Under the pieces are notes generated by a model. That model saw nothing but the letters and a program-made list of their open reading frames with translations. It was not told where the DNA came from and made no database searches. Positions 1-64,000 of a stretch of DNA of 64,000 nucleotides are shown one piece after another. Position 1 is the first letter of the stretch. Each line of letters begins with the position of its first letter. The stretch is taken from positions 73,975 to 137,974 of the forward strand of contig CAVWDG010000009.1 of NCBI GenBank assembly GCA_963753695.1. The letters run 5' to 3'. Origin of the DNA: an uncultured Actinomycetes bacterium (GTDB taxonomy: Bacteria > Actinomycetota > Thermoleophilia > UBA2241). Both the position numbers and the translations under genes were made by a program.

Positions 1-2130
1 GGTACCAACAGCGAGTTCGGGTTCGACTACCTGCGCGACAACATGGCGATGCGCTTAGAAGAGTGCGTGCAGCGCGGCCACTCCTACTGCATCGTCGACG
101 AAGTCGACTCCATCCTGATCGACGAAGCGCGCACGCCGCTCATCATCTCGGGCGCGCCCGAGACCGCCGCCGGCACCTACCGCGACTTCGCGCGCATTGT
201 GCCGCGCCTAAAACCGGGCGACGACTACGAGGTCGACGAAAAGCAACGGACCGTGTCGGTGACCGAGTCGGGCGTCGCCAAGGTCGAAAAGGCGCTCAAC
301 GTCGACAACCTCTACAAAGACGTCAACGGCGCCCTGGTCAACCATCTCGTGCAGGCCCTGCGCGCCCAGGCGCTGTACCACAACGACAACGAGTACGTCG
401 TCAAAGACGGCGAGGTGCTGATCGTCGACGAGTTCACCGGCCGCGTCCTCGACGGACGGCGCTACTCCGAGGGCCTCCACCAGGCGATCGAGGCCAAAGA
501 GCACGTGCCGATCCGCGAAGAAAACCAGACGCTCGCCACGATCACCCTGCAGAACTACTTCCGCCTCTACGACAAGCTGGCCGGCATGACCGGCACGGCC
601 AAGACCGAAGAAGACGAGTTCCGCACCATCTACGCGCTCGACGTCGTGCAGATCCCGACCAACGTAGAGATGGTGCGCATCGACCAGAACGACTACATCT
701 TCACGACGCGCACCGACAAATACACGGCCGTCGTCAACGACATCGTGGAGCGCCACGAAAAAGGCCAGCCGGTGCTGGTCGGCACCGTATCGGTCGAGGT
801 CAGCGAGCTGCTCGCCACCCTGCTCGAGCGCCGCGGCGTGCCGCACAACGTGCTGAACGCAAAGCAGCACGAGCGCGAGGCCGAGATCATCAAGGGCGCC
901 GGTCAGGCCCACGCCGTGACGATCGCCACCAACATGGCCGGCCGCGGCGTCGACATCAAGCTCGGCGAGGGCGTGCCCGACCTGGGCGGCCTCTACGTGC
1001 TCGGTACCGAGCGCCACGAGAGTCGACGCATCGACAACCAGCTGCGCGGCCGCTCCGGACGCCAGGGCGACGCCGGCGAGAGCCGCTTCTACCTGTCGGC
1101 CGAAGACGACCTCATCCGCCTGTTCGCCGGCGACCGCATGTACAAGGTGCTCAACCGGCTCGGCCCCGGCGAGGGCGAGGCCCTCGAGCACCGCATGCTC
1201 TCGGGCGTCGTCGAACGCGCCCAGAAGAAGGTCGAAGAGCTCAACTTCATGCGCCGCAAGAACGTGCTGCAATACGACGAGGTCATGAACGAGCAGCGCC
1301 GCGTGATCTACGAGCAGCGCGGCCGTATCCTCCAGGGCGAAGACTTCGTCGACCAGGTGCGCGAGATGATCGAGCAGGTCATCGAGAGCACCGTCACGCT
1401 CGCGCTGGCCGACGCCCAGTACGCCGAAGACTGGGACATCGACGCCCTGCTGGTCTCGCTGCGCGCCGTCTACGACCCGTCGATCACGAAGGCCGGCATC
1501 GAGGAGCTCTCGGCGGTCGACGAGGTCGTCGAGCTCGCCGTCGACGATGCCCTCAACCTGTACGACGAGCGCGAGAAGCTGATCGGCGAGGAGCAGATGC
1601 GCGCCGTCGAGCGCGCCGTCATGCTGTCGATCGTCGACGTGCGCTGGAAGGACCACCTGCTCGACATGGACTACATGCAGGAGGGCATCCACCTGCGTGC
1701 GCTTGGTCAGCGCGACCCCCTGGCCGAGTACAAGACCGAGGGCTTCAGCCTGTTCGAGGACATGCTCGGCGGCGTGCGCCAGAGCGTGGTCATGACGCTC
1801 CTCAAGAACTCGCCCGAAGACCTCTCGTACTTCGCCGCCATGACCTTCGACCAGCCCATGCTGGCCATGAACTACACGAGCGGCGACGACCTCGCCTACC
1901 AGACGTCGTTCGCCGGCGCCGCGGTGGCGGCCGGCGCCACCACCTCGACCGGTGGCGGCGACGGCTACAGCTTGCCGGCCGCCGCGCAGGGCGCGCCCGC
2001 CATGGCCGCGCAGTCCGGCGGCGAGTCCTCGGTCGCCGTGCAGCAGCGCCACGTCGAGCAGAAGGTCGGCCGCAACGACCCCTGCTGGTGCGGCAGCGGC
2101 AAGAAGTTCAAGAAGTGTCACGGGGCGTAG
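1..2130 (+). CDS. secA: Preprotein translocase ATPase SecA (5'-truncated by window)
   Basis: Frame 1 open from base 1 (GTNSEFGFDYLRDNM). Motifs IVDEVDSILIDEARTPLIISG, IATNMAGRGVDI, HESRRIDNQLRGRSGRQGD and C-terminal SEC-C motif GRNDPCWCGSGKKFKKCHG. Ends in TAG. Confidence 0.98.
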   Translation, partial: GTNSEFGFDYLRDNMAMRLEECVQRGHSYCIVDEVDSILIDEARTPLIISGAPETAAGTYRDFARIVPRLKPGDDYEVDEKQRTVSVTESGVAKVEKALNVDNLYKDVNGALVNHLVQALRAQALYHNDNEYVVKDGEVLIVDEFTGRVLDGRRYSEGLHQAIEAKEHVPIREENQTLATITLQNYFRLYDKLAGMTGTAKTEEDEFRTIYALDVVQIPTNVEMVRIDQNDYIFTTRTDKYTAVVNDIVERHEKGQPVLVGTVSVEVSELLATLLERRGVPHNVLNAKQHEREAEIIKGAGQAHAVTIATNMAGRGVDIKLGEGVPDLGGLYVLGTERHESRRIDNQLRGRSGRQGDAGESRFYLSAEDDLIRLFAGDRMYKVLNRLGPGEGEALEHRMLSGVVERAQKKVEELNFMRRKNVLQYDEVMNEQRRVIYEQRGRILQGEDFVDQVREMIEQVIESTVTLALADAQYAEDWDIDALLVSLRAVYDPSITKAGIEELSAVDEVVELAVDDALNLYDEREKLIGEEQMRAVERAVMLSIVDVRWKDHLLDMDYMQEGIHLRALGQRDPLAEYKTEGFSLFEDMLGGVRQSVVMTLLKNSPEDLSYFAAMTFDQPMLAMNYTSGDDLAYQTSFAGAAVAAGATTSTGGGDGYSLPAAAQGAPAMAAQSGGESSVAVQQRHVEQKVGRNDPCWCGSGKKFKKCHGA

Positions 2131-2160
2131 GTGCTTCGCTTGCCCCGTCAAATGCCGTCG

Positions 2161-2358
2161 CTGCCGCCTGAGGCGGCAGGTCGCTCATTCCACGGAGCTT
2201 AAGGCGGCAGGCAAGCTGCGCTTGCCTGCCGTAGCGCCGTGCAACCCCGTCGCTCTCGCCTTCGGCGAGAGGGCGCTCGTTTCGCTCCCGCTGCGGCCCT
2301 GGGATCGTCGTCGCTTGCGTTAAGAGGGCCCTCGTTTCGCTCTCCCTGCGACCCTAGG
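2161..2358. repeat. REP-like hairpin/repeat cluster downstream of secA
   Basis: Hairpins at 2161-2179, 2206-2230 and 2253-2271. Imperfect ca. 35 bp direct repeat (GAGGGC-CTCGTTTCGCTC-CTGCG-CCCT) at 2269-2303 and 2324-2358. Confidence 0.55.
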
Positions 2359-2484
2359 TTCGCCCGGGCCTGACGCCGAGCCCCTGCGCGGCGGCACCGA
2401 CCGCCGTCGCCTGTCTGCTTCGGTGCGAGCTTCCTAGTATGGCGCGCGTCCCCTCCTGCCGATACCTTCTCCTGTGGAGGTTGG

Positions 2485-3965
2485 ATGAGCGCACCTGGGC
2501 GTACCCGAGAATCGGTGAGGGGCTCGCTGCCGGCACTGGCAGCGGTAGTGGCGGTATTGGCGCTGCTCGCGGTCGCGGCCGTCGCCGTGATCGTGCTGCG
2601 GCAGACGGCGCCCGCTTCCCTCCTCGCTGGTGCGGCCGCCCCGACCAGCTCGCCCGGTCCGACCGGGTCGCCCAGATCGACCGGTCCGCTCGGCTGGAAG
2701 GCGCAGATGGGGCAGTATGGCGGGGACGACTTCGCCGCGATCGCCTTTGCCGATGGGCGGCACGGCTGGGTCGCGGGCTCGGCGGGCGCGATCTTCGCGA
2801 CAAGTGATGGCGGGTCGACCTGGAGCGAGCGGGGCTTTGACAGCGGAACGACGCAGTGGAGTTCGATCGCCTGCGCGGGTTCCCACCGTGCGTGGGTGGT
2901 GGGGAGAGCTCGAACAGCGCGGGGGCGTACCTCTGCGCCATCGCCGCCACCCACGATGGGGGGGACCACTGGCGCTCCCAAGGGCCGCCGGTTGAGGGTT
3001 CGCTGAACAGCGTGACTTTCGTCGACGCCCTGCACGGCTGGGCGGTGGGCTCTGCGTTCCTGCCGCACACGCATGCCTTGATCCTGGCCACCCGGGACGG
3101 GGGCGCGCACTGGTTGGTGGAGCAGTCCAGCGCGGGGCTGGCGCTCACTGCGGTCGACTTTGTCGACGCGAGTCACGGTTGGGCGATAGGCGACGACACG
3201 GGGCCGCCCGGCGGCGCCATTCTGGCGACCACCGATGGGGGCGCGCACTGGGCGACGCAGGCGGCGGGCGACGACTACGGCGGCGCCGGCGCCGTGACGT
3301 TCGTCGACCGCGACCACGGCTGGGTCGCCTTGGCCGATTCGATCGCGGTGACGACCGACGGCGGCCGTCACTGGCTCCGTCGCACCATCCCGGCCATGGA
3401 ATACCCCAACATCCACGGTATCGCGTTCGTCGATACCAGGCACGGCTGGGCCGTAGGCGGCGGCGGAGAGGACTCACAACGAGATGCCATTTGGGCGACG
3501 AGCGATGGCGGCGCCCACTGGAGCAGGCAGGACGAGGGCACCTTCGACGGGCTTGGCGCGGTCGCTGCCACGGACCCCCGCCACGCGTGGGCGGCGGGCA
3601 AGGGGCAGTCGATCGTCGCCACCGCCGGCGGGGGCCGGGGAACCACGCCGCCCCGCACGTTCACCTCGACGCCGCTGGCCCCGTCTCCGCCCGAGAGCTG
3701 GGTGAAAGTGGCGCAGCTGAGCGGAGTCGGGGCCGCCGGCGACATGGCTCTCGAGCTGAAGGGCTCGTTCCAGAAGATCGTCTTGGGCCGACACGACAAG
3801 TCGCTCACGATCCACCTGACGGATATTGACCACACAGGCTTCGAGATGTCCTGGTTCGAAGCCGGCAATGGGTCGACCGACACCGAGAACTGGGGCCCCG
3901 GGCGCTACACGATGAAGGTCGAGTGCGCCGGCGCCTGGACCCTCATCATGTACGACAGGCGGTAG
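2485..3965 (+). CDS. Membrane-anchored YCF48/BNR (Asp-box) beta-propeller protein; one apparent frameshift near 2900
   Basis: GGAGG SD, N-terminal TM segment, repeated F-x-D-x-x-HGW-x-VG and T-x-DGG-x-x-W blades across ORFs 2485-3006 and 2856-3965. Frames join in a G-run (GTGGGGAGAG). Confidence 0.78.
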
Positions 3966-4003
3966 CCTTGGGTGAGCTTGCTCGAGGCTGCGCGACGGTA
4001 GGG

Positions 4004-4009
4004 TATACT
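4004..4009 (+). promoter_or_regulatory. -10 box for probable leaderless prfB
   Basis: TATACT 8 nt upstream of ATG 4018; no SD between. Confidence 0.5.
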
Positions 4010-4017
4010 TTCTCACC

Positions 4018-5178
4018 ATGACGATGACCGTACCCGAAGCTCTCGAACACCTTGACTCGCTCCGCGAGCGGTTGCACGGCGCCTCAGAGCGCCTCAGCTG
4101 GCTGCGGAGCTATCTTTGACCCCCCTCGCCTGACTGCCGACATCGAGGCGCTCGAAGAGCGCATGCGGGCCTCCGACTTCTGGGACGACGCCGAGGCCGC
4201 GCAGACCACGTCGGCCACCTATAGCCGCCTCAAGCGTCGCTTCGACGACTTCGCCGCCCTCGAAGCCGGCTTCGGCGACCTCGAGACCACCGAAGAGATG
4301 ATCCGCGAGGAGCTCGCCGCCGACGAGGTCGACGAGCCGCTCTTCGCCGAGCTCGGGCAGGGCGTGGCGGCTCTCGAGCGCGAGCTCGAACACGGCGAAG
4401 AGCAGCGCTTCTTCAGCGGCCGCTACGACGAGGGCGGCGCCGTGATGACCATCCATCCGGGCGCCGGCGGCACCGAGTCGCAGGACTGGGCATCCATGCT
4501 GTTCCGCATGTACCTGCGCTGGTTCGAGAACCGCGGCTTCAAAGTCGAGGTCAACGACACCCAGGAGGGTGGCGAGGCCGGCATCACGAGCGCGACCATC
4601 TCGGTCGAGGGCGAGAACGCCTACGGCCTGCTGGCCTCGAGAAGGGCGTGCATCGCCTGGTGCGCATGAGCCCCTTCGACTCGGCCAACCGGCGGCACAC
4701 GCGCTTCGCCGCGGTCGAGGTCAGCCCGCTGGTCAGCGACGACGTCGAGATCGACATCGACGAAGACGACCTGCGCATCGACACCTACCGTTCCAGCGGC
4801 GCCGGCGGGCAGCACGTCAATAAGACCGAGCTCGGCGGTGCGCATCACGCACATCCCCACCAACATCGTGGTGCAGTGCCAGAACGAGCGCTCCCAGCTC
4901 TCGAACCGCGCGACCGCGATGCGCATGCTCAAGAGCTCGCCTGATCGAGCTCGAAGAGCGCAAGCGCGCCGAAGAGCTCGCTCGCGAACGCGGCCAGCAG
5001 CTCGACGTCGAACTTCGGCTCGCAGATCCGCAGCTACGTGCTGCACCCCTACCAGATGGTCAAAGACCTGCGCACCGACCACGAGACCGGCAACACCCAG
5101 GCCGTGCTCGACGGCGGGCTCGACGAGTTCGTGCACTCGTACCTCATGTGGCGCGCCGGCAACGACCACCGCGGATGA
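4018..5178 (+). CDS. prfB: Peptide chain release factor 2 (programmed +1 frameshift plus about 4 probable assembly indels)
   Basis: [22 protein letters not shown] (RF2 SPF motif), [11 protein letters not shown] (GGQ) and [20 protein letters not shown] are recoverable across frames. Extra indels near 4640, 4830, 4936 and 5010. Confidence 0.95.
4105..4120 (+). other. prfB programmed +1 ribosomal frameshift site
   Basis: CGGAGC TAT CTT TGA C in frame with ATG 4018. The +1 frame continues [10 protein letters not shown]. Matches the canonical RF2 autoregulatory site. Confidence 0.92.
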
Positions 5179-5194
5179 CCGCAAGCGCCAGCCC

Positions 5195-5249
5195 CCGCGA
5201 CGCGACGCGGGTGACCGCAGCGGGCAGTCTCCGCGACGCGACGCGGGTG
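5195..5249. repeat. Two copies of a 19 bp palindromic repeat
   Basis: CCGCGACGCGACGCGGGTG at 5195-5213 and 5231-5249; each can fold CCGCG/CGCGG. Confidence 0.6.
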
Positions 5250-5284
5250 GCCGGCACGACGACGCTCGAACGCTGGGTCGTGCG

Positions 5285-5794
5285 ATGAACCTGCCCGACG
5301 ACACCCCCACGCTGCGCGGCCCACGCGTCGTGCTGCGCCCCCTGACGCAAGCCGACGCCCCGACCATGCTCGCCATGCTCAGTGAGCCCGGCGTCGCCGC
5401 CTGGTGGCGGCGCTCCGAGTGGGACCAGCTGACCGAAGACGGCGCGATCGTCTTTGCCGTCGTGGTCGACGACGAGATCGCCGGCTGCATCCAGTTCTGC
5501 GAAGAGACCGACCCCGACTACCTGAGCGCCGCCATCGACATCTTCATGGGCGACGCCTGGCAGGACCGCGGCCTGGGCTCTGAGGCGATGCGCACGCTGA
5601 TCGACTACCTGATCGGGCAGCGCGGCCACCACCGCATCACGGTCGACCCGGCGGCCGGCAACGCGCGCGCCATCCGCGTCTACGAGCGCCTCGGCTTTCG
5701 CCCGGTGGGTATCATGCGCGCCTACGAGCGCGTGGCCGAGGGCACCTGGCGCGACGCCCTGCTCATGGAGCTCATCGAGCTCGACCGGGGCTGA
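5285..5794 (+). CDS. GNAT N-acetyltransferase (RimJ/AAC(6')-like fold)
   Basis: VVLRPLT start, [10 protein letters not shown] acetyl-CoA motif, [18 protein letters not shown]. Confidence 0.85.
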
Positions 5795-5799
5795 CGCGC

Positions 5800-6384
5800 T
5801 CAGGCCTCGACGGCGCCCATCACGAGCGGGGTCAGGCGAGCCTCGACGTCGTCGAGGCTCGCCGCACGATCGAACACCAGCCAGTCGAGCGCCGCGGTGG
5901 CGATCATGCCGAACAGGGTCGACGCCGTGCTCTGCACGTCTAAGTCGGCGCGGAACTCGCCGGTCGCGACGCCGCGGGCGAGCACACCGGCAAAGACCGC
6001 GACGTACTCTTCGCGCAGGGTGCGCAGGTTGTCGCGCCAGTCGCGGTCGGCGCGCCACATCTCCGACATCACGAGCTTCGAGAAGGCCTGGTAGCGCTCC
6101 ATGTAGACGAGCTGGGCATGGACGAGGGCGCGCAGGGCGGCTGCGCCGCCCTGCGCGCCCTCGATCTCGCTGCGAAACGAGGCCGCCAGCCGGCGCAGGC
6201 CGTCGTCGAGCAGGGCCGAGACCAGCTCGGACTTGCTGCGGAAGTGGTAGTACACGGTGCCCTTGGCGACGCCGGCGCGCTCCACGATGTCGTCGACCGT
6301 GGCGCCCGCGTAGCCACGCTCGCCGAGCAGCTCGATGGCCGCCGTGAACAGGCGGTCGAGGGTCCCGCTGCGGGCGTGCGGCAT
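5800..6384 (-). CDS. TetR/AcrR family regulator
   Basis: HTH AAIELLGERGYAGATVDDIVERAGVAKGTVYYHFRSK; start MPHARS at 6384. Confidence 0.92.
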   Translation of the reverse strand: MPHARSGTLDRLFTAAIELLGERGYAGATVDDIVERAGVAKGTVYYHFRSKSELVSALLDDGLRRLAASFRSEIEGAQGGAAALRALVHAQLVYMERYQAFSKLVMSEMWRADRDWRDNLRTLREEYVAVFAGVLARGVATGEFRADLDVQSTASTLFGMIATAALDWLVFDRAASLDDVEARLTPLVMGAVEA

Positions 6385-6496
6385 GGTGGTCCGTCCCTTC
6401 GCTCTATTCGCGGTGCGTTGCCCGGTCGAGGCGATCGTCACGGTGGCGTTGCGCTGCACCGTCGTGACGTCGCCGCGCCGCCGCCGCGAGGCGACG

Positions 6497-8734
6497 TCAC
6501 GACATCGTGACGATGGGCTTGAGGCGGTCCATCGTCCAGGTCCGCCGACGGTGCGCGGTCAGTATAGTCGCACACACCGCGAGCGCGGCGAAGCCGAGCA
6601 GCACGGCGGCGTCGATCGCCAGGGCGCCCAGGTCGCCGCCCGAGATCGCCTGGCGCAAGCCCGAGACCACATAGGTCATGGGCAGCCAGGGGTTGATGAT
6701 CTGGAAGAAGCGCGGCACCGTCTGCATGGGGAACGTGCCGCCCGACGAGGTCAGCTGCAACATGAGCAGCACGATGGCAGCGAACTTGCCGGCCGTGCCC
6801 AGGGCCGCCGACAGGAACTGCAGGATGGCCGTGAAGGCAAAGGCGGCGACCAGCACAAAGCCGAGCAGCGCAGGCGGCTCGACCGCGTGCAGCCCGAGCG
6901 TGAAGCGCAACACCAGGACGAGCACGATCGCCTGCACCGCCGTCAGGGCGGCGCCGGGCCACAGCCCGGCGAGGGCCACCTGGGTGTCGGGCAGGGTCGA
7001 GGCCAGGGCGCGGTTGCTCAAGGGCCGCACGATGAAGTAGGTCATGAGCGCCCCGACCCACAGTGCCAGGGGGATGAAGTAGGGCGCAAAGCCGGTGCCG
7101 TAGTTGGGCACCGGGTCGACGCGCGTGGTGTGCAGCTGCACGGGATCGCTCATGACCGCGGCGTGGCTTGTGCGTTGCGCGCCGTTGTAGGCGGTCATGG
7201 CGGCGGCCCCCTTGACGAGGCTGCGAGTCAGCGTGCTGCCGCCGGCCTGCGCCTGGGCGAGGCCGCTTGAGAGCTTGGTGCCGCCGGCCTCGAGACGGTC
7301 GAGCCCGAGGACGAGCGCGCCGCCGCCGCTCGCCGCCTGCGCGGCGCCGCCGGCCGCCTGGGCCGCGCCGCCGGCCAGCGTGCGCGCCCCGCTGGCCAGG
7401 GCGCCGGCGCCGGCGCTGGTCCGGCTCACGCCGGACTGCAGCGCGCCGGCGCCCTGAGCGAGCGCGCTCGCCCCACCGGCCACCGTCTGCGCGCCCGAGT
7501 GGGCCTTGGTGACGGCCGCCTCGTAGGTGGCAAGCGAGTCGGCAAGCTGCGAACTGCCTCCGTCGAGCTGGGCGGCGCCCGCCTCGAGTGTCTGGAGCTG
7601 GGGCATGGCGGCCGCGAGGCCGCTGTGCAGCTGCGAGAGGCCACCGGCCACCTGGCCGGCGGCGCCCGCGGCGGTCTGCAGGTCGCCGAGGTCGGTGGCG
7701 TCGGGGTGCGCGGCGATGTAGGCGGCAAGCGCCTGCTGGACCTGGCTCGCGGCGCCGGAAAGCGTGCCGGCCGAGTCCGCGGCGGTCGCCGTCTGGGCGG
7801 CCGCCGCCGTGAGTCCGGCGTGCACCTGGCTTGCTCCCGCAGCGAGGGTGGTCGCTGCGCCGTGGAGCTGCGTGGCGCCGCTCGCCAGGCCGCCGAGTCC
7901 GCTGGCGAGGGCGCCGGCGCCGCTCGCCAGGGTGTGGCTGCCGGCGCTCACGGTGCGCGCTCCGGCGGCGGCGCTGCTCAGGCCGCCCGATAGCCGGCTC
8001 GCCCCGCTTGCCAGGCGCGTCGCGCCGCTCGCCAGCGAGTGGGTGCCGCTCGTCAGGCTGGTGAACCCCGAGGAGAGCGTGCGCGAGCCCCTGGCGGCCG
8101 TTGTGATGCCGCCCGCCAGGCTCGACGAGCCCGACGTGGCGCGGCTCAGGGCGACGGTCAGGCGCCCGGCGCCGCCGGCCGCCTTCGTGGTCCCCTGCTT
8201 GACCTCGGATAGCCCGCCGAAGAGGTGCGACAGGTAGCCCTTGGCAGTGACGGCCGACAGCGAGGCCCGCAGCTCCACGAAGATGCGCCCGCCAATCTGC
8301 GTGGCGAGCAGGTTGTGGGCCTCGTTGGCCTGCACCTGCAGCGTGGCCGCCTGGGGCCTGGCGCCCGACGCCGAGGCCACGTGAGCGCTGAAGTCGGCGG
8401 GGATGGTGAGGGTCATCGCGTAGCGGCCGCTGCGCAGCCCGGTACGCGCCCGCGCGGCCGAGACCGGCAGCCACTCGAACGACTTGTCGGTGCGCAGCTG
8501 GCTCATGAGGTCGGCGCCCACGTGCACCGTGACGCCGGCGGAACGGACCGGCTGGTCTAAGTTGACGACCGCCACCGGCAGCTTGTCGAGGCGCGAGTAC
8601 GGGTCCCAGAAGGCCCACAGGTAGAGGACGGCGTAGAGCAGCGGCACGACGCAGACGACCCCGGCGGCAATGCGGAAGGCCCGGGCCGACAGGAGCCGCT
8701 TGAGCTCTGATTGAGCGAGCCTAAACGAGCGCAC
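6497..8734 (-). CDS. YhgE/Pip family membrane protein
   Basis: YLWAFWDPYSRLDKLPVAVVNLD, long heptad x-x-x-L-x-x-G repeat region, PNYGTGFAPYFIPLALWVG, SSGGTFP, TM helices at the C-terminus. Confidence 0.93.
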   Translation of the reverse strand: MRSFRLAQSELKRLLSARAFRIAAGVVCVVPLLYAVLYLWAFWDPYSRLDKLPVAVVNLDQPVRSAGVTVHVGADLMSQLRTDKSFEWLPVSAARARTGLRSGRYAMTLTIPADFSAHVASASGARPQAATLQVQANEAHNLLATQIGGRIFVELRASLSAVTAKGYLSHLFGGLSEVKQGTTKAAGGAGRLTVALSRATSGSSSLAGGITTAARGSRTLSSGFTSLTSGTHSLASGATRLASGASRLSGGLSSAAAGARTVSAGSHTLASGAGALASGLGGLASGATQLHGAATTLAAGASQVHAGLTAAAAQTATAADSAGTLSGAASQVQQALAAYIAAHPDATDLGDLQTAAGAAGQVAGGLSQLHSGLAAAMPQLQTLEAGAAQLDGGSSQLADSLATYEAAVTKAHSGAQTVAGGASALAQGAGALQSGVSRTSAGAGALASGARTLAGGAAQAAGGAAQAASGGGALVLGLDRLEAGGTKLSSGLAQAQAGGSTLTRSLVKGAAAMTAYNGAQRTSHAAVMSDPVQLHTTRVDPVPNYGTGFAPYFIPLALWVGALMTYFIVRPLSNRALASTLPDTQVALAGLWPGAALTAVQAIVLVLVLRFTLGLHAVEPPALLGFVLVAAFAFTAILQFLSAALGTAGKFAAIVLLMLQLTSSGGTFPMQTVPRFFQIINPWLPMTYVVSGLRQAISGGDLGALAIDAAVLLGFAALAVCATILTAHRRRTWTMDRLKPIVTMS

Positions 8735-9521
8735 GATCGGCCTCCTTGCGGGGCATGGGGAGTGGGGTGACGGTCGGGCGCGGGGGCGGCGGATCGGTGG
8801 CGGCTGCCGACGCGCACCCGGCGACCGAGACGGCGGCGTCCGAGACGGCTCCGATCGGGCCGTCGGCGGGACGGCCGTCGGCGTCGAGCCAGAGGACGAC
8901 GTCGGCGTGGGCGGCGAGGCTCGGGTCGAGGCTGCCGGCGACGACCGTCAGGCCGCCGGCGGCGAGCTCGCGCAGCCGCGCCATGGTCATCTCGTGGTCG
9001 GCCGGGGTGAGGTCTTCGTGAAGGTCGTCGACCACCAGGAACGGCGGCGTGCCGATCAGCGCCAGCGCGACGCCCAGCAGCAGGCGGTCGGCCGCGCGCA
9101 GGTCGCCGACCTTGACGCGCGCGTCTAGGGCCAGGCCCACGGGGTCGAGCGCCAGCGCCACGTCGGCGCGCGAGCGGCGCTTGCCGTGCAGGGCGAGCTC
9201 AGCTCTGACCTGGTCGCCGACCGTGAGGGTCGCGTCGAGCTCGTTGACACCGGAGGTCTCGCCGAGACCCACGAGCTGGCGGGCGCGCTGCGGCTGGGCG
9301 ACTGCGTCGCAGTCGCCCAGCCGCAGCGCGCCCGCCGTCGGGAGCATGCGCGCCGCCAGGGTAAGCAGTAGCGCGGTCTTGCCGCAGCCGGCCGGTCCGC
9401 TGACGAGCGCCACCGAGCCCGCGGGCACGTCGAGGTCGACATCGCGATACACCCAGCCGCTCGAAGTGAGCAGGCCGAGGCCCTTGGCGTCGATCCTTCG
9501 CTGCTCGTCTGGCGTCGTCAC
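8721..9521 (-). CDS. ABC-type ATP-binding protein (degenerate signature)
   Basis: Walker A GPAGCGKT, Walker B-like VVDD. Probable GTG at 9521 with GGAGG SD. Overlaps the yhgE start. Confidence 0.8.
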   Translation of the reverse strand: MTTPDEQRRIDAKGLGLLTSSGWVYRDVDLDVPAGSVALVSGPAGCGKTALLLTLAARMLPTAGALRLGDCDAVAQPQRARQLVGLGETSGVNELDATLTVGDQVRAELALHGKRRSRADVALALDPVGLALDARVKVGDLRAADRLLLGVALALIGTPPFLVVDDLHEDLTPADHEMTMARLRELAAGGLTVVAGSLDPSLAAHADVVLWLDADGRPADGPIGAVSDAAVSVAGCASAAATDPPPPRPTVTPLPMPRKEADRALV

Positions 9522-9549
9522 ACGGCACCTCCCGGTCCGGTCATAGTGC

Positions 9550-9563
9550 ACTGACTAGTCAGT
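9550..9563. promoter_or_regulatory. Perfect palindromic TetR-type operator
   Basis: ACTGACTAGTCAGT, about 30 bp upstream of the ABC-yhgE-tetR operon. Confidence 0.75.
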
Positions 9564-9764
9564 ATAAATGAAGGTTGGACTTTGAGCAACCGTATGGGGG
9601 AGTGGGGTTGAATGGCCGCCGTGATCGCTGTTTACCCGCGACCGCACAGCCCAGGCGGCCAGGTGCCGGTTGCCGAGACGCGCGGCAGTATCTTGGGAAT
9701 GCCAAGCGCCGCCCCAGACCCTCGCAGACCCTTCTGCTGTACAGCTGGCAGCCCGTCCGACGTC

Positions 9765-9773
9765 TGCTATAAT
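9765..9773 (+). promoter_or_regulatory. Extended -10 promoter of tRNA-Val
   Basis: TGcTATAAT 12 nt upstream of the tRNA. Confidence 0.7.
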
Positions 9774-9785
9774 CTCAACTCTCGT

Positions 9786-9862
9786 GGGCGACTAGCTCAG
9801 TTGCGTAGAGCGCCAGCTCGACAAGCTGGAGGTCGTTGGTTCAATTCCAACGTCGCCCACCA
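9786..9862 (+). tRNA. tRNA-Val(GAC)
   Basis: Acceptor GGGCGAC/GTCGCCC, D-stem GCTC/GAGC, anticodon arm CCAGC-TC GAC AA-GCTGG, T-arm GTTGG-TTCAATT-CCAAC, encoded CCA. Confidence 0.95.
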
Positions 9863-10063
9863 CCTCTTCGTCTTCCGCTCCCTTTCGCCCCGCCCTGCGG
9901 CGGCCGCGCAGGCCTCCGGATGTCAGGCAGCAACCAGGCTGATGTCCTATCGACGTGGCCGCAGATGCGTCTTTCAGGTGCAGTGCGGATCTTGCCGATA
10001 CTCACTCGAGCGTACGGGGCGCCGCAAACCAGCCCCTTGACCGGCCGGTCCACGCGGGGGGCC

Positions 10064-10804
10064 ATGGTGAAGATCACAGAGCAGAGTCAATCGAGGTTGG
10101 TCGCGCAGCGCTCGCCCTACGGCCCGATGATCATAGGAGCGCTCTTCGTCGTTTCGGGAGCGCTCTGGGCAATCAAGCTGCAGCAAGACGGCTCTTCTCT
10201 GGGACTACTCGTCTGCCTGGTCATCGCCGCCCTCGGTGTGTTCGAGATCGTCGTCACAAAGCGCGTCACCATCGTCGTCGAGAGGTCGTTGGGGACGGTA
10301 TCCATTGCCTGGCGTTCGCTGCTGGGCTCCGGCGAACAGTCGGCCAACATCGCCGACGTCGACCGCATCACCTACCGTGAGTTCACCTCGACCCGGCGCA
10401 CGAACCGCGGCCGCGAGACGAGGCGCGAGGACACCTCGATGCTCGTCCTCAAGGATGGCACGAGCGTGCTGCTCGACAAGGAGCAGACATCGGTCTACGG
10501 CTGGCTTCAGACGCTGGGCGCCTCGAAGGACCGGGCGGTCGACACGGCGCTCTCCGACTTCATCGGCGTGCCGCTGATCGCCAATGGCCTCACCCACACC
10601 CCGATCTCAGCAGTCCATGCCGGACTGCCGACGCCCGCGCCACTTGGATCGCAACAGGCGCCACCACAAGCGGCCGCGCCTGTGACCGGCGCGCCTTCAG
10701 CCGTGCCGCCGGCGGCCGCCGCTTCTGCCGCCGCGCCGCTCTCCGGGCCCGGCTCTTCTCCGTACTGGGCCCCCACGCCGCCACCGTGGGCGAGGTCGAA
10801 GTAG
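10064..10804 (+). CDS. Hypothetical membrane protein (2 TM, Pro/Ala-rich tail)
   Basis: ATG 10064 (MVKITEQ); two hydrophobic segments followed by a soluble domain. Confidence 0.65.
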   Translation: MVKITEQSQSRLVAQRSPYGPMIIGALFVVSGALWAIKLQQDGSSLGLLVCLVIAALGVFEIVVTKRVTIVVERSLGTVSIAWRSLLGSGEQSANIADVDRITYREFTSTRRTNRGRETRREDTSMLVLKDGTSVLLDKEQTSVYGWLQTLGASKDRAVDTALSDFIGVPLIANGLTHTPISAVHAGLPTPAPLGSQQAPPQAAAPVTGAPSAVPPAAAASAAAPLSGPGSSPYWAPTPPPWARSK

Positions 10805-10956
10805 CCAGCCTCAGAGACGGCACCGGCCGGCCCTGCCCCGTCTGACTTGGGCGGTCGTCCGCCCTCGTTTGCCGCGCCCCGGGCCGCGCCGGCCCAACCA
10901 CAGTTGTATGATTCTCGCTGGCAGCTGACCGTGTCGTCGAGCGCAGGAGCAGGCAA

Positions 10957-12175
10957 ATGGCGAGTGTCTTGATCGAGGCGATGGCACGCGCCATCGAAGA
11001 AGTCCGCAAGATGCCCGAGAAGGTCGTGCAGGTCTTTCATCACAACGACTCGGACGGGCTGACCTCGGGCGCCATCCTCAAGCGTGCCTTCGAGCGCGAG
11101 GGCTTCGAGGTACGCCGCTTCTGCCTCGAAAAGCCCTACCCGGCGGTGCTCGAGAAGGTCTACGAGCAAGAGGGCAAGCTGCTCGTCTTCGCCGACTTCG
11201 CCGGCCGCATCGCGCCGCTGCTCTCCGAGTTGAACCAGGGCCGCAACCTCACCCTGATCCTCGACCACCACGTCGCCGAACCCTCGACCGACCCGCGGGT
11301 CATCAATCTCGACCCCGACCTCTTCGGCCTCAAAGGCGACCGCGATATCTCCGGCTCGACGACCTGCTACCTCTTCGCTCGCACGCTCGATCCCGCCAAC
11401 CGCGACCTCGCCCACGTGGCGACCGTGGGGGCGGTGGGCGACGGCTTCTTCATCGACGGCGCGCTGGTGAGCGAGAACCGCGACGTCGCCGTCGAGGCCG
11501 AGCGCCAGGGCCTGGTCGAGATCAAGCCGCTCGACCACGGCGAGCAATACTTGCTGAACGGCCCCCACGGGCAGCTGCCCGTCATCGACTTCGGCGATTA
11601 CCTCGACGTGCTCGGCGGCGTCGGCTACTACAACAAGGGACCCGACGTCGGCATCACGGCCTGCCTCGAGGGCGTCTCGGCCGCATCCGACCGCATGGTC
11701 GACGAGCTCAAGGCGATCCGCGCCAGGCTCTTCGACGCCGAGATCGCCGCGCTCAAGGCGGGCGCCATGCACCAGGCGCCGCACATCCAGTGGTTCCACC
11801 TGCAGCGGCGCTTCTTTCCGATGGGCGTCAAGATGGTCGGCGCCTTTTGCGACGCCATCAGGTTCACCGACCTGATCGATCCCGACAAGTACCTGGCCGG
11901 CTTTCAGGTCGTGCCCGACGAGATTCCCGGGTTCGGCGCCATCGACTTCAACCAGGTGAAGGTCTCCATGCGCTGCTCGCCGGCCATGGAAGAGGAAGAT
12001 CCGCGCCAAACGGGCCATGGGACTCAACGTCCTGCTGCCCGAAGCGACACAGCGGCTCGGAGGGTTCTCCGATGCCTGCCACAGCCTGACGGCCGCCACC
12101 ACGGTGGCCATCGGTAAAGAGGAGCGCCTGATCGGCGAAATGGAATCGATCCTGGATGGGGAAGCGCATGGCTAA
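10957..12175 (+). CDS. DHH family phosphoesterase (one apparent frameshift near 11997)
   Basis: Motifs HHNDSDG, FADF, LILDHH, GAVGD. The +1 frame continues IRAKRAMGLNVLL...ACHSLTAATT...DGEAHG to TAA 12173-12175. Confidence 0.8.
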
Positions 12176-13103
12176 AGGAACTGGGTTCGGCAAGACGATC
12201 CTGATCGGCGATCAGTTCGTGCTCGACGAGGTGCCGGCGATCGTCTCGTCGATCCCCTTCGTGACCGAATCGACGGTCGAGCGGACAGACGGCGAGGGCT
12301 GGGTGCTGCAGGACGACCGCATCGAGGTCCCGGGCTACAAGGCCAAGAAGGCCGAGCAGCAGGGCCAGTCGATCGACCGCATCCTCGACGTCATGGGCAT
12401 CGACGTCAAAAAGACGCCGATCAAGATCACCGTCGGGGGCACTCTGCTGGCCGGCAGCGGCGTGGGGGCAAGCGCCGCCATCTGCGTGTCGCTGGCGCGC
12501 GCGCTGAACGCCGAGTTCGAACTGGACCTGCCCATCGAAGAGATCAACCGCGTGGCCTGGCAGGGCGAGTTTCCCTATCACGGCGTGGCGAGCGGCGTCG
12601 ACAACACGGCGTCGACCTACGGCGGCATGCTGCTCTTCTGGCTCAAGGACGCCAAGCAGAACTTCGAGCGCGTCGCGACGCCCAAGCCCTTCGAGATCGT
12701 CTTGGCCAACAGCGGCGTCACGGTCAACACGGCGGCCCTCGACGAGTTCCTCGACGCCCAGAAGGCAGGCGAACCCGAGCTCTTCGCGACCCGTCTGCAG
12801 AAGCTCGCCGGGCAGGTTTTCGAGATGAAGGACGCTCTCGAAGCCGGCGACCTGGCGGCCATGGGCCAGATCATGACCGACAACCATCACCTGCTGATCG
12901 ACATGCAGATGTCGCACCCGACGCTCGACGACATGTGCAAGACCGCCCTCGCCAACGGCGCCCTGGGCGCCAAGGTGACCGGCGGCGGGCGGGGCGGCTA
13001 CATGGTCTCGCTGACCCCCGGCAAAGAGCTGCAGGAGAAGGTCGCCGCCGACTTCGAGAAGGCCGGCCACAAGGTCATCCGCACCACCATCGGCGGCAGC
13101 TGA
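12168..13103 (+). CDS. GHMP kinase, mevalonate kinase-like
   Basis: GKTILIGDQ (motif I), LLAGSGVGASAA (ATP loop), HGVASGVDNTASTYGG (catalytic Asp), GALGAKVTGGGRGG (motif III). Start overlaps the DHH stop. Confidence 0.82.
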   Translation: MAKGTGFGKTILIGDQFVLDEVPAIVSSIPFVTESTVERTDGEGWVLQDDRIEVPGYKAKKAEQQGQSIDRILDVMGIDVKKTPIKITVGGTLLAGSGVGASAAICVSLARALNAEFELDLPIEEINRVAWQGEFPYHGVASGVDNTASTYGGMLLFWLKDAKQNFERVATPKPFEIVLANSGVTVNTAALDEFLDAQKAGEPELFATRLQKLAGQVFEMKDALEAGDLAAMGQIMTDNHHLLIDMQMSHPTLDDMCKTALANGALGAKVTGGGRGGYMVSLTPGKELQEKVAADFEKAGHKVIRTTIGGS

Positions 13104-13165
13104 CGTTCTAAGAGGGAGCGCGGCGGCCGGCGTTCTAAAGAGCGGCGGTTGATACTCCCGTGAGG

Positions 13166-13202
13166 AGCGCGCGGCCAGCGGCTTCGCCGCCGGCCGCGCG
13201 CT
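13166..13202. terminator. Hairpin between convergent genes
   Basis: AGCGCGCGGCC...GGCCGCGCGCT 11 bp stem plus inner GCGGC/GCCGC stem. Confidence 0.6.
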
Positions 13203-13871
13203 ACGAGATCTCCTGCCAGCCGTCGGCCGGTTTGTCGCGGGCAAAGACGCCGGCGACCGCGAAGATCGCGTCGGTCGCCAGGCCGGCGGCGTCGTCGACC
13301 ACCATGCCCCCGCCGTAGCGGCCGTAGTGTAGGGGCACTGACACCGTGCCCGTCGTCCCCAGAGCATCGTCGCTCGCCTTGAGCTCGGCCTGGTCGGCCT
13401 GCGAGAGAGTGACAACGTTCTGCAGGATGGGGTCGGACCAGGCGCCCGCGTCGTCTTGGACGAAGAGGGTGTAGTGGTAGGTGTAGCGCGGCCGCAAGTC
13501 GTCGTCGACGAACCGGTCGTCGACCCGGTCGAAGACGCAGAGCTGGTCGCCCGCGCGGTTATCTGGACGGCGAGCACACCGCGTGTCGGATCGCAGGATG
13601 CGCAGACGCTGCTGGTGCCCCCGTCGCCACAGCCAGGCGAAGGTCACGCGCGTGCCGTCGGTGCGGTAGGCGAGCCGCCGAGCGACGCCGGCAGGGCCGT
13701 GTCGACGTGCCTTTCATGCCGCCCCGCGTAGATCAGGAACGCGAGATACAGCAAGCCGACCAGGGCAAACGGCGCCCAGGCAAACCCGGAGCGCAGCAGG
13801 AAGGCAAAGAAGCAGGATCCGACGATGCCCCCCACGCGAGGCCCCGCGCCAATCGCATGACACCCCTCCAT
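13201..13871 (-). CDS. Hypothetical protein: TM pair plus FN3-like beta domain, probably one gene split by an indel near 13715
   Basis: ORF 13644-13871 is hydrophobic. ORF 13201-13647 has FVDDDLRPRYTYHYTLFVQDDAGAWS (FN3-like). Its frame is open upstream to about 13712. Confidence 0.45.
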
Positions 13872-14082
13872 CTCGCTGAAACTGCCCCGCGTCGCGCGGT
13901 GCCGCCATCATATGCCCGCGCACGACCGCACGCCCGGTCGCCCGCGCACGCCGGTCGCCCGATGGCCGCGCTGTGCGGTTCGGCCGCCGACCTCTGCGCG
14001 GTTCGGTACCCACGCTCCGCGGTTTGGCCGCCCCCGCCCGGGGGCATCGCCTAGACAGTCTCTCCCCAGCAAAGGAGCCGAC

Positions 14083-14373
14083 ATGAGCCGGGCGCGATTC
14101 CTCGTTATGGTGCCCCACCGCCCCGAAGAGTGCCTCGATGCGGTCGAGGCGACGATCAACCAAGGGCCGGGCTTTCAGGAGGCCTACGAGTGGGGCTGCT
14201 TCGTCGGCAACCACACGGGCTACCTGTTCGTGCGCGCCGACGGCTCGCAGGAGGCCATCGACGACTATGTGCCGACGTTCCTGCGCTCGCGGGCGACGGC
14301 CTACCGGGTCACCCAGATCAGGGCCCGCGACCTGTACGACATGCGCGACCGCGAACTCAGGCGCAGCGCCTGA
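14083..14373 (+). CDS. Small conserved-looking hypothetical protein (His/Cys motif)
   Basis: AAAGGAG SD; MSRARFLVMVPHRPEEC...WGCFVGNHTGY. Confidence 0.7.
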   Translation: MSRARFLVMVPHRPEECLDAVEATINQGPGFQEAYEWGCFVGNHTGYLFVRADGSQEAIDDYVPTFLRSRATAYRVTQIRARDLYDMRDRELRRSA

Positions 14374-14416
14374 GCGGCGCAGCGCCCGAGCGGCGCGACA
14401 GGAGCGCCGCGTGCCG

Positions 14417-14924
14417 CTACGACGTGGGCACCCAGAAGTGCAGCTCGTCGTCGTCGCGGCCGGCGTAGGCGCCGCCATTGGCCTCGATCGACCCGCCGTG
14501 AGATCGCGTTGCTCACGTCGCAGGTGATGAGCGCGGGGTCGATCCCCATCGCGCCGGCCAGCGGCAGCGCCGCGGCGAGCATGGCCGTAGCGTGGCCGGC
14601 GTGGCGCCGGCTGGGCCTGATCTCGTAGCCTATGTGGCCGCCTATGCGGCGCAGGCCGGCGTTCAGGCGGTGGCGCAGGGCGATGCGACCGATGTACCGG
14701 TCGTCCTCGACCCACCACAGGTTGGTCTGCGGCACGCGGCCCGAGCGGTCGAGCGCCAGCAGATGCTCCTCGGCGCGCAGGGCGGCCACGTAGCGCGCAA
14801 AGGTGGCGGGGTCGCGCAGCGTGGCGACCCCCAGCTCGAGGTGGCGGCGCTCGTCGTGGTATTCGGCGAGGGCCGTCAGAAACGAGAGCTGGTACTCGAT
14901 CGCTGGTGCAACGAGCTGTGGCAT
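14417..14924 (-). CDS. GNAT acetyltransferase (COG3981-like); apparent indel near 14490
   Basis: IGRIALRHRLN, GGHIGYEIRPSRR, ALITCDVSN. The corrected frame reads SRRVIEANGG...FWVPTS to TAG. Confidence 0.8.
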
Positions 14925-15038
14925 GCCCGCAACAATACGCGCGCCGAGGGCCGACGAAAACAGTAGCGCCGCATCGGGCGCCGCGGCCGGCGCGCCGCTC
15001 GGCCGTCGCGCCGCTCTCGGCCCGCGTGCCCCTTGAGC

Positions 15039-16070
15039 CTAGTCGACCACGCGAGCGGCGACATCGAGCTCGGCGAGCAGCTCGGCCTGGCGGTCGGCGG
15101 GCAGCAGCGAGCCCGCGATCGAGTGGCGGGCCAGGGCTACCAGGTCGGCGCGTTCAAGGTGGAGCGCTTCGGCTATCGCCAGGTAGTTGTCGACCAGGTA
15201 GCCGCCGAAGTAGGCGGGGTCGTCGGAGTTGACAGTGACCGGAACGCCGGCGTCGAGCAGGCGTTTGAGCGGGTGGTCGGCCAGGTCGGCGACCACTCGC
15301 AGCCGCAGGTTCGACAGGGGGCACATGGTGAGCGCGATGTGCTCGCGGGCGAGGCGCGCGACGAGCGCCGCGTCGTCGATCGCCCGCACGCCGTGGTCGA
15401 TGCGCGTCACGCGCAGCACGTCGAGGGCTTCGCTCACGTAGGCGGCCGGGCCCTCTTCGCCGGCGTGGGCGACGGCGATGAAGCCGGACGCGCGCGCGGC
15501 GGCAAAGACGTGGGCGAAGTCGCCCGGCGGGTGGCCCACCTCGGCCGAGTCGAGACCCACGCCGACGATGCGGTCGCGGTAGGCGCGCGCCTGGTCGAGC
15601 ACCTCGAGGGCGCTCGCCGGGCTTTCGTCGCGCAGGAAACACATGATCAGCCGCGACGAGATGCCGAGCTCGCGCCGGCCGTCGTCGAGCGCCGCGCAGA
15701 TGCCGTCGACGACACAGCCGAAGGCCACGCCGCGCACCAGGTGGCTCTGCGGGTCGAAGAAGATCTCGACGTGGCGCGTGCCGTCGGCCGCCGCCCGGCG
15801 CAGGTAGGCCGCCGTGAGCTCGTAGAAGTCGCGCTCGTGGAGCAGCACCGCCATGCCGCGGTAGTAGAGGTTCAGAAAGGAGCGCAGGTCGGAGAAGCGG
15901 TAGGCGGCGCGCGCCTCGCCGGCGTTGGCGTAGGGCACCTGCACGCCGTTGCGCGCGCCCAGGTCGAGCATGAGCTCGGGCTCGAGAGTGCCCTCGATGT
16001 GCAGGTGCAGCTCGGTCTTGGGCAGGCCGCGCACGAAGCGCGCGAGGTCGGCTGTGAGTGAGGCGGTCAT
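15039..16070 (-). CDS. Adenosine/adenine deaminase family
   Basis: LPKTELHLHIEG, AHAGEEG, RIDHG, TVNSDDPAYFGGY. Confidence 0.93.
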   Translation of the reverse strand: MTASLTADLARFVRGLPKTELHLHIEGTLEPELMLDLGARNGVQVPYANAGEARAAYRFSDLRSFLNLYYRGMAVLLHERDFYELTAAYLRRAAADGTRHVEIFFDPQSHLVRGVAFGCVVDGICAALDDGRRELGISSRLIMCFLRDESPASALEVLDQARAYRDRIVGVGLDSAEVGHPPGDFAHVFAAARASGFIAVAHAGEEGPAAYVSEALDVLRVTRIDHGVRAIDDAALVARLAREHIALTMCPLSNLRLRVVADLADHPLKRLLDAGVPVTVNSDDPAYFGGYLVDNYLAIAEALHLERADLVALARHSIAGSLLPADRQAELLAELDVAARVVD

Positions 16071-16072
16071 AG

Positions 16073-17234
16073 CTACTGGCTCCGGCCGCGTCCGGCCACG
16101 GCCCACAGGTCGATCAGCCGTCCGGCGCGCATGACGTGGAACTGGTCGTAGAGGTTGACGGTGGTGCAGCCGTGGCGCGGCACGAGGGCGATCTTGTCGC
16201 CCACGGCGAGGCCGCGAGCCGCGCCGCTCACGGCGAGCTCGCCGTGCTCCTCGGAGAAATCGAGCCACTGCGCGCCGTCGACCAGCACTGTGGGGTCGCC
16301 GAACTCGGGAGTGACCGCCTTGAGGCCGGCGTCGATCACCGCGCGGTCGGGACGCGGCCGGCTGATCGATCGTGGCGAGCACGGTGAGGGCGTTTTCGAA
16401 GTCGGCGCCCCCGACCGCCCGGTACTGCGCGTCCATGGTGGCATACGAGCCGCACTGCAGCTCGGTGACCCACGGCAGGCGGCCGGTGACCATGTGCGTG
16501 CCGGTGCCCCCGCCGCTGACCTCGGCGACCGCCAGGCCGCCGGCCTCGATGGCCTCTTTGGCGGCGAGCGCGGCGCGCAGGTCGTGCTCGGCGCGCGCCA
16601 CGCGGTCGGCGAGCGGTGTCACGTTCTGCAGGTGGCCCTCGTAGGTCTGCAGGCCGCCGAACACGAGGCCCGGCGCTTCGTCGACGAGCCGGGCCAGCGC
16701 CAGCGCCGCCCGGCCGTCGGCCACGCCGCAGCGCGCCATGCCTATGTCGACCTCGACGTAGCAGCGCAGGGAGACGCCGGCCGCGGTCGCGGCCGCCGAG
16801 AGCTGAGCCACGTTGCCCGGGTCGTCGACCGCCACGGTGAGCGTGCAGCGGCGCGCGAGCGCCACCAGCCGGGCGATCTTGATGGGCCCCACGATCTCGT
16901 TGGCGATGAGGATGTCGGTGATGCCGCCGTCGGCCAGGGCTTCGGCCTCGCCGACCTTGGCGCAGGTGATGCCGACCGCGCCGGCGGCGAGCTGCAGGGC
17001 CGCGATCTGCACGCACTTGTGCGTCTTGGCGTGCGGCCGCAGCTTCGCCGGGCCGCCGGCGGCAAAGGCTGCCATGCGTGCGACGTTGCGCTCGAGCTTG
17101 TCGTGGTCGAGCAGCAGAGCCGGCGTGTCGATCTCGGCGGGGCCGGCGCCCAGCGGCGCGCGGTAGGTCGTCGTCGAGGTGGCGCCGGGGACGGTGGTGG
17201 CCGGGCCGGTGGTACTGGGGTGATCGGCGGACAT
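16073..17234 (-). CDS. PLP-dependent DSD1/D-threonine aldolase-like (alanine racemase fold) enzyme; apparent indel near 16365
   Basis: IDTPALLLD, LRPHAKTHK (PLP Lys), VEVDIGMARCG, SGGGTGT, VIDAGLK, PRHGCTTVNLYD. Confidence 0.88.
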
Positions 17235-17527
17235 GCGGTGGAACCTCCGTGACTGCTGATCGCCAGCCTATCACCGCGGGCCGGTCGGGGCCTTCCGCTT
17301 GCGCACGCGGCGCCCTTCTCGGCATCTTCCCGCCGAGGGACGCCCGCCACCCCCGCAGGGTGACCGGCGCGGCAGTATCACCCCGCCGTGCGGGCCGCCC
17401 GCCCCCCGAAGTTCCCCCCGCGGTTGACCCCGAGTTCCACCGCCGGGGCGACGCCGCGCGCGCTGGCCGCCGATAGCCTTCTCTCATCAGCCCAAACGGG
17501 GTGAACAGCAGAGGAGTGGGGTGCACG

Positions 17528-19906
17528 ATGAGGCGATCGGTCGAGAGAAACGGCAGAGCTGAGAAACGCGGGGGGCGGTCGTTCACCGAACGCCTGGCGC
17601 GCACGAGCGCTACACACCCGTGGCGCACCATCACCGCCTGGCTTGCGCTGGTCGTGGTGGCGGTCGCATCGATGGGTGCCCTGCTGTCGAGCGGCATCAC
17701 GTCGAACACCGAGTTCCGCGGCACCAAGCCCGAGAGCGTGATCGGCCAGAAGCTGGTCGAAGACCGCCTCACCGGTCCGCAGCGCATGACCGACTTCGTG
17801 ATCGTCAGGTCGGCCACCCTCAAGGCCGGCGATCCCATCTTCCAGGGCTACGTCGAGAGCGTCGCCTCGCGGATCTCCGACCTGGGCCCCGCCGTCGTGC
17901 AGAACGTCTCGACGCTCTACACGACCCACGACGCGACGCTGCGCTCCCGGGACGGCCACGCGACGCTCATTCCCGTCGTCATGGCCGGTGACCAGGACAC
18001 CGCCATGAAGAACGTCGCCAAGCTGCACGCGGTGGTGCAGTCGAGCGCGGGCTACGGCTTCACGCTCGCCCAGACCGGCGACGCCAGCCTCAACCAGATG
18101 ATCACCCAGGTGGCCAAGAGCGACCTCGAGCGCGCCGAGGTCTTCGGCGTGCCGGCGGCGCTGGTCGTGCTGCTGATCGTGTTCGGCGCGCTGGTCGCGG
18201 CCGGCCTGCCGCTGCTGCTCAGCATCGTCAGCATCGTGCTGGCGCTCACCATCACCGGACTCATCGGCCAGATCTACCCCATGAACACCTTCGTGCTCAA
18301 CATCCTCACGATGATGGGCCTGGCCGTGGGCATCGACTACACGCTGTTCGTGATCAGCCGCTACCGCGAGGAACGCGCCCGCGGCCTGGCCAAGATCGAC
18401 GCCATCGCAGCCACGGGCGCCACCGCCAACCGCGCCATCTTCTTCAGCGGCATGACCGTCTTTCTCGCCATGCTCGGCATGGTCATCGTGCCGCTCGATG
18501 TCACCATCAGCATGGGCATGGGCGTCATGCTGGTCGTCTTCACGACGCTGCTCACCACGCTCATCTTGCTGCCCGCGCTGCTCGGCCTGCTCGGCGACCG
18601 CGTCAACGCTCTGCGCGTGCCGGTCTTCGGCCGCCTCGCCATGAACCGCGCCCAGGGCCGGTCGGGCCTGTTCGAGCGGCTCGCGCACAGCATCATGCGG
18701 CGCCCGGTCGTCTGGCTGACCGTCGCCGTCGTCGTGCTGCTCGCGCTGGCCGCGCCGGTGCTCGTCATGAAGACCGGCAACACCAACATGACGGCGCGCT
18801 ACCTGCCGGCCGGCCAGTACTCCAAGCAGGGCTGGGACATGCTCGGCCGCGAGTTCTCGCTGGGCAAGGCCAACCCGCTGCAGATCGTCGTCGACGGGCC
18901 CGCCGCGGCGCCCCGGGTCAAGCGCGGCGTGGCGCGCCTCGAAGCGGTCCTGCGCAGCGACGGCCGCTTCGGCCCCGCGCAGGCGACCGTCGACAAGGCG
19001 GGCGACCTGACGCTGATCACCACCAGCCTCACCGGCGACCCGGCCGGCGACGCCACGCAGGCCCTCGTGAAACACGTCCGTGCGGCCGTCGTGCCGGCCG
19101 CCTTTGGCGGCGCGCCGGCGAAGATCTACGTCTCGGGCAACACCGCCTTCGTGGTCGACTACCTGGCCTTCTTCCACCGCTGGCTGCCGATCGCCCTGAC
19201 CGTCGTGCTCTCACTGTCCTTCGTGCTGCTGCTCGTGGCCTTCCGTTCGATCGTCATCCCGGCGAAGGCGATCGCCATGAACCTGCTCTCGGTGGGCGCC
19301 TCGTACGGCCTCATGGTGCTCGTCTTCCAGAAGGGCATCGGCGCGCACCTGCTCGGGCTGACTCACGTCGATACGATCGAGGCCTGGGTGCCGCTGTTCC
19401 TCTTCAGCCTGCTGTTCGGGCTCTCGATGGACTATCAGGTCTTTCTGCTCAGCCGCATCAAGGAGCGCTTCGACCACACCGGCGACACCCGCGAAGCGGT
19501 GGCCTACGGCGTGGGCCGCACGGCCAGCATCATCACCGGCGCGGCCGCCATCATGGTCTGCGTCTTCGCCGGCATGGCCGGCGGCCAGCTCGTCATGTTC
19601 CAGCAGATGGGCTTCGGCCTGGCGGTCGCGGTGCTGATCGACGCCACCGTGGTGCGCACGATCATCGTGCCGGCCGCCATGGAGCTGCTCGGCGACTGGA
19701 ACTGGTACCTGCCGCGCTGGCTCGAGTGGCTGCCGAACGTGAGCGTCGAGGGGCACGCGGGCGAGAGCGCACCGTTTGGCGAGACCACGCCGTCCGGCCA
19801 GACCACGCCCTCCGGTCAGACCGCGCCGTCCGGCCAGCGCCGCCCCGCGCCGTACCCCGACGAGCGCCTGCTGCCCGGACGTGGCGCGGCGGCCACGGGC
19901 CGGTAG
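17528..19906 (+). CDS. MMPL/RND family transporter
   Basis: Two MMPL halves; GLAVGIDYTLF and GLSMDYQVFLLSRIKE motifs. Confidence 0.93.
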   Translation: MRRSVERNGRAEKRGGRSFTERLARTSATHPWRTITAWLALVVVAVASMGALLSSGITSNTEFRGTKPESVIGQKLVEDRLTGPQRMTDFVIVRSATLKAGDPIFQGYVESVASRISDLGPAVVQNVSTLYTTHDATLRSRDGHATLIPVVMAGDQDTAMKNVAKLHAVVQSSAGYGFTLAQTGDASLNQMITQVAKSDLERAEVFGVPAALVVLLIVFGALVAAGLPLLLSIVSIVLALTITGLIGQIYPMNTFVLNILTMMGLAVGIDYTLFVISRYREERARGLAKIDAIAATGATANRAIFFSGMTVFLAMLGMVIVPLDVTISMGMGVMLVVFTTLLTTLILLPALLGLLGDRVNALRVPVFGRLAMNRAQGRSGLFERLAHSIMRRPVVWLTVAVVVLLALAAPVLVMKTGNTNMTARYLPAGQYSKQGWDMLGREFSLGKANPLQIVVDGPAAAPRVKRGVARLEAVLRSDGRFGPAQATVDKAGDLTLITTSLTGDPAGDATQALVKHVRAAVVPAAFGGAPAKIYVSGNTAFVVDYLAFFHRWLPIALTVVLSLSFVLLLVAFRSIVIPAKAIAMNLLSVGASYGLMVLVFQKGIGAHLLGLTHVDTIEAWVPLFLFSLLFGLSMDYQVFLLSRIKERFDHTGDTREAVAYGVGRTASIITGAAAIMVCVFAGMAGGQLVMFQQMGFGLAVAVLIDATVVRTIIVPAAMELLGDWNWYLPRWLEWLPNVSVEGHAGESAPFGETTPSGQTTPSGQTAPSGQRRPAPYPDERLLPGRGAAATGR

Positions 19907-19949
19907 CGTTCCGCGCACACCTTCGAGGGGACCCCACTCCTCGAGTCCG

Positions 19950-19981
19950 GGGGGCGGCGGCGCGATAGCGCCGCCGCCCCC
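19950..19981. terminator. Strong GC hairpin after MMPL gene
   Basis: 14 bp perfect stem GGGGGCGGCGGCGC-GATA-GCGCCGCCGCCCCC. Confidence 0.65.
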
Positions 19982-20025
19982 TTCGCAACCTTGCGGTGCG
20001 CGGGCGCAGCGGGTAGAACGGGGGC

Positions 20026-20712
20026 ATGAGATTGCTCGTCGTCGAAGACGCGGAGAAACTCGCCCGCACGCTCAAGCGCGGCCTCGAAAAAGAGGGCTAC
20101 GCCGTCGACACGCTGGGCGACGGCCGGCTCGCCCAGGCGCGCCTGCGCAGCCGCGCCGACGAGTACGACCTCGTGCTGCTCGACGTCATGCTGCCCGGCG
20201 TCGACGGCTTCACCATCTGCCGCGACCTGCGCGACCGAGGCCTCACGGTGCCGGTGCTCATGCTCACCGCGCGCGACACGACCGACGACAAGGTGACCGG
20301 CCTCGACAGCGGAGCCGACGACTATCTGGTCAAACCGTTTGCCTTCGTGGAGCTGCTAGCCCGGGTGCGCACCCTGCTGCGGCGGCCACGGGCGGCACTG
20401 CCCGCGGCGCTCGTGGCCGGCGACCTCGTGCTCGACCCGGTCTCACGCTCGGCGCGCCGCGGCACGACCGACCTCGAGCTCACGGCCAAGGAGTTCGCGT
20501 TGCTCGAGTTCCTCATGCGCCACCCCGGCGAGGTGCTCAGCCGCGAGCGCATCCTCGATCACGTCTGGGACGACGAGTACGACGCCTCGAGCAACGTGAT
20601 CGACGTGCACCTCAAGAACCTGCGGCGCAAGGTCGACGGCGCCGACGGCCCGAGCCTCTTTCGCACGGTGCGCGGCGTGGGCTACTGCCTGCGGGCGCCG
20701 GACCCGGCGTGA
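20026..20712 (+). CDS. OmpR-family response regulator
   Basis: LLVVED, LLDVMLPG, GADDYLVKPF, C-terminal wHTH with TVRGVGY. Confidence 0.95.
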   Translation: MRLLVVEDAEKLARTLKRGLEKEGYAVDTLGDGRLAQARLRSRADEYDLVLLDVMLPGVDGFTICRDLRDRGLTVPVLMLTARDTTDDKVTGLDSGADDYLVKPFAFVELLARVRTLLRRPRAALPAALVAGDLVLDPVSRSARRGTTDLELTAKEFALLEFLMRHPGEVLSRERILDHVWDDEYDASSNVIDVHLKNLRRKVDGADGPSLFRTVRGVGYCLRAPDPA

Positions 20713-21728
20713 CCCCGACCGCCGCCCCCGACGTCTTCGGGCGCGCGACGACGCGCCTCGTGGCGCTCTTCACCACCATCGTCGTGCTGCTGATCGTCGC
20801 TTCGGGCGTGTTCATGTACCTGACCGTCAAGTCGAACATCTCCGACGTGGCGCAGGGGCGCGGCGGCGAGGGCGAGAACGCCCTCGAGAGCGAGCGGGCC
20901 TCGCGCTCGATCAGCCGCCTGGGCTGGCAGCTCGTGGCCCTTGACGGCGCGATCATCGTGGCGGTCGGCGCCCTGGGCTACTGGTATGCGCGCCGCACGT
21001 TGCACCCCATCCGCGAGCTCTACGGCGCGCAAAAGCGCTTCGTCGCCGACGCCTCGCACGAGCTGCGCACGCCCCTGGCCATCATGAAAGCCGACTTCGA
21101 GGTGGCGTTGCGCGGCGAGAACGCCGACACGCGCGTGGCGGAGCAGTCCGACGAGCTGCGCGAGGCGGTGACCAGCGGCCTCGAAGAGGTCGACCGCATG
21201 AGCGCCATCGTCGACGACCTGCTGACGCTGTCACGCATCGACGCCCATCAGGAGGAGCTGCGCTTCGCGACCGTCGACGTCACGCGCCTGGTGCGCGAGA
21301 CGGTCGAGGCCATGCGCACGATCGGCGAAGGCGCGCGAGTGGCGGTGGCGGTGACGGCGCCGGAAGGCGCCGTCACCGCCACCGCCGACGCCGCGCACCT
21401 CGAGCGCGCGCTGCGCAACGTGGTGCGCAACGCCATCGAGCACTCCACGCCGGGAGGCGGTGTGAGCGTGGCCCTGACCGCCACCCCCGACGAGGCCGCG
21501 GTGCGCGTGACCGACCAGGGGGCGGGCATCGCGGCGGCCGACCTCGAGCACGTCTTCGACCGCTTCTACCGGGGCGACTCGCCGCGCTCGCGCGAGGGCG
21601 GCAGCGGCCTTGGCCTGGCGATCGCCCGCTGGATCGTCGAGCGCCACGGCGGCCACATCACCGCGACCAGCACGCAGGGACAGGGCACGACGATGGCCTT
21701 GCACGTTCCGCTGGCCGGTCCGCGCTGA
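20709..21728 (+). CDS. Sensor histidine kinase
   Basis: GTGA overlap with the regulator; 2 TM; H-box DASHELRTPL; N/G boxes; GSGLGLAI. Confidence 0.93.
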   Translation: MTPTAAPDVFGRATTRLVALFTTIVVLLIVASGVFMYLTVKSNISDVAQGRGGEGENALESERASRSISRLGWQLVALDGAIIVAVGALGYWYARRTLHPIRELYGAQKRFVADASHELRTPLAIMKADFEVALRGENADTRVAEQSDELREAVTSGLEEVDRMSAIVDDLLTLSRIDAHQEELRFATVDVTRLVRETVEAMRTIGEGARVAVAVTAPEGAVTATADAAHLERALRNVVRNAIEHSTPGGGVSVALTATPDEAAVRVTDQGAGIAAADLEHVFDRFYRGDSPRSREGGSGLGLAIARWIVERHGGHITATSTQGQGTTMALHVPLAGPR

Positions 21729-21767
21729 CGCTGCGACCGCCGCGCCGCCTTTCGCGCCGCGCCGCCC

Positions 21768-22877
21768 CTAGACGATGTCGATGGTGAGCTGGCTCGCGCC
21801 GCCGCTCATGCGCACGTCGAAGCGGTCCGTCGAGGCGGCGTAGTTCGCCGACTCGATGCGGCTGCCGCGGCCCATCGAGGCCTGCGACTCGCCGTCGAAG
21901 ACGAGCTGACTGGCGCCGCCTGTGATCTGGGCGGACAGGGCGCAGCCGGCCGGCCTGTGCAGCCGCACGTCGCTGGCGCCGCCCGAGATGTGCACGGGCA
22001 CGACGCCGGTGGCGAGCGGCAACCAGATCTCGACGTCGCTGGCCCCGCCGCCCACCTCGAGCGAGCGCAGCGTGAGGCCGCGCAGGTCGCAGACGAGCTT
22101 CCACATGCCGCCCTTCATCGAGATCTCCCAGGGCACCGCGGGGTTCAGCGCGATAGTCGACTTGGCGACCCGCCAGTCGAAGGGCAGCAGGTGCCGCCTG
22201 TGGCCGATCGTCACGGTGCCACCGTCGACGTTGATGTCTGGGACGCTGCCCTTGAACTCGCCGCGGTAGAGACCGGTCAGCGAGGCGTCGACGCCGATCT
22301 TCGCTTTGGCGGCCCCCTTGATGAACTCGAGCCGGCCGCGCGACACGCCGTCGATCGGAGCCGTGAACAGCCCATTCACCGGCGGCGCGGCGGCGTTCGC
22401 CATATCAGGACCGGGTGGGGGAGAGGCGATGCCGCGCAGCAGCTCTTCGTAGAACTCGCGGATGCCGCGCAGGTAGTCGCGAATGACGGCCACGCCGGCC
22501 GGGTCGATCTGCTCGAGCTGCGCCCGGCCGGCGAGCTCGACCTCGCCGTACACCCGCGCCCCCAGCTCGCGCGTGGCGGCGGTCGAGGTGACCATCACGC
22601 GCCGCCGGTCGCCGGGGTCGGCGACGCGGTTGGCGTAGCCGTTGCGCTCCATGCGGTCGAGCACGGTGGTGATCGCGCCCGGAGTGAGGCCGCTCTCTTC
22701 GGCAAGCTCGCCGGCCGTCACGCGGCCGCGGCGGTAGAGGATTCCGATGCAGCGCAGGTCGGTGCGGTTCAGGCCGGACTGGGCGGCGACCGCCTCGTCG
22801 AGCCGGTCGGCGGTGCGACGCAGCTCGCCAAGCTCGGCGCCAACTTCGTCGATCAATTTGTCGTGGTCGTCTGCCAT
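21768..22877 (-). CDS. MarR-type wHTH fused to a repetitive beta-strand domain (LiaF/DUF2807-like)
   Basis: N-terminus LNRTDLRCIGIL...LTPGAITTVLDRME. C-terminus has repeated GGAS-x-V-x-I units. Confidence 0.8.
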   Translation of the reverse strand: MADDHDKLIDEVGAELGELRRTADRLDEAVAAQSGLNRTDLRCIGILYRRGRVTAGELAEESGLTPGAITTVLDRMERNGYANRVADPGDRRRVMVTSTAATRELGARVYGEVELAGRAQLEQIDPAGVAVIRDYLRGIREFYEELLRGIASPPPGPDMANAAAPPVNGLFTAPIDGVSRGRLEFIKGAAKAKIGVDASLTGLYRGEFKGSVPDINVDGGTVTIGHRRHLLPFDWRVAKSTIALNPAVPWEISMKGGMWKLVCDLRGLTLRSLEVGGGASDVEIWLPLATGVVPVHISGGASDVRLHRPAGCALSAQITGGASQLVFDGESQASMGRGSRIESANYAASTDRFDVRMSGGASQLTIDIV

Positions 22878-22965
22878 GTGTCGCCTCGCTGCCGGGAAGA
22901 AGATACCGCGCGTGCGGCATTCGTGATCTCGCCTTGCTGGTGGCCTGTTCGCCCTTCGACGGTTG

Positions 22966-23030
22966 TTTCCTTGGCAAGCAATATACCACAAACAAATAGT
23001 TTGACACTCAAAATATCTTGGAAGTAAACT
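22966..23030. promoter_or_regulatory. Divergent promoter/operator region
   Basis: AT-rich. TTGACA (23001-06)-N18-TAAACT (23025-30); inverted repeat CAAAC/GTTTG; two CTT-N2/3-AAG boxes. Confidence 0.55.
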
Positions 23031-23107
23031 GCTGACGTTCCGGCAATGCCTCTATGCGCGACCGCTCAAGGTCGCCGGCCACGAGGTTCGGCAGAAGTAG
23101 GAGTCAC

Positions 23108-24088
23108 ATGACTGAGATGGCGATCGAGGCGACCGGTCTCGTGAAGACCTACCCCAAGGGGGTGAAGGCGCTCGACGCGCTGAGCTTCGGCGTCGCCGCG
23201 GGCAGCGTGTTCGGCCTGGTCGGGCCCAACGGCGCCGGCAAGTCGACCACGGTGAAGATACTGACGACGCTCTCACGGCCCGACAGCGGCGCCGCTCAAG
23301 TGGCCGGCATCGACGTGCTGCGCCGGCCCGACGACGTGCGCCGGGCGATCGGCTGCGTGGCCCAGAAGTCGGGCGTCGACGTGCACGCCTCGGGGCGCGA
23401 GAACCTGCTGCTCCAGGGACGCCTGTACAGCATGGGCGGTCGCGAGCTCGACCGGCGCGTCGACACCATGCTCGAGCGGTTCGGTCTGGCCGACGCGGCG
23501 CGCCGCGTCACCAGCACCTACTCGGGCGGTATGCAGCGCAAGCTCGACGTCGCGATGGGCCTTGTCCACAGTCCCCAGGTCCTGTTCTTGGACGAGCCCA
23601 CGACCGGCCTCGATCCCGAGGCCCGCGCCGACATGTGGGGCGAGATCGAACGCCTCGCCGGCGAGGAAGGCCTCACCATCCTGCTCACGACGCACTACCT
23701 CGAAGAGGCCGACCGCCTGGCTCACCGCATGGCGATCGTCGACCGGGGCAGGATCGTGGCGCAGGGCACTCCCGAGGAGCTCAAGAGCGAGCTGCACGGC
23801 GACGCCGTGCACATCGAGCTCGATGCCGCGGAGACCAACGGGCGCGCCACGGCGGCGCTCGCCGACCTGGGCGAGGTGCGCGACGTCGTGGTCGAGCACG
23901 GCCGCCTGCTGCACGCGCGCACCGACAACGGCGCCCGCGCCGTGCCCGTCATGCTGCAGGCGCTCGAGGCGCACGGCCTGCCCGTGGTCTCGGTCACGGT
24001 CGCGCGCCCGTCGCTCGACGACGTCTATCTGAAGTACACCGGTCGGCGGTTCGAAGACGCCGACGCGGCCACGGAGGCGACCCGATGA
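23108..24088 (+). CDS. ABC-2 exporter ATP-binding subunit (DrrA-like)
   Basis: GPNGAGKST, YSGGMQRKL, FLDEPTTGLDP, TTHYLEEAD. Confidence 0.93.
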   Translation: MTEMAIEATGLVKTYPKGVKALDALSFGVAAGSVFGLVGPNGAGKSTTVKILTTLSRPDSGAAQVAGIDVLRRPDDVRRAIGCVAQKSGVDVHASGRENLLLQGRLYSMGGRELDRRVDTMLERFGLADAARRVTSTYSGGMQRKLDVAMGLVHSPQVLFLDEPTTGLDPEARADMWGEIERLAGEEGLTILLTTHYLEEADRLAHRMAIVDRGRIVAQGTPEELKSELHGDAVHIELDAAETNGRATAALADLGEVRDVVVEHGRLLHARTDNGARAVPVMLQALEAHGLPVVSVTVARPSLDDVYLKYTGRRFEDADAATEATR

Positions 24089-24858
24089 CAGCCCTGCGAC
24101 ACACCTACCATCTGACCGTCCGCCAGGTGCGCAACTTTCTGCGCCAGCCCTGGTTCGTGGCGCTCTCGCTGTTCCAGCCGATCATCTACCTGCTGCTCTT
24201 CGGCGCCCTGTTCAAGAAGGTCGTCGAGATCCCCGGGTTCAGCACGAACTCCTACGTCTCGTTCCTCACTCCCGGCATCGTCGTCATGAGCGCCATGTTC
24301 GCCGGCGGCTGGAGCGGCATGGGCCTGATCGACGACCTCGACCGCGGCGTCATGGACCGCTTTCTGGTGGCGCCCACCAGCCGCGGCGCGATCATGCTCG
24401 GCCGCGTCACGCCCCAGGTGCTCACGATCCTCATCCAGACGCTCATCATCGTGGGCCTGGCGCTGCTCGTGGGCGGACGCTTCGGCGGCGGCGTGGCCGG
24501 CGCGGTCATGCTGATCGTCGTCTCGACCCTGCTGTCGATCGGCGTCGCGTCGCTGTCGAACGGCATCGCCCTGCTGCTGCGCAAAGAGGAGTCGGTGATC
24601 GCTGCGGTCAACATGATCCTGCTGCCGCTGATCTTTCTGTCGTCGGCCTTTTTGCAGCAGAACCTGGCGCCGCAGTGGATCCAGGACATCGCCCGCTACA
24701 ACCCGGCCAACTGGGCCATCGTGGCGGGCCGCACCGCGCTCTCGAGCGACGCCACGGCGCACACGGTGCTCACGCACACGCTCTATCTGGCCGTCTTTGC
24801 GGTCGTCTGCACGTTCCTCGCCACACGGGCCTTCCGCTCCTACCAGCGCTCCGTCTGA
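24085..24858 (+). CDS. ABC-2 permease (DrrB-like)
   Basis: ATGA overlap; six TM; FLTPGIVVMS, RYNPANW. Confidence 0.9.
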   Translation: MTALRHTYHLTVRQVRNFLRQPWFVALSLFQPIIYLLLFGALFKKVVEIPGFSTNSYVSFLTPGIVVMSAMFAGGWSGMGLIDDLDRGVMDRFLVAPTSRGAIMLGRVTPQVLTILIQTLIIVGLALLVGGRFGGGVAGAVMLIVVSTLLSIGVASLSNGIALLLRKEESVIAAVNMILLPLIFLSSAFLQQNLAPQWIQDIARYNPANWAIVAGRTALSSDATAHTVLTHTLYLAVFAVVCTFLATRAFRSYQRSV

Positions 24859-24908
24859 GCAACGGCGCCCGGCGCTTGCCCCGTCGGGCGCGGGGGTATG
24901 ATGCCGGC

Positions 24909-25066
24909 GAGCGAGAGCTCGGTCGTGTGCGGGACGAAGGTCTTCGGGTCGTAAACCGCTGTGGGGAGGTGACTCCTCCAAAGAAAGCTCCACACTCGCA
25001 CGCAAGTGCGGGGGAGCTACCGCGCCGGCTTTCGCTCATTGTGCGCGGCCCCTCGGGGCCGCGTTT
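24909..25066 (+). ncRNA. Candidate structured ncRNA of unknown family
   Basis: TATGAT -10 at 24897-24902; terminal stem 24909-18/25028-37; internal hairpins 24929-59, 24965-79 and 24986-25018; terminator hairpin 25044-63 followed by TTTGTCTT; no credible ORF. Confidence 0.6.
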
Positions 25067-25089
25067 GTCTTGGGGCAGGCGCCGAAGCT

Positions 25090-26166
25090 CTAGAGCAGGC
25101 CGGTGAAGTTGCCGGTCCCCCAGGGCGAAGCCGCCACGGCATCGGCCACCGCGATGGCGCTGGTCCCCGACCGCAAGGCCGCGAGAATGCCGCCGTAGTA
25201 GCCGTTGCGCAGCGTGGCGATGGTCGCGGTGAACCCCTGCGCCCAGCTGCGGTAGGCCTTCACGCCCACCGAGTTCATGGCGGTGGCGCCGGGCTCGGGC
25301 ATGGTCGTGTCGAGGGGATTGTAGTGGGCTGAGTTGTGCCAGTGGCCGCCCTCGGCCATCTCCCAGGCGGTGATCGCCGCCGCGTTCTGCTGGGTGAGCG
25401 GCATGCCGAGCTGTTCGAGCAGCGCTTTGGCCCACGTGATGGGCGTGTAGCTGCCCGAGAGCGGCACCGACGAGACCAGGCCGCCGCTGTGCGGGTTCTG
25501 GGCGGCCAGGATGCGCTGGATCTGGCGCGTGAACGCTTCGAGGATGGCGCGCCGCTGGGCGATCTTGTCGGACATCGCCAGGCGCTGCGCGTCGACCTGG
25601 CTCTGGGCGGTCTGTGAGGCGCTGCGCTGGCCGGCGAGCGCGTCGGCGAGGCCCGTGACGTGGGCGTTCAGGCGGGCGAGGTTGGCGGTGTCGCGCTGGC
25701 CCTGCTCGGTCAGGCGCTTGAAGAAGGTGACTTCGGTCTGCGCCTGGGTGAGGGTGGCCGAGCCGGCCAGCACGTCGAGGAACGAGAACCTGCCCATCTT
25801 GTACAGGGCGGCGAGGCGCGCGCCGACCAGGGCGCTCTGCTGGGCGAGCGCGGACTGCGACTGCGAGAGCTGCAGGCGTGTCTGCGAGAGCTTCATGTTC
25901 ACGGCTGTGAGGTTGGCGACGGCGGCGTTGTACTGGGCGCCGATGACCTTCATCTGCGCCTCGAGCTGCGCCATCTGGCGGCGCTGTCCCTGGACCGCCG
26001 CTTCGAGGCCGTTGAGCGTGGTCGGCGTCTGCACGGCGATGATCGCGGTGGGCGAGGCGGCGGCCCGGCCCGGCACCAGCGCGGCGCAGCAGAGGGCGAC
26101 GGCGGCGGCCGCCAAGGCGGCCGCCGCCGTCGCCCGCACGATCCGTGTGTGCCGACGGCGATCCAT
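25090..26166 (-). CDS. Secreted PcsB/CwlO-like coiled-coil protein with C-terminal lysozyme/transglycosylase-like domain
   Basis: Signal peptide, long coiled coil with YKMG..SFLDVLAGS, C-terminal AWEMAEGG...YNPLDTT...GVKAY. Confidence 0.78.
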   Translation of the reverse strand: MDRRRHTRIVRATAAAALAAAAVALCCAALVPGRAAASPTAIIAVQTPTTLNGLEAAVQGQRRQMAQLEAQMKVIGAQYNAAVANLTAVNMKLSQTRLQLSQSQSALAQQSALVGARLAALYKMGRFSFLDVLAGSATLTQAQTEVTFFKRLTEQGQRDTANLARLNAHVTGLADALAGQRSASQTAQSQVDAQRLAMSDKIAQRRAILEAFTRQIQRILAAQNPHSGGLVSSVPLSGSYTPITWAKALLEQLGMPLTQQNAAAITAWEMAEGGHWHNSAHYNPLDTTMPEPGATAMNSVGVKAYRSWAQGFTATIATLRNGYYGGILAALRSGTSAIAVADAVAASPWGTGNFTGLL

Positions 26167-26250
26167 GCTAGGTGTATCGGTCTCTCGGCAGCGGCCTTTA
26201 CACCTGAAACGCCGGCCGTGGGTGAGCGGCCGGCGTTCGCTACTGGGCTG

Positions 26251-26454
26251 CTAGCCCAGGCGGCGGTGCGCCCTCAGGTCGCAGCGCTGCCAGGCCTTGT
26301 CGTTCTCCTCGACGTCGGCGTCGGTCATGAGACACCGCTCGCTCGTACCGGCGACTCTCTCGAGATGCACCTTCCCGTGACAGGTCGGGCACTCGGCAGT
26401 CGTCTCGGGGGGAGTCTCGAGGCATACCCCGCAGTAAGGGCAACAGACTTCCAT
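26251..26454 (-). CDS. Small zinc-ribbon protein
   Basis: MEVCCPYCG...CPTCHG (two CxxC); purine-rich SD. Confidence 0.6.
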   Translation of the reverse strand: MEVCCPYCGVCLETPPETTAECPTCHGKVHLERVAGTSERCLMTDADVEENDKAWQRCDLRAHRRLG

Positions 26455-26559
26455 GGCAACCCCCTTCATGACTCCGATCACACCTCGATGGTACTCCTTT
26501 TTTACCGGCGTGGGCAGGCGTTTCTTGACGCCGCGCTCGATCGGCGCATGCTTCGAGGG

Positions 26560-27267
26560 CTAGCGCGAGGTCGCCGGAGCGACCACCAGCCTCACGTTCA
26601 GCAGCGGCGTGCCGACGGCGCCCATGAAGCGCAGCCAGAGCGGCAGGTACATCTCCAGTCCGCGCGCGGCGGTGATGTCGCCGACGTCGACGATCCGGGT
26701 CCAGCCGAGCCAGGCATCGAGCACGTTGGCGCTCACCCAGGCCTTGGCCGCCGCGTCGTTGCCGGCGACGAACAGGTCGGTGTCTTCGCCCAGGCGTGCC
26801 GGGTCGACCATCACGGCGACGGTCACCGTGTTCAACGTCTTTACCACCCGCGCCTCTGGGTAGGCGGCCTGAATGCGTTCGCCCAGCGAGTCGTCGTTGC
26901 AGAAGGCCAAGCCGGGCGGCATGCCGTGCGAGAAGTCGAGCGGGTTGGAGAGGTCGATCAGGATCTTGCCCTCGATGTCGGCGGGGTCGGCGCTGCCCAG
27001 CGCGGCCAGCGAGGCGGTCCCCGATGTGGCGTTGATCAGCAGTTCGCCGAACGTGGCGGCCTCGGCGAAGGTGCCGGCCGCGGCCTCGCGCCCCACGTCG
27101 AAGTTCACGGTGGCCCACGCGTCGGCCGACGGAATGACGCCGCGGGCGCCCAGGTCTTTGGGCAGGTCGGGATCGCGCGCGCTGATCATGACCGCCTGAC
27201 CGACCGCCAGCAGCCGTTCGCCAAGCGTCTGGGCGACGAGCCCGGATCCTATGATGCCGATGTTCAT
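26560..27267 (-). CDS. NADPH-dependent F420 reductase-like / NADP oxidoreductase
   Basis: Rossmann IGIIGSG, LIDLSNPL, RVVKTLNT, AGNDAAAK, DVGDITAARGLE. Confidence 0.88.
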   Translation of the reverse strand: MNIGIIGSGLVAQTLGERLLAVGQAVMISARDPDLPKDLGARGVIPSADAWATVNFDVGREAAAGTFAEAATFGELLINATSGTASLAALGSADPADIEGKILIDLSNPLDFSHGMPPGLAFCNDDSLGERIQAAYPEARVVKTLNTVTVAVMVDPARLGEDTDLFVAGNDAAAKAWVSANVLDAWLGWTRIVDVGDITAARGLEMYLPLWLRFMGAVGTPLLNVRLVVAPATSR

Positions 27268-27483
27268 GGCGCCCTCCGTGACCGACAGTAGCTCTGCGGC
27301 GACCGGCGCCCGTTCAGGGCACCGGCGCCCGACCTCTCGACTGTACCCACTGGGCTCCGCGGCGCACGCCGTCGAGCGCCGCGCCGCACCGCCCCGCATG
27401 GACGGACGGGTGGGTGATATCGTGGCCGCACAGGTATCGGAGATCGCCGGGCGACGCCCGGAACGACTACGACGGGGCCCTCC

Positions 27484-28728
27484 ATGACTCAGGCAGCAGA
27501 GCAGACCCTCGCCCAAGGCATCGACGGCGCCGATTTGCGCCGCTACGCCGACCTCGTGCTGCGCTGCGGGGTGAACCTCGAGGCGGGTCAGAAGATCCTG
27601 ATCACCGGCGACGTGCAGCACGCCTACCTGATCGCCGCCCTGGCCGAGCGCGCCTACGCCAACGGGGCGAGCGCGGCCGAGACCCTCTACTTCGATGATC
27701 GCGTGCTGGCCGCCAAGGCCGGCGGCGCGCCTACCGACGCGCTCGCCGCCTCGGTGCCGGCCTGGTACGAGGCCGCCTACCAGACCGTGATCGACGAGCG
27801 CTGGGCGCGCATCCGCACCCTCGGTGACCCCCTCGACGACCCCTACGCAGGCGTGCCCGTGGCGCGCGCCACAGCGCTGCAGACGGCCGTGACCCTGCCG
27901 GCCTACCGCACGATCGACGCGCGCATCAACTGGAACCTGTGCCTTTGTCCGACCTCCGCCTGGGCACGACGCATCTACGGCGAGCCCGACGTCGCGCGGC
28001 TGTGGCGCGACCTGCGCTACGCCGTGCGCTTAGACGAAGCCGACCCGGTGGCCGCCTGGAGCGCCCGCCACGACGAACTGGCGCTGCGCGCCGCGCACCT
28101 CGACCAGGCGGGCTTTGCCGCGCTGCGCTTTCGCGGCGGCGGCACCGACCTCTTCGTGCCGCTGCACGGCGACGCCCGCTGGCAGCCGGCCTGGCTGACC
28201 ACGAGCTGGGGTCGCGAGTTCCTCTGTAATCTGCCCAGCGAGGAGATCTACGTGGCGCCCGACTTCAGGGGCGTGGAGGGCACCGCCGTGGCCACGCGAC
28301 CGGTCACCGTGAACGGCGTGCTGGTCGCAGGTCTCACGCTGCGCTTTGTCGACGGCGTCATCGTCGAGGTGACCGCCGACACCAACGCCGACGTGGTGCG
28401 CGCCAGCTTAGACGAAGACGCCGGCGCCCGGCGGCTGGGCGAGGTGGCGCTCGTCGATGCCTCGTCGCGGGTGGGCAAGCTCGGCACCGTCTTCTTCGAG
28501 ACGCTGCTCGACGAGAACGCCGCCTGCCACATCGCCTGGGGCGCCGCCATCCACGACTCGTTCCCCGAGGGCCTGCCCCAAGGCGAGGCCGCTCTGGCGG
28601 CGCGCGGGGTCAACGACTCGGCCGTCCATCAGGACGTCATGATCGGCGGACCCGAGGTGACCGTGACCGGCATCAGCGCCGCGGGCGCCGAGCTGCCGGT
28701 CCTGGTCGGCGAACGCTGGGAGATCTAG
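27484..28728 (+). CDS. Aminopeptidase, M29 (AmpS/PepS) family
   Basis: NLPSEEIY, LGEVALV, LLDENAACHIAWG, NDSAVHQDVMIG. Confidence 0.92.
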   Translation: MTQAAEQTLAQGIDGADLRRYADLVLRCGVNLEAGQKILITGDVQHAYLIAALAERAYANGASAAETLYFDDRVLAAKAGGAPTDALAASVPAWYEAAYQTVIDERWARIRTLGDPLDDPYAGVPVARATALQTAVTLPAYRTIDARINWNLCLCPTSAWARRIYGEPDVARLWRDLRYAVRLDEADPVAAWSARHDELALRAAHLDQAGFAALRFRGGGTDLFVPLHGDARWQPAWLTTSWGREFLCNLPSEEIYVAPDFRGVEGTAVATRPVTVNGVLVAGLTLRFVDGVIVEVTADTNADVVRASLDEDAGARRLGEVALVDASSRVGKLGTVFFETLLDENAACHIAWGAAIHDSFPEGLPQGEAALAARGVNDSAVHQDVMIGGPEVTVTGISAAGAELPVLVGERWEI

Positions 28729-30617
28729 CTGGCGAGCTCGGCGGCGTCGGGCGCGTCCTGTCCGCGAAACTGCGTGCGGTGCAGGTCGGCGTAGAGGCCG
28801 CCGGCGGCCAGCAGCTCGTCGTGGCGGCCGCGCTGCACTATGCGGCCGTCCTGCAGCACGAGGATCATGTCGGCGTCGCGCACCGTCGAGAGGCGGTGGG
28901 CGATGACCAGCGACGTGCGCCCGGTGAGCGCCGCCTTGAGGGCGTGTTGCACGGCGACCTCCGACTCGGAGTCGAGGTGCGCGGTGGCTTCGTCCAACAC
29001 CACGATGTCGGGCGCCTTGAGCAGCAGCCGGGCGATCGCCAGACGCTGCTTCTCACCGCCCGACAGGCGGTAGCCGCGGTCGCCCACGACGGTATCGAGA
29101 CCATCGGGCAGCGACTCGACGAGCGCCATGATCTGCGCCGCCCGCAGCACCTCGTCCACCTCGTCGGCGCTCGCGTCGGGCCGCGCGTAGAGCAGGTTGG
29201 CGCGGATCGTGTCGTGGAACAGGTGGACGTCCTGCGTGACCATGCCGATCACCTGGCGCAGCGAGTCGAAGCTCGCCTCGCGCACGTCGACCCCGTCGAT
29301 GCGCACCGCGCCCGCTCGCACGTCGTACAGGCGCGGCACGAGCTGGCTGATCGTCGTCTTGCCGGCGCCCGACGGCCCGACCAGGGCGATGAGCTGGCCC
29401 GGTTCGGCGGTGAAGCTGACGTCGTGCAGCACCTCCTGGCCGGGCGTGTCGTTCAGCACCGCCACCGACTCGAGCGAGGCCAGCGAGACTTCGCTGCTGG
29501 TCGGGTAGGCGAAGCGCACGTGGTCGAACTCGATGCGCGCGGGCCCCCGCGGCACGCTCGCGGCGCCGGCCTTCTCGACCACCATGGGCGGCAGGTCGAG
29601 GACCTCGAAGACGCGGTCGAACGAGACCAGCGCCGTCATCAGGTCGACGTTGATGTTGGAGAGCGCGGTGAGCGGACCGTAGAGCCGGTTGAGGTAGGCG
29701 GTGAGGGCCACGACCGTGCCCACATCGAGCACGCCGCGGACCGCCAGCACGCCGCCCCAGCCGTACACCAGCGCCGTCGCCAGGGCCGCGGTGAGCAGCA
29801 GGGCGATGAAGAAGAAGCGCGCGTAGATCGACTGCACGATGTCGATGTCGCGCACGCGCGCCGCCTTAGCCTTGAACTCGTCGCTCTCGGCGTCGGGGTG
29901 GCCGAAGAGCTTCACGAGCAGCGCGCCGGCCACGTTGAAGCGTTCGACCATGCCGTTGTTCATCTCGGCGGTGAGCTCGTAGCGCTCGCGCGTGATCGAC
30001 TGCAGGCGGCGCCCCAGCCAGCGGGCGGGCAGGAGAAAGGCGGGCAGCAGCGCGAGCGCTACGAGAGTGATCTGCCACGACAGGAAGAACATGATGACGA
30101 GCACGATGGCCACGCTGATCAAGTTGCCGATCACGCTCGACAGCACGTCGGTGAAGGCTTCCTGGGCGCCGGTCACGTCGTTGTTCAGGCGGCTCACCAG
30201 GGCGCCGGTCTGCGTGCGCGTGAAGAAGGCGATGGGCATGCGCTGCACGTGGTCAAAGACCTTCGTGCGCATGTCGTAGATCAGGTTCTCGCCCACCCGC
30301 GCGCTGATGAAGCGCTCGATCAGGGTGAGGCCGGCGTCGATGATCGCCAGCACGGCGACGAGCACGGCCAGCACGACGATGAGCTCGGCATCGTGGTGGT
30401 AGATGCCCTTGTTGATGATCTCGCGGTAGATCAGCGGGTTGGCGGCGCTCACCACTGCATCGATCACGACCAGCACGAGGAAGACGGCCAGCAGGGCGCG
30501 GTAGGGGCGCACGAAGGTGAGGATGCGGCGGGTCGTGCCCTTGGGCACCTTCTCGTGCTGGACCGACTGGTCGCGGCGCAGCGAACGCAGCGCCGTGAAG
30601 CCGCCCGGACCCATCAT
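28725..30617 (-). CDS. ABC exporter, fused permease/ATPase
   Basis: TM domain followed by GPSGAGKT, LSGGEKQR, LDEATAHLD. Confidence 0.93.
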   Translation of the reverse strand: MMGPGGFTALRSLRRDQSVQHEKVPKGTTRRILTFVRPYRALLAVFLVLVVIDAVVSAANPLIYREIINKGIYHHDAELIVVLAVLVAVLAIIDAGLTLIERFISARVGENLIYDMRTKVFDHVQRMPIAFFTRTQTGALVSRLNNDVTGAQEAFTDVLSSVIGNLISVAIVLVIMFFLSWQITLVALALLPAFLLPARWLGRRLQSITRERYELTAEMNNGMVERFNVAGALLVKLFGHPDAESDEFKAKAARVRDIDIVQSIYARFFFIALLLTAALATALVYGWGGVLAVRGVLDVGTVVALTAYLNRLYGPLTALSNINVDLMTALVSFDRVFEVLDLPPMVVEKAGAASVPRGPARIEFDHVRFAYPTSSEVSLASLESVAVLNDTPGQEVLHDVSFTAEPGQLIALVGPSGAGKTTISQLVPRLYDVRAGAVRIDGVDVREASFDSLRQVIGMVTQDVHLFHDTIRANLLYARPDASADEVDEVLRAAQIMALVESLPDGLDTVVGDRGYRLSGGEKQRLAIARLLLKAPDIVVLDEATAHLDSESEVAVQHALKAALTGRTSLVIAHRLSTVRDADMILVLQDGRIVQRGRHDELLAAGGLYADLHRTQFRGQDAPDAAELAS

Positions 30618-31165
30618 GAGGGCTCACCTGCGCGCGGAGAGGGCGTGTCGCGCCGGTTCAGCACGGTGAGCAGCTCGAGGAGCTGGGTGCACTGGGCGGC
30701 GTCGAGCCGCGCGAACAGCGCCTCGGCGCCCGCCCGGCGGGCGCGGCTCAGGCGCGCGAGCAGCTGGTCGCCTGCGTCGGTGAGGCAGACCAGCACGGAG
30801 CGGCGGTCGAGGGGGTCGGGGCGCCGCTCGACCAGGCCGGCCGCCTCGAGGGCGTCGACCATGGCCGTGGCCGAGCGCGGTACGACTTCGAGGCGCACGG
30901 CGAGCTCGCCCATGCGCAAGGGCGCCTCGGCGCGCGCCAGCAGGCGCAGGGCGCGCGCCTGGCCGAAGGTCAGCCCGAGGGGCTCGAGCTCGCCGCGCGC
31001 CGCGCGCCGCAGACGCCACGACGTGCAGGTCAGCAGCTCGCCGAGCTGGGCGACCAGGTCGGCGCCGGCGCCGTCGGTGGTCGCCGCGTCGGTGTCCATC
31101 GCGCGGCCGGACGCGTGGTCGGTGGTCGCCGCGTCGGTGTTGTTGCGGTCTGCGGTCGCCGTCAT
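30614..31165 (-). CDS. MarR family regulator
   Basis: LTFGQARALRLL, MGELAVRL, RRPDPLDRRSVLV. Candidate box ATAGTGAG-N5-CTCAACAT at 31226-31246. Confidence 0.88.
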   Translation of the reverse strand: MTATADRNNTDAATTDHASGRAMDTDAATTDGAGADLVAQLGELLTCTSWRLRRAARGELEPLGLTFGQARALRLLARAEAPLRMGELAVRLEVVPRSATAMVDALEAAGLVERRPDPLDRRSVLVCLTDAGDQLLARLSRARRAGAEALFARLDAAQCTQLLELLTVLNRRDTPSPRAGEPS

Positions 31166-31315
31166 GGCTGCTCCTTGGGCGTTGCCGGCTCGTTTTGGGC
31201 CGGCGCATACCATTGAGTCTACCGCATAGTGAGTGTCTCTCAACATAAGGGGCGCATGCCGGCGCGTGCGGCCGACACGGCGCCGTCAACGGGGCCGGCC
31301 GTGGCGCGCCGGCCT

Positions 31316-32746
31316 TCAGCCGTGGAGGCCCGCGGCTCCTTCGGCGACGGCGCGCCAGGTGGCGAGCCGGGTGGCGGCTTCGTCGGCTGAGACGCGCGGC
31401 TCAAAGCAGGCCGCCGGCCGCCAGTCGCCTACGGCGGCGGCCGGGTCGGCGGCCTCTCCCGCGCCCAGGCGGGCAAAGGCGGCGACACCCAGCGCGGTGG
31501 CGTGGGGCAGAGGGTAGACCTCGACCGGCGCCTGCAGCAGGTCGGCCTGCATCTGCATGAGCGTCGTCGAGCGCGCCAGCCCGCCGTCGACGCGCAGGCG
31601 CTCGAGCGGCCGCCCCAGGTCGGCGGCCGCCGCCTGGGCCAAAAAGGCGACCTGGGCGGCGATGCCCTCACAGACGGCGCGCACCAGGTGAGCGCGGTGC
31701 GTGCCCAGCGTGAGACCCACGAAGGCGCCGCGCGCCTCGGGCTTCCAGAAGGGCGCGGCGAGCCCCGCGAGGCCCGGCACGAACACGGCCCCGCCGGTGG
31801 TCGCGACGCTGCCGCCCAGCGCGTCCAGGTCGGACGGCCGCGCGATCAGCCCGATCTCCTGCAGCCAGCTCACGGCGGCGCCGGCCGCGTAGACCTGGCC
31901 GTCGAGGCAGTAGGTCGTCTCGGCGCCCAGCTTCCAGGCTACGCAGCCCACCAGGCCCGAGCCCGAGCGCGTGGCGTTGGGACCCACCGTGGTCAGCAGA
32001 AAGGCGCCCGTACCGAAGGTGCACTTGGCCTCGCCGGCGGCGTGGCAGCTCTCGGCAAACAGGGCGGCCTGTTGGTCGACGCAGGCGCCGGCGACCCGGA
32101 TCGGCGGGCCGAACAGGCGAGTCTCGCCCACCACCGACGCGCAGGGTACGACCGCGGGCAGGTCGTCGGCGGCGATGCCGAAGGCCGCGCAGGCCGCCGG
32201 CGACCAGGCCACCGAGTCGAGGTCGAGCAGCATGGTGCGCGACGCGGTCGCCGCATCGGTCACAAAAGCGCCGCAGAGCCGGTGCAGCAGCCAGACATCG
32301 GAGGTGGTCACGACGCCGGCGCGGGTGACGTGCTCGCGCAGCCAGGTCATCTTGGGCCCCGCGAAGTAGGGATCGAGCTTGAGCCCGGTGAGCGCCTCGA
32401 GCTCGTCGGCCCGCCCGGCCAGCGCGTCGGTCACCTCGACCGCGCGTCTGTCCTGCCAGACGATGGCCCGCGACAGCGGTGCGCCGCTCGCGCGGTCCCA
32501 GGCGAGCACCGTCTCGCCCTGGTTTGCGAGGCCGACGGCGCCGACCGGCTCGCCCGCCCCGGCGAGGGCGGCGCGCGCCGCCGCGACCACCGACTGCCAG
32601 AGCGCCTCGGGGTCGTGCTCGACGCCGCCGTCGGTGGTCGTGACCGGCGCCACCTGTACCTCGGCTTCGGCGAGCACCTCGCGGCCCGGGCCGAACACGA
32701 GCGCCTTGGTGCTCGAGGTGCCCTGGTCTATGGCGAGGGTGTTCAC
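31316..32746 (-). CDS. FGGY carbohydrate kinase (glycerol kinase-like)
   Basis: LAIDQGTSSTK, ANQGET, WQDRR, DQQAALF, KCTFGTG, RVDGG; GTG overlaps the upstream TAG. Confidence 0.9.
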   Translation of the reverse strand: MNTLAIDQGTSSTKALVFGPGREVLAEAEVQVAPVTTTDGGVEHDPEALWQSVVAAARAALAGAGEPVGAVGLANQGETVLAWDRASGAPLSRAIVWQDRRAVEVTDALAGRADELEALTGLKLDPYFAGPKMTWLREHVTRAGVVTTSDVWLLHRLCGAFVTDAATASRTMLLDLDSVAWSPAACAAFGIAADDLPAVVPCASVVGETRLFGPPIRVAGACVDQQAALFAESCHAAGEAKCTFGTGAFLLTTVGPNATRSGSGLVGCVAWKLGAETTYCLDGQVYAAGAAVSWLQEIGLIARPSDLDALGGSVATTGGAVFVPGLAGLAAPFWKPEARGAFVGLTLGTHRAHLVRAVCEGIAAQVAFLAQAAAADLGRPLERLRVDGGLARSTTLMQMQADLLQAPVEVYPLPHATALGVAAFARLGAGEAADPAAAVGDWRPAACFEPRVSADEAATRLATWRAVAEGAAGLHG

Positions 32747-33318
32747 TATAGATCGACGCTGTCCGGCGCCTCTCGCGGGTCGCTGAACCAGTCGCGCTTG
32801 TCGAACTCGCCGTCGGTGATGGCGTCGAGCGGCATCTTCATGTACCGGCCGCGCGCCTCGACGGCGACCGCGCCGTCGTCGAGCACGATCTCGCCGGTGC
32901 CCTCGAAGAGCCGCGAGGTGTCGCGCGTGACGCGGGCGAGGGCCCTGATGGTGCCGCCCAGCGGCACCGGCCGGCGGAAGCGCACGGTGAGCTCGGCGGT
33001 CACGCCCCAGGTGCCGGGGTGGGCGATCGTGATGGCGCGTCCGATGGTCTCGTCTAAGACCGCCGAAGAGATGCCGCCGTGCAGGCGGCCGGGGTAGCTC
33101 TGGTGCTCGTTGCGGGCGTGAAAGACGCCCAGCAGCTCGCCGTCGTCGAGCTCGTAGAAGCTGCCGTGGAGGCCGTGAGGGTTCTCGTCGCCGCACACGA
33201 GGCACATGCGACTGATGTTCTGGGCGCTGCGCACTTTGCGTTCCAACTCCGCGCTCCTCTCGCCTGCGGCGTCTGGCGTGGGGTCGCCGAACGACCGCGC
33301 CGGCGATCGGCCCATCAT
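32746..33318 (-). CDS. PaaI/hotdog-fold thioesterase
   Basis: CLVCGDENPHGL, SYPGRLHGGISSAVLDETIG, ELTVRFRRPVP. Confidence 0.88.
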   Translation of the reverse strand: MMGRSPARSFGDPTPDAAGERSAELERKVRSAQNISRMCLVCGDENPHGLHGSFYELDDGELLGVFHARNEHQSYPGRLHGGISSAVLDETIGRAITIAHPGTWGVTAELTVRFRRPVPLGGTIRALARVTRDTSRLFEGTGEIVLDDGAVAVEARGRYMKMPLDAITDGEFDKRDWFSDPREAPDSVDL

Positions 33319-33363
33319 ATGGCACGAGGCCGCCCCGCCGCTCGGGGGCGGCGGGGCGGAACG

Positions 33364-34083
33364 TCAGGGCGCGGTCGGGCCCGAGCTCAGGCCGGCGTGG
33401 CCGTCCGTGGCGTCGAACGGCGGCATGACGCCCTCGAGCATGCGGTACAGGACGCGGCAGGGGTTGGCGAGGTCGAGCGAGGGGTCGATCGCGGCCTGGA
33501 TGGCGAGACCGTCGATCACCGCCGACAGCAGCTGCGTGAGGCCCAGAAGGTCCGGGTCGTCGAGCGTTCCCGAGGGGGTGGCGACGCCCAGCCACTCGAG
33601 CTTGAGGCCCCAGTACCAGCGGTACAGCAGGGCGATCCGCCGCCGCAGCCCTTCGTCGCGCAGCACGTGGGGCAGCATCTCGAAGAACACGCGGAACTCC
33701 TCGGCGGCGCCCGCCATGCGGCGTACCTCTTCGGCGAGCTGCTGCGCGCGGCGTGTGGGGCTCACGTCTTTCATGCGGTTCTGAGAGGCGATGTACTCGT
33801 CGTGGATCACCGAGTCGAGCACGGCCGCGACGAGTCCGGCCTTATTGCCGAAGTAGTAGGAGATCATCGCCTTGTTCTCGCCCGACGAGGCGGAGACGGC
33901 GTTCAACGTGAGCGCGTCGAAGCCGTGGGTGGCGATGAGGCGCTTGGCGGCCAGCAGCAGCTTCCGGGCGGTCTCGGGCAGTGCCGGCAGAGGGTCTTTG
34001 AACACTACCTGTGGCCGGCGCACCACGTCGGGCGCCTGGGCTCCCGCGAGAGGCGGCTTGCCCCTGGCCCTTTCGGTCTTCAC
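33364..34083 (-). CDS. TetR family regulator
   Basis: LTLNAVSASSGENKAMISYYFGNKAGL HTH; divergent from the FAD oxidoreductase gene. Confidence 0.9.
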   Translation of the reverse strand: MKTERARGKPPLAGAQAPDVVRRPQVVFKDPLPALPETARKLLLAAKRLIATHGFDALTLNAVSASSGENKAMISYYFGNKAGLVAAVLDSVIHDEYIASQNRMKDVSPTRRAQQLAEEVRRMAGAAEEFRVFFEMLPHVLRDEGLRRRIALLYRWYWGLKLEWLGVATPSGTLDDPDLLGLTQLLSAVIDGLAIQAAIDPSLDLANPCRVLYRMLEGVMPPFDATDGHAGLSSGPTAP

Positions 34084-34104
34084 GATGCCCCCCTACGTCG
34101 AGCG

Positions 34105-34128
34105 CCACTGACTGACCGGTCGATTAGC
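34105..34128. promoter_or_regulatory. Shared operator, copy 1
   Basis: CCACTGACTGACCGGTCGATTAGC; 21 of 24 positions match the copy at 51142. Confidence 0.72.
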
Positions 34129-34280
34129 TCGCCGGGAATCTTACCAGACCAGTCAACGGGCGCGGCCGGTATGGCTCCAGGCGGTGGCGATGCGTCGCCG
34201 GGCCGGCTCCGCGGCGGCGACGCGCCGCCGGCGGCCGACCCGCTGCGCTATGCTTGGCCGTGAACGCCAGCGGAGGCCGC

Positions 34281-35639
34281 GTGAGAACCATCGAAGAAGG
34301 GCCCAGGACGACCCCCGTCCTGTGCGAGACCGACGTGCTCGTCGTGGGCGGTGGCCCCGGCGGCCTGGCGGCGGCCGTGAGCGCGGCGCGCGAGGGCGCG
34401 CACACGACGCTCCTCGACCGCTACGGCTGCTTCGGCGGCGTCATCACCCAGGTCGGCATAGAGAGCGTGGCCTGGTATCGGCACGAGGGCACGACCGACC
34501 TCGAGGGCATCGGCATCGAGTTCGAGCAGCGCGCCAAGGCCTTCGGCGGCACGCAGGCCGAGTGTCAGTCGATAAGCGAGGCCCTCGACCCCGAGCTCTT
34601 CAAGTGCGTCGCCGACGAGCTGGTGCGCGAAGCCGGCGTGCAACCGCTGCTGCACTGCCTCGCGGTCGCGCCCATCGTCGCAGACGGAGCGGTCGGCGGG
34701 GTCGTGGTCGAGAGCAAGTCGGGGCGCCAGGCCGTTCTCGCGCGCCGCGTGATCGACGCCACCGGCGACGCCGACCTCGCCTACCGCGCCGGGGCGCCCT
34801 GCCGCACGACGCCGGTGGCCGAGATGATGGGCGTGAGCGTCGTCTTTTCGTGCTCCGGCGTCGATCGCGAGCGCTTCTTCGACTACGTGAGCGAGTGCGC
34901 GCCCACCTACAAGGACTGGACCGCCGGCTGGCGCATGGAGACGAGCGGCAAAGAAGACGATCTCTTCAGCCCCTTCCTGCAGGAGCCGTTCGACCTGGCG
35001 CGCGCCGCCGGCATCATCCCGGAGAGCATCACCAGCATCGGCGGCACCTGGAGCCGGATCTCCGACTCCGGCGAGGCCACCGGCCTCAACCTGGTCTACC
35101 TGTCGGGCTACGACTGCACCGACGTGACCGATCTCACGCGCGCCGAGATCGAGGGCCGCCGGCAGGTGCTGCTCGCCATCGAGGCCCTGCGGCGTTTTGC
35201 GCCGGGCTTTGCCGGCGCCCGCCTGCGCAACTTCGGCATGACCCTCGGCACGCGCGACTCACGCAAGATCCGCGGCCGCTACGAGCTCACCGCGCACGAC
35301 GTGCGCGGTGAGGCGCGCTTTGCCGACTCGGTCGGCATCTTCCCTGAGTTCATCGACGGCTACGGCGCCCTGGTGCTGCCCACCACGGGGCGCTACTTTC
35401 AGGTGCCCTACGGCGTGCTGGTGCCGCAGGGGGTCGAGAACCTGCTGGTCGCCGGGCGCTGCGTGGCGGGCGACCGGGTGGCGCACGCGGCCACGCGCAG
35501 CCAGATGTGCTGCGCCGTGACCGGCCAGGCGGCCGGCGCCGCCGCCGCCGTCTCGCTGCGCGACGGCACGACCACCTCGGGGGTCGCCGTGAGGCGAGTG
35601 CAGGCCGCTCTCGAACGCCAGGGCGTGCGGCTCTTCTGA
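34281..35639 (+). CDS. FAD-dependent oxidoreductase (FAD_oxidored-like family)
   Basis: DVLVVGGGPGG, VIDATGDADL, YFQVPYGVLVP..VENLLVAGRC. GTG 34281 with GGAGG SD. Confidence 0.88.
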   Translation: MRTIEEGPRTTPVLCETDVLVVGGGPGGLAAAVSAAREGAHTTLLDRYGCFGGVITQVGIESVAWYRHEGTTDLEGIGIEFEQRAKAFGGTQAECQSISEALDPELFKCVADELVREAGVQPLLHCLAVAPIVADGAVGGVVVESKSGRQAVLARRVIDATGDADLAYRAGAPCRTTPVAEMMGVSVVFSCSGVDRERFFDYVSECAPTYKDWTAGWRMETSGKEDDLFSPFLQEPFDLARAAGIIPESITSIGGTWSRISDSGEATGLNLVYLSGYDCTDVTDLTRAEIEGRRQVLLAIEALRRFAPGFAGARLRNFGMTLGTRDSRKIRGRYELTAHDVRGEARFADSVGIFPEFIDGYGALVLPTTGRYFQVPYGVLVPQGVENLLVAGRCVAGDRVAHAATRSQMCCAVTGQAAGAAAAVSLRDGTTTSGVAVRRVQAALERQGVRLF

Positions 35640-35783
35640 GCGGCGTCCACCGGCTACGCGACGACGGACGCCGCCACGGTCCGCCGTGGGGCGCATTTGT
35701 GTCAGGTTGACCGATTCTCGCCAGCAGTTCATGCTGACAGAGTGCCGTGTTTCAGAATAAACCAGCTCTGGCAAGGGGTTCTT

Positions 35784-35837
35784 CTACTAATTAACCGGTC
35801 AATCTCTCTTGCCATACCGCGAAACAGCTTGTATGGT
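35784..35837 (+). promoter_or_regulatory. Shared operator, copy 2, plus sigma70-type promoter
   Basis: CTACTAATTAACCGGTCAAT (35784-35803) just upstream of TTGCCA (35809-14)-N17-TATGGT (35832-37). Confidence 0.72.
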
Positions 35838-35929
35838 GCGACAAATGTGGTTAGGGCCGGAGAAGTCGTGCCGGCGCCGCGCCCAGTCCGGTCCGCGTCG
35901 CGGGTCTGAGCTCAGGGGGAGTATCGAAC

Positions 35930-37615
35930 ATGGACGACCAAGAGTACCGTAGGGAATATGGCCAGCACCTTGTAGAGCAGGTCATCAACGGCCAGATGAC
36001 CAGGCGCCAGCTGCTCGTGCGCGCTTCGGTCTTTGGCCTCTCCGCCACCGTCGTCGGCTCGCTCCTCGCAGCGTGCGGCAGCTCCGGCGGCTCGTCCGCG
36101 ACGTCGCCCTCGGCGGCCGCCAGCGGTAGCGCCCTTCCGCCCGTCGTCACCGGCGGCACGCTGAAGGCAGTCATTCCGCCGCCGCTCAAGACGCTCGACC
36201 CGGTCACGATCTACGACCAGGGCGGCATCGTCATGGTCTACCAGATCGCCGAGTACCTGATCGACCTCTCCAACACCAACGCCCTCAAGCCCAAGCTCGC
36301 TCTCAGCTGGACTCCCAACCAGAAGGGCGACGTCTGGACCTTCAATCTGCGCCAGGGCGTCACGTTCAACGACGGCACTCCCTTCGAGGCCGCCGACGTG
36401 GTCGCCAGCATCGAGCGCGTGATCAACCCCAAGAGCGGTTCGGGCGCCCTCGCCGCCCTCGCCGGCATCCTCTCGCCGGGCGGCACCAAGGCCACCGACA
36501 CGCACACCGTGACCTTCAACCTCGACAAGCCCTTCGCCGACTTCCCGTACCTGGTGAGCTCGTCGTCGTACAACACGGCCATCCTGCCGCGTAACTACGC
36601 CGGCGACTTCCAGAAGAAGCCGATCGGCACCGGCCCCTGGATGGTCAAGACCTACGTCCCCAACCAGCACGCCGATCTCGTCAAGAACCCGACCTACTGG
36701 GGCAAAGACGCTCAGGGTCGCCAGCTGCCGTACCTCGACGGGCTCAACTTCGCGTTCGTCACCGACACCTCGGCCGCCAACCTGCAGCTCCAGTCGGGCG
36801 CCGTCGACGTGCAGCCGCAGACCGTGTTCCAGGGCGGCGCGTCGGTGCTCAGCGATTCCGCTCTGCGCGTCGACGTCTACCCGTCCAGCGGTATCCGCGA
36901 GGTCGCCTTCAACGTCACCAAGGCGCCGTGGACCGACAAGCGCGTCCGCCAGGCCGTGGCGTACAGCCTCGACCGCAAGGCCATCAACCAGGCCCTCTAC
37001 GGCGGCCGCAGCAACCTCGGCTACGACACCTTCTGGGAGCCGGCTGTCTTCCCGGGCAGCCCGCCCTCGACCGTGCGCACCCAGGACTACGCCAAGGCCA
37101 AGTCGCTGCTCTCTGCAGCCGGCCACACGAGCCTCGACGTCACGCTGACCGTGGCCAACTACCTCGAGAACCCGGCCTACGCGCAGCTCATCCAGGCGCA
37201 GTGCAAGCCGGCCGGCATCAACGTCAAGATCAACGAGATCAGCTACAACGCGATCTACGCCGGCACCAACGCCACCACGCCGTGGCTGAACGCGCCGATG
37301 GTCATCGTCGAGTGGGGCAGCCGGCCTACGCCGGGCGTCTACGCTCAGGCCATGCTGCTGCCGACCAGCGCCTGGAGCTCCTCGCACTGGAACAACCCGG
37401 CCTTCGTGAAGGCCTTCAACGCGTACGAGTCGACCACCGACGAAGCGAGCCGCACCACGCTGGCCACGCAGCTCTCCTCGATCCAGCAGGACGACACGCC
37501 GATCCTCGTGGCGTTCTACATCTCGCAGCTGCGCACCCAGAAGAAGAACGTCTACAACATCCAGGGTCCGGGCTCGTTCTACTTCGACGCCAGCCAGGCC
37601 TACATCACCAAGTGA
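35930..37615 (+). CDS. ABC substrate-binding lipoprotein (family 5, Dpp/Opp-like), Tat-type signal
   Basis: TRRQLL twin-Arg, LAAC lipobox, WTFNLRQGVTFNDG, PIGTGPW. Confidence 0.92.
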   Translation: MDDQEYRREYGQHLVEQVINGQMTRRQLLVRASVFGLSATVVGSLLAACGSSGGSSATSPSAAASGSALPPVVTGGTLKAVIPPPLKTLDPVTIYDQGGIVMVYQIAEYLIDLSNTNALKPKLALSWTPNQKGDVWTFNLRQGVTFNDGTPFEAADVVASIERVINPKSGSGALAALAGILSPGGTKATDTHTVTFNLDKPFADFPYLVSSSSYNTAILPRNYAGDFQKKPIGTGPWMVKTYVPNQHADLVKNPTYWGKDAQGRQLPYLDGLNFAFVTDTSAANLQLQSGAVDVQPQTVFQGGASVLSDSALRVDVYPSSGIREVAFNVTKAPWTDKRVRQAVAYSLDRKAINQALYGGRSNLGYDTFWEPAVFPGSPPSTVRTQDYAKAKSLLSAAGHTSLDVTLTVANYLENPAYAQLIQAQCKPAGINVKINEISYNAIYAGTNATTPWLNAPMVIVEWGSRPTPGVYAQAMLLPTSAWSSSHWNNPAFVKAFNAYESTTDEASRTTLATQLSSIQQDDTPILVAFYISQLRTQKKNVYNIQGPGSFYFDASQAYITK

Positions 37616-37650
37616 CGACCGTAGCAAGAAACTGACGTAAGGGGACCGGG

Positions 37651-38598
37651 ATGGGGCGCCTCATCGGGCGGCGACTGCTGCTCATGGTACCGACGCTTAT
37701 TCTGGTGTCGATCCTCGTGTTTGCCTTGGCAGAGGTCCTGCCGGGCAACGTGGGGCGCTTCATCCTCGGTCCCTACGCCACGCAGTCGGCCGTCGACCAG
37801 CTCAACCGCAACCTGGGCATGGACAAGCCCATCTACGTGCGGTACGTCGAGTGGGCCGGCCACTTCGTCACCGGCCACTGGGGCACGTCGCTCCAGTACA
37901 GCACACCGGTGTCTTCCATCGTGTGGCACGCCTTGGGCAACTCGTTGCTCCTGGCCGGTTTCGCCCTGGTGATCATCGTGCCGACGTCGATCCTCGTCGG
38001 CGTCTATGCCGGCCTGCGACGCGACAGCTTCATCGATCGGGCTATCACCATCTCGTCGCTCTCGATGACCGTCATTCCCGAGTTCGTGAGCGGCGTCATC
38101 CTCATCGTGGTGTTCGCCGTCACCCTGCACTGGCTGCCGGCGGCCGCCATGCCGCCGCAGGGTTCGCCCTTCATCGACCGCTTCTACTACCTCATCCTGC
38201 CGGCCATCCCGCTCATGCTGATCGAGCTCGGCTACATCGCGCGCATGGCTCGCGTGGGCACTGTGCAGGTGCTCAACATGCCCTACATACGCACGGCCGT
38301 GCTCAAGGGCCTGCCAAAGCGCCGCGTCGTCTTCGGCCATGTGCTGCGCAACGCCCTGGTACCGACCGTCACCGTGATCGGCAGTCAGGTCGGCTGGCTG
38401 ATCGGCGGTCTCGTGGTCATCGAGTTCCTGTTCGTCTACCCGGGCATCGGCAACTACATGGTCAATGCGGCCCTCAACCACGACCTGCCGTTGCTCGAGG
38501 CCTGTGTGCTGGTCATCGCGCTGATCTACCTGTTCTCCAACTTGATCGCCGACATCGTGGTCGCGCTGCTCAACCCGCGCATCCGCATGGGGGGCTGA
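37651..38598 (+). CDS. ABC permease (DppB-like)
   Basis: EAA-like loop YIRTAVLKGL; VLRNALVP. Confidence 0.92.
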   Translation: MGRLIGRRLLLMVPTLILVSILVFALAEVLPGNVGRFILGPYATQSAVDQLNRNLGMDKPIYVRYVEWAGHFVTGHWGTSLQYSTPVSSIVWHALGNSLLLAGFALVIIVPTSILVGVYAGLRRDSFIDRAITISSLSMTVIPEFVSGVILIVVFAVTLHWLPAAAMPPQGSPFIDRFYYLILPAIPLMLIELGYIARMARVGTVQVLNMPYIRTAVLKGLPKRRVVFGHVLRNALVPTVTVIGSQVGWLIGGLVVIEFLFVYPGIGNYMVNAALNHDLPLLEACVLVIALIYLFSNLIADIVVALLNPRIRMGG

Positions 38599-38599
38599 G

Positions 38600-39493
38600 G
38601 TGGCGGCCACCAGCCCCGACCGCCAGATGGACGAGCTGCAAGCCGACGCCGCGGCGTCGGCCGAATCGCGCCGCCAGCGCCGCTACCTCGTCAAAACGCT
38701 GCTGCGCAGTCCCACGTTCGTCACCGGCTGCCTCATCGTGCTCTTCTGGATCGTCATGGGCGTCTTTTCGACCCTGTTCACGCAAGCTCCAGCCTTGCCC
38801 CACCCGTTCGCCATTCTGCAGTCGCCCAGCGGCTCGCACTGGTTCGGTACCGACGACCTCGGGCGCGACGTGTTCGCGCGCACCATGGCCGGCGCCCGCA
38901 CGGTGCTCATCATCGCGCCGCCCGCCACCATCCTCGCGCTCCTGTGGGGCGGCATGGTCGGCCTCATCGCCGGCTTTCATCGGGGCCTGCTCGACGACGT
39001 CATGATGCGCATCGTCGACGCCTTCCTGGCGCTGCCGATCATCATCACCTCGATCCTCGTCATCACGCTGCTCGGCAGGTCGTACGCCGTCCTCATCGTC
39101 GTCATCGGGGCGCTGTTCACGCCGGTGGTCTCGCGTACCATCCGCTCGGCGGTCATCGGCGAGCGCGAGCGCGAGTACGTCATGGCGGCGCGTCTGCGCG
39201 GCGAGCGCTCGGCGTTCATCATGGCGCGCGAGATCCTGCCCAACATCACGCAGCCGATCATCGTCGAGGGCACGGTGCGCCTGGGCTACGCCGTGTTCAC
39301 CGTCGCCACGCTGTCGTTCCTCGGCTTCGGGCTCGAGCCGCCTTCGCCCGACTGGGGCCTCACCGTCGCGGTCGAGCGGGCCAACCTGCAAGCTGCGCCG
39401 TGGACGGTGCTGTTCCCCGCCTTGGCCCTTGCGTCGCTGGTGGTGGGCGTCAACCTCGTGGCCGACGGCCTGAGCTCGGTGTTCTCCAAATGA
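38600..39493 (+). CDS. ABC permease (DppC-like)
   Basis: HWFGTDDLGRD, EYVMAARLRG, LSFLGFG..PPSPDWG. Confidence 0.92.
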   Translation: MAATSPDRQMDELQADAAASAESRRQRRYLVKTLLRSPTFVTGCLIVLFWIVMGVFSTLFTQAPALPHPFAILQSPSGSHWFGTDDLGRDVFARTMAGARTVLIIAPPATILALLWGGMVGLIAGFHRGLLDDVMMRIVDAFLALPIIITSILVITLLGRSYAVLIVVIGALFTPVVSRTIRSAVIGEREREYVMAARLRGERSAFIMAREILPNITQPIIVEGTVRLGYAVFTVATLSFLGFGLEPPSPDWGLTVAVERANLQAAPWTVLFPALALASLVVGVNLVADGLSSVFSK

Positions 39494-41682
39494 GCGTCGT
39501 GGACCGGCCCGTCGTCCCCGAGGGACCGACGCCGCCGGCGCTCGACGTCCACGACCTCGAGGTCACGTTCCATCGGCGCGGCCGCGACCTGCCGGTGCTG
39601 CGCGGCGTCACGCTGCACATCAAGCCGGGCGAGGCCTACGGTCTGGTCGGCGAGTCGGGCTGCGGCAAGACCACGCTGGCCATGGCGGCCCTGCGCTACC
39701 TGGCCGCCAACGGCACCGTCGACGCCGGCAAGGTGTCGGTCGAGGGCCGCGACGTGAGCACGCTCTCAGACGAGGCGCTGCGCAAATGGCGCGGCGAGGC
39801 CGTCTCCATGGTCTATCAAGACCCGGCCACGGCGCTCAGCCCCGCCATGCGCGTCGGCGACCAGGTCGCCGAGGTCTTCCGCTACCACGAGGGCCTGCCC
39901 AAAAAAGAAGCGTTGATCCGCGCCCGGGAGAGCCTGCGCAAAGTCGCGCTGCCCGACCCCGACGCCACCATGCGGCGCTACCCGTTCGAGCTCTCGGGCG
40001 GCCAGCAGCAGCGTGTCGTGATCGCCATGGCGCTGGCCGTGAACCCCCACCTGCTGGTGCTCGACGAGCCCACCACCGGGCTCGACGCCACGGTCGAGGC
40101 CGAGATCCTCGACCTGATCGAAGAGCTGCGCGGCCGTATTCACGCCGCCATCCTGCTGATCACCCACAACCTGGGCCTGGTGGCGCGCCTTTGCGAGCGC
40201 GTCGGCGTGCTCTACGCCGGGCGCCTGGTCGAAGAAGGGCCGGCGCACCAGATCTTCACCGACCCGCGCCACCCCTACACCATGGGGTTGCTGCGCTGCG
40301 TGCCGAAGTTCGGCATGAACAAGACCGACGCCGCGTTGCAGACCATCCCCGGCACGCTGCCGGCGCTGGGCGAGCCGCTCGACGGCTGCGTGTACTCGGC
40401 GCGCTGCCCGGTGGCCAAGCCGGTCTGCACCAGGCGCGAGCCTGACCTCTTCGCCTGGCCCAGCGATGCGCCGGCCGAGGGGCGCGCGTGGGCCGAGGCG
40501 CAGCCGCCCGACCCCGCCATGTTCTCGCCGCATCACTCCAACCCCGTGGGCGATGCCGCCCGCCATTCGCGCTGCTATTTCGCCGCTGATGTCCCCGACA
40601 TGCCGCACGGCACGCCCGTGCTGGCCACGAGCCTCGAAGTCCGGGTAGGCACGGTCGGCGACGTGCTCGACATCGAATCGATGCGGCGCAGCTTCAGAGA
40701 CGGCAGCAAGAGGCTGACGGCCGTGAGCGACGTCTCGCTTAGCCTGCGCCGCGGCGAGACCTTCGGCCTGGTCGGCGAGTCGGGCAGCGGCAAGACCACG
40801 CTGGCCAAGTGCATCACAGGCCTGATCGCCGCCGACTCCGGCACGGTCACCTTCGAGGGTAAGCAGCTGCGCTCCACCGCGGGCCGCCGCTCGCAAGAGG
40901 CGCTGCGCGCCATCCAGATGGTCTTCCAGAACCCCGACTCCACGCTCAACCCCGCCTGGAGCACGCGCGCCATCCTCACGCGCGCGGTGCGCAAGCTGGG
41001 CAGCGGCGGCGGGGTGCGCGCCAAGGTCGACAAGCTCTCCGCCGACGTGCGGGTCGAGCCGCGCTTTTTGGCGCAGAAGCCCACCGACCTGTCGGGCGGC
41101 CAGAAGCAGCGCATCGCCATCGCGCGCGCCTTCGCCGGCGACCCCACCCTCGTGGTGTGCGACGAGCCCGCGTCGGCGCTCGACGTCTCGGTGCAGGCGA
41201 GCATCCTCAACCTGCTCGTCGAGCTGCAGACCAAAGAGCAGGTCTCGTATGTCTTCATCTCGCACGACCTGGCGGTCGTGCGCTACATCTCCGACCGCAT
41301 CGGCGTTATGTACCTGGCCGAGCTGATCGAGGTGGGCTCGGCCGACGAGGTCTTCAACGCGCCGCACCACCCCTACACCGAGGCGCTGCTGTCGTCCATT
41401 CCCAAGCTCGAGTTCGGCGTGGAGCAGCAGCGCATACCGCTGCGCGGCTCCATGCCCAGCCTGAGCGAGCCGCCGACCGGCTGCCGCTTTCACACCCGCT
41501 GCCACAGGTTCCTCGGCGACATCTGCGTGCAACAGGAGCCGCCGCTGCAGGAGCCGGCCAGCGGCCACACCTACAAGTGCCACATCCCGCCCGACGAGCT
41601 CCTGGCCGCCCAGCTGATCACCGCGGGCGCTTCGGCGACGCCCGATCCTGCGGGCGAGCCCGGCGGGCCCAGCGACTCCTAG
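39490..41682 (+). CDS. Fused DppD/DppF ABC ATPase
   Basis: Two NBDs (GESGCGKT and GESGSGKT; LSGGQ twice) with C-terminal Cys motifs; ATGA overlap. Confidence 0.92.
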   Translation: MSVVDRPVVPEGPTPPALDVHDLEVTFHRRGRDLPVLRGVTLHIKPGEAYGLVGESGCGKTTLAMAALRYLAANGTVDAGKVSVEGRDVSTLSDEALRKWRGEAVSMVYQDPATALSPAMRVGDQVAEVFRYHEGLPKKEALIRARESLRKVALPDPDATMRRYPFELSGGQQQRVVIAMALAVNPHLLVLDEPTTGLDATVEAEILDLIEELRGRIHAAILLITHNLGLVARLCERVGVLYAGRLVEEGPAHQIFTDPRHPYTMGLLRCVPKFGMNKTDAALQTIPGTLPALGEPLDGCVYSARCPVAKPVCTRREPDLFAWPSDAPAEGRAWAEAQPPDPAMFSPHHSNPVGDAARHSRCYFAADVPDMPHGTPVLATSLEVRVGTVGDVLDIESMRRSFRDGSKRLTAVSDVSLSLRRGETFGLVGESGSGKTTLAKCITGLIAADSGTVTFEGKQLRSTAGRRSQEALRAIQMVFQNPDSTLNPAWSTRAILTRAVRKLGSGGGVRAKVDKLSADVRVEPRFLAQKPTDLSGGQKQRIAIARAFAGDPTLVVCDEPASALDVSVQASILNLLVELQTKEQVSYVFISHDLAVVRYISDRIGVMYLAELIEVGSADEVFNAPHHPYTEALLSSIPKLEFGVEQQRIPLRGSMPSLSEPPTGCRFHTRCHRFLGDICVQQEPPLQEPASGHTYKCHIPPDELLAAQLITAGASATPDPAGEPGGPSDS

Positions 41683-41785
41683 CGACTCCTGGCGCGCAGG
41701 CCGCCCAGCCAAGGGGCAACGGACTCAGGCGGCTCATCGCGCGCACGCTGTCCGGCTACGGGCGACGGACCCCAGCGAATGCCGG

Positions 41786-42832
41786 CTAGTCTCTCTCGAC
41801 TTCGCCGTGCGCGTCGACCAGCGCCGCCAGTTCCTCGATCACAGCAACGCCGTCGTCGACGACCACGGCGTCGGCATTGCGCGTGATCGTGGCGTGATCG
41901 TCTGAGTTGATCGCGGCGATGAAGGCGGCGCGCTCTATGCCCCAGTGCAGCGCCGGCGCGCCTGACGCCCCGACCACCAGGCAGACCGCCGGGGCGGTGC
42001 GCGTGCCAGAGACCCCGATGAGCCGCTCCATGGGCGCCCAGGCGTTCATGACAACCGGCCGGCTGACGCCGAAGTCGGCTCCCATGCGCTGCGCGGCGCG
42101 CGCGATGCGCCCAATGCCCTCAGGACCGGCGGCCCCGTAGCCCGCGACCACCACGAAGCGGCTGTCGGCCAGGCCGCCGGTCGGCGGCCTGGCCACGAGC
42201 TCGACATCGCTCCACGGCTCGGGTCCGGCGTCGCCGGGCGCGCCGGGCGCCGCGCTGTCGGACAGCAGTTCGTGGGCGATCGGGGCGACGGGGCGGGCGT
42301 CGTTCCACGAGGCGTCGATGACGGCGCACCACGGCCGGCGCGAGAGCTCGAAGCGGCCCACCATGTGGTTGGAGTAGACGTTGGCGCGCGCCTGCAGGCG
42401 CGGGCTTGCCGGCTGCGCGTCGTGCGCGCCGGCGAGCTCGGGATCGTGCGCCCCGGCAAGCTCGGCGTCGAGCACGCCGGTGAGCACGGCGCCGTCGCTG
42501 CGGCAGGCCAGGCGTGTGAACAGCTCGGCGCCCCAAGGTCCGGCGGGCGCCAGAAACAGGTCGACCTCGCCGCCGCGGGCCTCTGCCAGAAGGCTCTCGG
42601 CCATGAGGTCGGGGCGCCGCGGCGCCGCTCGCACGAGCCGCACGTCGCGCGTGGGCGCGAGGGCCACCAGCCCCTGCGCCTCGCGGTCGTCGGCCACGAA
42701 GATGACGGTCTCGCCGGTGAGGTCGTCCGTCGGGATGTCGGCCGTGAGACCGTCGGCCAGGAACGCGGCCAGCGCGCGCGCCTGGCGCGGCGCCGTGGCC
42801 GACGTGCCGTCGATGAGAGCGGCGAACCTCAC
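41786..42832 (-). CDS. etfA: ETF alpha subunit (FixB/YgcQ-like, divergent)
   Basis: VVVAGYG, GVSRPVVMNAW, IGVSG..TAP, IAAINSD. Confidence 0.8.
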   Translation of the reverse strand: MRFAALIDGTSATAPRQARALAAFLADGLTADIPTDDLTGETVIFVADDREAQGLVALAPTRDVRLVRAAPRRPDLMAESLLAEARGGEVDLFLAPAGPWGAELFTRLACRSDGAVLTGVLDAELAGAHDPELAGAHDAQPASPRLQARANVYSNHMVGRFELSRRPWCAVIDASWNDARPVAPIAHELLSDSAAPGAPGDAGPEPWSDVELVARPPTGGLADSRFVVVAGYGAAGPEGIGRIARAAQRMGADFGVSRPVVMNAWAPMERLIGVSGTRTAPAVCLVVGASGAPALHWGIERAAFIAAINSDDHATITRNADAVVVDDGVAVIEELAALVDAHGEVERD

Positions 42833-43749
42833 CGCGCCTCAAGCAGCGCGCGCAGGTGAGCGTCGTAGAGGAGTCGCGCCTTGTCGCGCGGCGTGGCGCC
42901 GTCGACGACGAGCCCGGGCCGGGCGCGATCGACCACTTCGAGACCCCGCAGAGTCGTCGGCTCGCGCTCGAGCGCGGCGGCCACGTCGACCCCCAGCTCG
43001 CCCGCGGCGACGATCGCCACCGGCTTGTCGCGTTGTGCGAGGCGGTCGCGCAGGGTCGGCACGCGCAGGTGCGACACCACCGCGTTGCCGACGGCCAGCA
43101 CGACGGGGCCACGCACAGTGAGGCGTACGAGCCCCTCGTCGGTCGTGCAGGCCACCCGCAGGCCGCCACCGGCCAGCGGCTCGACCTCGGTGACCTGGCT
43201 CAGACAGGGCCAGCCGAGCGCTTCGGCCACCCGGAACGGCACCGTGCCGCCGTCGCCCGGCCCGCTGCGGCAGCCGAGCAGCAGAAGGTCGCAGGGCTCG
43301 CGCCGCGCGACGTAGCGCGCGATGAGCGGCGCCACCACGGACGGGGCGAAGTCGAGGTCGGACTCGACGTCGAGCCGGGCCGCGCGTTCGTAGCCCAGCG
43401 CGAGCAGCGTGGTGAGGTGGGGGTCGCACTCGCGGCCGCCGATCGACAGCGCCGCCAGGCTTGCGCCGCCGCCGCGCTGCGCGACCGAGTCGGACAGGCG
43501 CAGCGCCAGCTCGAGGGCGCTCTCGTCGAAGCAGTTGAGCACGCGGCGCACGTAACGCGTCGCTACGCGCGGCGCGATGGCCGCGGCCCCGGCGCCGGCG
43601 GCCGCAACGCCCGGCCCCACGGCCTGCGCGGCCCCGGCGGCCCAGTCGGCCGCGCGCAGCGCCTCGAAGTCGGGGGTCACCTTGAACGACACGAGCACGC
43701 GCAAGGGGCTCGGTGAGCCCGGAGCGCGCGTGTCGCCCGTGCCGCTCAC
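42829..43749 (-). CDS. etfB: ETF beta subunit (FixA/YgcR-like)
   Basis: VSFKVTPD, LNCFDESALELALRL, LLGCRSGPGDGGTVP..AEALGW; GTG overlaps the upstream TGA. Confidence 0.82.
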   Translation of the reverse strand: MSGTGDTRAPGSPSPLRVLVSFKVTPDFEALRAADWAAGAAQAVGPGVAAAGAGAAAIAPRVATRYVRRVLNCFDESALELALRLSDSVAQRGGGASLAALSIGGRECDPHLTTLLALGYERAARLDVESDLDFAPSVVAPLIARYVARREPCDLLLLGCRSGPGDGGTVPFRVAEALGWPCLSQVTEVEPLAGGGLRVACTTDEGLVRLTVRGPVVLAVGNAVVSHLRVPTLRDRLAQRDKPVAIVAAGELGVDVAAALEREPTTLRGLEVVDRARPGLVVDGATPRDKARLLYDAHLRALLEAR

Positions 43750-45188
43750 AGCGGAAAGATCGTCCCCACGTTCATGATGCCGGCGGGGTCGAAGGCCGTC
43801 TTGAGCGTCTCGAGGATGTAGTAGGAGGAGCCGTACTCCTGCTTCACCCACGGCGCCCGCGCCTTGCCCATGCCGTGGTGGTGCACGATCGAGCCGCCGC
43901 GCTTGAGGGTCTCCTCGCAGATGATGGCGATGATGGGCAGGTAGTACTTGTCGGTCTCGTGCTCGGGGCCCACGCCGACCACGTTGAAGAAGTAGTTGAA
44001 GTACATGTTGGTGCCGTTGATGTAGCTGTGCGACGAGTGACCGCCCATCATGGTGATGTCGGGGATCTCGGCGATGATGCGCGCCCGCGCCGCCTGGTAG
44101 ATGTCGTTGATCGAGCCCCAGTCGGCGGAGATCTCGGTGGTGCGGTTCACGTTGTGGGTCTGGCGGATGCGGTCGTCTTCGGCGGTGATCTTGCTCGCAT
44201 CCCAGCAGAGGTCGTTGAACCAGGTCTCGATGTAGGCGCTGTCGACCGGCGTGCACTCCGGGTGGCGTGCGACGATCTCGGCGATGCCCTCGGCCGTCGC
44301 CTCGGCGATCCCGGCGGGGCCCTCGGCCATGAAGAGCAGCACGCAGTCGTCGGGGGCGGCGAAGTGCGAGAAGTGGATGCCGGCGTCGCCCGGGTCGTAG
44401 ACCCGCGCCACCGACGGTTTGTAGCCGTTCACCATGACGTCGCGTAGCGCCTCGAAGCCGACCTTCATGTCCTTGAGCGTCCAGCCGAGGAACGTGTTGT
44501 TGGCGGGGAAGTACGGGAAGAGCTTCACCGTGACCTCGGTGATGAAGCACAGGGCGCCCTCGTTGCCGATGACGACGTGGCGGATGTCGGGCCCAGCGGC
44601 GCGGCGCGGCACGTTCTTGATGCGCGTCACGGCGCCGTTGGGGAAGACCGCCTCGAGGCCGACGACCATGTCTTCGATGCCGCCGTACAGCGTGGAGAAC
44701 TGCCCGATGCTGCGTGTCGCCACGAGCCCGCCCATGTGGGCCACCGGCTTTGACTGCGGGGAGTGGCCCGTGGTGAGCCCCAGCTCGCGCGCGCGGTCTT
44801 CGAGCGCCTGCAGCGGCACGCCGCACTGACAGGTGGCCTGCATGTTGTAGGCGTCGATACTGACGATCTCGTTCATGGCGGAGCCGTCGATGATGATCGA
44901 GTCGGGTACGGCGCTCTCGAGGCCGCCCTCGGTAGCCGTGCCGCCGGTGCGCGGTATGACGTTGATGCCGTGCTCGCCGGCAAAGCGCAGGACCGCGGCG
45001 ACCTGTTCGGCGCTGCGCACCATGGCGATCGCGGCCGGCACCGGCATCGTGTGCACGTCGAAGATGTTCTGCAGCTTGCGGAAGTTGTCGACGCTGCTCT
45101 GCACGAGGATCTTCTCGTCGGTCACGACGTCGGCGGGCGCGACGACGCGCCGCAGGCCCTCGGCGATGCCCTCTCTGCTCAGGTCCAT
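43746..45188 (-). CDS. FAD-linked oxidase/alkyl-DHAP-synthase-like (YgcU-like)
   Basis: PRTGGTATEGGLE, GHSPQSKP, TRSIGQFSTLYG, HSSHSY, HHHGMGK. Resembles E. coli YgcU (recalled, not searched). Confidence 0.88.
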   Translation of the reverse strand: MDLSREGIAEGLRRVVAPADVVTDEKILVQSSVDNFRKLQNIFDVHTMPVPAAIAMVRSAEQVAAVLRFAGEHGINVIPRTGGTATEGGLESAVPDSIIIDGSAMNEIVSIDAYNMQATCQCGVPLQALEDRARELGLTTGHSPQSKPVAHMGGLVATRSIGQFSTLYGGIEDMVVGLEAVFPNGAVTRIKNVPRRAAGPDIRHVVIGNEGALCFITEVTVKLFPYFPANNTFLGWTLKDMKVGFEALRDVMVNGYKPSVARVYDPGDAGIHFSHFAAPDDCVLLFMAEGPAGIAEATAEGIAEIVARHPECTPVDSAYIETWFNDLCWDASKITAEDDRIRQTHNVNRTTEISADWGSINDIYQAARARIIAEIPDITMMGGHSSHSYINGTNMYFNYFFNVVGVGPEHETDKYYLPIIAIICEETLKRGGSIVHHHGMGKARAPWVKQEYGSSYYILETLKTAFDPAGIMNVGTIFPL

Positions 45189-45257
45189 GGTGGCGATCCT
45201 TTTTCTACTCGCTTGGTGTGTCGGACTGTACGGCCGGGCCGGTCTCTGATGCCCTGG

Positions 45258-46694
45258 TCAGTGGAAGATCGGGTAGGAACGCTCGAGGATGCCGTCGGTG
45301 GCCGTGCCGATGCTCTGGTAGACGGTGCGGTTCATCTGGTGGTAGACGTCGGCGTTGGCCGGGTGCGACGCGAACGACTCGCGCGCTTTGGTCATGCGGG
45401 CCACGGCCGTGTCGAAGTCGGGGTAGACGCCCGTGGCGACCGCCGCGCAGATGGCGGCGCCCAGGCTCGCCCCGCCGCTTGCCACACAGCGCGACGAGGG
45501 GATGCCGAAGACGTCGGCGAAGATGCTCATGAACAGGTCGCTGGCGGCGCCGCCGCCCGAGACGGCGATCGCCTCGAGCGTGATGCCGAGCTCGTCGCAC
45601 ATGGCGTCGACCTTGTTCTTCATGGTGAGGGCGATGGCTTCGAGGATCGAGCGGTAGACGTGCGCCCTGGTGTGGCGCGCGTCGAAGCCGATCATGACGC
45701 CCTTGCGGAAGGGCTTGTCGTCGGGCGCCAGCCAGTCGAGCACGGTCATGAGGCCGTCGCTGCCCGGCGCCACAAGCTGCGCCTCGCGTTCGAGGTAGAG
45801 CTCGCGCGAGATGCCGGAGGTGGCGGCGGCCTGGGCGAACTCCTCACCCAAAAGGTCGAGGAACCAGGTGATCGTCCACATGCCGCGGCGTATGCCGTGG
45901 CTTTCGTAGAGGTACTTGTGCGGCGCGCAGGCGAAGTTCGTCCAGAACTCGGTGGGCGTCTTTCTGTTCTCGTGGCCGTGCACCATGGAGGCGATGTAGG
46001 TGCCCAGCGAGACCAGCGCGGTCTTCTCGTCGATCGCGCCCGAGCCCAGCGCCTCGGTCGCCTTGTCGTTGGCCGTGGTGACCACCGGGAGTCCGACGGG
46101 GATGTCGGTCACCGCCGCGGCGGCGGCGGTGACGTAGCCGGCGACATCGCCCGGCATCTGCAGTTCGAACAGCATCTCGCGAGGTATGCTCCAGCGCTCG
46201 AAGGCCGCCTGGTCGTCGCTCCACTGCCACGTGTCGGTGTCGATCGGCCACTGACCCTCGATGTTGTTGGCCGCGCTGTCGTTGAAGCGCCCCGTGAAGC
46301 GGTGCGTGATGTAGCCCGACGAGGTGGTCACGTAGGCGGTCTCGGGGTTGTCGTGCGAGTAGGGGCGGTAGGCGCGCGTGTCCATCCAGCTCATCACGGG
46401 CGACGACAGCGTGCCGTCGCGCTTGAGGAAGGCGCGTTCGCAGCGGATGGTGCACAGGCCGAGCCCGATGATGTCGGCGGGGTCGCCGGTGAAGGCCGCC
46501 ATGGCGTGCCGGCTGGCCGCGGTGATCGTGTCCCAGAGGTCGTCGTCGGGGTGCTCCACGACGCCGTTACGCGGGCGGCTCATGGCTCGCAGGACCTGCC
46601 GGCCCTGACAGACGACGTTGCCCTCGAGGTCGAAGACGACCACCTTGGCGCTCTGCGAGCCGGCGTCGATTCCGATGATGTACTTGCCCGACAT
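45258..46694 (-). CDS. FGGY sugar kinase (YgcE-like)
   Basis: YIIGIDAGSQS, EHPDDDLW, SLGTYIA, YGIRRGMWT-like segment, GLMTVLDWL. Confidence 0.88.
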   Translation of the reverse strand: MSGKYIIGIDAGSQSAKVVVFDLEGNVVCQGRQVLRAMSRPRNGVVEHPDDDLWDTITAASRHAMAAFTGDPADIIGLGLCTIRCERAFLKRDGTLSSPVMSWMDTRAYRPYSHDNPETAYVTTSSGYITHRFTGRFNDSAANNIEGQWPIDTDTWQWSDDQAAFERWSIPREMLFELQMPGDVAGYVTAAAAAVTDIPVGLPVVTTANDKATEALGSGAIDEKTALVSLGTYIASMVHGHENRKTPTEFWTNFACAPHKYLYESHGIRRGMWTITWFLDLLGEEFAQAAATSGISRELYLEREAQLVAPGSDGLMTVLDWLAPDDKPFRKGVMIGFDARHTRAHVYRSILEAIALTMKNKVDAMCDELGITLEAIAVSGGGAASDLFMSIFADVFGIPSSRCVASGGASLGAAICAAVATGVYPDFDTAVARMTKARESFASHPANADVYHQMNRTVYQSIGTATDGILERSYPIFH

Positions 46695-46774
46695 CGTTGA
46701 TCTCTGCTCCCTGGTCATGAGTTGCTTGCGAGCCGGCCGACGGGCCTTGAGCGCGAGTCTGGCGCCGCGTCAGA

Positions 46775-47551
46775 CTAGCGGACCAGATAGCCACCATCCA
46801 CCAGCACGACGTGGCCGTTGACGTAGTCGGAGGCCCTGCTGGCGAGAAAGACGACGGCGCCCATGAGGTCGGCCGGGTCGCCCCAGCGGCCGGTGGGAAT
46901 GTGGTCGAGCACACGCTTGTTGGTCCCGGGGTTGCTGCGCGTCTGCGTGGTGATCTCGGTGGCGTAGTAGCCCGGCGCGATGCCGTTGACCTGGATGTTG
47001 TGCTGGGCGAGTTCGTCGCAGTAGGCCTTGGTGAGCCCGGCGATGCCGTGCTTGCTGGCGGCGTAGGCCGACGACCACTGTCCGCCCAGGTAGGTGAAGA
47101 CGGAGCAGATGTTGATGATCTTGCCGCTGCGCTGCGGGACCATGAGCTTGGCGGCCTCGTGGCTCATCTCGAAGGCGGCCGTCAGGTTGACCGCGATGGT
47201 GGCGTCCCACTGCGGCCGCCCGAAGTCGAAGACGTCGGCGAGCGGGCACACGCCCGCGCTGTTCACGAGGATGTCGAGCGAGCCGAAGCGCTCGACGCAG
47301 GCCGCGACGATCTGCTTGGGCACGCCGGGCGCCGTGATGTCGGCCTTCATGAACTCGTAGCGGCCGCCCGCGGCCGCGATCAGCGGACCGGTCGTGCCGT
47401 CGTCGTCGACGATGCTCGGCACGAGCACGTTGGCGCCGCCCTTGGCGAGCGCCAGGGCGAAGGCTTGGCCGAGACCGGTGTTGCCGCCGGTCACGACGGC
47501 GTTCTTGCCGTTCAGCGAGAAGAACTCCATCGTGAAATCGCTGATCTCCAT
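46775..47551 (-). CDS. SDR oxidoreductase (YgcW/KduD-like)
   Basis: TGGNTGLG, NSAG, YAASK catalytic motif, VDGGYLVR. Confidence 0.92.
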   Translation of the reverse strand: MEISDFTMEFFSLNGKNAVVTGGNTGLGQAFALALAKGGANVLVPSIVDDDGTTGPLIAAAGGRYEFMKADITAPGVPKQIVAACVERFGSLDILVNSAGVCPLADVFDFGRPQWDATIAVNLTAAFEMSHEAAKLMVPQRSGKIINICSVFTYLGGQWSSAYAASKHGIAGLTKAYCDELAQHNIQVNGIAPGYYATEITTQTRSNPGTNKRVLDHIPTGRWGDPADLMGAVVFLASRASDYVNGHVVLVDGGYLVR

Positions 47552-47774
47552 GGCGGCTGTCTCCTTTACCGGCGCTAGCGGTGTCGGGCTTGTCTGCTGG
47601 GGCGTTCATGCGCTCGCGGCCGCGTGCCGCGAGAACCTGAGTATTCGGCGGAAAGTTCGTCGAGTCAAGCCGTCAAAAGAACCTTCTGCCGTTGTGGATG
47701 GCGACGACGGCATTGTGCGCGTACCGACCGTCGTGCGGCAGCGGCGCGCCGCTGCTTTCGGGGGGCTTCGGCTC

Positions 47775-47805
47775 GAGCGCTTGCTCGGCTCCCGCTCAAG
47801 CGCTC
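47775..47805 (-). terminator. Hairpin at 3' end of the dehydrogenase gene
   Basis: GAGCGCTTG...CAAGCGCTC 9 bp stem. Confidence 0.45.
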
Positions 47806-48718
47806 ACTCGGGCTCCAGCTCGGCCGGGAACCCGGGCGCGCGCAGGTCGGTGCCCACGGCGTCCTCGAGCATCTTGACGACCATGGGCGACTGCGCGTCG
47901 CCGCCGTACAGGGCGCGGGCCCGGGCGAAGATCTGCTCGGTGAGGCCGGCGAGCTCGAGCGGCACGCCGAACTCGCGCCCCATCTGGTGAGCGAAGTAGA
48001 GGTCCTTGCGCGCCAGGTCCATGGTGAAGTTGATGTTGTAGCTGCCGTTCAGGATGAGCTGGCCCTCGGTCTCGTGCACGAAGCTGTTGCCCGAGCTCGC
48101 CTTGATCACGTCCCACGCCGTCTTTAGGTCGACACCGCTGCGCTTGGCCAGCATGAGCGCCTCGCCGTCGGCCACGAGGTGGATGAAGGCGAGCATGTTG
48201 GTGATCACCTTGATGGCCGACGCGCGGCCCAGCTCGCCGATGTAGAAGACGCGGTCGCCCATCGCCTGCAGGACCGGCAGGTGGCGCTCGTAGACGGCTT
48301 GCTCGCCGCCGACCAGCACGGTGATCATGCCGGCCGCGGCGCGGTGCACGCCGCCGGTCACCGGCGACTCGAGCACAGAGACGCCCTGCTCGGCCGCCAG
48401 GGCCGCGAGGCGCTGCAGCTCGTGGGGGTCGTTGGTGCTCATGTCGACCCAACTGCCGCCCGAGGCCAGGCCTTCGAGGATGCCCCGCGGGCCGGCCGTC
48501 ACCGCGGTCACGGCTTCGGGCGAGGGCAGGCAGGTGATGACCGTGTCGGAGAGGCGCGCCACGGCGGCCGGCGAGTCGGCCCAGGCGGCGCCCGCCTCGA
48601 GCAGCTCGTGCGCGGCCTTGGGGTCGATGTCGTGGACGGTCACCGTAAAGCCGGCGCGCAGCAGGCTGCCGGCCAGGTGGCGGCCCAGACTGCCCAGACC
48701 GATGTAGCCGATCTTCAT
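47804..48718 (-). CDS. NAD(P)-dependent dehydrogenase, 3-hydroxyisobutyrate DH family
   Basis: IGYIGLGSLG, ESPVTGG, catalytic Lys in AIKVITN. Confidence 0.9.
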   Translation of the reverse strand: MKIGYIGLGSLGRHLAGSLLRAGFTVTVHDIDPKAAHELLEAGAAWADSPAAVARLSDTVITCLPSPEAVTAVTAGPRGILEGLASGGSWVDMSTNDPHELQRLAALAAEQGVSVLESPVTGGVHRAAAGMITVLVGGEQAVYERHLPVLQAMGDRVFYIGELGRASAIKVITNMLAFIHLVADGEALMLAKRSGVDLKTAWDVIKASSGNSFVHETEGQLILNGSYNINFTMDLARKDLYFAHQMGREFGVPLELAGLTEQIFARARALYGGDAQSPMVVKMLEDAVGTDLRAPGFPAELEPE

Positions 48719-48802
48719 GTACGTCGCCTCCGTTGCTCGTGGGTGAAAGGTCGCGGCGCGCTCGCCGCTCTGCTCGTGGCGCTCGCTCGCCGCTCTATCG
48801 CT

Positions 48803-50263
48803 CTACTGGTGTCGCGCGCGACGGATGTCGTCGGGGCCTGCCTGGCAGATGGCGGCCAGGCCGTCGATCTGCTCGTCGCTCAGGCAGGGCTCCTTGGCGG
48901 CATGCGCGGCCAGCAGGCGCTCGACCGTGTCGCAGGCCACGTCGTTCTCGGTGCGGCCCTCTTCGAGCCACTTGTCGTAGGAGAGGCGGTTCGACACGCC
49001 CGGTTGCAGGTGCTCGCCCGCGCGCACGCGGCGCGCCGTGTCTTTCTCGCCGAGAAAGCCGCCCCCCGGACCCACCCGGGCGATGGACTCGGCGGCCAGC
49101 GTGGCGTCGGAGACCTCGACGTCGCCGTAGAGGCGGCGCACCATGGCGGCGATCTCGTCGTCGACGACCGACTGCGGGAGGTACATGGTGTTGTGCGAGT
49201 CGATCAGGCCCCAGCCCGTGACGATGTCGGGGTTGGCGCTGCACACGCCGGCTGCCTTGAGGGCCTTCTCGTAGCCGGTCTGCAGCCCCGCATGCTTGCT
49301 GTCGGTCGACAGCCCGGGACTCAGCGTGGGCACGCCCACGTAGTGGCCGACCTCGGTGGCCATGGCGGCCATGAGGGCGCTCTCGACACAGCCCAGCGAG
49401 AAGGTCGTGCGCAGCATGTCGAGCACGCCGGAGCCAAAGCAGAAGATGAGCCGCGCCCCGGGCGCGGCGACCTGCAGCGCGGTGGCGACGCCCAGGAACT
49501 CGGCGAGCCCCTGCACGACCGAGCCGGCCAGCGTGACCGGCGAGGTGGCCCCGGCGATCGTCATGGAGTAGACCTCGATGGGTATGCCCAGGGCGGCCAG
49601 CGCGACGTGCACGTCGAGCACCGGCCCTTCGACCTGGAGCGGCGAGGCGGCCGTGCAGACCGTCGAGAAGCGCGGCCGCTCGCGGAACGCGTCGAGGCTG
49701 CCCGAGAGCACCTCGCAGATGCGCACGACCGCGTCGACCTCGTTGGGGCAGTCGACGAAGGTCACGTGCTGCGCGGTCTCGGTGAGCATGGTGAAGTACT
49801 CGATGAGCTCGCGGCGCTCGAGCGCGACGTCGGTGGCGCTGACCTGGGTCCACATGAGATCGAGCTGCGGGAGCTCGTCCATGAGCGCCGTGCACTCGCG
49901 CAGGTCCTGCAGCGTGCTGGGGCGGCGCGCGCCCGTGCGAAAGTCGAGCGTCTTGGCGACGCAGCCGCTGGGCGCAAAGCGGAACTGCTGGTCGGCGCCG
50001 ATCAGGGCGTCGTCGGCCGGCGTGGCGCCGGCCATCGTGAAGGAGCGTGGACACTGGGCGATGGCCCACTCGACCAGCTCGCGGGGCAGGCGGACGATGC
50101 CGGTGGCCTCGTCGACCTGGGCGCCGCGCGCGGCCAGCAGGGGCAGCACGCGAGAACCGGCCAGGCGCATGCCCACCGTCGCCAGCAGGTCGATGGCCTG
50201 GTCTGCGATGCGGCTCTTCTCGTGCTCTGAGAGCCACGCGGTCCGTGCCTTCACAAGCCTCAC
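48803..50263 (-). CDS. Non-pyrrolysine MttB-superfamily methyltransferase
   Basis: GATSPVTLAG, PGLSTDSK (Ser at the Pyl-equivalent position), QTGYEK; no internal stop; GTG 50263. Confidence 0.88.
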   Translation of the reverse strand: MRLVKARTAWLSEHEKSRIADQAIDLLATVGMRLAGSRVLPLLAARGAQVDEATGIVRLPRELVEWAIAQCPRSFTMAGATPADDALIGADQQFRFAPSGCVAKTLDFRTGARRPSTLQDLRECTALMDELPQLDLMWTQVSATDVALERRELIEYFTMLTETAQHVTFVDCPNEVDAVVRICEVLSGSLDAFRERPRFSTVCTAASPLQVEGPVLDVHVALAALGIPIEVYSMTIAGATSPVTLAGSVVQGLAEFLGVATALQVAAPGARLIFCFGSGVLDMLRTTFSLGCVESALMAAMATEVGHYVGVPTLSPGLSTDSKHAGLQTGYEKALKAAGVCSANPDIVTGWGLIDSHNTMYLPQSVVDDEIAAMVRRLYGDVEVSDATLAAESIARVGPGGGFLGEKDTARRVRAGEHLQPGVSNRLSYDKWLEEGRTENDVACDTVERLLAAHAAKEPCLSDEQIDGLAAICQAGPDDIRRARHQ

Positions 50264-50382
50264 ACACCTTCCCTCGGGCCGCAGTCCGCGCGCCGGTGCG
50301 CGGGCTTGGCGGCGGCCCGCGCGGCGCGTCCGCAGGGACCGTTCGCAGGGCACGATGTCACCAGCCTCAGGCGGTGTCAACC

Positions 50383-50472
50383 CGAAACGTTTCGTTCCAA
50401 CGACAATCTACAGAAATGCTTGTCTTTGCAATGCAGATACTTGAACTGGCGGTGTGAAAGCGCAAGTATTGT
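50383..50472. promoter_or_regulatory. Divergent control region with palindromes
   Basis: Perfect CGAAACGTTTCG (50383-94); inverted ATACTTG/CAAGTAT pair in an AT-rich stretch. Confidence 0.5.
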
Positions 50473-50509
50473 GCATTCGCGCTGAGTATCGGCAGGGAGG
50501 AGCGTCGTC

Positions 50510-51082
50510 ATGATCAGAGTGGGGCAGGCCCCCTTCGGCACGGTCGCCATGGACGAGCTCGACCGCGGCATCATGCAGCTGCTGCGTCCCAACGCGCGGC
50601 GCTCCTATGCCAGCGTCGCGCGCGCCCTCGGCGTCTCCGAGCCCACGGTGCGCAACCGCGTCGACCGCCTCATCGCCAAGGGCGCCATCTTTCAGCGGGC
50701 GAGCGTCAACCCCGCGGCCATCGGCCTCCCCGTCGATGCCATGGTCGGCATCCGCGTGAACCGCGGGTACTCCAAGGGGGTGGGCGCGCGCCTCGCCGCC
50801 ATGGAGAACGTAGCCTACGTGGGCTACACCACAGGCTCGTTCGACATCCTGATCGAGGCGCACCTGCCCGACAACGAGGGCCTCTACAAGTTCTTGAACG
50901 AGGACCTCGAAGAGATCGAGGGCGTGGCCTACACCGAGACCTGGCACATCCTGCGCACCGACAAGACCAACATCGAGTGGGAGGGCGAGATGGTCGGGCA
51001 CGCCCCCATCGAGGTCGTCGACGACCTCGAAGCGGGCACCGCCGACGCGACGGCCGACGATCTCGAACCGGCCGGCGCCTGA
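50510..51082 (+). CDS. Lrp/AsnC family regulator
   Basis: MDELDRGIMQLLRPNARRSYASVARALGVSEPTVRNRV; TTGSFDILIE. Confidence 0.92.
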   Translation: MIRVGQAPFGTVAMDELDRGIMQLLRPNARRSYASVARALGVSEPTVRNRVDRLIAKGAIFQRASVNPAAIGLPVDAMVGIRVNRGYSKGVGARLAAMENVAYVGYTTGSFDILIEAHLPDNEGLYKFLNEDLEEIEGVAYTETWHILRTDKTNIEWEGEMVGHAPIEVVDDLEAGTADATADDLEPAGA

Positions 51083-51141
51083 CGGCGCCGGCCCTGCGAT
51101 CGGCGGCGCTTGACAAGCCTCGCCGGGCAGTGTCTGATGGG

Positions 51142-51165
51142 CTACTAATTGACCGGTCGATTAGC
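51142..51165. promoter_or_regulatory. Shared operator, copy 3
   Basis: CTAATTGACCGGTCGATTAG, near-perfect 20 bp palindrome (51145-64), 35 bp upstream of mtbB. Confidence 0.78.
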
Positions 51166-51199
51166 ACGACCGCCATGGCGTGATCTGGGAGGGGTAAGC

Positions 51200-52618
51200 G
51201 TGACGATCGAAGGACGGGTGCCGACCCGCATGGGCGACGGCACCTTCGTACGCCTGACGCGCAGCGAGATCAAAGCCGATCTCGTGGCCGGGTCAGAGGC
51301 GGCGGCCAAGCGGGCCAAGGTGCCCCCGCTGCACGGACGACGAGCTGGACCACCTGCTCGACATCTACGCCTCGTCGGCGCGCTTCACCGGCGTCGACAT
51401 AGGCGACGAGATCGTGCTCAGCTGCGACGGCACCGGCATGAAGACACACGCCACCCGCATCCAGGACCTGCAGACCTACGAGCAGTGGATGGGCGCCGAC
51501 CTGCTCGAGCTGTGCGTGGGCGACTACTCGCTCAAGGTCGTGCGCACCAACCTCGCCTACGAGGCGCAGTACATGCACGACGCCCAGCTCTGCACGGTGG
51601 CGCCGCTGCAGTACGGCGTGATGCCCAACCTGGGCCTCTACTCCAAGCCCGACGGACCCGTGCGACAACTGGAACGAGCTGCTGCCGCTGGGCCGCATCG
51701 ACGAGGCCCGCGCGTCGCGAAGAAGAGGCCGTCGAGATGGCCGTCGTCGACATGGTCGACCTGGCCGACACGCAGTGACGAGGCCGGCGCCGACGCCATC
51801 GACTGGGACACCACCGGCGCCTCGGGCGACCCCGAGTTCCTGGCCGCGCCTCAAGGCCGACCGCCATCATCCGCGAGAAGTACCCTGACCTTGGCATCCA
51901 GCTCGGCATGGCCGGCGAGTTCGTGCTCGGCATGCACGGCCAGCTCGAGTACGAGGGCGTGCGCCTGGCCGGCCTGTGGCCCAAAGACCAGCTGCTGCTC
52001 GCCCAGAAGGCCGGCGCCACCATGTTCGGACCGGTCGTCAACGTCAACACCGGCAAGACCTGCGCCTGGAACATCGCCCGGGCGATCGCGCTCGTCAAGC
52101 CGTGCATGGACGTGGCCGACGATCCCGGTGCACATGAACGCCGGCATGGGCGTCGGCGGCGTGCCGATGTTCGTGCACCCGCCGGCCGACGCCGTCTGCC
52201 GGGCGGCCAAGTCGTGCGTCGACATCCTGCACGCTCGACGGCTTCTAGGTAGGCTCGGGCGATCCGCACGGCATGCACAGTGCGCACGCGCAGGCGGCGG
52301 GCATGGGCGGAATGCGAGCAGCCGGAGATCTGGTGGCTCGCATGCAGATGACCCGCGGAATGCGTTTGAAAGAGGCCAAAGAGTACGTCGCCGGCAAGCT
52401 CGGCGTGACGCCGTTCGACCTGTCCGACCCCGTCGCCATGACCGACGTGCGCAACGAGTTCGGCTTTGGCCGCATCCACAGCTACGCGATCCGCCAGCCG
52501 CGCGCAGGCCAATCAGATCGAGGCCAAGTTCAACATCGCGCGCGTGCTCGACATGCCCATCAACTGCGTCGAGCGCTTCAAGGAACGTACGACGCCGGTC
52601 GCCGGCGGCGTGCGCTAG
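51200..52618 (+). CDS. mtbB: Dimethylamine:corrinoid methyltransferase MtbB with in-frame amber (putative Pyl); many apparent indels
   Basis: GGGAGGGG SD plus GTG; TRMGDG, PNLGLY..PDGP, LGMAGEFVLGMHG, PVVNVNT, HMNAGMGVGGVPM, LDGF-TAG-VGSGDP..MRAAGDLVARMQ..EAKEYVAGKLG. Confidence 0.88.
52312..52343 (+). promoter_or_regulatory. Candidate PYLIS-like stem-loop 3' of the mtbB amber codon
   Basis: ATGCGAGC-A-GCCGG-AGAT-CTGGT-G-GCTCGCAT, 13 bp including 2 G-U pairs; 63 nt after TAG. Confidence 0.5.
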
Positions 52619-52644
52619 CGAAGGGCACCGATGGGAGGGCGGCG

Positions 52645-54139
52645 ATGATTCGCAATCCACGCGCCGGCGCGCGCAAGAGCGGCGGCTTTCGGCTCGAGGT
52701 GTTCACCGACGACGAGCTGCGCGAGATCCACCTCGCGACGCTCGAGGTGCTCGGCCGCACCGGCGTGTTCGTCGAAGACGACGAGGCGCTCGAGATCTTC
52801 GCCCAGGCGGGCGCCGACATCGACCGCGAGCGTCGCGTCGTCTGCCTGCCGGCCCACCTGGTCGAAGACGCGGTCGACGCCGCGCCCTCCACGGTCGTGC
52901 TCTGCGGGCGCGACCCGGCCAACGATGTGGTCCTAGAAGACGGCCGCGTCGGCTTTACCAACTTCGGCGAGGGCATCCAGGTCGTCGATCCCTACACAGG
53001 CGAGCTGCGCGAGTCGCGCAAGGCCGACGTGGCCGACTGCACGCGCCTGATCGACGCCCTGCCCGAGATCGACGTGGTCGAGCGTCCCCTCGGGGCGCAC
53101 GACGTGCCGCCCGGACACGGCGGCCCTGCACAATGCCGAGGCGATCTTCTCGAACACCACCAAGCACGCCACCATCGGCCCGCTGTCGGGCTTCTGCGCG
53201 GTCAAGATGATCGACATGGCGGCCGCCATCGCGGGGGGCCGCGACAGCTTGCGCAAGCGCCCCATCCTGTCGTTCCTCACCTGTCCGGTGAGCCCCCTCA
53301 AGCTCGTCGCCGACGCCTGTCGCATCATCATCGAAGGGGCCCGGGCCGGAGTGCCGGTCAACGTGCTGTCGATGGCCATGGCCGGCGGCTCGTCGCCGAT
53401 CAACCTGGCCGGCACGCTGGTCACCCACAACGCCGAGGTGCTCGCCGGCATCACGCTGGCCCAGCTCACCGTGCGCGGCGCGCCCGTGATCTACGGCTCG
53501 TCGACCACCGCCATGGACCTGCGCTACGCGAGCGCGTCGGTGGGCAGCCCCGAGTGCGGCATGATCGGCGCCGGAGTCGCCTGCCTGGCGCGCTTCTATC
53601 TGCTGCCCAGCTGGGTCGCCGGTGCGTAGGGCGATGCCAAAGTGGCGGACGCTCAATCCGGTCACGAGAAGACACTCACCAGCCTGCTACCGGCGTTGGC
53701 AGGGGCCAATCTGATCTATGGGCTGGGGATGTTGGAATCGGGCGTCACCATCGACTACGCGCAACTCGTCATGGACGCCGAGTTCGCGCGCATGATCAAA
53801 TTCTGCGTGCCGGGCATCGCGGTCAACGACGCGACCCTGTCGGTCGACGTCATCGCCGAGATCGGCCCGTTCAGCGACTTTCTCTCGCACGACGACACCT
53901 ACCGCGGCATGCGCGGCCAGTCGCGCTCCAAGCTCATCGACCGGCGGGTCCGCGAGGAGTGGGTCGCCGCCGGCTCGACGACGATCTACGAGCGCTCGCG
54001 TGCCGAAGCCTGCCGCCTGCTCGAGACCCACCAGCCGCAGCCCCTGCCCACCGAGGTGGCCGCCGAGCTTGCCGCCATCATCGCGGCGGCCGAACGGGAG
54101 CTCGGGGTGGGGCAGGGCGCAGAAGACCGCGTAGGGTAA
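52645..54139 (+). CDS. mttB: Trimethylamine:corrinoid methyltransferase MttB with in-frame amber (putative Pyl); one apparent indel near 53110
   Basis: [89 protein letters not shown]. Same frame on both sides of TAG; ends at TAA; about 497 codons. Confidence 0.93.
53683..53703 (+). promoter_or_regulatory. Candidate PYLIS-like stem-loop 3' of the mttB amber codon
   Basis: CCTGCTA-CCGGCGT-TGGCAGG, 7 bp stem; starts 54 nt 3' of TAG. Confidence 0.42.
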
Positions 54140-54740
54140 GGCTGAGGGCGATCACGAACAGCGCCACAGACAGGCCGCGCACGAGGTAGGCGATGGTGTC
54201 GGTCGAGCCCAGCAAGCCGAGCTCGCCGAGGATGTTGTGCCAGTCGTGCCCCGCGCCGGAGCCGTCGTCGTTGAACAGCGGCAGGACCATGCGCGTGGCG
54301 TCGTAGACGTACACCGAGACGTTGTTCAGCGACTCGGCCACCCAGGCGAGGGCGACGATCGCGGCAAACGAGTCGCGGCGGTGCGCGAAGTAGGCGCACA
54401 CCGCGAGCGGCAGGGCGACCTGCACGAACGAACCGGCGAACTGCTCCACGATCGTCGGCGCCCAGACGAACACGAGGTGGCCGAACTCGTGCACGCCCAG
54501 GTCGGCCCCCGAGAGAATGGGGATCCAGCCGTTGCGCGTGAAGGTCAGCGCGGCGAGGGCGCAGACCGCCGCCGCGGCGACCAGCCACTGCAGCGTGGCG
54601 CTCCACAGACCGTCGGGTCGAGGCGCGCGCATGCGGTCCGCCAGCGTCCGGTGCGACTCGGCCGCGCGCAGCGCGTCGGCCCAGGCGTCGAGGTCGGGCC
54701 GCGTGGGGGCTTTGCTGCCGCTCTCGCCGATGGTGTCCAT
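54078..54740 (-). CDS. Hypothetical membrane protein with HExxH motif
   Basis: GVHEFGHLVF, several TM segments, GAGHDWHNIL; 3' end overlaps mttB. Confidence 0.72.
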   Translation of the reverse strand: MDTIGESGSKAPTRPDLDAWADALRAAESHRTLADRMRAPRPDGLWSATLQWLVAAAAVCALAALTFTRNGWIPILSGADLGVHEFGHLVFVWAPTIVEQFAGSFVQVALPLAVCAYFAHRRDSFAAIVALAWVAESLNNVSVYVYDATRMVLPLFNDDGSGAGHDWHNILGELGLLGSTDTIAYLVRGLSVALFVIALSLTLRGLLRPAPPRAPVRPPR

Positions 54741-54781
54741 GCGGGGTTCATCGGCGTGCCCCGCCCCAGACCTTTAGGTCG

Positions 54782-55654
54782 TCAGGCCAGGTCGAGCGAA
54801 GGGTCGCTCGCCGGAAAGCCGAGCGTGGCGCGCACCGTGCCGTCGCCCTCGACGATCAGCGCGCTGTAGCCGCGCAGTCCGGCCACGCGCGCCAGGGCCT
54901 TGCCGCCCGACGCCAGCAGGCCGGTGGCCAGGGCGTCGACGAAGGCCAGGTCGGGCCCCACGACGGTGGCGGCGAGGAGCTCCTGGACGGGCTCACCCGA
55001 GGTGGGGTCGAACACGTGCAAGCCGCGTTCGTAGGTGCCCGAGGTGGCCACCGCGCGGTCGTGGCCGCCCAGCGTGACCACGGTGAGCAGGCGGTCGGCG
55101 GCCAGGGGGTGACGTATGCCCACGCGCCACGGCTGGTCATCTTCGGGCTCGCCGAACACGGCTACGTCGCCGCCGGCGTTGATCATGGCGCCCGCGGCGC
55201 CGCAGGCGCGCACCTCGGCCAGGGCGAGCTCGGCGGCCCAGCCCTTCACCAGGCCGGTGGGGTCGACGCCGCCCGGCATGGCCCAGGGGTCGAACCAGCC
55301 GCCCGACGCCTCGCGCGCCCGCCGGCAGAGCTCGAGCACCTGGGCGACCTCGGGCGGCGCGTCTTCGAGTGAGATCTCACCGCGCCGCAGGCGGCTCACG
55401 GGGCTGTCGGGCTGCCAGGTGCTGAACACCTGGTCGACGTGGTGCAGCACGGCGATGGCCCGCTGCGCGGCGGCGGCCGTCGCGGAAGTCGTCGCCGCGT
55501 CGGCGGTCTCAGAGGTCGTCGGCGACTGTCCGGCGGGTCCCGTGGTCGCCCCCTCGCCGGTCGTCTCAGAAGTCGCTGCCGCCGTTGTCGTCGCCCCCGC
55601 CGGCCGGATTGCCAACGACACCACCGTTCCCATTACCGCTTCCGAGAGCTGCAT
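54782..55654 (-). CDS. apbE: FAD:protein FMN transferase (ApbE family)
   Basis: MGTVVS, DQVFSTW..DSPVSRL, DPTGLVKGWA, INAGGDV, VATSGTYERG. Confidence 0.9.
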   Translation of the reverse strand: MQLSEAVMGTVVSLAIRPAGATTTAAATSETTGEGATTGPAGQSPTTSETADAATTSATAAAAQRAIAVLHHVDQVFSTWQPDSPVSRLRRGEISLEDAPPEVAQVLELCRRAREASGGWFDPWAMPGGVDPTGLVKGWAAELALAEVRACGAAGAMINAGGDVAVFGEPEDDQPWRVGIRHPLAADRLLTVVTLGGHDRAVATSGTYERGLHVFDPTSGEPVQELLAATVVGPDLAFVDALATGLLASGGKALARVAGLRGYSALIVEGDGTVRATLGFPASDPSLDLA

Positions 55655-56093
55655 TGGTCCCTCCGGTCTTGGCGATCTTGTCGAGTGCCGATTGCAACGA
55701 CGCGGCGTACGCCTGGCTTGTGTAGGTGGCGCCCGAGACGGCTTGGATGGGCCCGCCGTTGGTGGCCAGGGTCTCCTGGATGAGCTGCGGCACGATCTGC
55801 CCGGTGATCTGGGCAGACTGGGGTCCGTTGATGTTGAGCTTGGCCAGGCCGACGCTTGAGATCTTGCCGTTCCTGGCGCTCACGCGCACCTGGATGTCGC
55901 CCAGGCCGCCCGAGATCGACTGGTCGCTGCCGACCGCGCTCGCCCCGGCGCCCACGCCGGCGGTGGCGCCGACCTTCACGGTCTTCGGCAGCGCCGCGGT
56001 GCCGCCCGAGCCGGGTCGGTAGCCGACCACCACGCCGACCCCGACGGCCGTGGCGACCAGGATGGCCGCCGGCACTACCGTCGCGCGCTTCAT
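55566..56093 (-). CDS. Extracytosolic FMN-binding (flavinylated) protein
   Basis: Signal/TM segment; GDIQVRV; AVSGATYTS contains the SGAT flavinylation motif. Confidence 0.85.
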   Translation of the reverse strand: MKRATVVPAAILVATAVGVGVVVGYRPGSGGTAALPKTVKVGATAGVGAGASAVGSDQSISGGLGDIQVRVSARNGKISSVGLAKLNINGPQSAQITGQIVPQLIQETLATNGGPIQAVSGATYTSQAYAASLQSALDKIAKTGGTNAALGSGNGNGGVVGNPAGGGDDNGGSDF

Positions 56094-56141
56094 GGGCGTG
56101 GTGAGGTTGCCTTGGGCATGGTGACGCTCCTTGCGCTTGTA

Positions 56142-57647
56142 CTAGAACTCGAAGTCTTCGTGATGGACGCGCTCGCTGCGCACGCCGGCCAGCCGGGCCT
56201 GGGCGATGAGCTGCTTCATGAAGCCGCTGGGGCCGCAGACATACAGGTCGCGGCTGGCGATGTCGGGCACGAGGCGCTGCAGGTGGCCGGCATCGAGAGG
56301 CTGTGCGGCGCGCGAGCCGACGATCTCGTGCAGGCGACCGCCGCGCACTCCGACCAGCTGCGTGATCTCGTCGCGCAGCACGAGGTCGCGGGCCGACGAG
56401 CCGCGCAGCAGCACGACCACATCGACGTGGCGCGGCAGGTCTTCGAGCATCGCTCGCACCGGCGTCGCGCCGACGCCGGCGGCCACCAGCAGCACCCGGT
56501 CGGTGTCGCGGGCGTAGCGTGTGAAGACTCCGTAGGGACCCTCGATCGCCACCGCTGTGCCGGGCGTGAGCTGAGCCAGCGCCGAGCTGTGCTCGCCCGC
56601 GGCCTTGACGGTGATGCGCATCTCGTTGCCGCCGGGCAGGGCCGAGACCGAGTAGGGGTGAGCTCGCCACCACAGGCCGCGCGTGAGAAAGCGGAAGTTC
56701 ATGAACTGCCCGCCGGCGATCGGCAGCCGCTCCAGGTGATGGCCGCGCACCACCAGGCTGATCACGCCGGGCGACTCCTGTTCGACGCGCGCCACCCTGA
56801 GCCGGTGGCTCAGGCTGCGTACGATCGGCAGGCCGAAGCGGTAGCAGAGCACGACGCCCGCGGTCAGCAACCAGAGGCTGATCCAGTAGGCCCGCGCCAG
56901 CGGATGACCGAGGAACGGCGTGCCTGTGGCGAGCTGGTGGCTGAAGGCGATGGCCGCGGCCAGGTAGGTGTACAGATGGACCGTCCACCAGGTCTCGTAG
57001 CGCATGCGCTTGCGCACGTTGCGATACGAGGTCACGCCGGCCACGACGATCAGCCCCAGGCCGACGACCGCGCCGAGCATGCCGGGGAAGTGCGTGACGA
57101 GCGTGGAGAGCTCGTGCACCATGCCCGTCTTCACGCCCTGCGCGTAGCCCAGGGTGATGAACAGGGCGTGAGCGATCAGCAGGATGATGACCCAGGGGCC
57201 GAGACGCCGGTGCCAGCGCACGAGCGTGTCCTGGCCGAGGGCCCGTTCGACCGACGGTATGCGTCCGACGAGCAGCACGGTGACCAGCAGCAGGTAGGTG
57301 CCCAGCATGCCGGTGAGGCGGCCGATGGCCGTAGCCAGACCGCCGGGGGCCACCAGGTCGTGCGGCGACAGGGTCGGCAGCACGAGCCCCATGGTGATGA
57401 TCGCACCGAGCAGTGTGAGGGTGCGGAAGATGCGCCCCCACATCAGGTGTGGCCTCGCCTGGGCGCGGGACCGCGCGCCGCTGCGCTCGCCGGCACGTCG
57501 CCTGCCGAGCCCATCGGCGAGAGCGCCGGTGTCCCACTCATCACTCACGGTCCTGCTGACCTCCCTTGCGCTGAGCCTCGACTCGCGCGACTTGCCGTAT
57601 CGGTCACTGACTTCCTGGTAGATGACCGGTGAACATGAAGAGGTCAT
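56142..57647 (-). CDS. Ferric-reductase-like TM domain plus FAD/NAD-binding domain (start uncertain)
   Basis: Heme His motifs RWHRRLG..IAHA and TVHLYTY..FSHQ; AHPYSVS; EGPYG; AAGVGATP; YVCGP. Confidence 0.88.
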   Translation of the reverse strand: MTSSCSPVIYQEVSDRYGKSRESRLSAREVSRTVSDEWDTGALADGLGRRRAGERSGARSRAQARPHLMWGRIFRTLTLLGAIITMGLVLPTLSPHDLVAPGGLATAIGRLTGMLGTYLLLVTVLLVGRIPSVERALGQDTLVRWHRRLGPWVIILLIAHALFITLGYAQGVKTGMVHELSTLVTHFPGMLGAVVGLGLIVVAGVTSYRNVRKRMRYETWWTVHLYTYLAAAIAFSHQLATGTPFLGHPLARAYWISLWLLTAGVVLCYRFGLPIVRSLSHRLRVARVEQESPGVISLVVRGHHLERLPIAGGQFMNFRFLTRGLWWRAHPYSVSALPGGNEMRITVKAAGEHSSALAQLTPGTAVAIEGPYGVFTRYARDTDRVLLVAAGVGATPVRAMLEDLPRHVDVVVLLRGSSARDLVLRDEITQLVGVRGGRLHEIVGSRAAQPLDAGHLQRLVPDIASRDLYVCGPSGFMKQLIAQARLAGVRSERVHHEDFEF

Positions 57648-57787
57648 GAAGAAACGCTGTGGGATGCCTGAGAATCGCGAGCGCCCCCGCCGCCGGGGCG
57701 CCGCGTGGGCGGCGACCCCGGAGTGGGCCGGATGGCGGCGCCCTGGATGGCGGGGCCCCGGAGGGCGGTGCTCGTCAGGGCGCTACT

Positions 57788-58063
57788 TCAGAGGGCGATG
57801 AGGATGACCTCGTTGCCCAGCATCGAGACGCGCACCTTGTCTTGCACGCTCATCGTGCGGATGGCTTTTCTTAAGGCGGAACGCACCGTTTCGGGCTTGC
57901 GCCCGATCTTGGCGACGTCTACGTCCATGGCCGGCTCGCCGGCGGCGATGAAGGCGGTGATCAGGTCGGGGTAGAACGTCGATGCCGTGCGACCGCGGCG
58001 CCGCACTAGAGTCGCCGGGTCTCGGGGCTTCAAATAGTCACCGGGATTCGTCTTCTTTGCCAT
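57788..58063 (-). CDS. Small basic hypothetical protein
   Basis: GGAGGGG SD; 91 aa; KPETVRSALRKAI helix. Confidence 0.62.
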   Translation of the reverse strand: MAKKTNPGDYLKPRDPATLVRRRGRTASTFYPDLITAFIAAGEPAMDVDVAKIGRKPETVRSALRKAIRTMSVQDKVRVSMLGNEVILIAL

Positions 58064-58266
58064 GCGACCCCTCCGCGATCAGGAAACGACGATGGCTATT
58101 AGTACCACAGCTCCGTCTATCGTGAACCACCGTCAATAACCGGGCGTGATCGCGTCCACGGCACAGTCACTCGCTTACTAGGACCATGAAGGCCGCGTCA
58201 TGGCTGTGCACTCGGCCCGTCTGTTGTCGGGCCGTGCCGTTTCGCACAGCCGTCGGACGAGATAGC

Positions 58267-58785
58267 ATGCTCACCGTGACTCCGACGATCCGCCCTTGCT
58301 CAGACGCCGACTTCGACGCCCTCCTCGAGGTGGTCAACGCGGCCGCGACCGCCTACGCGGGAGTCATTCCGCCCGACCGCTACGGCGAGCCGTACATGCC
58401 TGCCGATGAGTTGCGCGGCGAGCTCGCCGCCGGCGTGCGGTTCTGGGGGACGGTCGATGACGGCCGGCTGATCGCTGTGATGGGCATTCAAGACGTCGAC
58501 GACGTGACCCTGATCAGACACGCCTACGTGCTGCCCGGGCGGCAGCGCCGCGGCGTCGGGGGCGAGCTTCTGTCGCACCTGCGGGGCCTGGCGGTCCGCC
58601 CGCTGCTCGTGGGCACCTGGGCCGACGCCTCGTGGGCGATCCGGTTCTATCAGCGCCACGGGTTTGGACTCGTCGACCCCACCGAGAAGGATCGCCTTCT
58701 GCGCCGCTACTGGAACATCCCGGAACGTCAGGTCGAGACGTCGGTGGTGCTGCGCGCGATCGACCGTCCCGCGCCCGACCGCTAA
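58267..58785 (+). CDS. GNAT acetyltransferase
   Basis: HAYVLPGRQRRGVGGELL, WAIRFYQRHGF. Confidence 0.85.
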   Translation: MLTVTPTIRPCSDADFDALLEVVNAAATAYAGVIPPDRYGEPYMPADELRGELAAGVRFWGTVDDGRLIAVMGIQDVDDVTLIRHAYVLPGRQRRGVGGELLSHLRGLAVRPLLVGTWADASWAIRFYQRHGFGLVDPTEKDRLLRRYWNIPERQVETSVVLRAIDRPAPDR

Positions 58786-59916
58786 ACGGCGAAGCGCACC
58801 GCGACGTCGACGGCGTCGGGTGAGGCGAAGCGCGCGAGGCGCTCGCCCGCACGGGCGAGCGCCTCGCGCGCTTCGCCCGGCAACTCGACCAGCGGCCTCA
58901 CGACCACGGTCGCCGCCCCCGGCTCGCGCTCGAGCGCCCAGGTGGCCGCCGCGAACCCGTCGAGCAGCACCGCCGGGCCTATGAGTCGCCGGTTCTCGTA
59001 GACCGCCTGGTGAATCCGCGCCGGCACGACTCGTTCGGCGTCGACGTAGGCGAGCAGGGTGTTGTCCCAGGCGGCCAGGAACGTGGGCGGGGCTGGGCTT
59101 GTGGGGCGGGGCAGGGCGCCTTGGGACAGCGCCGTCCGTTCCAGGTCGAGCAGCTCGCGGCCGCGTTCGTCGCGTAGGCGGCGCAGGCGGGGACCGAGCT
59201 GCTGCGCTGCAGCACTCAGACGGGTCACGCCCGCCCAGCGCTGCGCGTCGGCCAGCCGGGCCGGGCCGAAGGCCGCCAGGTAGCGCGTGAGGAGCGCGCC
59301 CAAGTCGGGGGTCGGCGGGATGTCGTGGCCCAGCCACACGGCGGCGTCGATCGACGTCGGATTGCCGGGCACTCCCCAGGCGCGCCGGCCAGCGGCACCT
59401 GCAGCAGCGGCAGGTGCGCCCGCGCGGCGATCGACAGGGCCTCGGCGTCGGCCGCGGGGTAGAGCTCGTGCATACGGTCGCGCAGCTCGCGCGCCGAGTG
59501 GGCTCGGCGAGCCAGGGCCGCACGGCGGCGGTCACCTCGGCCAGCGTCACCCCCGGCGCGTTGCGGCGCACAAAGGCCTCGGCCCAGGCGGTGAGGGTGG
59601 GCTGCAGCGCCGGTCGCAGGACGAGGTAGTCGGCGGCGCTCACCAGGTGCTGGGTGGCGCGCATGAGGGTGCCTTTGACCAGCACGCGCCGCAGCAGGAG
59701 GTCGGCGAGCTGCTCGCGGCGCAGGCCGGGCAGGCGCGTCCATAGCCCGATCGCGGCGGCCCGCGAGTCTTGCGACTGCAGGCCGGCGATGCGCTCGACG
59801 GCGCGCACGACGGTCGCCTCGCGCGGCGCCCGCGGCCGGGCCGTGCTCGGCAGCAGGAGCTGCCGCGCCAGGGTCGCCCGATTGAGGGCTTGCGTCGTGA
59901 GGGTGTGGCCGGTCAT
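58782..59916 (-). CDS. Winged-helix AlkZ/YcaQ-like DNA glycosylase family; apparent indels near 59520 and 59385
   Basis: LNRATLARQLLL, GLQSQ, LMRATQHLV, YLAAFGPA..D..RW, FLAAWDNTLL. Confidence 0.82.
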
Positions 59917-60030
59917 GATCGAGCCCGGTTCCTACCCACTGCGGGCTGTTGTCGCGCGTCGCGCACGTTGCCCACAGACGACGTGTCGTTGGTCAGAGGG
60001 CATACTCCCTTGTCATATACTGGAGACAGC

Positions 60031-60816
60031 GTGCTGCACCACTCCGACATCGGCGTCTCGACCGGCGCGTTCTCCGAGCTCTCGCTCGCCGACGCCCTGC
60101 TGCGCATCGCCGCGCTGGCGCCCGCCGCCGAGGTCTTCTCGTATGGCCGGCACTCGCTGCTCGATCGGGGCAACGCACTCGCCGTCGCGGCCGTCGGGCT
60201 GCCCTTCAGCGTCCACGGGCCGTTCACCCACGCCGAGTTCGCCACGACCTCCGGCGCCAAGCACCGCGCGGCCCTCGACCTGCATCGCCGTCACATGGCG
60301 GTCGCAGCCGAGCTCGGCGCTTTTCTCTACATCGTGCACCCCGACCTGCACCACCGGCCGCGGCCCTGGAACCCGAAGGTGGTGGCCGCCCTGGAGCGTT
60401 CGTTCGACGAGCTGCGCGGCTTGCAGGATCTCTACGGCCTTGAGGTGGCGGTCGAGAACATGCCGATCGCGCGCCACTCGCACTTCACCAGGCCCGGCGA
60501 CCTCGATCTGCGCGGGCTGGGGCTCGTGCTCGACACCGGCCATGCCGCGCTGACCGGCACGCTGGCCGAGTGGCTCTCGGAGCCGCAGGCCAGCCTGCGC
60601 CACGTGCACCTCCACGACAACGGTGGCCGCGGCCACGGCGACCACCACCAGCCGCTGGGCAGCGGCGTGGTCGACGTCGGTCCGGTGCTGGCCGCGGCGC
60701 GTGCCGCCGGCGCGACGATCGCCCTTGAGCTCACCAACGAGGCCGACGTGGTGGCGAGCCTCGCCTACCTGCGCTCCCACGACCATCTACTGCCGTTCGC
60801 GAACACGATAGACTGA
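60031..60816 (+). CDS. Sugar phosphate isomerase/epimerase (xylose isomerase-like TIM barrel)
   Basis: SVHGP, VENM, LDTGHA, HVHLHDN, LEL metal ligands; GGAG SD plus GTG. Confidence 0.85.
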   Translation: MLHHSDIGVSTGAFSELSLADALLRIAALAPAAEVFSYGRHSLLDRGNALAVAAVGLPFSVHGPFTHAEFATTSGAKHRAALDLHRRHMAVAAELGAFLYIVHPDLHHRPRPWNPKVVAALERSFDELRGLQDLYGLEVAVENMPIARHSHFTRPGDLDLRGLGLVLDTGHAALTGTLAEWLSEPQASLRHVHLHDNGGRGHGDHHQPLGSGVVDVGPVLAAARAAGATIALELTNEADVVASLAYLRSHDHLLPFANTID

Positions 60817-60821
60817 CCGGC

Positions 60822-62675
60822 ATGGACCCACGAGACACTCTCAGCGCCACGGCGACCGCCGACGCCGAACGGCTCAGGCAGCGCACGCGGTTCCTCGAAG
60901 ACATCGAGCCGTTCAACGGTCTGAGCAAGCTCGAACTCGAGCGGGTGGCGCGCTCGGTCGTCGAGCGCGTCGCCGAGCCCGGCGAGGCGGTGCTCGTCGA
61001 AAGCGGCGTGCCCGGCACCGAGCTCTACGTGGTGTACGAAGGCACGCTTGAGCTGGTCCACAAAGAGGCCGTCGTCGCCCTCATCACGCGGGGCGAGGTC
61101 TTTGGCCACCCCAGCCTGCTCACCGGCCTGCCGCCCGAATTCACGACGCGCGCCAACAGCAGGGCGGTGCTCTACTGCATCCCCAAAGACGCGGCCTTCG
61201 ACCTGCTCAGCCACCCCGAAGGACTCATGTGGCTGGCCGGCAACCAGCGCGAGCGCCTCATTCAGGCGACGCGCGCCATGCGCGCCCTGCCCGACGTGCG
61301 CAACCGCCCCGTGACCTCGCTGGTGCGCAGCGCACCCTTGTTCTGCGAGCCCGACACGCCCATCCGCGAGGCCGCCCGCATGCTCTCCGAAGCCAAACGC
61401 AGCGCCATGCTGGTACGCCTGCGTGACGGCCTGGGCATAGTCACCGACGTCGACTTTCGCGACAAGGTCGTGCTCCTGGGCGTGTCGCGTGACGAGCCGG
61501 TCACCAAGATCATGACCTCTCCAGTGCACACCATCGGCGCCGAGGTGCTGGCGCCCGAGGCGAGCATCGCGATGATGGCCTCGGGGGTCAACCACCTGCC
61601 GGTGCTCGATGCCGAGGGCGACGTCGTCGGCATCCTGTCGGCCAGCAACCTGATGACGCTCGACTCGCGCAGCCCGTTCGCGCTGCGCCGCTCGCTGCAG
61701 ACGTCGGCCACGCAGGAAGACCTGGTGAAGGCCGCCGCCGACGTGCCCCACCTGTTCGTCGACCTGCTCGAAGCACACCTCGACGCGCCCGCCGTCATGC
61801 GCGTGCTCACAGTGCTCTCCGACGCCATGACCGCGCGCCTGATCGAGCTCTCGGTCGCCGCGCACGGCCGCCCGCCGGTGCCCTTTGCCTGGCTTGCCTT
61901 CGGCAGCTGCGCGCGCAGCGAGCTCACGCTGGCCTCAGACCAGGACAACGGCTTGGCCTACGCCGACACCGACGACCCGGCTGTCGACGAGTACTACCGG
62001 GTGATGGCCGAAGAGGTCAACGAAGGCCTCTCGCGCTGCGGCTTTGCCCTCGACCCGCACGGCGTGCTGGCGCGCTATCGCCAGTGGCGCATGACGCTGA
62101 CGCAGTGGCAGCGCGTGTTCGCCGACTGCCTCGAGGGCGGCGACATCGAGCGCCTGGCGCGCGCCAGCGTGGCCTTCGACTTTCGCCAGGTGGCCGGCGA
62201 GCTCTACGTCGACCTGGTGCTCACCGAGACCATGCGCGAGGCGACCGAGCACAAGGGATTCATGCGCGGCCTGGCTCAGCTGGGCACGCGCACCCGCCTG
62301 CCGCTGGGGTTCCGGCAGCGCATCGAAGGCAGCTTCGACATCAAAAAGCACGGGCTCGTGCCCATCCAGAACCTGGCGCGCTACTACGCCTTCGGGCGGG
62401 GCATCAGCGCCCACTCCACGATAGAGCGACTGATCGCGGTACGCGAGTCCGACGGCGAGGAGACGGTGGCCGAACGCTCGCTGCGCGAGGCCTACACGAG
62501 CATGGCGCACCTGCAGCTGCGCCACCACGCCCACGCCATCCGCAACGGCCTGCCGCTCAACAACGTCATCGACGTCAGCACCCTGCGTCCGCTCACCAAG
62601 GTCACCCTGCAAGAGGCCATGCGCGAGGTGGCCGCCGTGCAGAGCCGCTTCCCGCGCCTCGCCGCCCTGCGCTGA
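60822..62675 (+). CDS. cNMP-CBS-CBS-nucleotidyltransferase-DUF294 protein
   Basis: cNMP domain (GEVFG), two CBS domains, NTase FGSCARSELTLASDQDN, FDIKKHGLVPI. Confidence 0.9.
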   Translation: MDPRDTLSATATADAERLRQRTRFLEDIEPFNGLSKLELERVARSVVERVAEPGEAVLVESGVPGTELYVVYEGTLELVHKEAVVALITRGEVFGHPSLLTGLPPEFTTRANSRAVLYCIPKDAAFDLLSHPEGLMWLAGNQRERLIQATRAMRALPDVRNRPVTSLVRSAPLFCEPDTPIREAARMLSEAKRSAMLVRLRDGLGIVTDVDFRDKVVLLGVSRDEPVTKIMTSPVHTIGAEVLAPEASIAMMASGVNHLPVLDAEGDVVGILSASNLMTLDSRSPFALRRSLQTSATQEDLVKAAADVPHLFVDLLEAHLDAPAVMRVLTVLSDAMTARLIELSVAAHGRPPVPFAWLAFGSCARSELTLASDQDNGLAYADTDDPAVDEYYRVMAEEVNEGLSRCGFALDPHGVLARYRQWRMTLTQWQRVFADCLEGGDIERLARASVAFDFRQVAGELYVDLVLTETMREATEHKGFMRGLAQLGTRTRLPLGFRQRIEGSFDIKKHGLVPIQNLARYYAFGRGISAHSTIERLIAVRESDGEETVAERSLREAYTSMAHLQLRHHAHAIRNGLPLNNVIDVSTLRPLTKVTLQEAMREVAAVQSRFPRLAALR

Positions 62676-62707
62676 CGGGCCCCGACGACGACACGCCGCC
62701 GCCGGGC

Positions 62708-64000
62708 GTGGCGCCGGGCGACGACGACTTCGGCGCCTTCGACGAAGCCGGGCGCCTGGCGCCGACTCCACCCATAGCTCCGCGCGAGTCCAACCGCTCG
62801 TCGCGGCTCCTGCGTCACGTGGTGGTCGACGTCGGGCCGCTTCGTCGGCACCGCGACTTTCGCCTGCTGTGGTTCGGGCGCGCGGTCTCGCTGCTGGGCT
62901 CGATGGTCACCTACGTGGCGATCCCCTATCAGACCTACCAGATCAGCCACTCCTCGCTGATCGTGGGGCTGGTCAGCGCCGCCGCGCTGGTGCCTCTGCT
63001 GACCATGGCCCTGGTCGGCGGAGCCTTTGCCGACGCTCTCGACCGGCGCCGGCTGGTGTTGATCACCGAGGTGGCTTTCGCCGGCGCCTCGGCCCTGCTG
63101 GTCGCCAACGCCACGCTGTGGCGCCCGCAGCTGTGGGTCCTGTTCGTGGTGGCCGCGCTCATGGCGGCGCTCGACGGCCTGCAGCGGCCGCCGCTCGACG
63201 CTCTGCTGCCGCGCCTGGTCGAGCGCGACGAGCTCGCCGCCGCCGGCGCCCTGTCGGCGCTGCGCGGCACCGTCGGCAGCATAGCCGGGCCGGCGCTCGG
63301 CGGCCTGTTGATCGCCGCCGCCGGCGTGGGCGCCGCCTACGCCTTCGATGTGGTCACGTTCGTCGTCTCGGTCGTGGTGCTCACGCTCATGCACGCCGTG
63401 CCGCCGCCCGCCGACGCCGAGTCGCCCAGCCTGCGCGGCATCCTCGCCGGCCTGCGCTACGCGGCCAGCCGCCAGGAGTTGATCGGCACCTACAGCGTCG
63501 ACATCGTCGCCATGTTCTTCGGCATGCCCGAAGCGCTGTTCCCGGCGCTCTCCCAGCACCTCGGCGGCGCGTCCGCCCTGGGACTGCTCTTCGCGGCGCC
63601 CGAGGTGGGCTCGTTCCTGGCCACCGTGACGAGCGGCTGGACGGCCCGCGTGCATCGCCACGGCGTCGCGGTCTGCCTGGCGGCGGCGGGCTGGGGGCTG
63701 GGCATCACGCTGCTGGGCTTCGCGCCCGGTCTGGCCCTGGCCGTGGCCGCGCTCGTGATCGCCGGCTTCTTCGACATGATCAGCGGCATCTTCCGCATGG
63801 TCATCTGGAACCAGACGATCCCCGACCGGCTGCGGGGCCGCCTTGCCGGCATCGAGCAGATCTCCTATTCGACCGGGCCGTTGCTGGGCGACGTCGAGTC
63901 GGGCGTCGTGGCCTCGCTGGCCGGGGTGCGCGCCTCGATCGCCTCGGGCGGCATCCTGTGCGTCGCCGGCGTCGCCGTGGCGGCGACCGTGCTGCGCGGC
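62708..64000 (+). CDS. MFS transporter (EntS/H+ antiporter-like), 3'-truncated
   Basis: Open frame LRRHRDFRLLWFG..SLLGSMVT..GGAFADALDRRRL, no stop within the window; start approximate. Confidence 0.85.
   Translation, partial: MAPGDDDFGAFDEAGRLAPTPPIAPRESNRSSRLLRHVVVDVGPLRRHRDFRLLWFGRAVSLLGSMVTYVAIPYQTYQISHSSLIVGLVSAAALVPLLTMALVGGAFADALDRRRLVLITEVAFAGASALLVANATLWRPQLWVLFVVAALMAALDGLQRPPLDALLPRLVERDELAAAGALSALRGTVGSIAGPALGGLLIAAAGVGAAYAFDVVTFVVSVVVLTLMHAVPPPADAESPSLRGILAGLRYAASRQELIGTYSVDIVAMFFGMPEALFPALSQHLGGASALGLLFAAPEVGSFLATVTSGWTARVHRHGVAVCLAAAGWGLGITLLGFAPGLALAVAALVIAGFFDMISGIFRMVIWNQTIPDRLRGRLAGIEQISYSTGPLLGDVESGVVASLAGVRASIASGGILCVAGVAVAATVLRG

Follow-up and report, generated by a model that had tools for sequence, protein, structure and literature searches.

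The window analysed in the present study, a stretch of 64,000 nucleotides from the genome of a soil or peat actinobacterium, carries two methylamine methyltransferase genes on the same strand, each with a TAG codon for pyrrolysine (Pyl) within its reading frame:

51200-52618, + strand: mtbB, dimethylamine methyltransferase (Pfam Dimeth_Pyl), found by three-frame translation
52243-52248, + strand: codon -1 of mtbB (TTC, Phe) and its pyrrolysine codon TAG (52246-52248)
52645-54139, + strand: mttB, trimethylamine methyltransferase (Pfam MTTB), ATG at 52645 and TAA at 54137-54139
53624-53629, + strand: codon -1 of mttB (GCG, Ala) and its pyrrolysine codon TAG (53627-53629)

The mtbB gene starts with GTG at 51200 and ends with a TAG stop of its own (52616-52618). 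Its pyrrolysine codon lies in the context LDGF-TAG-VGSGDP, the relatives have exactly one TAG at that site, and PF09505 matches on both sides of it (fragments at 125195-126559 of contig C9). Both copies in the window are frameshifted relative to intact relatives with 93% identity, with nine insertion events specific to this mtbB and a single inserted base, near 53113, specific to this mttB. Because all of these events are insertions of 1 or 2 bases only, the frameshifts look like base-calling or sequencing errors. The pyrrolysine machinery was found in the host genome, including tRNA-Pyl(CUA) (pylT), pylS, pylB, pylC, and pylD. The latter four genes lie beside pylT, together with a radical-SAM protein, a MarR-type regulator, and an ORF without a match, and no elongation-factor-like gene was observed among the neighbours looked at in this pylT locus. 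The first-pass annotation had described TAG as a common true stop in this genome, and TAG indeed accounts for 34% of the stops at 1,031 ORF ends.

Rare codons had also been reported to cluster after both TAG codons, and the listed codons are present in two windows of reduced third-position GC content (GC3):

52249-52383, + strand: low-GC3, rare-codon window of mtbB, 45 codons after the TAG, GC3 0.71
53630-53764, + strand: low-GC3, rare-codon window of mttB, 45 codons after the TAG, GC3 0.73

The genome mean GC3 is 0.915 (1,031 confident ORFs), and only 2.2-2.7% of the windows of equal size have a GC3 as low genome-wide. Over the homologous 45 codons, the 16 non-Pyl MttB paralogues of the host genome have GC3 values of 0.89-1.00, and its two TAG-bearing mttB copies have values of 0.75 and 0.73. 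The dip was observed in Pyl-type mtbB, mttB, and mtmB throughout an 89-genome order of Thermoleophilia-type Actinomycetota, which has roughly 600 mtbB and 430 mttB copies, and was not found in non-Pyl paralogues, including close ones sharing the GHEKTL..AL.GA motif; for MtmB, this control consists of 3-4 non-Pyl homologues. In successive 10-codon bins, GC3 is 0.79, 0.87, 0.58, and 0.85 in mtbB, with about 0.94 in the remaining gene (a same-genus sample picked by protein), and 0.84, 0.85, 0.75, and 0.86 in mttB, with 0.93-0.96 elsewhere (76 unique relatives); in mtmB, the dip after the TAG is clear in 10 usable sequences. The first mttB and mtbB samples were top Rfam hits and thus biased toward AT-ending codons, but the dip was unchanged when this bias was checked with a sample chosen by protein score (PF09505). 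Low GC3 spans only about 40 codons, and the genes are otherwise fully GC-adapted. Pseudogene decay was rejected as an explanation for the rare codons, because intact relatives share the pattern and the indels of this copy are all insertions. When a rare-codon column is defined as one in which the majority codon has less than 15% genome-wide use, 3 of the 457 columns of mtbB (-1 TTG, +26 GGA, and +27 GAT) and 7 of the 494 columns of mttB (-2, -1, +3, +11, +23 TTG, +24 GCA, and +33) fall into this class, all of them within -2 to +33 of the UAG. Third-position C drops from 0.56 to 0.37 in the mtbB window and from 0.57 to 0.45 in the mttB window, third-position G remains steady at 0.37-0.42 in both windows, and A and U are increased. 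The conserved rare codons avoid C (TTG not CTG, GGA/GGT/GGG not GGC, GCA not GCC, GAT not GAC), and the C content is normal again after about 45 codons.

The codon directly before the UAG shows a preference of its own. Among 90 unique mtbB sequences, codon -1 is TTG in 72, TTA in 11, CTN in 2, and TAC in 5, and among 76 unique mttB sequences, it is TTG in 58, TTA in 3, CTN in 0, and a non-Leu codon in 15. When Leu is present at -1 of a Pyl site, it is encoded by TTR in 83 of 85 mtbB, 61 of 61 mttB, and 10 of 10 mtmB sequences. The Leu codons before ordinary TAG stops of the host genome are CTC (16), CTG (11), and TTG (2), and in the close non-Pyl homologues L254, L260, and L264, in which a single Leu replaces Leu-Pyl, the codon is CTC. 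UUR at -1 is missing from both copies in the window, which have TTC (mtbB) and GCG (mttB).

Hairpins were examined downstream of both pyrrolysine codons:

52310-52345, + strand: mtbB hairpin, with the 5' arm at 52310-52325, the loop AGAU at 52326-52329, and the 3' arm at 52330-52345
53695-53710, + strand: conserved mttB hairpin GUUGGC-AGGG-GCCAAU, loop at 53701-53704 (GUUGGC-AGGN-GCCAAY in relatives)
53683-53703, + strand: mttB stem CCUGC...GCAGG proposed in the first-pass annotation, specific to this copy, z = -0.25

The mtbB stem originally placed at 52312-52343 was confirmed: its energy is -22 kcal/mol (z = -3.41), none of 200 shuffles folds as well, and it is conserved across relatives. 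The mtbB hairpin is the top of 16 conserved helices in a whole-gene scan, and RNAalifold on 100 mtbB sequences predicts this hairpin and no other structure. Paired cells in the hairpin amount to 87.4% in 100 sequences, compared with 80.3% after shuffling, and 0 of 500 shuffles reached as high a value. Covariation was observed at all four wobble-wobble pairs, exceeding all 500 shuffles, and the pairing of the A of CGA with the T of GCT, already pointed out from this copy, is one of these four (+71 with +92). Wobble pair 77-86 occurs as CG (42), UG (34), GC (11), and UA (3) and is never unpaired, and wobble pair 74-89 occurs as 5 pair types; on a tree, these pairs show 14 and 18 changes of pair state, respectively. 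None of 3,085 control wobble-column pairs reached 0.94 canonical. The hairpin in the window contains one A.G mismatch (52320/52335). The stem sits in AAGDLVA, one of the most conserved protein segments of MtbB, and codon positions 1 and 2 of this motif alone encode most of it.

In mttB, the stem suggested at 53683-53703 was rejected, as it folds no better than 76 of 200 shuffles and three of its five pair positions are canonical in only 18-68% of 76 relatives (pair 59-73 in 18%, pair 56-76 in 47%). It is the overlapping hairpin at 53695-53710 that is conserved instead. Of the two A bases that had been thought to pair, that of GCA is the first base of the conserved loop, and that of CTA has no conserved role. 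The helix between +68..73 and +78..83 is the longest of the gene with canonical pairing of at least 95% (whole-gene scan), and the hairpin is present in the minimum-free-energy fold of the window copy. Its codons are GCG TTG GCA GGN GCC AAY, of which TTG and GCA are rare, and the form GCG TTG GCA GGN GCC AAC is nearly invariant among mttB relatives. Of 89 genomes, 82 contain a 17-mer of the hairpin and 0 contain its reversed control, and every cross-checked match of the 17-mer sits at +66 of a match to the Rfam family PYLIS_3. In 7 sequences, the change of Asn AAC to Ser AGC goes with the change of Leu TTG to CTG, converting U69-A82 to C69-G82, and TTG combined with AGC was never found among the mttB sequences compared. 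The hairpin lies in ALAGAN, among the most conserved protein segments of MttB. Six non-Pyl homologues with a similar A-L-A/S-G-A/V-N/D motif (L254, L260, L264, L270, L273, and L275) do not use TTG there, and an intact mttB-type hairpin was present in 0 of these 6.

After the UAG, the hairpins span about 64-99 nt in mtbB and 68-83 nt in mttB, and both have a 4-nt loop starting with AG. The similarity of the two distances, noted previously for the uncorrected stems, holds better for the corrected hairpins, which start at +64/+68 in mtbB and +68 in mttB. When 120-nt windows of this copy alone were folded, the z values were -1.6 and -1.2, not significantly better than shuffles. Several other candidates were considered. 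The reading of TTGGCA as an internal promoter of the sigma-54 or sigma-70 type was rejected, as the -12/-10 elements misfit or are unconserved when inspected by eye. A GUG restart served by GGAGAU as an internal Shine-Dalgarno sequence is possible on paper and was set aside, because it leaves the covariation and the mttB motif unexplained. Putative UAG-sequestering long-range helices (-3..3 with 88..94 in mttB and 0..4 with 82..86 in mtbB) are unsupported: they consist of preferred codons without informative covariation, and chance helices of this size are expected. In a comparison of tRNA-Pyl with the hairpin loops, no convincing complementarity was found.

Two Rfam families were matched at the pyrrolysine codons:

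52246-52345, + strand: match to RF02509 (PYLIS_2), score 65.7 bits (gathering score 36), E = 1.3e-13, covering model positions 1-100
53627-53726, + strand: match to RF02510 (PYLIS_3), score 72 bits (gathering score 38)

PYLIS_2, "pyrrolysine insertion sequence mtbB", was derived from alignments of the 100 nt after the UAG (Have et al. 2013, PMC3639795), and the family itself is a computational prediction. The model starts at the mtbB Pyl UAG, as does the match in the window, and its 3' hairpin (positions 73-92) corresponds to the core of the mtbB hairpin (52318-52337), which can form here with one non-canonical pair in this copy. However, the 5' hairpin of the model (positions 7-37) is not kept, having six non-canonical positions in this copy and being absent both from the RNAalifold prediction on 100 sequences and from the conserved helices of the whole gene. 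The stem is also longer in this actinobacterial clade, with up to 16 pairs, and 77-86, unpaired in the model, is 100% paired here with four pair types. PYLIS_3, "pyrrolysine insertion sequence mttB", likewise starts at the mttB Pyl UAG, as its match does, but its consensus structure is not kept: both longer stems have non-canonical pairs, the model pairs are mostly broken, and the conserved GUUGGC-AGGN-GCCAAC at +68..+83 is outside the structure of the model. The match holds at the level of sequence and reflects similarity of the coding sequences. No common structure for mttB was reported by the source paper of this family.

The classical PYLIS of Methanosarcina barkeri mtmB1 (RF01982; Theobald-Dietrich 2005; Longstaff 2007) resembles the present elements in being a coding-region mRNA structure that follows the Pyl UAG of a methylamine methyltransferase gene; a role in promoting Pyl insertion has been proposed for it. 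It belongs to the mtmB gene family, whereas the elements described here lie in mtbB and mttB; RF01982 had no match in the window, and PF05369 had none in the host genome. The classical element begins just a few nucleotides 3' of the UAG and is about 85 nt long, whereas the features observed here are small distal hairpins (+64, +68), the -1 codon, and a window poor in C. In the whole-gene scans, no conserved helix closing near the UAG was found, save the unsupported mttB candidate mentioned above. The archaeal PYLIS is regarded as dispensable. In 2007, Longstaff and colleagues reportedly observed a modest PYLIS enhancement in Methanosarcina, and Namy and colleagues are said to have observed none in E. 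coli. The bacterial SECIS is likewise a coding-sequence hairpin 3' of a recoded stop with conserved loop bases; however, it is located about 11 nt 3' of the UGA and has a dedicated binding factor, SelB, whereas the hairpins here are 64-68 nt away, and we know of no Pyl-specific elongation factor. In E. coli, the P-site tRNA or last codon and base +4 affect the competition between release factor 1 (RF1) and suppressor tRNAs, and a fixed UUR directly before the UAG together with G at +4 recalls this effect. In the present case, however, one class of natural recoding sites retains the context despite strong GC pressure, and the ordinary TAG stops of the same genome are without it.

The rare codons and hairpins are under selection at the nucleotide level and are found with the TAG. 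GC pressure erases unconstrained synonymous sites, and the A- and U-ending sites observed here are therefore under selection, with the high-GC genome serving as a magnifying glass. Three families with separate Pfam models (PF09505, PF06253, and PF05369) show the same pattern. Herein, we propose, as a reading with about equal chances of being right or wrong, that RNA-level signals are kept in every Pyl-type methylamine methyltransferase gene of the order and favour UAG readthrough, as a bacterial counterpart of PYLIS. First, a UUR Leu codon occupies the P-site position 5' of the UAG in most copies although not in the two of the window. Second, a window of about 40 codons after the UAG exchanges C-ending codons for rare A-, U-, and G-ending codons. 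Third, a small hairpin with a 4-nt loop starting with AG follows downstream. These elements would most likely act in cis when the ribosome meets the UAG, such that Pyl-tRNA(CUA) would be favoured over RF1 and the UAG read through at Pyl sites, whereas ordinary UAG stops (34%) would still terminate. The PYLIS-like recoding signal proposed in the first-pass annotation gains from the Rfam gathering scores reached, the nucleotide-level selection, and the tie to TAG, but its mttB stem was wrong, the geometry is not that of a SECIS, and the effect on the outcome of UAG decoding, including its manner, is one that we infer. The ribosome covers about 15 nt downstream of the A site, and hairpins starting 64-68 nt after the UAG are therefore beyond its reach when the UAG is in the A site; since they are out of contact, the geometry of SECIS or classical readthrough stimulators does not apply. 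A broader proposal, to which we give somewhat less than even chances, is that bacteria with UAG as a common stop might mark their Pyl codons by a two-part cis-signal (UUR in the P site plus an AGRN-tetraloop hairpin about 70 nt downstream, with a C-poor window), which would have arisen convergently or been retained in three unrelated families and would raise Pyl insertion only there. Besides this distance, several observations run against a decoding signal: both window copies lack UUR at -1, the mtbB hairpin has an A.G mismatch, the 120-nt windows of this copy alone fold no better than shuffles to a significant degree, and the depletion of C but not of G is a pattern that a pure structure model does not predict.

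An alternative that we consider improbable is that the elements protect the transcript and leave decoding unchanged. Slow decoding of the UAG would leave RNA bare between the waiting ribosome and RNA polymerase, where C-poor folded RNA would withstand RNases or the loading of Rho (polarity), and the hairpin might pause the polymerase and keep coupling. Such insulation would account for a dip that is due to C alone with third-position G steady, for conserved rare codons that all avoid C, and for a window whose length of about 120 nt is close to that of a Rho-loading site, and it has no difficulty with hairpins lying this far from the UAG. However, it explains neither the UUR codon upstream of the UAG nor the invariant A of the loop, and with C back to normal after about 45 codons, C-rich RNA would still lie exposed during a stall of longer duration. 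The Rfam consensus, built largely from methanogen genes, contains the mtbB hairpin as well, and archaea, to our knowledge, are without Rho. Similarly unlikely, in our view, is that the elements do act as signals in the RNA or in translation but are unrelated to the UAG, for instance as a regulator or small-RNA site, an mRNA-stability element, or a slow-codon patch aiding the folding of the active-site segment, and lie near the TAG only because pyrrolysine occupies the most conserved part of each enzyme. This reading requires that three unrelated families each need an element within roughly 100 nt downstream of one and the same rare codon, as well as a rare Leu codon before it, and it is at odds with the six similar-motif non-Pyl homologues, which have no TTG or intact hairpin, and with the 16 non-Pyl paralogues of the host genome, which have no low GC3. 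It is nevertheless favoured by the position of the hairpins in the most conserved protein segments, by the fact that most of the mtbB stem is already set by codon positions 1 and 2 of the motif, and by a distance too great for direct contact with the decoding ribosome. An absence of function, whether as the leftover of a low-GC donor, a mutational quirk, pseudogene decay, or an artefact of selecting Rfam hits, is extremely improbable and is already contradicted: despite the many frameshifts in this copy and the preference of the first mttB and mtbB samples of top Rfam hits for AT-ending codons, the frameshifts resemble base-calling error, the same dip is seen in intact relatives and in the protein-score sample (PF09505), it covers only about 40 codons of otherwise fully GC-adapted genes, and composition alone cannot give wobble-wobble covariation with zero unpaired states.

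In the textbook view, pyrrolysine insertion needs no mRNA signal, and whether it uses any has been the subject of a twenty-year debate. The conserved elements next to the Pyl TAG argue against this view, and the decoding signal proposed herein, if true, would overturn the idea that no mRNA context directs pyrrolysine decoding. The mechanism of targeted insertion "is not known" according to a 2025 PNAS paper. Selection has left a small set of defined nucleotides flanking the Pyl codon, upstream and downstream, in three unrelated gene families, and the old question is thereby reduced to a short list of testable mutations. These elements might also be useful for the annotation of Pyl genes in metagenomes and for the engineering of site-selective amber suppression. 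In mtmB, candidate hairpins were likewise observed among 10 sequences, namely a large fold that begins near +3 and CAGCU-GAAUG-AGCUG at +90..+104.

The windows that follow the pyrrolysine TAG of mtbB and mttB, the hairpins within them and the codon that precedes the TAG are almost certainly under selection at the RNA level and linked to Pyl-type genes. The window (C9:73975-137974) lies in a metagenome-assembled genome of 2.13 Mb, 16 contigs and 70% G+C. Its relatives, found in peat, bog and soil, are uncultured Actinomycetota under the label Thermoleophilia or Actinomycetes; Stordalen Mire and Microflora Danica bins are among them. A tRNA-Pyl(CUA) was found in this genome; PylB, PylC and PylD adjoin the tRNA gene, PylS lies about 5 kb off, and all four proteins score above NCBIfam cut-offs. 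The mttB and mtbB genes themselves are not new, because expressed Pyl-type copies of peat Actinobacteriota have been published (PMC10805028). The genes and their hairpins are as follows, in window positions and, for hairpin arms, relative to the T of TAG as 0.

51200-52618: mtbB (dimethylamine methyltransferase), single in-frame TAG at the pyrrolysine position, 52246-52248
52310-52345: mtbB hairpin, 5' arm +64..+79, loop +80..+83 (AGAY), 3' arm +84..+99
52645-54139: mttB (trimethylamine methyltransferase), single in-frame TAG at the pyrrolysine position, 53627-53629
53695-53710: conserved mttB hairpin, +68..73 with +78..83, GUUGGC-AGGN-GCCAAC

First, the rare codons described after both TAGs by the first-pass annotation are real, as revealed by a dip in G+C at third codon positions (GC3) and by the contrast with non-Pyl paralogues. 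Over the 45 codons 3' of the TAG, GC3 was 0.71 in mtbB and 0.73 in mttB, compared with 0.915 on average for the genome, and only 2.2-2.7% of windows genome-wide were equally low. In the homologous stretch, 16 non-Pyl MttB paralogues of the same genome showed a GC3 of 0.89-1.00, whereas the two TAG-bearing copies showed 0.75 and 0.73. Within the order (89 genomes), PYLIS_3 matches were observed in 85 genomes and PYLIS_2 matches in 87, with at most 19 PYLIS_3-type mttB and 12 Pyl-type mtbB copies per genome. Gene-wide GC3 was about 0.94 in mtbB (28 sequences chosen by protein score) and 0.93-0.96 in mttB (76 unique sequences), and the post-TAG 10-codon bins were 0.79, 0.87, 0.58 and 0.85, and 0.84, 0.85, 0.75 and 0.86, respectively; the dip was longer in Pyl-type mtmB, the third methylamine methyltransferase family (0.66-0.84 across 70 codons, n=10). 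Columns whose majority codon has a genome-wide usage below 15% numbered 3 of 457 in mtbB (-1 TTG, +26 GGA, +27 GAT) and 7 of 494 in mttB (-2 GGG, -1 TTG, +3 TCC, +11 GGT, +23 TTG, +24 GCA, +33 GGG), and all ten fell within codons -2 to +33. In the post-TAG windows (52249-52383 and 53630-53764) and those of relatives, third-position C alone was lost; G stayed level or rose slightly, and A and U increased three- to four-fold.

Second, the mtbB hairpin proposed from the sequence was confirmed as the top conserved helix of the gene: a scan of every pair of columns in the 1,371-column alignment gave only 16 conserved stacked helices, and this hairpin ranked first. It was also the sole structure predicted by RNAalifold (100 sequences, -6 to +119), and the window's copy folds at -22 kcal/mol (z = -3.41). 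Most of its pairs are encoded by the first and second codon positions of a (T/A)-A-G-D-L-V-A motif; the remaining four are wobble-wobble pairs, and all four covary. Pair 77-86 occurs as CG (42), UG (34), GC (11) and UA (3) and is never unpaired; pairs 74-89, 71-92 and 68-95 show five, six and four pair types with 94%, 76% and 83% canonical pairing. When the tree was built with the hairpin region left out, pair 77-86 underwent at least 14 state changes and stayed canonical throughout. Variable wobble columns from the rest of mtbB, taken as 3,085 control pairs, had a canonical fraction that averaged 0.455 and reached 0.844 at most. Pairing (87.4% vs 80.3% in shuffles) and covariation score (0.204 vs 0.082) both exceeded all 500 shuffles, and slid controls were 28-41% paired. 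The loop A is supplied by GGA (usage 4%), present in 100 of 100 sequences. The site is a member of PYLIS_2 (RF02509), whose 3' hairpin is the core of this structure.

Third, a different hairpin is conserved in mttB. The stem originally suggested (53683-53703) folds no better than shuffled sequences and lacks conservation, and the longest helix with at least 95% canonical pairing is +68..73/+78..83. Its codons are nearly invariant among 76 sequences (GCG 76, TTG 73, GCA 76, GGN, GCC 76, AAC 74), and its 17-mer was found in 82 of 89 genomes (reversed control, 0), with every match open to cross-checking at +66 of a PYLIS_3 match. In seven sequences of divergent paralogues, Ser AGC stands where Asn AAC is usual and Leu is CTG rather than TTG, converting U69-A82 to C69-G82; TTG+AAY was counted about 83 times, CTG+AAC four times and TTG+AGC never. 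In two sequences, GCA to GGA is accompanied by GCC to CTC, restoring pair 73-78. These compensatory changes explain the retention of the rare TTG. The loop A is constant across all divergent paralogues. The site belongs to PYLIS_3 (RF02510) by sequence only, as the Rfam structure lacks this helix, and the source paper did not find a common structure in mttB (PMC3639795). The UAG and the bases around it are complementary, in each gene, to a segment that lies roughly 85-90 nt further 3':

53624-53633 with 53715-53721: mttB, UUGUAGG/UCUACGG, CUA included
52246-52250 with 52328-52332: mtbB, UAGGU/AYCUG, overlapping the hairpin loop

These segments are conserved, yet they use preferred codons and lack informative covariation, and the complementarity could be due to chance.

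Fourth, a Leu at codon -1 is encoded by TTG or TTA in 83 of 85 mtbB, 61 of 61 mttB and 10 of 10 mtmB sequences, and these codons make up 3.9% and 0.4% of Leu codons genome-wide. Ordinary TAG stops preceded by Leu carry CTC (16), CTG (11) or TTG (2); the window's own copies have TTC (mtbB) and GCG (mttB) and hence lack this feature. Three close non-Pyl homologues serve as a natural control for Pyl-linked signals:

G034:C4:43482 (L254)
G042:C3:64022 (L260)
G034:C4:60332 (L264)

These have G-G-L-(G/S)-D in place of A-G-L-Pyl-G-D, with that Leu encoded by CTC. They are close to Pyl-type MttB, the pyrrolysine codon being simply missing (AGG-L-GDGK vs AG-L-Pyl-GDSK), and could be recent Pyl losses or a Pyl-independent sister group. 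In these and in three more non-Pyl homologues that share a similar motif 3' of the site (A-L-A/S-G-A/V-N/D), TTG at +23 is absent and the hairpin is broken. Codons ending in A or T numbered 1-6 per gene in 40 post-site codons of these six (21/240) vs 87/600 in 15 divergent Pyl-type copies, a modest contrast. The new elements are the composition evidence, the non-Pyl paralogue controls, the UUR preceding the TAG, the mttB hairpin together with the compensatory swap in it, and the AG-first tetraloop that both hairpins share.

Herein, we propose that these elements act on UAG decoding, a role to which we assign an even chance. TAG had been noted as a common true stop, and it ends 34% of 1,031 confident ORFs in this genome; the elements would let the cell separate Pyl UAGs from stop UAGs. 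This role is favoured because three unrelated families converge on one layout, because the layout is absent from non-Pyl homologues and because two kinds of UAG must be distinguished where one third of stops are TAG. However, the hairpins are 64-68 nt distant from the UAG, and prior archaeal PYLIS work was negative or weak. The C-specific depletion suggests instead that the elements may shield bare transcript from Rho or RNases during the ribosome's wait at the UAG, which we consider unlikely; a function unrelated to UAG appears just as improbable.

Compared with two relatives of 93% identity whose copies are intact, the window's mtbB is interrupted by nine insertions of its own (eight 1-base and one 2-base) and its mttB by a single one:

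51332, 51660, 51717, 51777, 51856, 52118, 52233, 52500, 52625, 53113: own-specific insertions

There are no own-specific deletions, and most insertions are an extra G following C. Because the pattern is all insertions, mtbB is intact with exactly one TAG in other genus members and several further MttB genes are split in the same assembly, the sequence comparison points away from gene decay and towards a systematic base-calling error, which may lie at a modified motif.

Several minor observations were also made. The stop of mtbB is itself TAG (52616-52618), and one mRNA therefore holds a Pyl UAG and a stop UAG 370 nt apart. Contig C11 of this genome carries both tRNA-Sec (UCA; C11:348142-348239) and tRNA-Pyl (CUA; C11:39920-39992), and the organism thus probably uses the 21st amino acid as well as the 22nd. 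In the Pyl-type mtmB of relatives (L217-L227), TTG/TTA precedes the TAG, the low-GC3 stretch of about 70 codons holds invariant rare codons (AAT, NTA, TTG), and RNAalifold predicts a large domain that begins about 3 nt 3' of the UAG and recalls the classical PYLIS. Methyltransferase genes are strongly expanded in this genome and across the 89-genome order; MtmB-family genes without TAG are also numerous, and about 25 MttB-superfamily genes, only two of them with TAG, occur in this 2.1-Mb genome.

Follow-up and report, generated by a model that had tools for sequence, protein, structure and literature searches.

The trimethylamine:corrinoid methyltransferase MttB of the methanogen Methanosarcina barkeri (PDB 7XCL, 7XCM, 7XCN) carries pyrrolysine (Pyl) at residue 334, a position encoded by UAG. 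Bacterial systems with a split pyrrolysyl-tRNA synthetase (PylRS), pylBCD, pylT and UAG still working as a stop have been described in Desulfitobacterium hafniense, Acetohalobium arabaticum and the Olavius delta-1 symbiont (PMC1976440; survey PMC9630628). As regards Actinobacteria, PylRS genes were counted in two of them (Guo et al. 2022, PMC9630628), and metagenome-assembled genomes (MAGs) of Actinobacteriota from Stordalen Mire, including the genus Bog-752, are reported to express Pyl-encoding mttB and mtbB (Ellenbogen et al. 2023, mSystems, PMC10805028). Members of the MttB superfamily devoid of Pyl use quaternary amines, not trimethylamine (PMC10805028). Among publications naming pyrrolysine together with Thermoleophilia, no relevant paper was found.

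The gene analysed here lies in a stretch of 64,000 nucleotides (the window) from an uncultured Thermoleophilia bacterium, whose MAG comprises 2.13 Mb in 16 contigs, is 62% complete and has a G+C content of 70%. On the basis of its sequence and genomic setting, the gene is very probably a genuine Pyl-dependent trimethylamine:corrinoid methyltransferase, whose UAG would be decoded by tRNA-Pyl. A sequence-only reading had placed a TAG of mttB at 53627-53629, exactly on the Pyl codon; the TAG is confirmed in the assembly and its assignment as the Pyl codon is supported. Indeed, the codons at the site are CTG CCC AGC TGG GTC GCC GGT GCG TAG GGC GAT GCC AAA, and in a phmmer search of the PDB the C-terminal part of MttB matches chains 7xcm_A and 7xcl_A through its residues 7-326 (E about 1e-92), with the TAG opposite the 'X' of 7xcl_A in LPSYVAGS-X-SDAKVPDDQAGHEK, which is chain residue 334 by counting and hence Pyl334 of M. 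barkeri MttB. The motifs flanking the Pyl codon, VAG-x-O-xDAK and Q(A/S)GHEK, are conserved with respect to 7xcl_A. The same reading had described the frame as open and homologous for about 140 codons before and 170 codons after the TAG. This is true of the local open reading frames, as 192 codons are open from stop to stop on the 5' side (140 from the first ATG) and 169 on the 3' side, up to a TAA at 54137-54139, but it does not extend to the whole gene, which is frameshifted further up, around 53113. In particular, homology to MttB continues 5' of the TAG for 171 codons, reaching back to position 53114, and the start codon, an ATG at 52645 with GGGAGGG ahead of it, opens a first tract of 156 codons in another frame. 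Joining the two frames across 53110..53114 gives a protein stretch identical to that of the relative L004, and when the TAG is read through and base 53113 is skipped the product has 497 amino acids, 481 of which are identical in the intact L004 orthologue. The joined protein matches NCBIfam TIGR02369 (the trimeth_pyl equivalog) at 727.7 bits, above the cut-off of 525, over profile positions 1-469 of 469. Thus, readthrough gives a full-length family member, as had been anticipated, while termination at the TAG would cost 170 of the 497 residues and leave 327. The features of the locus and of the pyl region are collected in Table 1.

Table 1. Features of the mttB locus (window coordinates) and of the pyl region (coordinates prefixed L003, a region on contig C11 of the same genome as the window).
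Feature	Position	Strand	Basis or remark
Non-Pyl MttB superfamily member, divergent	48803..50407	-	PF06253 237.8 bits; TIGR02369 323.6 bits, under the cut-off of 525
AsnC/Lrp-family regulator	50510..51082	+	Pfam PF13404, PF01037; immediately upstream of mtbB-mttB
mtbB, pyrrolysine-type dimethylamine methyltransferase	51200..52618	+	PYLIS_2; three-frame translation; intact single-frame orthologue in L004
mttB, pyrrolysine-type trimethylamine:corrinoid methyltransferase	52645..54139	+	TIGR02369; PDB 7xcl/7xcm; orthologue in L004
mttB frameshift site	53110..53114	+	CCCGGAC vs CCCGAC in relatives; one extra G; probably assembly error
Pyrrolysine codon TAG in mttB	53627..53629	+	Residue 328 here, Pyl334 of M. 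barkeri MttB
Rfam PYLIS_3 (RF02510) match	53627..53726	+	72 bits, gathering 38; model 1-100 of 100
Hairpin-forming block GUUGGC-AGGG-GCCAAU	53695..53710	+	Codons GCG TTG GCA GGG GCC AAT (53693-53710)
pylSc	L003:8135-9025	+	TIGR02367, 276.6 bits (cut-off 178)
pylSn	L003:12907-13368	-	TIGR03912, 124.8 bits (cut-off 51)
tRNA-Pyl, anticodon CUA	L003:13921-13993	-	ARAGORN call
pylD	L003:14050-14940	-	172 bits (cut-off 150)
pylC	L003:14966-16204	-	331.4 bits (cut-off 248)
pylB	L003:16229-17464	-	423.2 bits (cut-off 348)

The mttB gene does not stand alone, as it starts 26 nt past an mtbB gene that has an in-frame TAG at 52246-52248 (DGF-TAG-VGSGDP), a match to Rfam PYLIS_2 at 52246-52345 (65.7 bits, gathering 36) and a further TAG as its own stop (52616-52618). 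The position of the regulator preceding the pair is conserved, since the region aligns upstream of mtbB in the relatives L004, L014 and L027. About 25 non-Pyl MttB paralogues, matching at only about 30-39% identity, are present in the genome, one of them 240 nt upstream of the regulator of the window. A second locus is found on contig C2, where a TetR regulator, mtbB2 and mttB2 are followed by two B12-binding corrinoid proteins, and where mttB2 is intact in one frame with a TAG at the same site. No cognate corrinoid gene adjoining the first mttB was found within the window; a cognate corrinoid protein is available elsewhere in the genome, from the two B12-binding proteins beside mttB2 and the MtbC-like one of the pyl region. 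A gene for mtmB was not found in this 62%-complete genome.

The genes for making and using pyrrolysine are present as well. On contig C11, the pyl genes lie about 4-9 kb from one another, in the order pylB-pylC-pylD-pylT-(gap)-pylSn on one strand, with pylSc about 4 kb off on the opposite strand. The canonical order is pylT-pylSc-pylBCD-pylSn. PylRS is split, with pylSn and pylSc being separate genes that both score above cut-off, and between them are a gene for the MtbC-like corrinoid protein and a B12/radical-SAM-like gene. The pyl set, the corrinoid proteins, the TAG-containing mtbB and the second locus strongly support the Pyl reading of mttB and, with mtbB/mttB themselves, complete the parts list for the demethylation of trimethylamine (TMA) and dimethylamine (DMA) in this genome. 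Nevertheless, TAG is not depleted as a terminator here, as stop usage, estimated from about 1,350 ORF ends with strong coding signal, amounts to 54% TGA, 36% TAG and 10% TAA. Since TAG makes up about 36% of the stops, that of mtbB included, UAG is ambiguous and not reassigned, which is also the situation in other Pyl bacteria, and insertion of Pyl would compete with termination.

From these parts a path can be proposed. PylB, PylC and PylD would make pyrrolysine from lysine, and the split PylRS (PylSn and PylSc) would charge it onto tRNA-Pyl (CUA), which in turn would decode the UAG of mttB to give full-length MttB with Pyl at residue 328. The predicted enzyme would then take trimethylamine as its substrate and pass one of the methyl groups to the Co(I) corrinoid carried by a cognate B12-binding protein, the likely partners being those encoded next to mttB2 on C2 and within the pyl region, while the product of the upstream mtbB would perform the same transfer with dimethylamine as the donor. 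Pyl insertion, substrate and activity of MttB are here predicted from gene content and homology.

The interruptions of the reading frames deserve separate consideration, as they bear on whether the locus is functional. Alignment with L004 (93% identity, from an Illumina co-assembly) and L014 (92%) reveals 11 small insertions in 51332-53114 of the window, single-base in all but one; as assembled, one falls in mttB and about ten break mtbB. No indels relative to the same two genomes are present in 53115-54399, the TAG being 513 nt from the nearest one, which agrees with the earlier description of the local assembly errors as indels. A similar picture is seen on C2, where about 28 single-base indels lie within mtbB2 and none in its flanks, which are clean both for 2.2 kb on the upstream side and throughout mttB2 on the downstream side. 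Such a pattern could mean that the TAG is an ancestral Pyl codon in an mttB that is now, together with the adjacent mtbB, a real pseudogene, with the intact C2 locus being the one that functions. Both mtbB copies of the genome are indeed hit between clean flanks, and the share of non-synonymous changes is somewhat higher in mtbB (26 non-synonymous to 45 synonymous) than in mttB (15 to 67). This explanation is nonetheless improbable, as only events of 1-2 nt occur, without the larger deletions of natural decay, substitutions are still mostly synonymous, and the orthologues of the relatives are intact, one of these relatives being a long-read assembly. Moreover, equally dense patches of +/-1 indels are found in unrelated genes of the assembly: two tracts, C11:112.8-115.6 kb and C8:35.3-38.5 kb, contain about 10-20 single-base indels per kb when compared with both relatives, and isolated frame-changing indels also affect other genes of the window when its 64 kb are compared with the syntenic contig of G001. 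A test for a broken genome based on the longest ORFs is uninformative at 70% G+C, where spurious ORFs arise everywhere, and a GC3 phase test and a frame HMM were used instead; the GC3-based frame model, which is crude, indicates about 93 clusters of frame switches genome-wide. Real decay specific to mtbB, considered because both copies are hit between clean flanks, was rejected as the leading reading in view of the equally dense unrelated patches and of these approximately 93 hot spots. Because no motif is shared by the contexts of the extra bases, quadruplet decoding and programmed frameshifting were also discarded as explanations. Thus, the extra base near 53113 and the ten or so in mtbB most likely arose as consensus errors in a long-read assembly that was unevenly polished, as suggested by the size of all events (1-2 nt), by substitutions that are mostly synonymous and by the intact mtbB and mttB orthologues of L004 and L014.

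The interpretation of mttB as a Pyl-encoding gene is further supported by its relatives. In a scan with one genome per species, 363 related loci were retrieved, and the best 80, belonging to Thermoleophilia and other Actinomycetota MAGs, Desulfobacterales and their relatives, and one Spirochaetota, were examined. Among these best 80 of 363, the codon is TAG in 74 of the 74 close-type loci that match the site motif, and Ala codons occupy the site in four more distant paralogues within the same loci. Codon differences from L004 in 53114-54137 are 45 synonymous against 11 non-synonymous, which indicates that the part of mttB after the TAG is under purifying selection as coding sequence. A chance stop on this very codon had been considered unlikely, and this judgement is upheld by the alignment with Pyl334, by a PYLIS_3 match that begins at the UAG and by the conservation of TAG in all 74 relatives. 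The reading of the TAG as an ordinary stop with a 327-aa product, or as a base-calling error for a sense codon such as TTG (Leu), can appeal to public annotation, where the closest relatives are 327-aa proteins ending in PSWVAGA (gene callers stopping at any UAG), to the Leu or Val found at the site in non-Pyl homologues of 60-64% identity and to the error-prone assembly, but it is hardly credible given the same TAG in independent assemblies, coding constraint and homology that persist for 169 codons past it, a complete pyl machinery in the genome and, for a miscall, errors that are indels and lie at a distance. At a wider scale, PylS is above cut-off in 81 of 401 sampled genomes of the class Thermoleophilia; of the 80 genomes sampled from the family of the window (10 genera), 74 have matches with E <= 1e-30, as do nine genomes of a second family in the same class sample of 401. 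The Pyl trait is family-wide in this lineage.

The message downstream of the UAG was also analysed for RNA structure. Model position 1 of PYLIS_3 falls on the U of the mttB UAG, and a PYLIS element would be expected to have a conserved structure that promotes UAG decoding. However, the model has few pairs, several of which are non-standard in this match, RNAalifold on 28 relatives returns 10 pairs only with a covariation term of -0.35, and the fold of the region is not unusual as a single sequence (z-score -1.67). PYLIS_3 as a conserved UAG-decoding RNA structure is not supported by these results, and the match reflects conservation of the coding sequence. In line with this, mttB was described as having no significant common structure in the paper behind the Rfam family (PMC3639795).

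A distinct feature is the hairpin-forming block of 16 nt that starts 68 nt past the mttB UAG and that in relatives reads GUUGGC-AGGN-GCCAAC, with a 6-bp stem. Its codons, GCG TTG GCA GGN GCC AAC, 22-27 codons past Pyl, are more strongly conserved at the synonymous level than any other part of the gene: across 72 distinct TAG-type bacterial mttB their top-codon fraction is 0.92, compared with a mean of 0.65 over the gene, and the next unrelated block reaches 0.77. Two of them, TTG and GCA, are rare codons in a genome of 70% G+C. The constraint spans Thermoleophilia, Desulfobacterales and Spirochaetota, and the pairing is retained in 72 of 78 sequences; the fourth loop base is the sole freely varying position, besides which a small number of G.U pairs and a single A..U double change occur. 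Six non-Pyl homologues also contain the ALAGA(N/S) peptide but encode it with other codons, and in these the hairpin cannot form. The hairpin is also missing from the Rfam consensus after the UAG (GCu cUa GCa GGu gCa AAc). As for covariation in mttB, 65 of 500 shuffles reach the observed score; since the pairs are nearly invariant, covariation statistics say nothing here, and the support comes from invariance at the codon level. A hairpin of mtbB, a gene unrelated to mttB, lies at 52312-52343, starting 66 nt past its own UAG, and is instead supported by covariation: 86.5% of cells are paired (30-44% when the partners are slid), 11 and 13 double changes affect two of the pairs, and the score is reached by 0 of 500 shuffles. 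As for a hairpin shared near +68 by all three Pyl gene families, the mtmB of three relatives (three sequences only) has a small palindrome, CAGCTN-AAT-GAGCTG, near +90 and not at +68. Both the mttB and the mtbB hairpin lie beyond the reach of a ribosome that is decoding the UAG. It is conceivable, though doubtful, that bacterial Pyl-type mttB mRNA carries in GUUGGC-AGGN-GCCAAC a selected RNA element whose signal is tied to UAG recoding or its consequences. If so, it could, together with the mtbB hairpin, represent an undescribed signal in organisms in which UAG is still a common stop, and it might for example shield the part of the mRNA past the UAG from Rho or nucleases for as long as ribosomes are held up at this codon.

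All in all, the mttB of the window is an unexceptional example of a trait found across its family, and its novelty is low, since Pyl-type mttB and mtbB of Actinobacteriota were published in 2023 and PylS is present in nearly all the genomes sampled from the family (74/80). The hairpin after the UAG is the only element that may be new here. The result would confirm that UAG stands for pyrrolysine in the methylamine methyltransferases of this actinobacterial family of soil and peat, and it adds one more genome carrying the complete set. In public protein sets the closest relatives appear as 327-aa fragments cut at the UAG, in clusters of 120 and 168 member sequences, and the use of TMA and DMA by Thermoleophilia is under-called in metagenome surveys as a consequence. 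With UAG at about a third of stops, the lineage offers a natural case of how Pyl insertion and termination would be kept apart, for which the conserved hairpins past the UAG may provide a testable handle.

Compared with M. barkeri MttB, the gene shares the PF06253 fold family, membership of TIGR02369, the position of the UAG and the motifs VAGx-O-xDAK...Q(A/S)GHEK, over 320 aligned residues with an E-value of 1e-92. The host differs, being a high-G+C Actinomycetota bacterium and not a methanogen, and the window mttB has no mttC directly downstream; moreover, the methyl group goes to coenzyme M in M. barkeri, whereas here it would presumably enter the folate pathway. The Actinobacteriota of Stordalen Mire (PMC10805028) are the same kind of organism with the same gene pair, mttB and mtbB. 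A MAG named bog_752 is indeed among the relatives, represented by two loci, L027 and L066, in which protein identity is about 90% and about 70%, respectively, and the codon in question is likewise TAG. The genome is a different one, the window having 92-93% nucleotide identity to the nearest relatives compared. In that study the Pyl genes were found through truncation at amber codons, and in the part of the paper considered here the pyl locus and downstream RNA features are not described. With regard to D. hafniense, A. arabaticum and the Olavius symbiont, the split PylRS, pylBCD, pylT and the continued use of UAG as a stop are in common, and the gene order differs from that on C11. Finally, the glycine betaine methyltransferase MtgB of D. 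hafniense (PDB 2QNE) and other non-Pyl members belong to the same superfamily, but a sense codon takes the place of the Pyl codon in them and they score below the cut-off of TIGR02369, as does the example from the window (323.6 vs 525).

In the genome that carries the window (G000), TAG terminates about 36% of strongly coding ORFs genome-wide, and UAG is therefore a frequent stop codon as well as the pyrrolysine (Pyl) codon. Both uses meet in the methyltransferase cluster, where mtbB, itself with an in-frame Pyl codon, ends on TAG (window 52616-52618), 26 nt upstream of the mttB start.

Both of these genes contain a hairpin. In mtbB, it begins 66 nt past the gene's own UAG, with 86.5% of cells paired and with compensatory changes at third positions (pair 12-33 is GC in 17 cases and AU in 11); the observed covariation score was reached by none of 500 shuffles. 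In mttB, codon constraint within the Pyl type peaks at a block of six codons, as computed on 72 distinct TAG-type bacterial genes. The relatives' version of this block folds as the hairpin GUUGGC-AGGN-GCCAAC, which is absent from non-Pyl homologues with the same peptide.

The order of the pyl genes in G000 is unusual. Indeed, pylB-pylC-pylD-pylT-pylSn lie together on one strand while pylSc is found on the opposite strand about 4 kb away, the interval being occupied by genes for an MtbC-like corrinoid protein, a MarR regulator and a B12/radical-SAM-like protein.

Coordinates of the features described (G000, genome of the window; C2, C8 and C11, its contigs)
Feature	Location	Remark
pyl genes	L003 8135-17464 (L003 = G000 C11:26000-44000)	both strands
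mtbB hairpin	window 52312-52343	over MRAAGDLVARM codons
mttB codon block	window 53693-53710	GCG TTG GCA GGG GCC AAT
MttB-superfamily paralogue	window 48803-50407	one of about 25 in G000
Indel patch	window 51332-53114	
Indel patch	G000 C2:33642-34933	
Indel patch	G000 C11:112800-115650	
Indel patch	G000 C8:35300-38500	

The assembly alternates between clean stretches and patches of dense single-base indels, at up to about 20 per kb. A GC3 frame model puts the number of these hot spots at about 93. Neither copy of mtbB is spared, and many false frameshifts are to be expected in gene calls from this MAG.

About 25 MttB-superfamily paralogues, mostly non-Pyl, are encoded in this 2.1-Mb, 62%-complete genome, a number suggesting that methylated (quaternary) amines are used broadly. 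No mtmB or MtmB-family gene was found in G000, an incomplete genome. Among 30 relatives, three (G012, G158 and G203; loci L106-L108) have a Pyl-type mtmB that contains a single in-frame TAG, and 10 others have non-Pyl MtmB-family genes. Upstream of the methyltransferase cluster, window 41786-47605 holds genes for ETF alpha, an FAD-linked oxidase, an FGGY kinase, a short-chain dehydrogenase and a 3-hydroxyisobutyrate-type dehydrogenase.

In public databases, the closest relatives (91-98% identity; P0042, P0051, P0070 and others) appear only as 327-aa proteins ending in ...PSWVAGA, that is, cut at UAG; two clusters of such entries have 120 and 168 member sequences. Full-length MttB homologues with 57-64% identity (P0002-P0005, P0014, P0015, P0020 and P0024), some from Actinomycetes and Thermoleophilia MAGs, carry Leu (Val in one) in place of Pyl, the rest of the surrounding motif (PSWVAGG-L-GDAK) being conserved. 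Since TAG to TTG needs a single base change, the Leu-type homologues may represent Pyl-to-Leu conversions.
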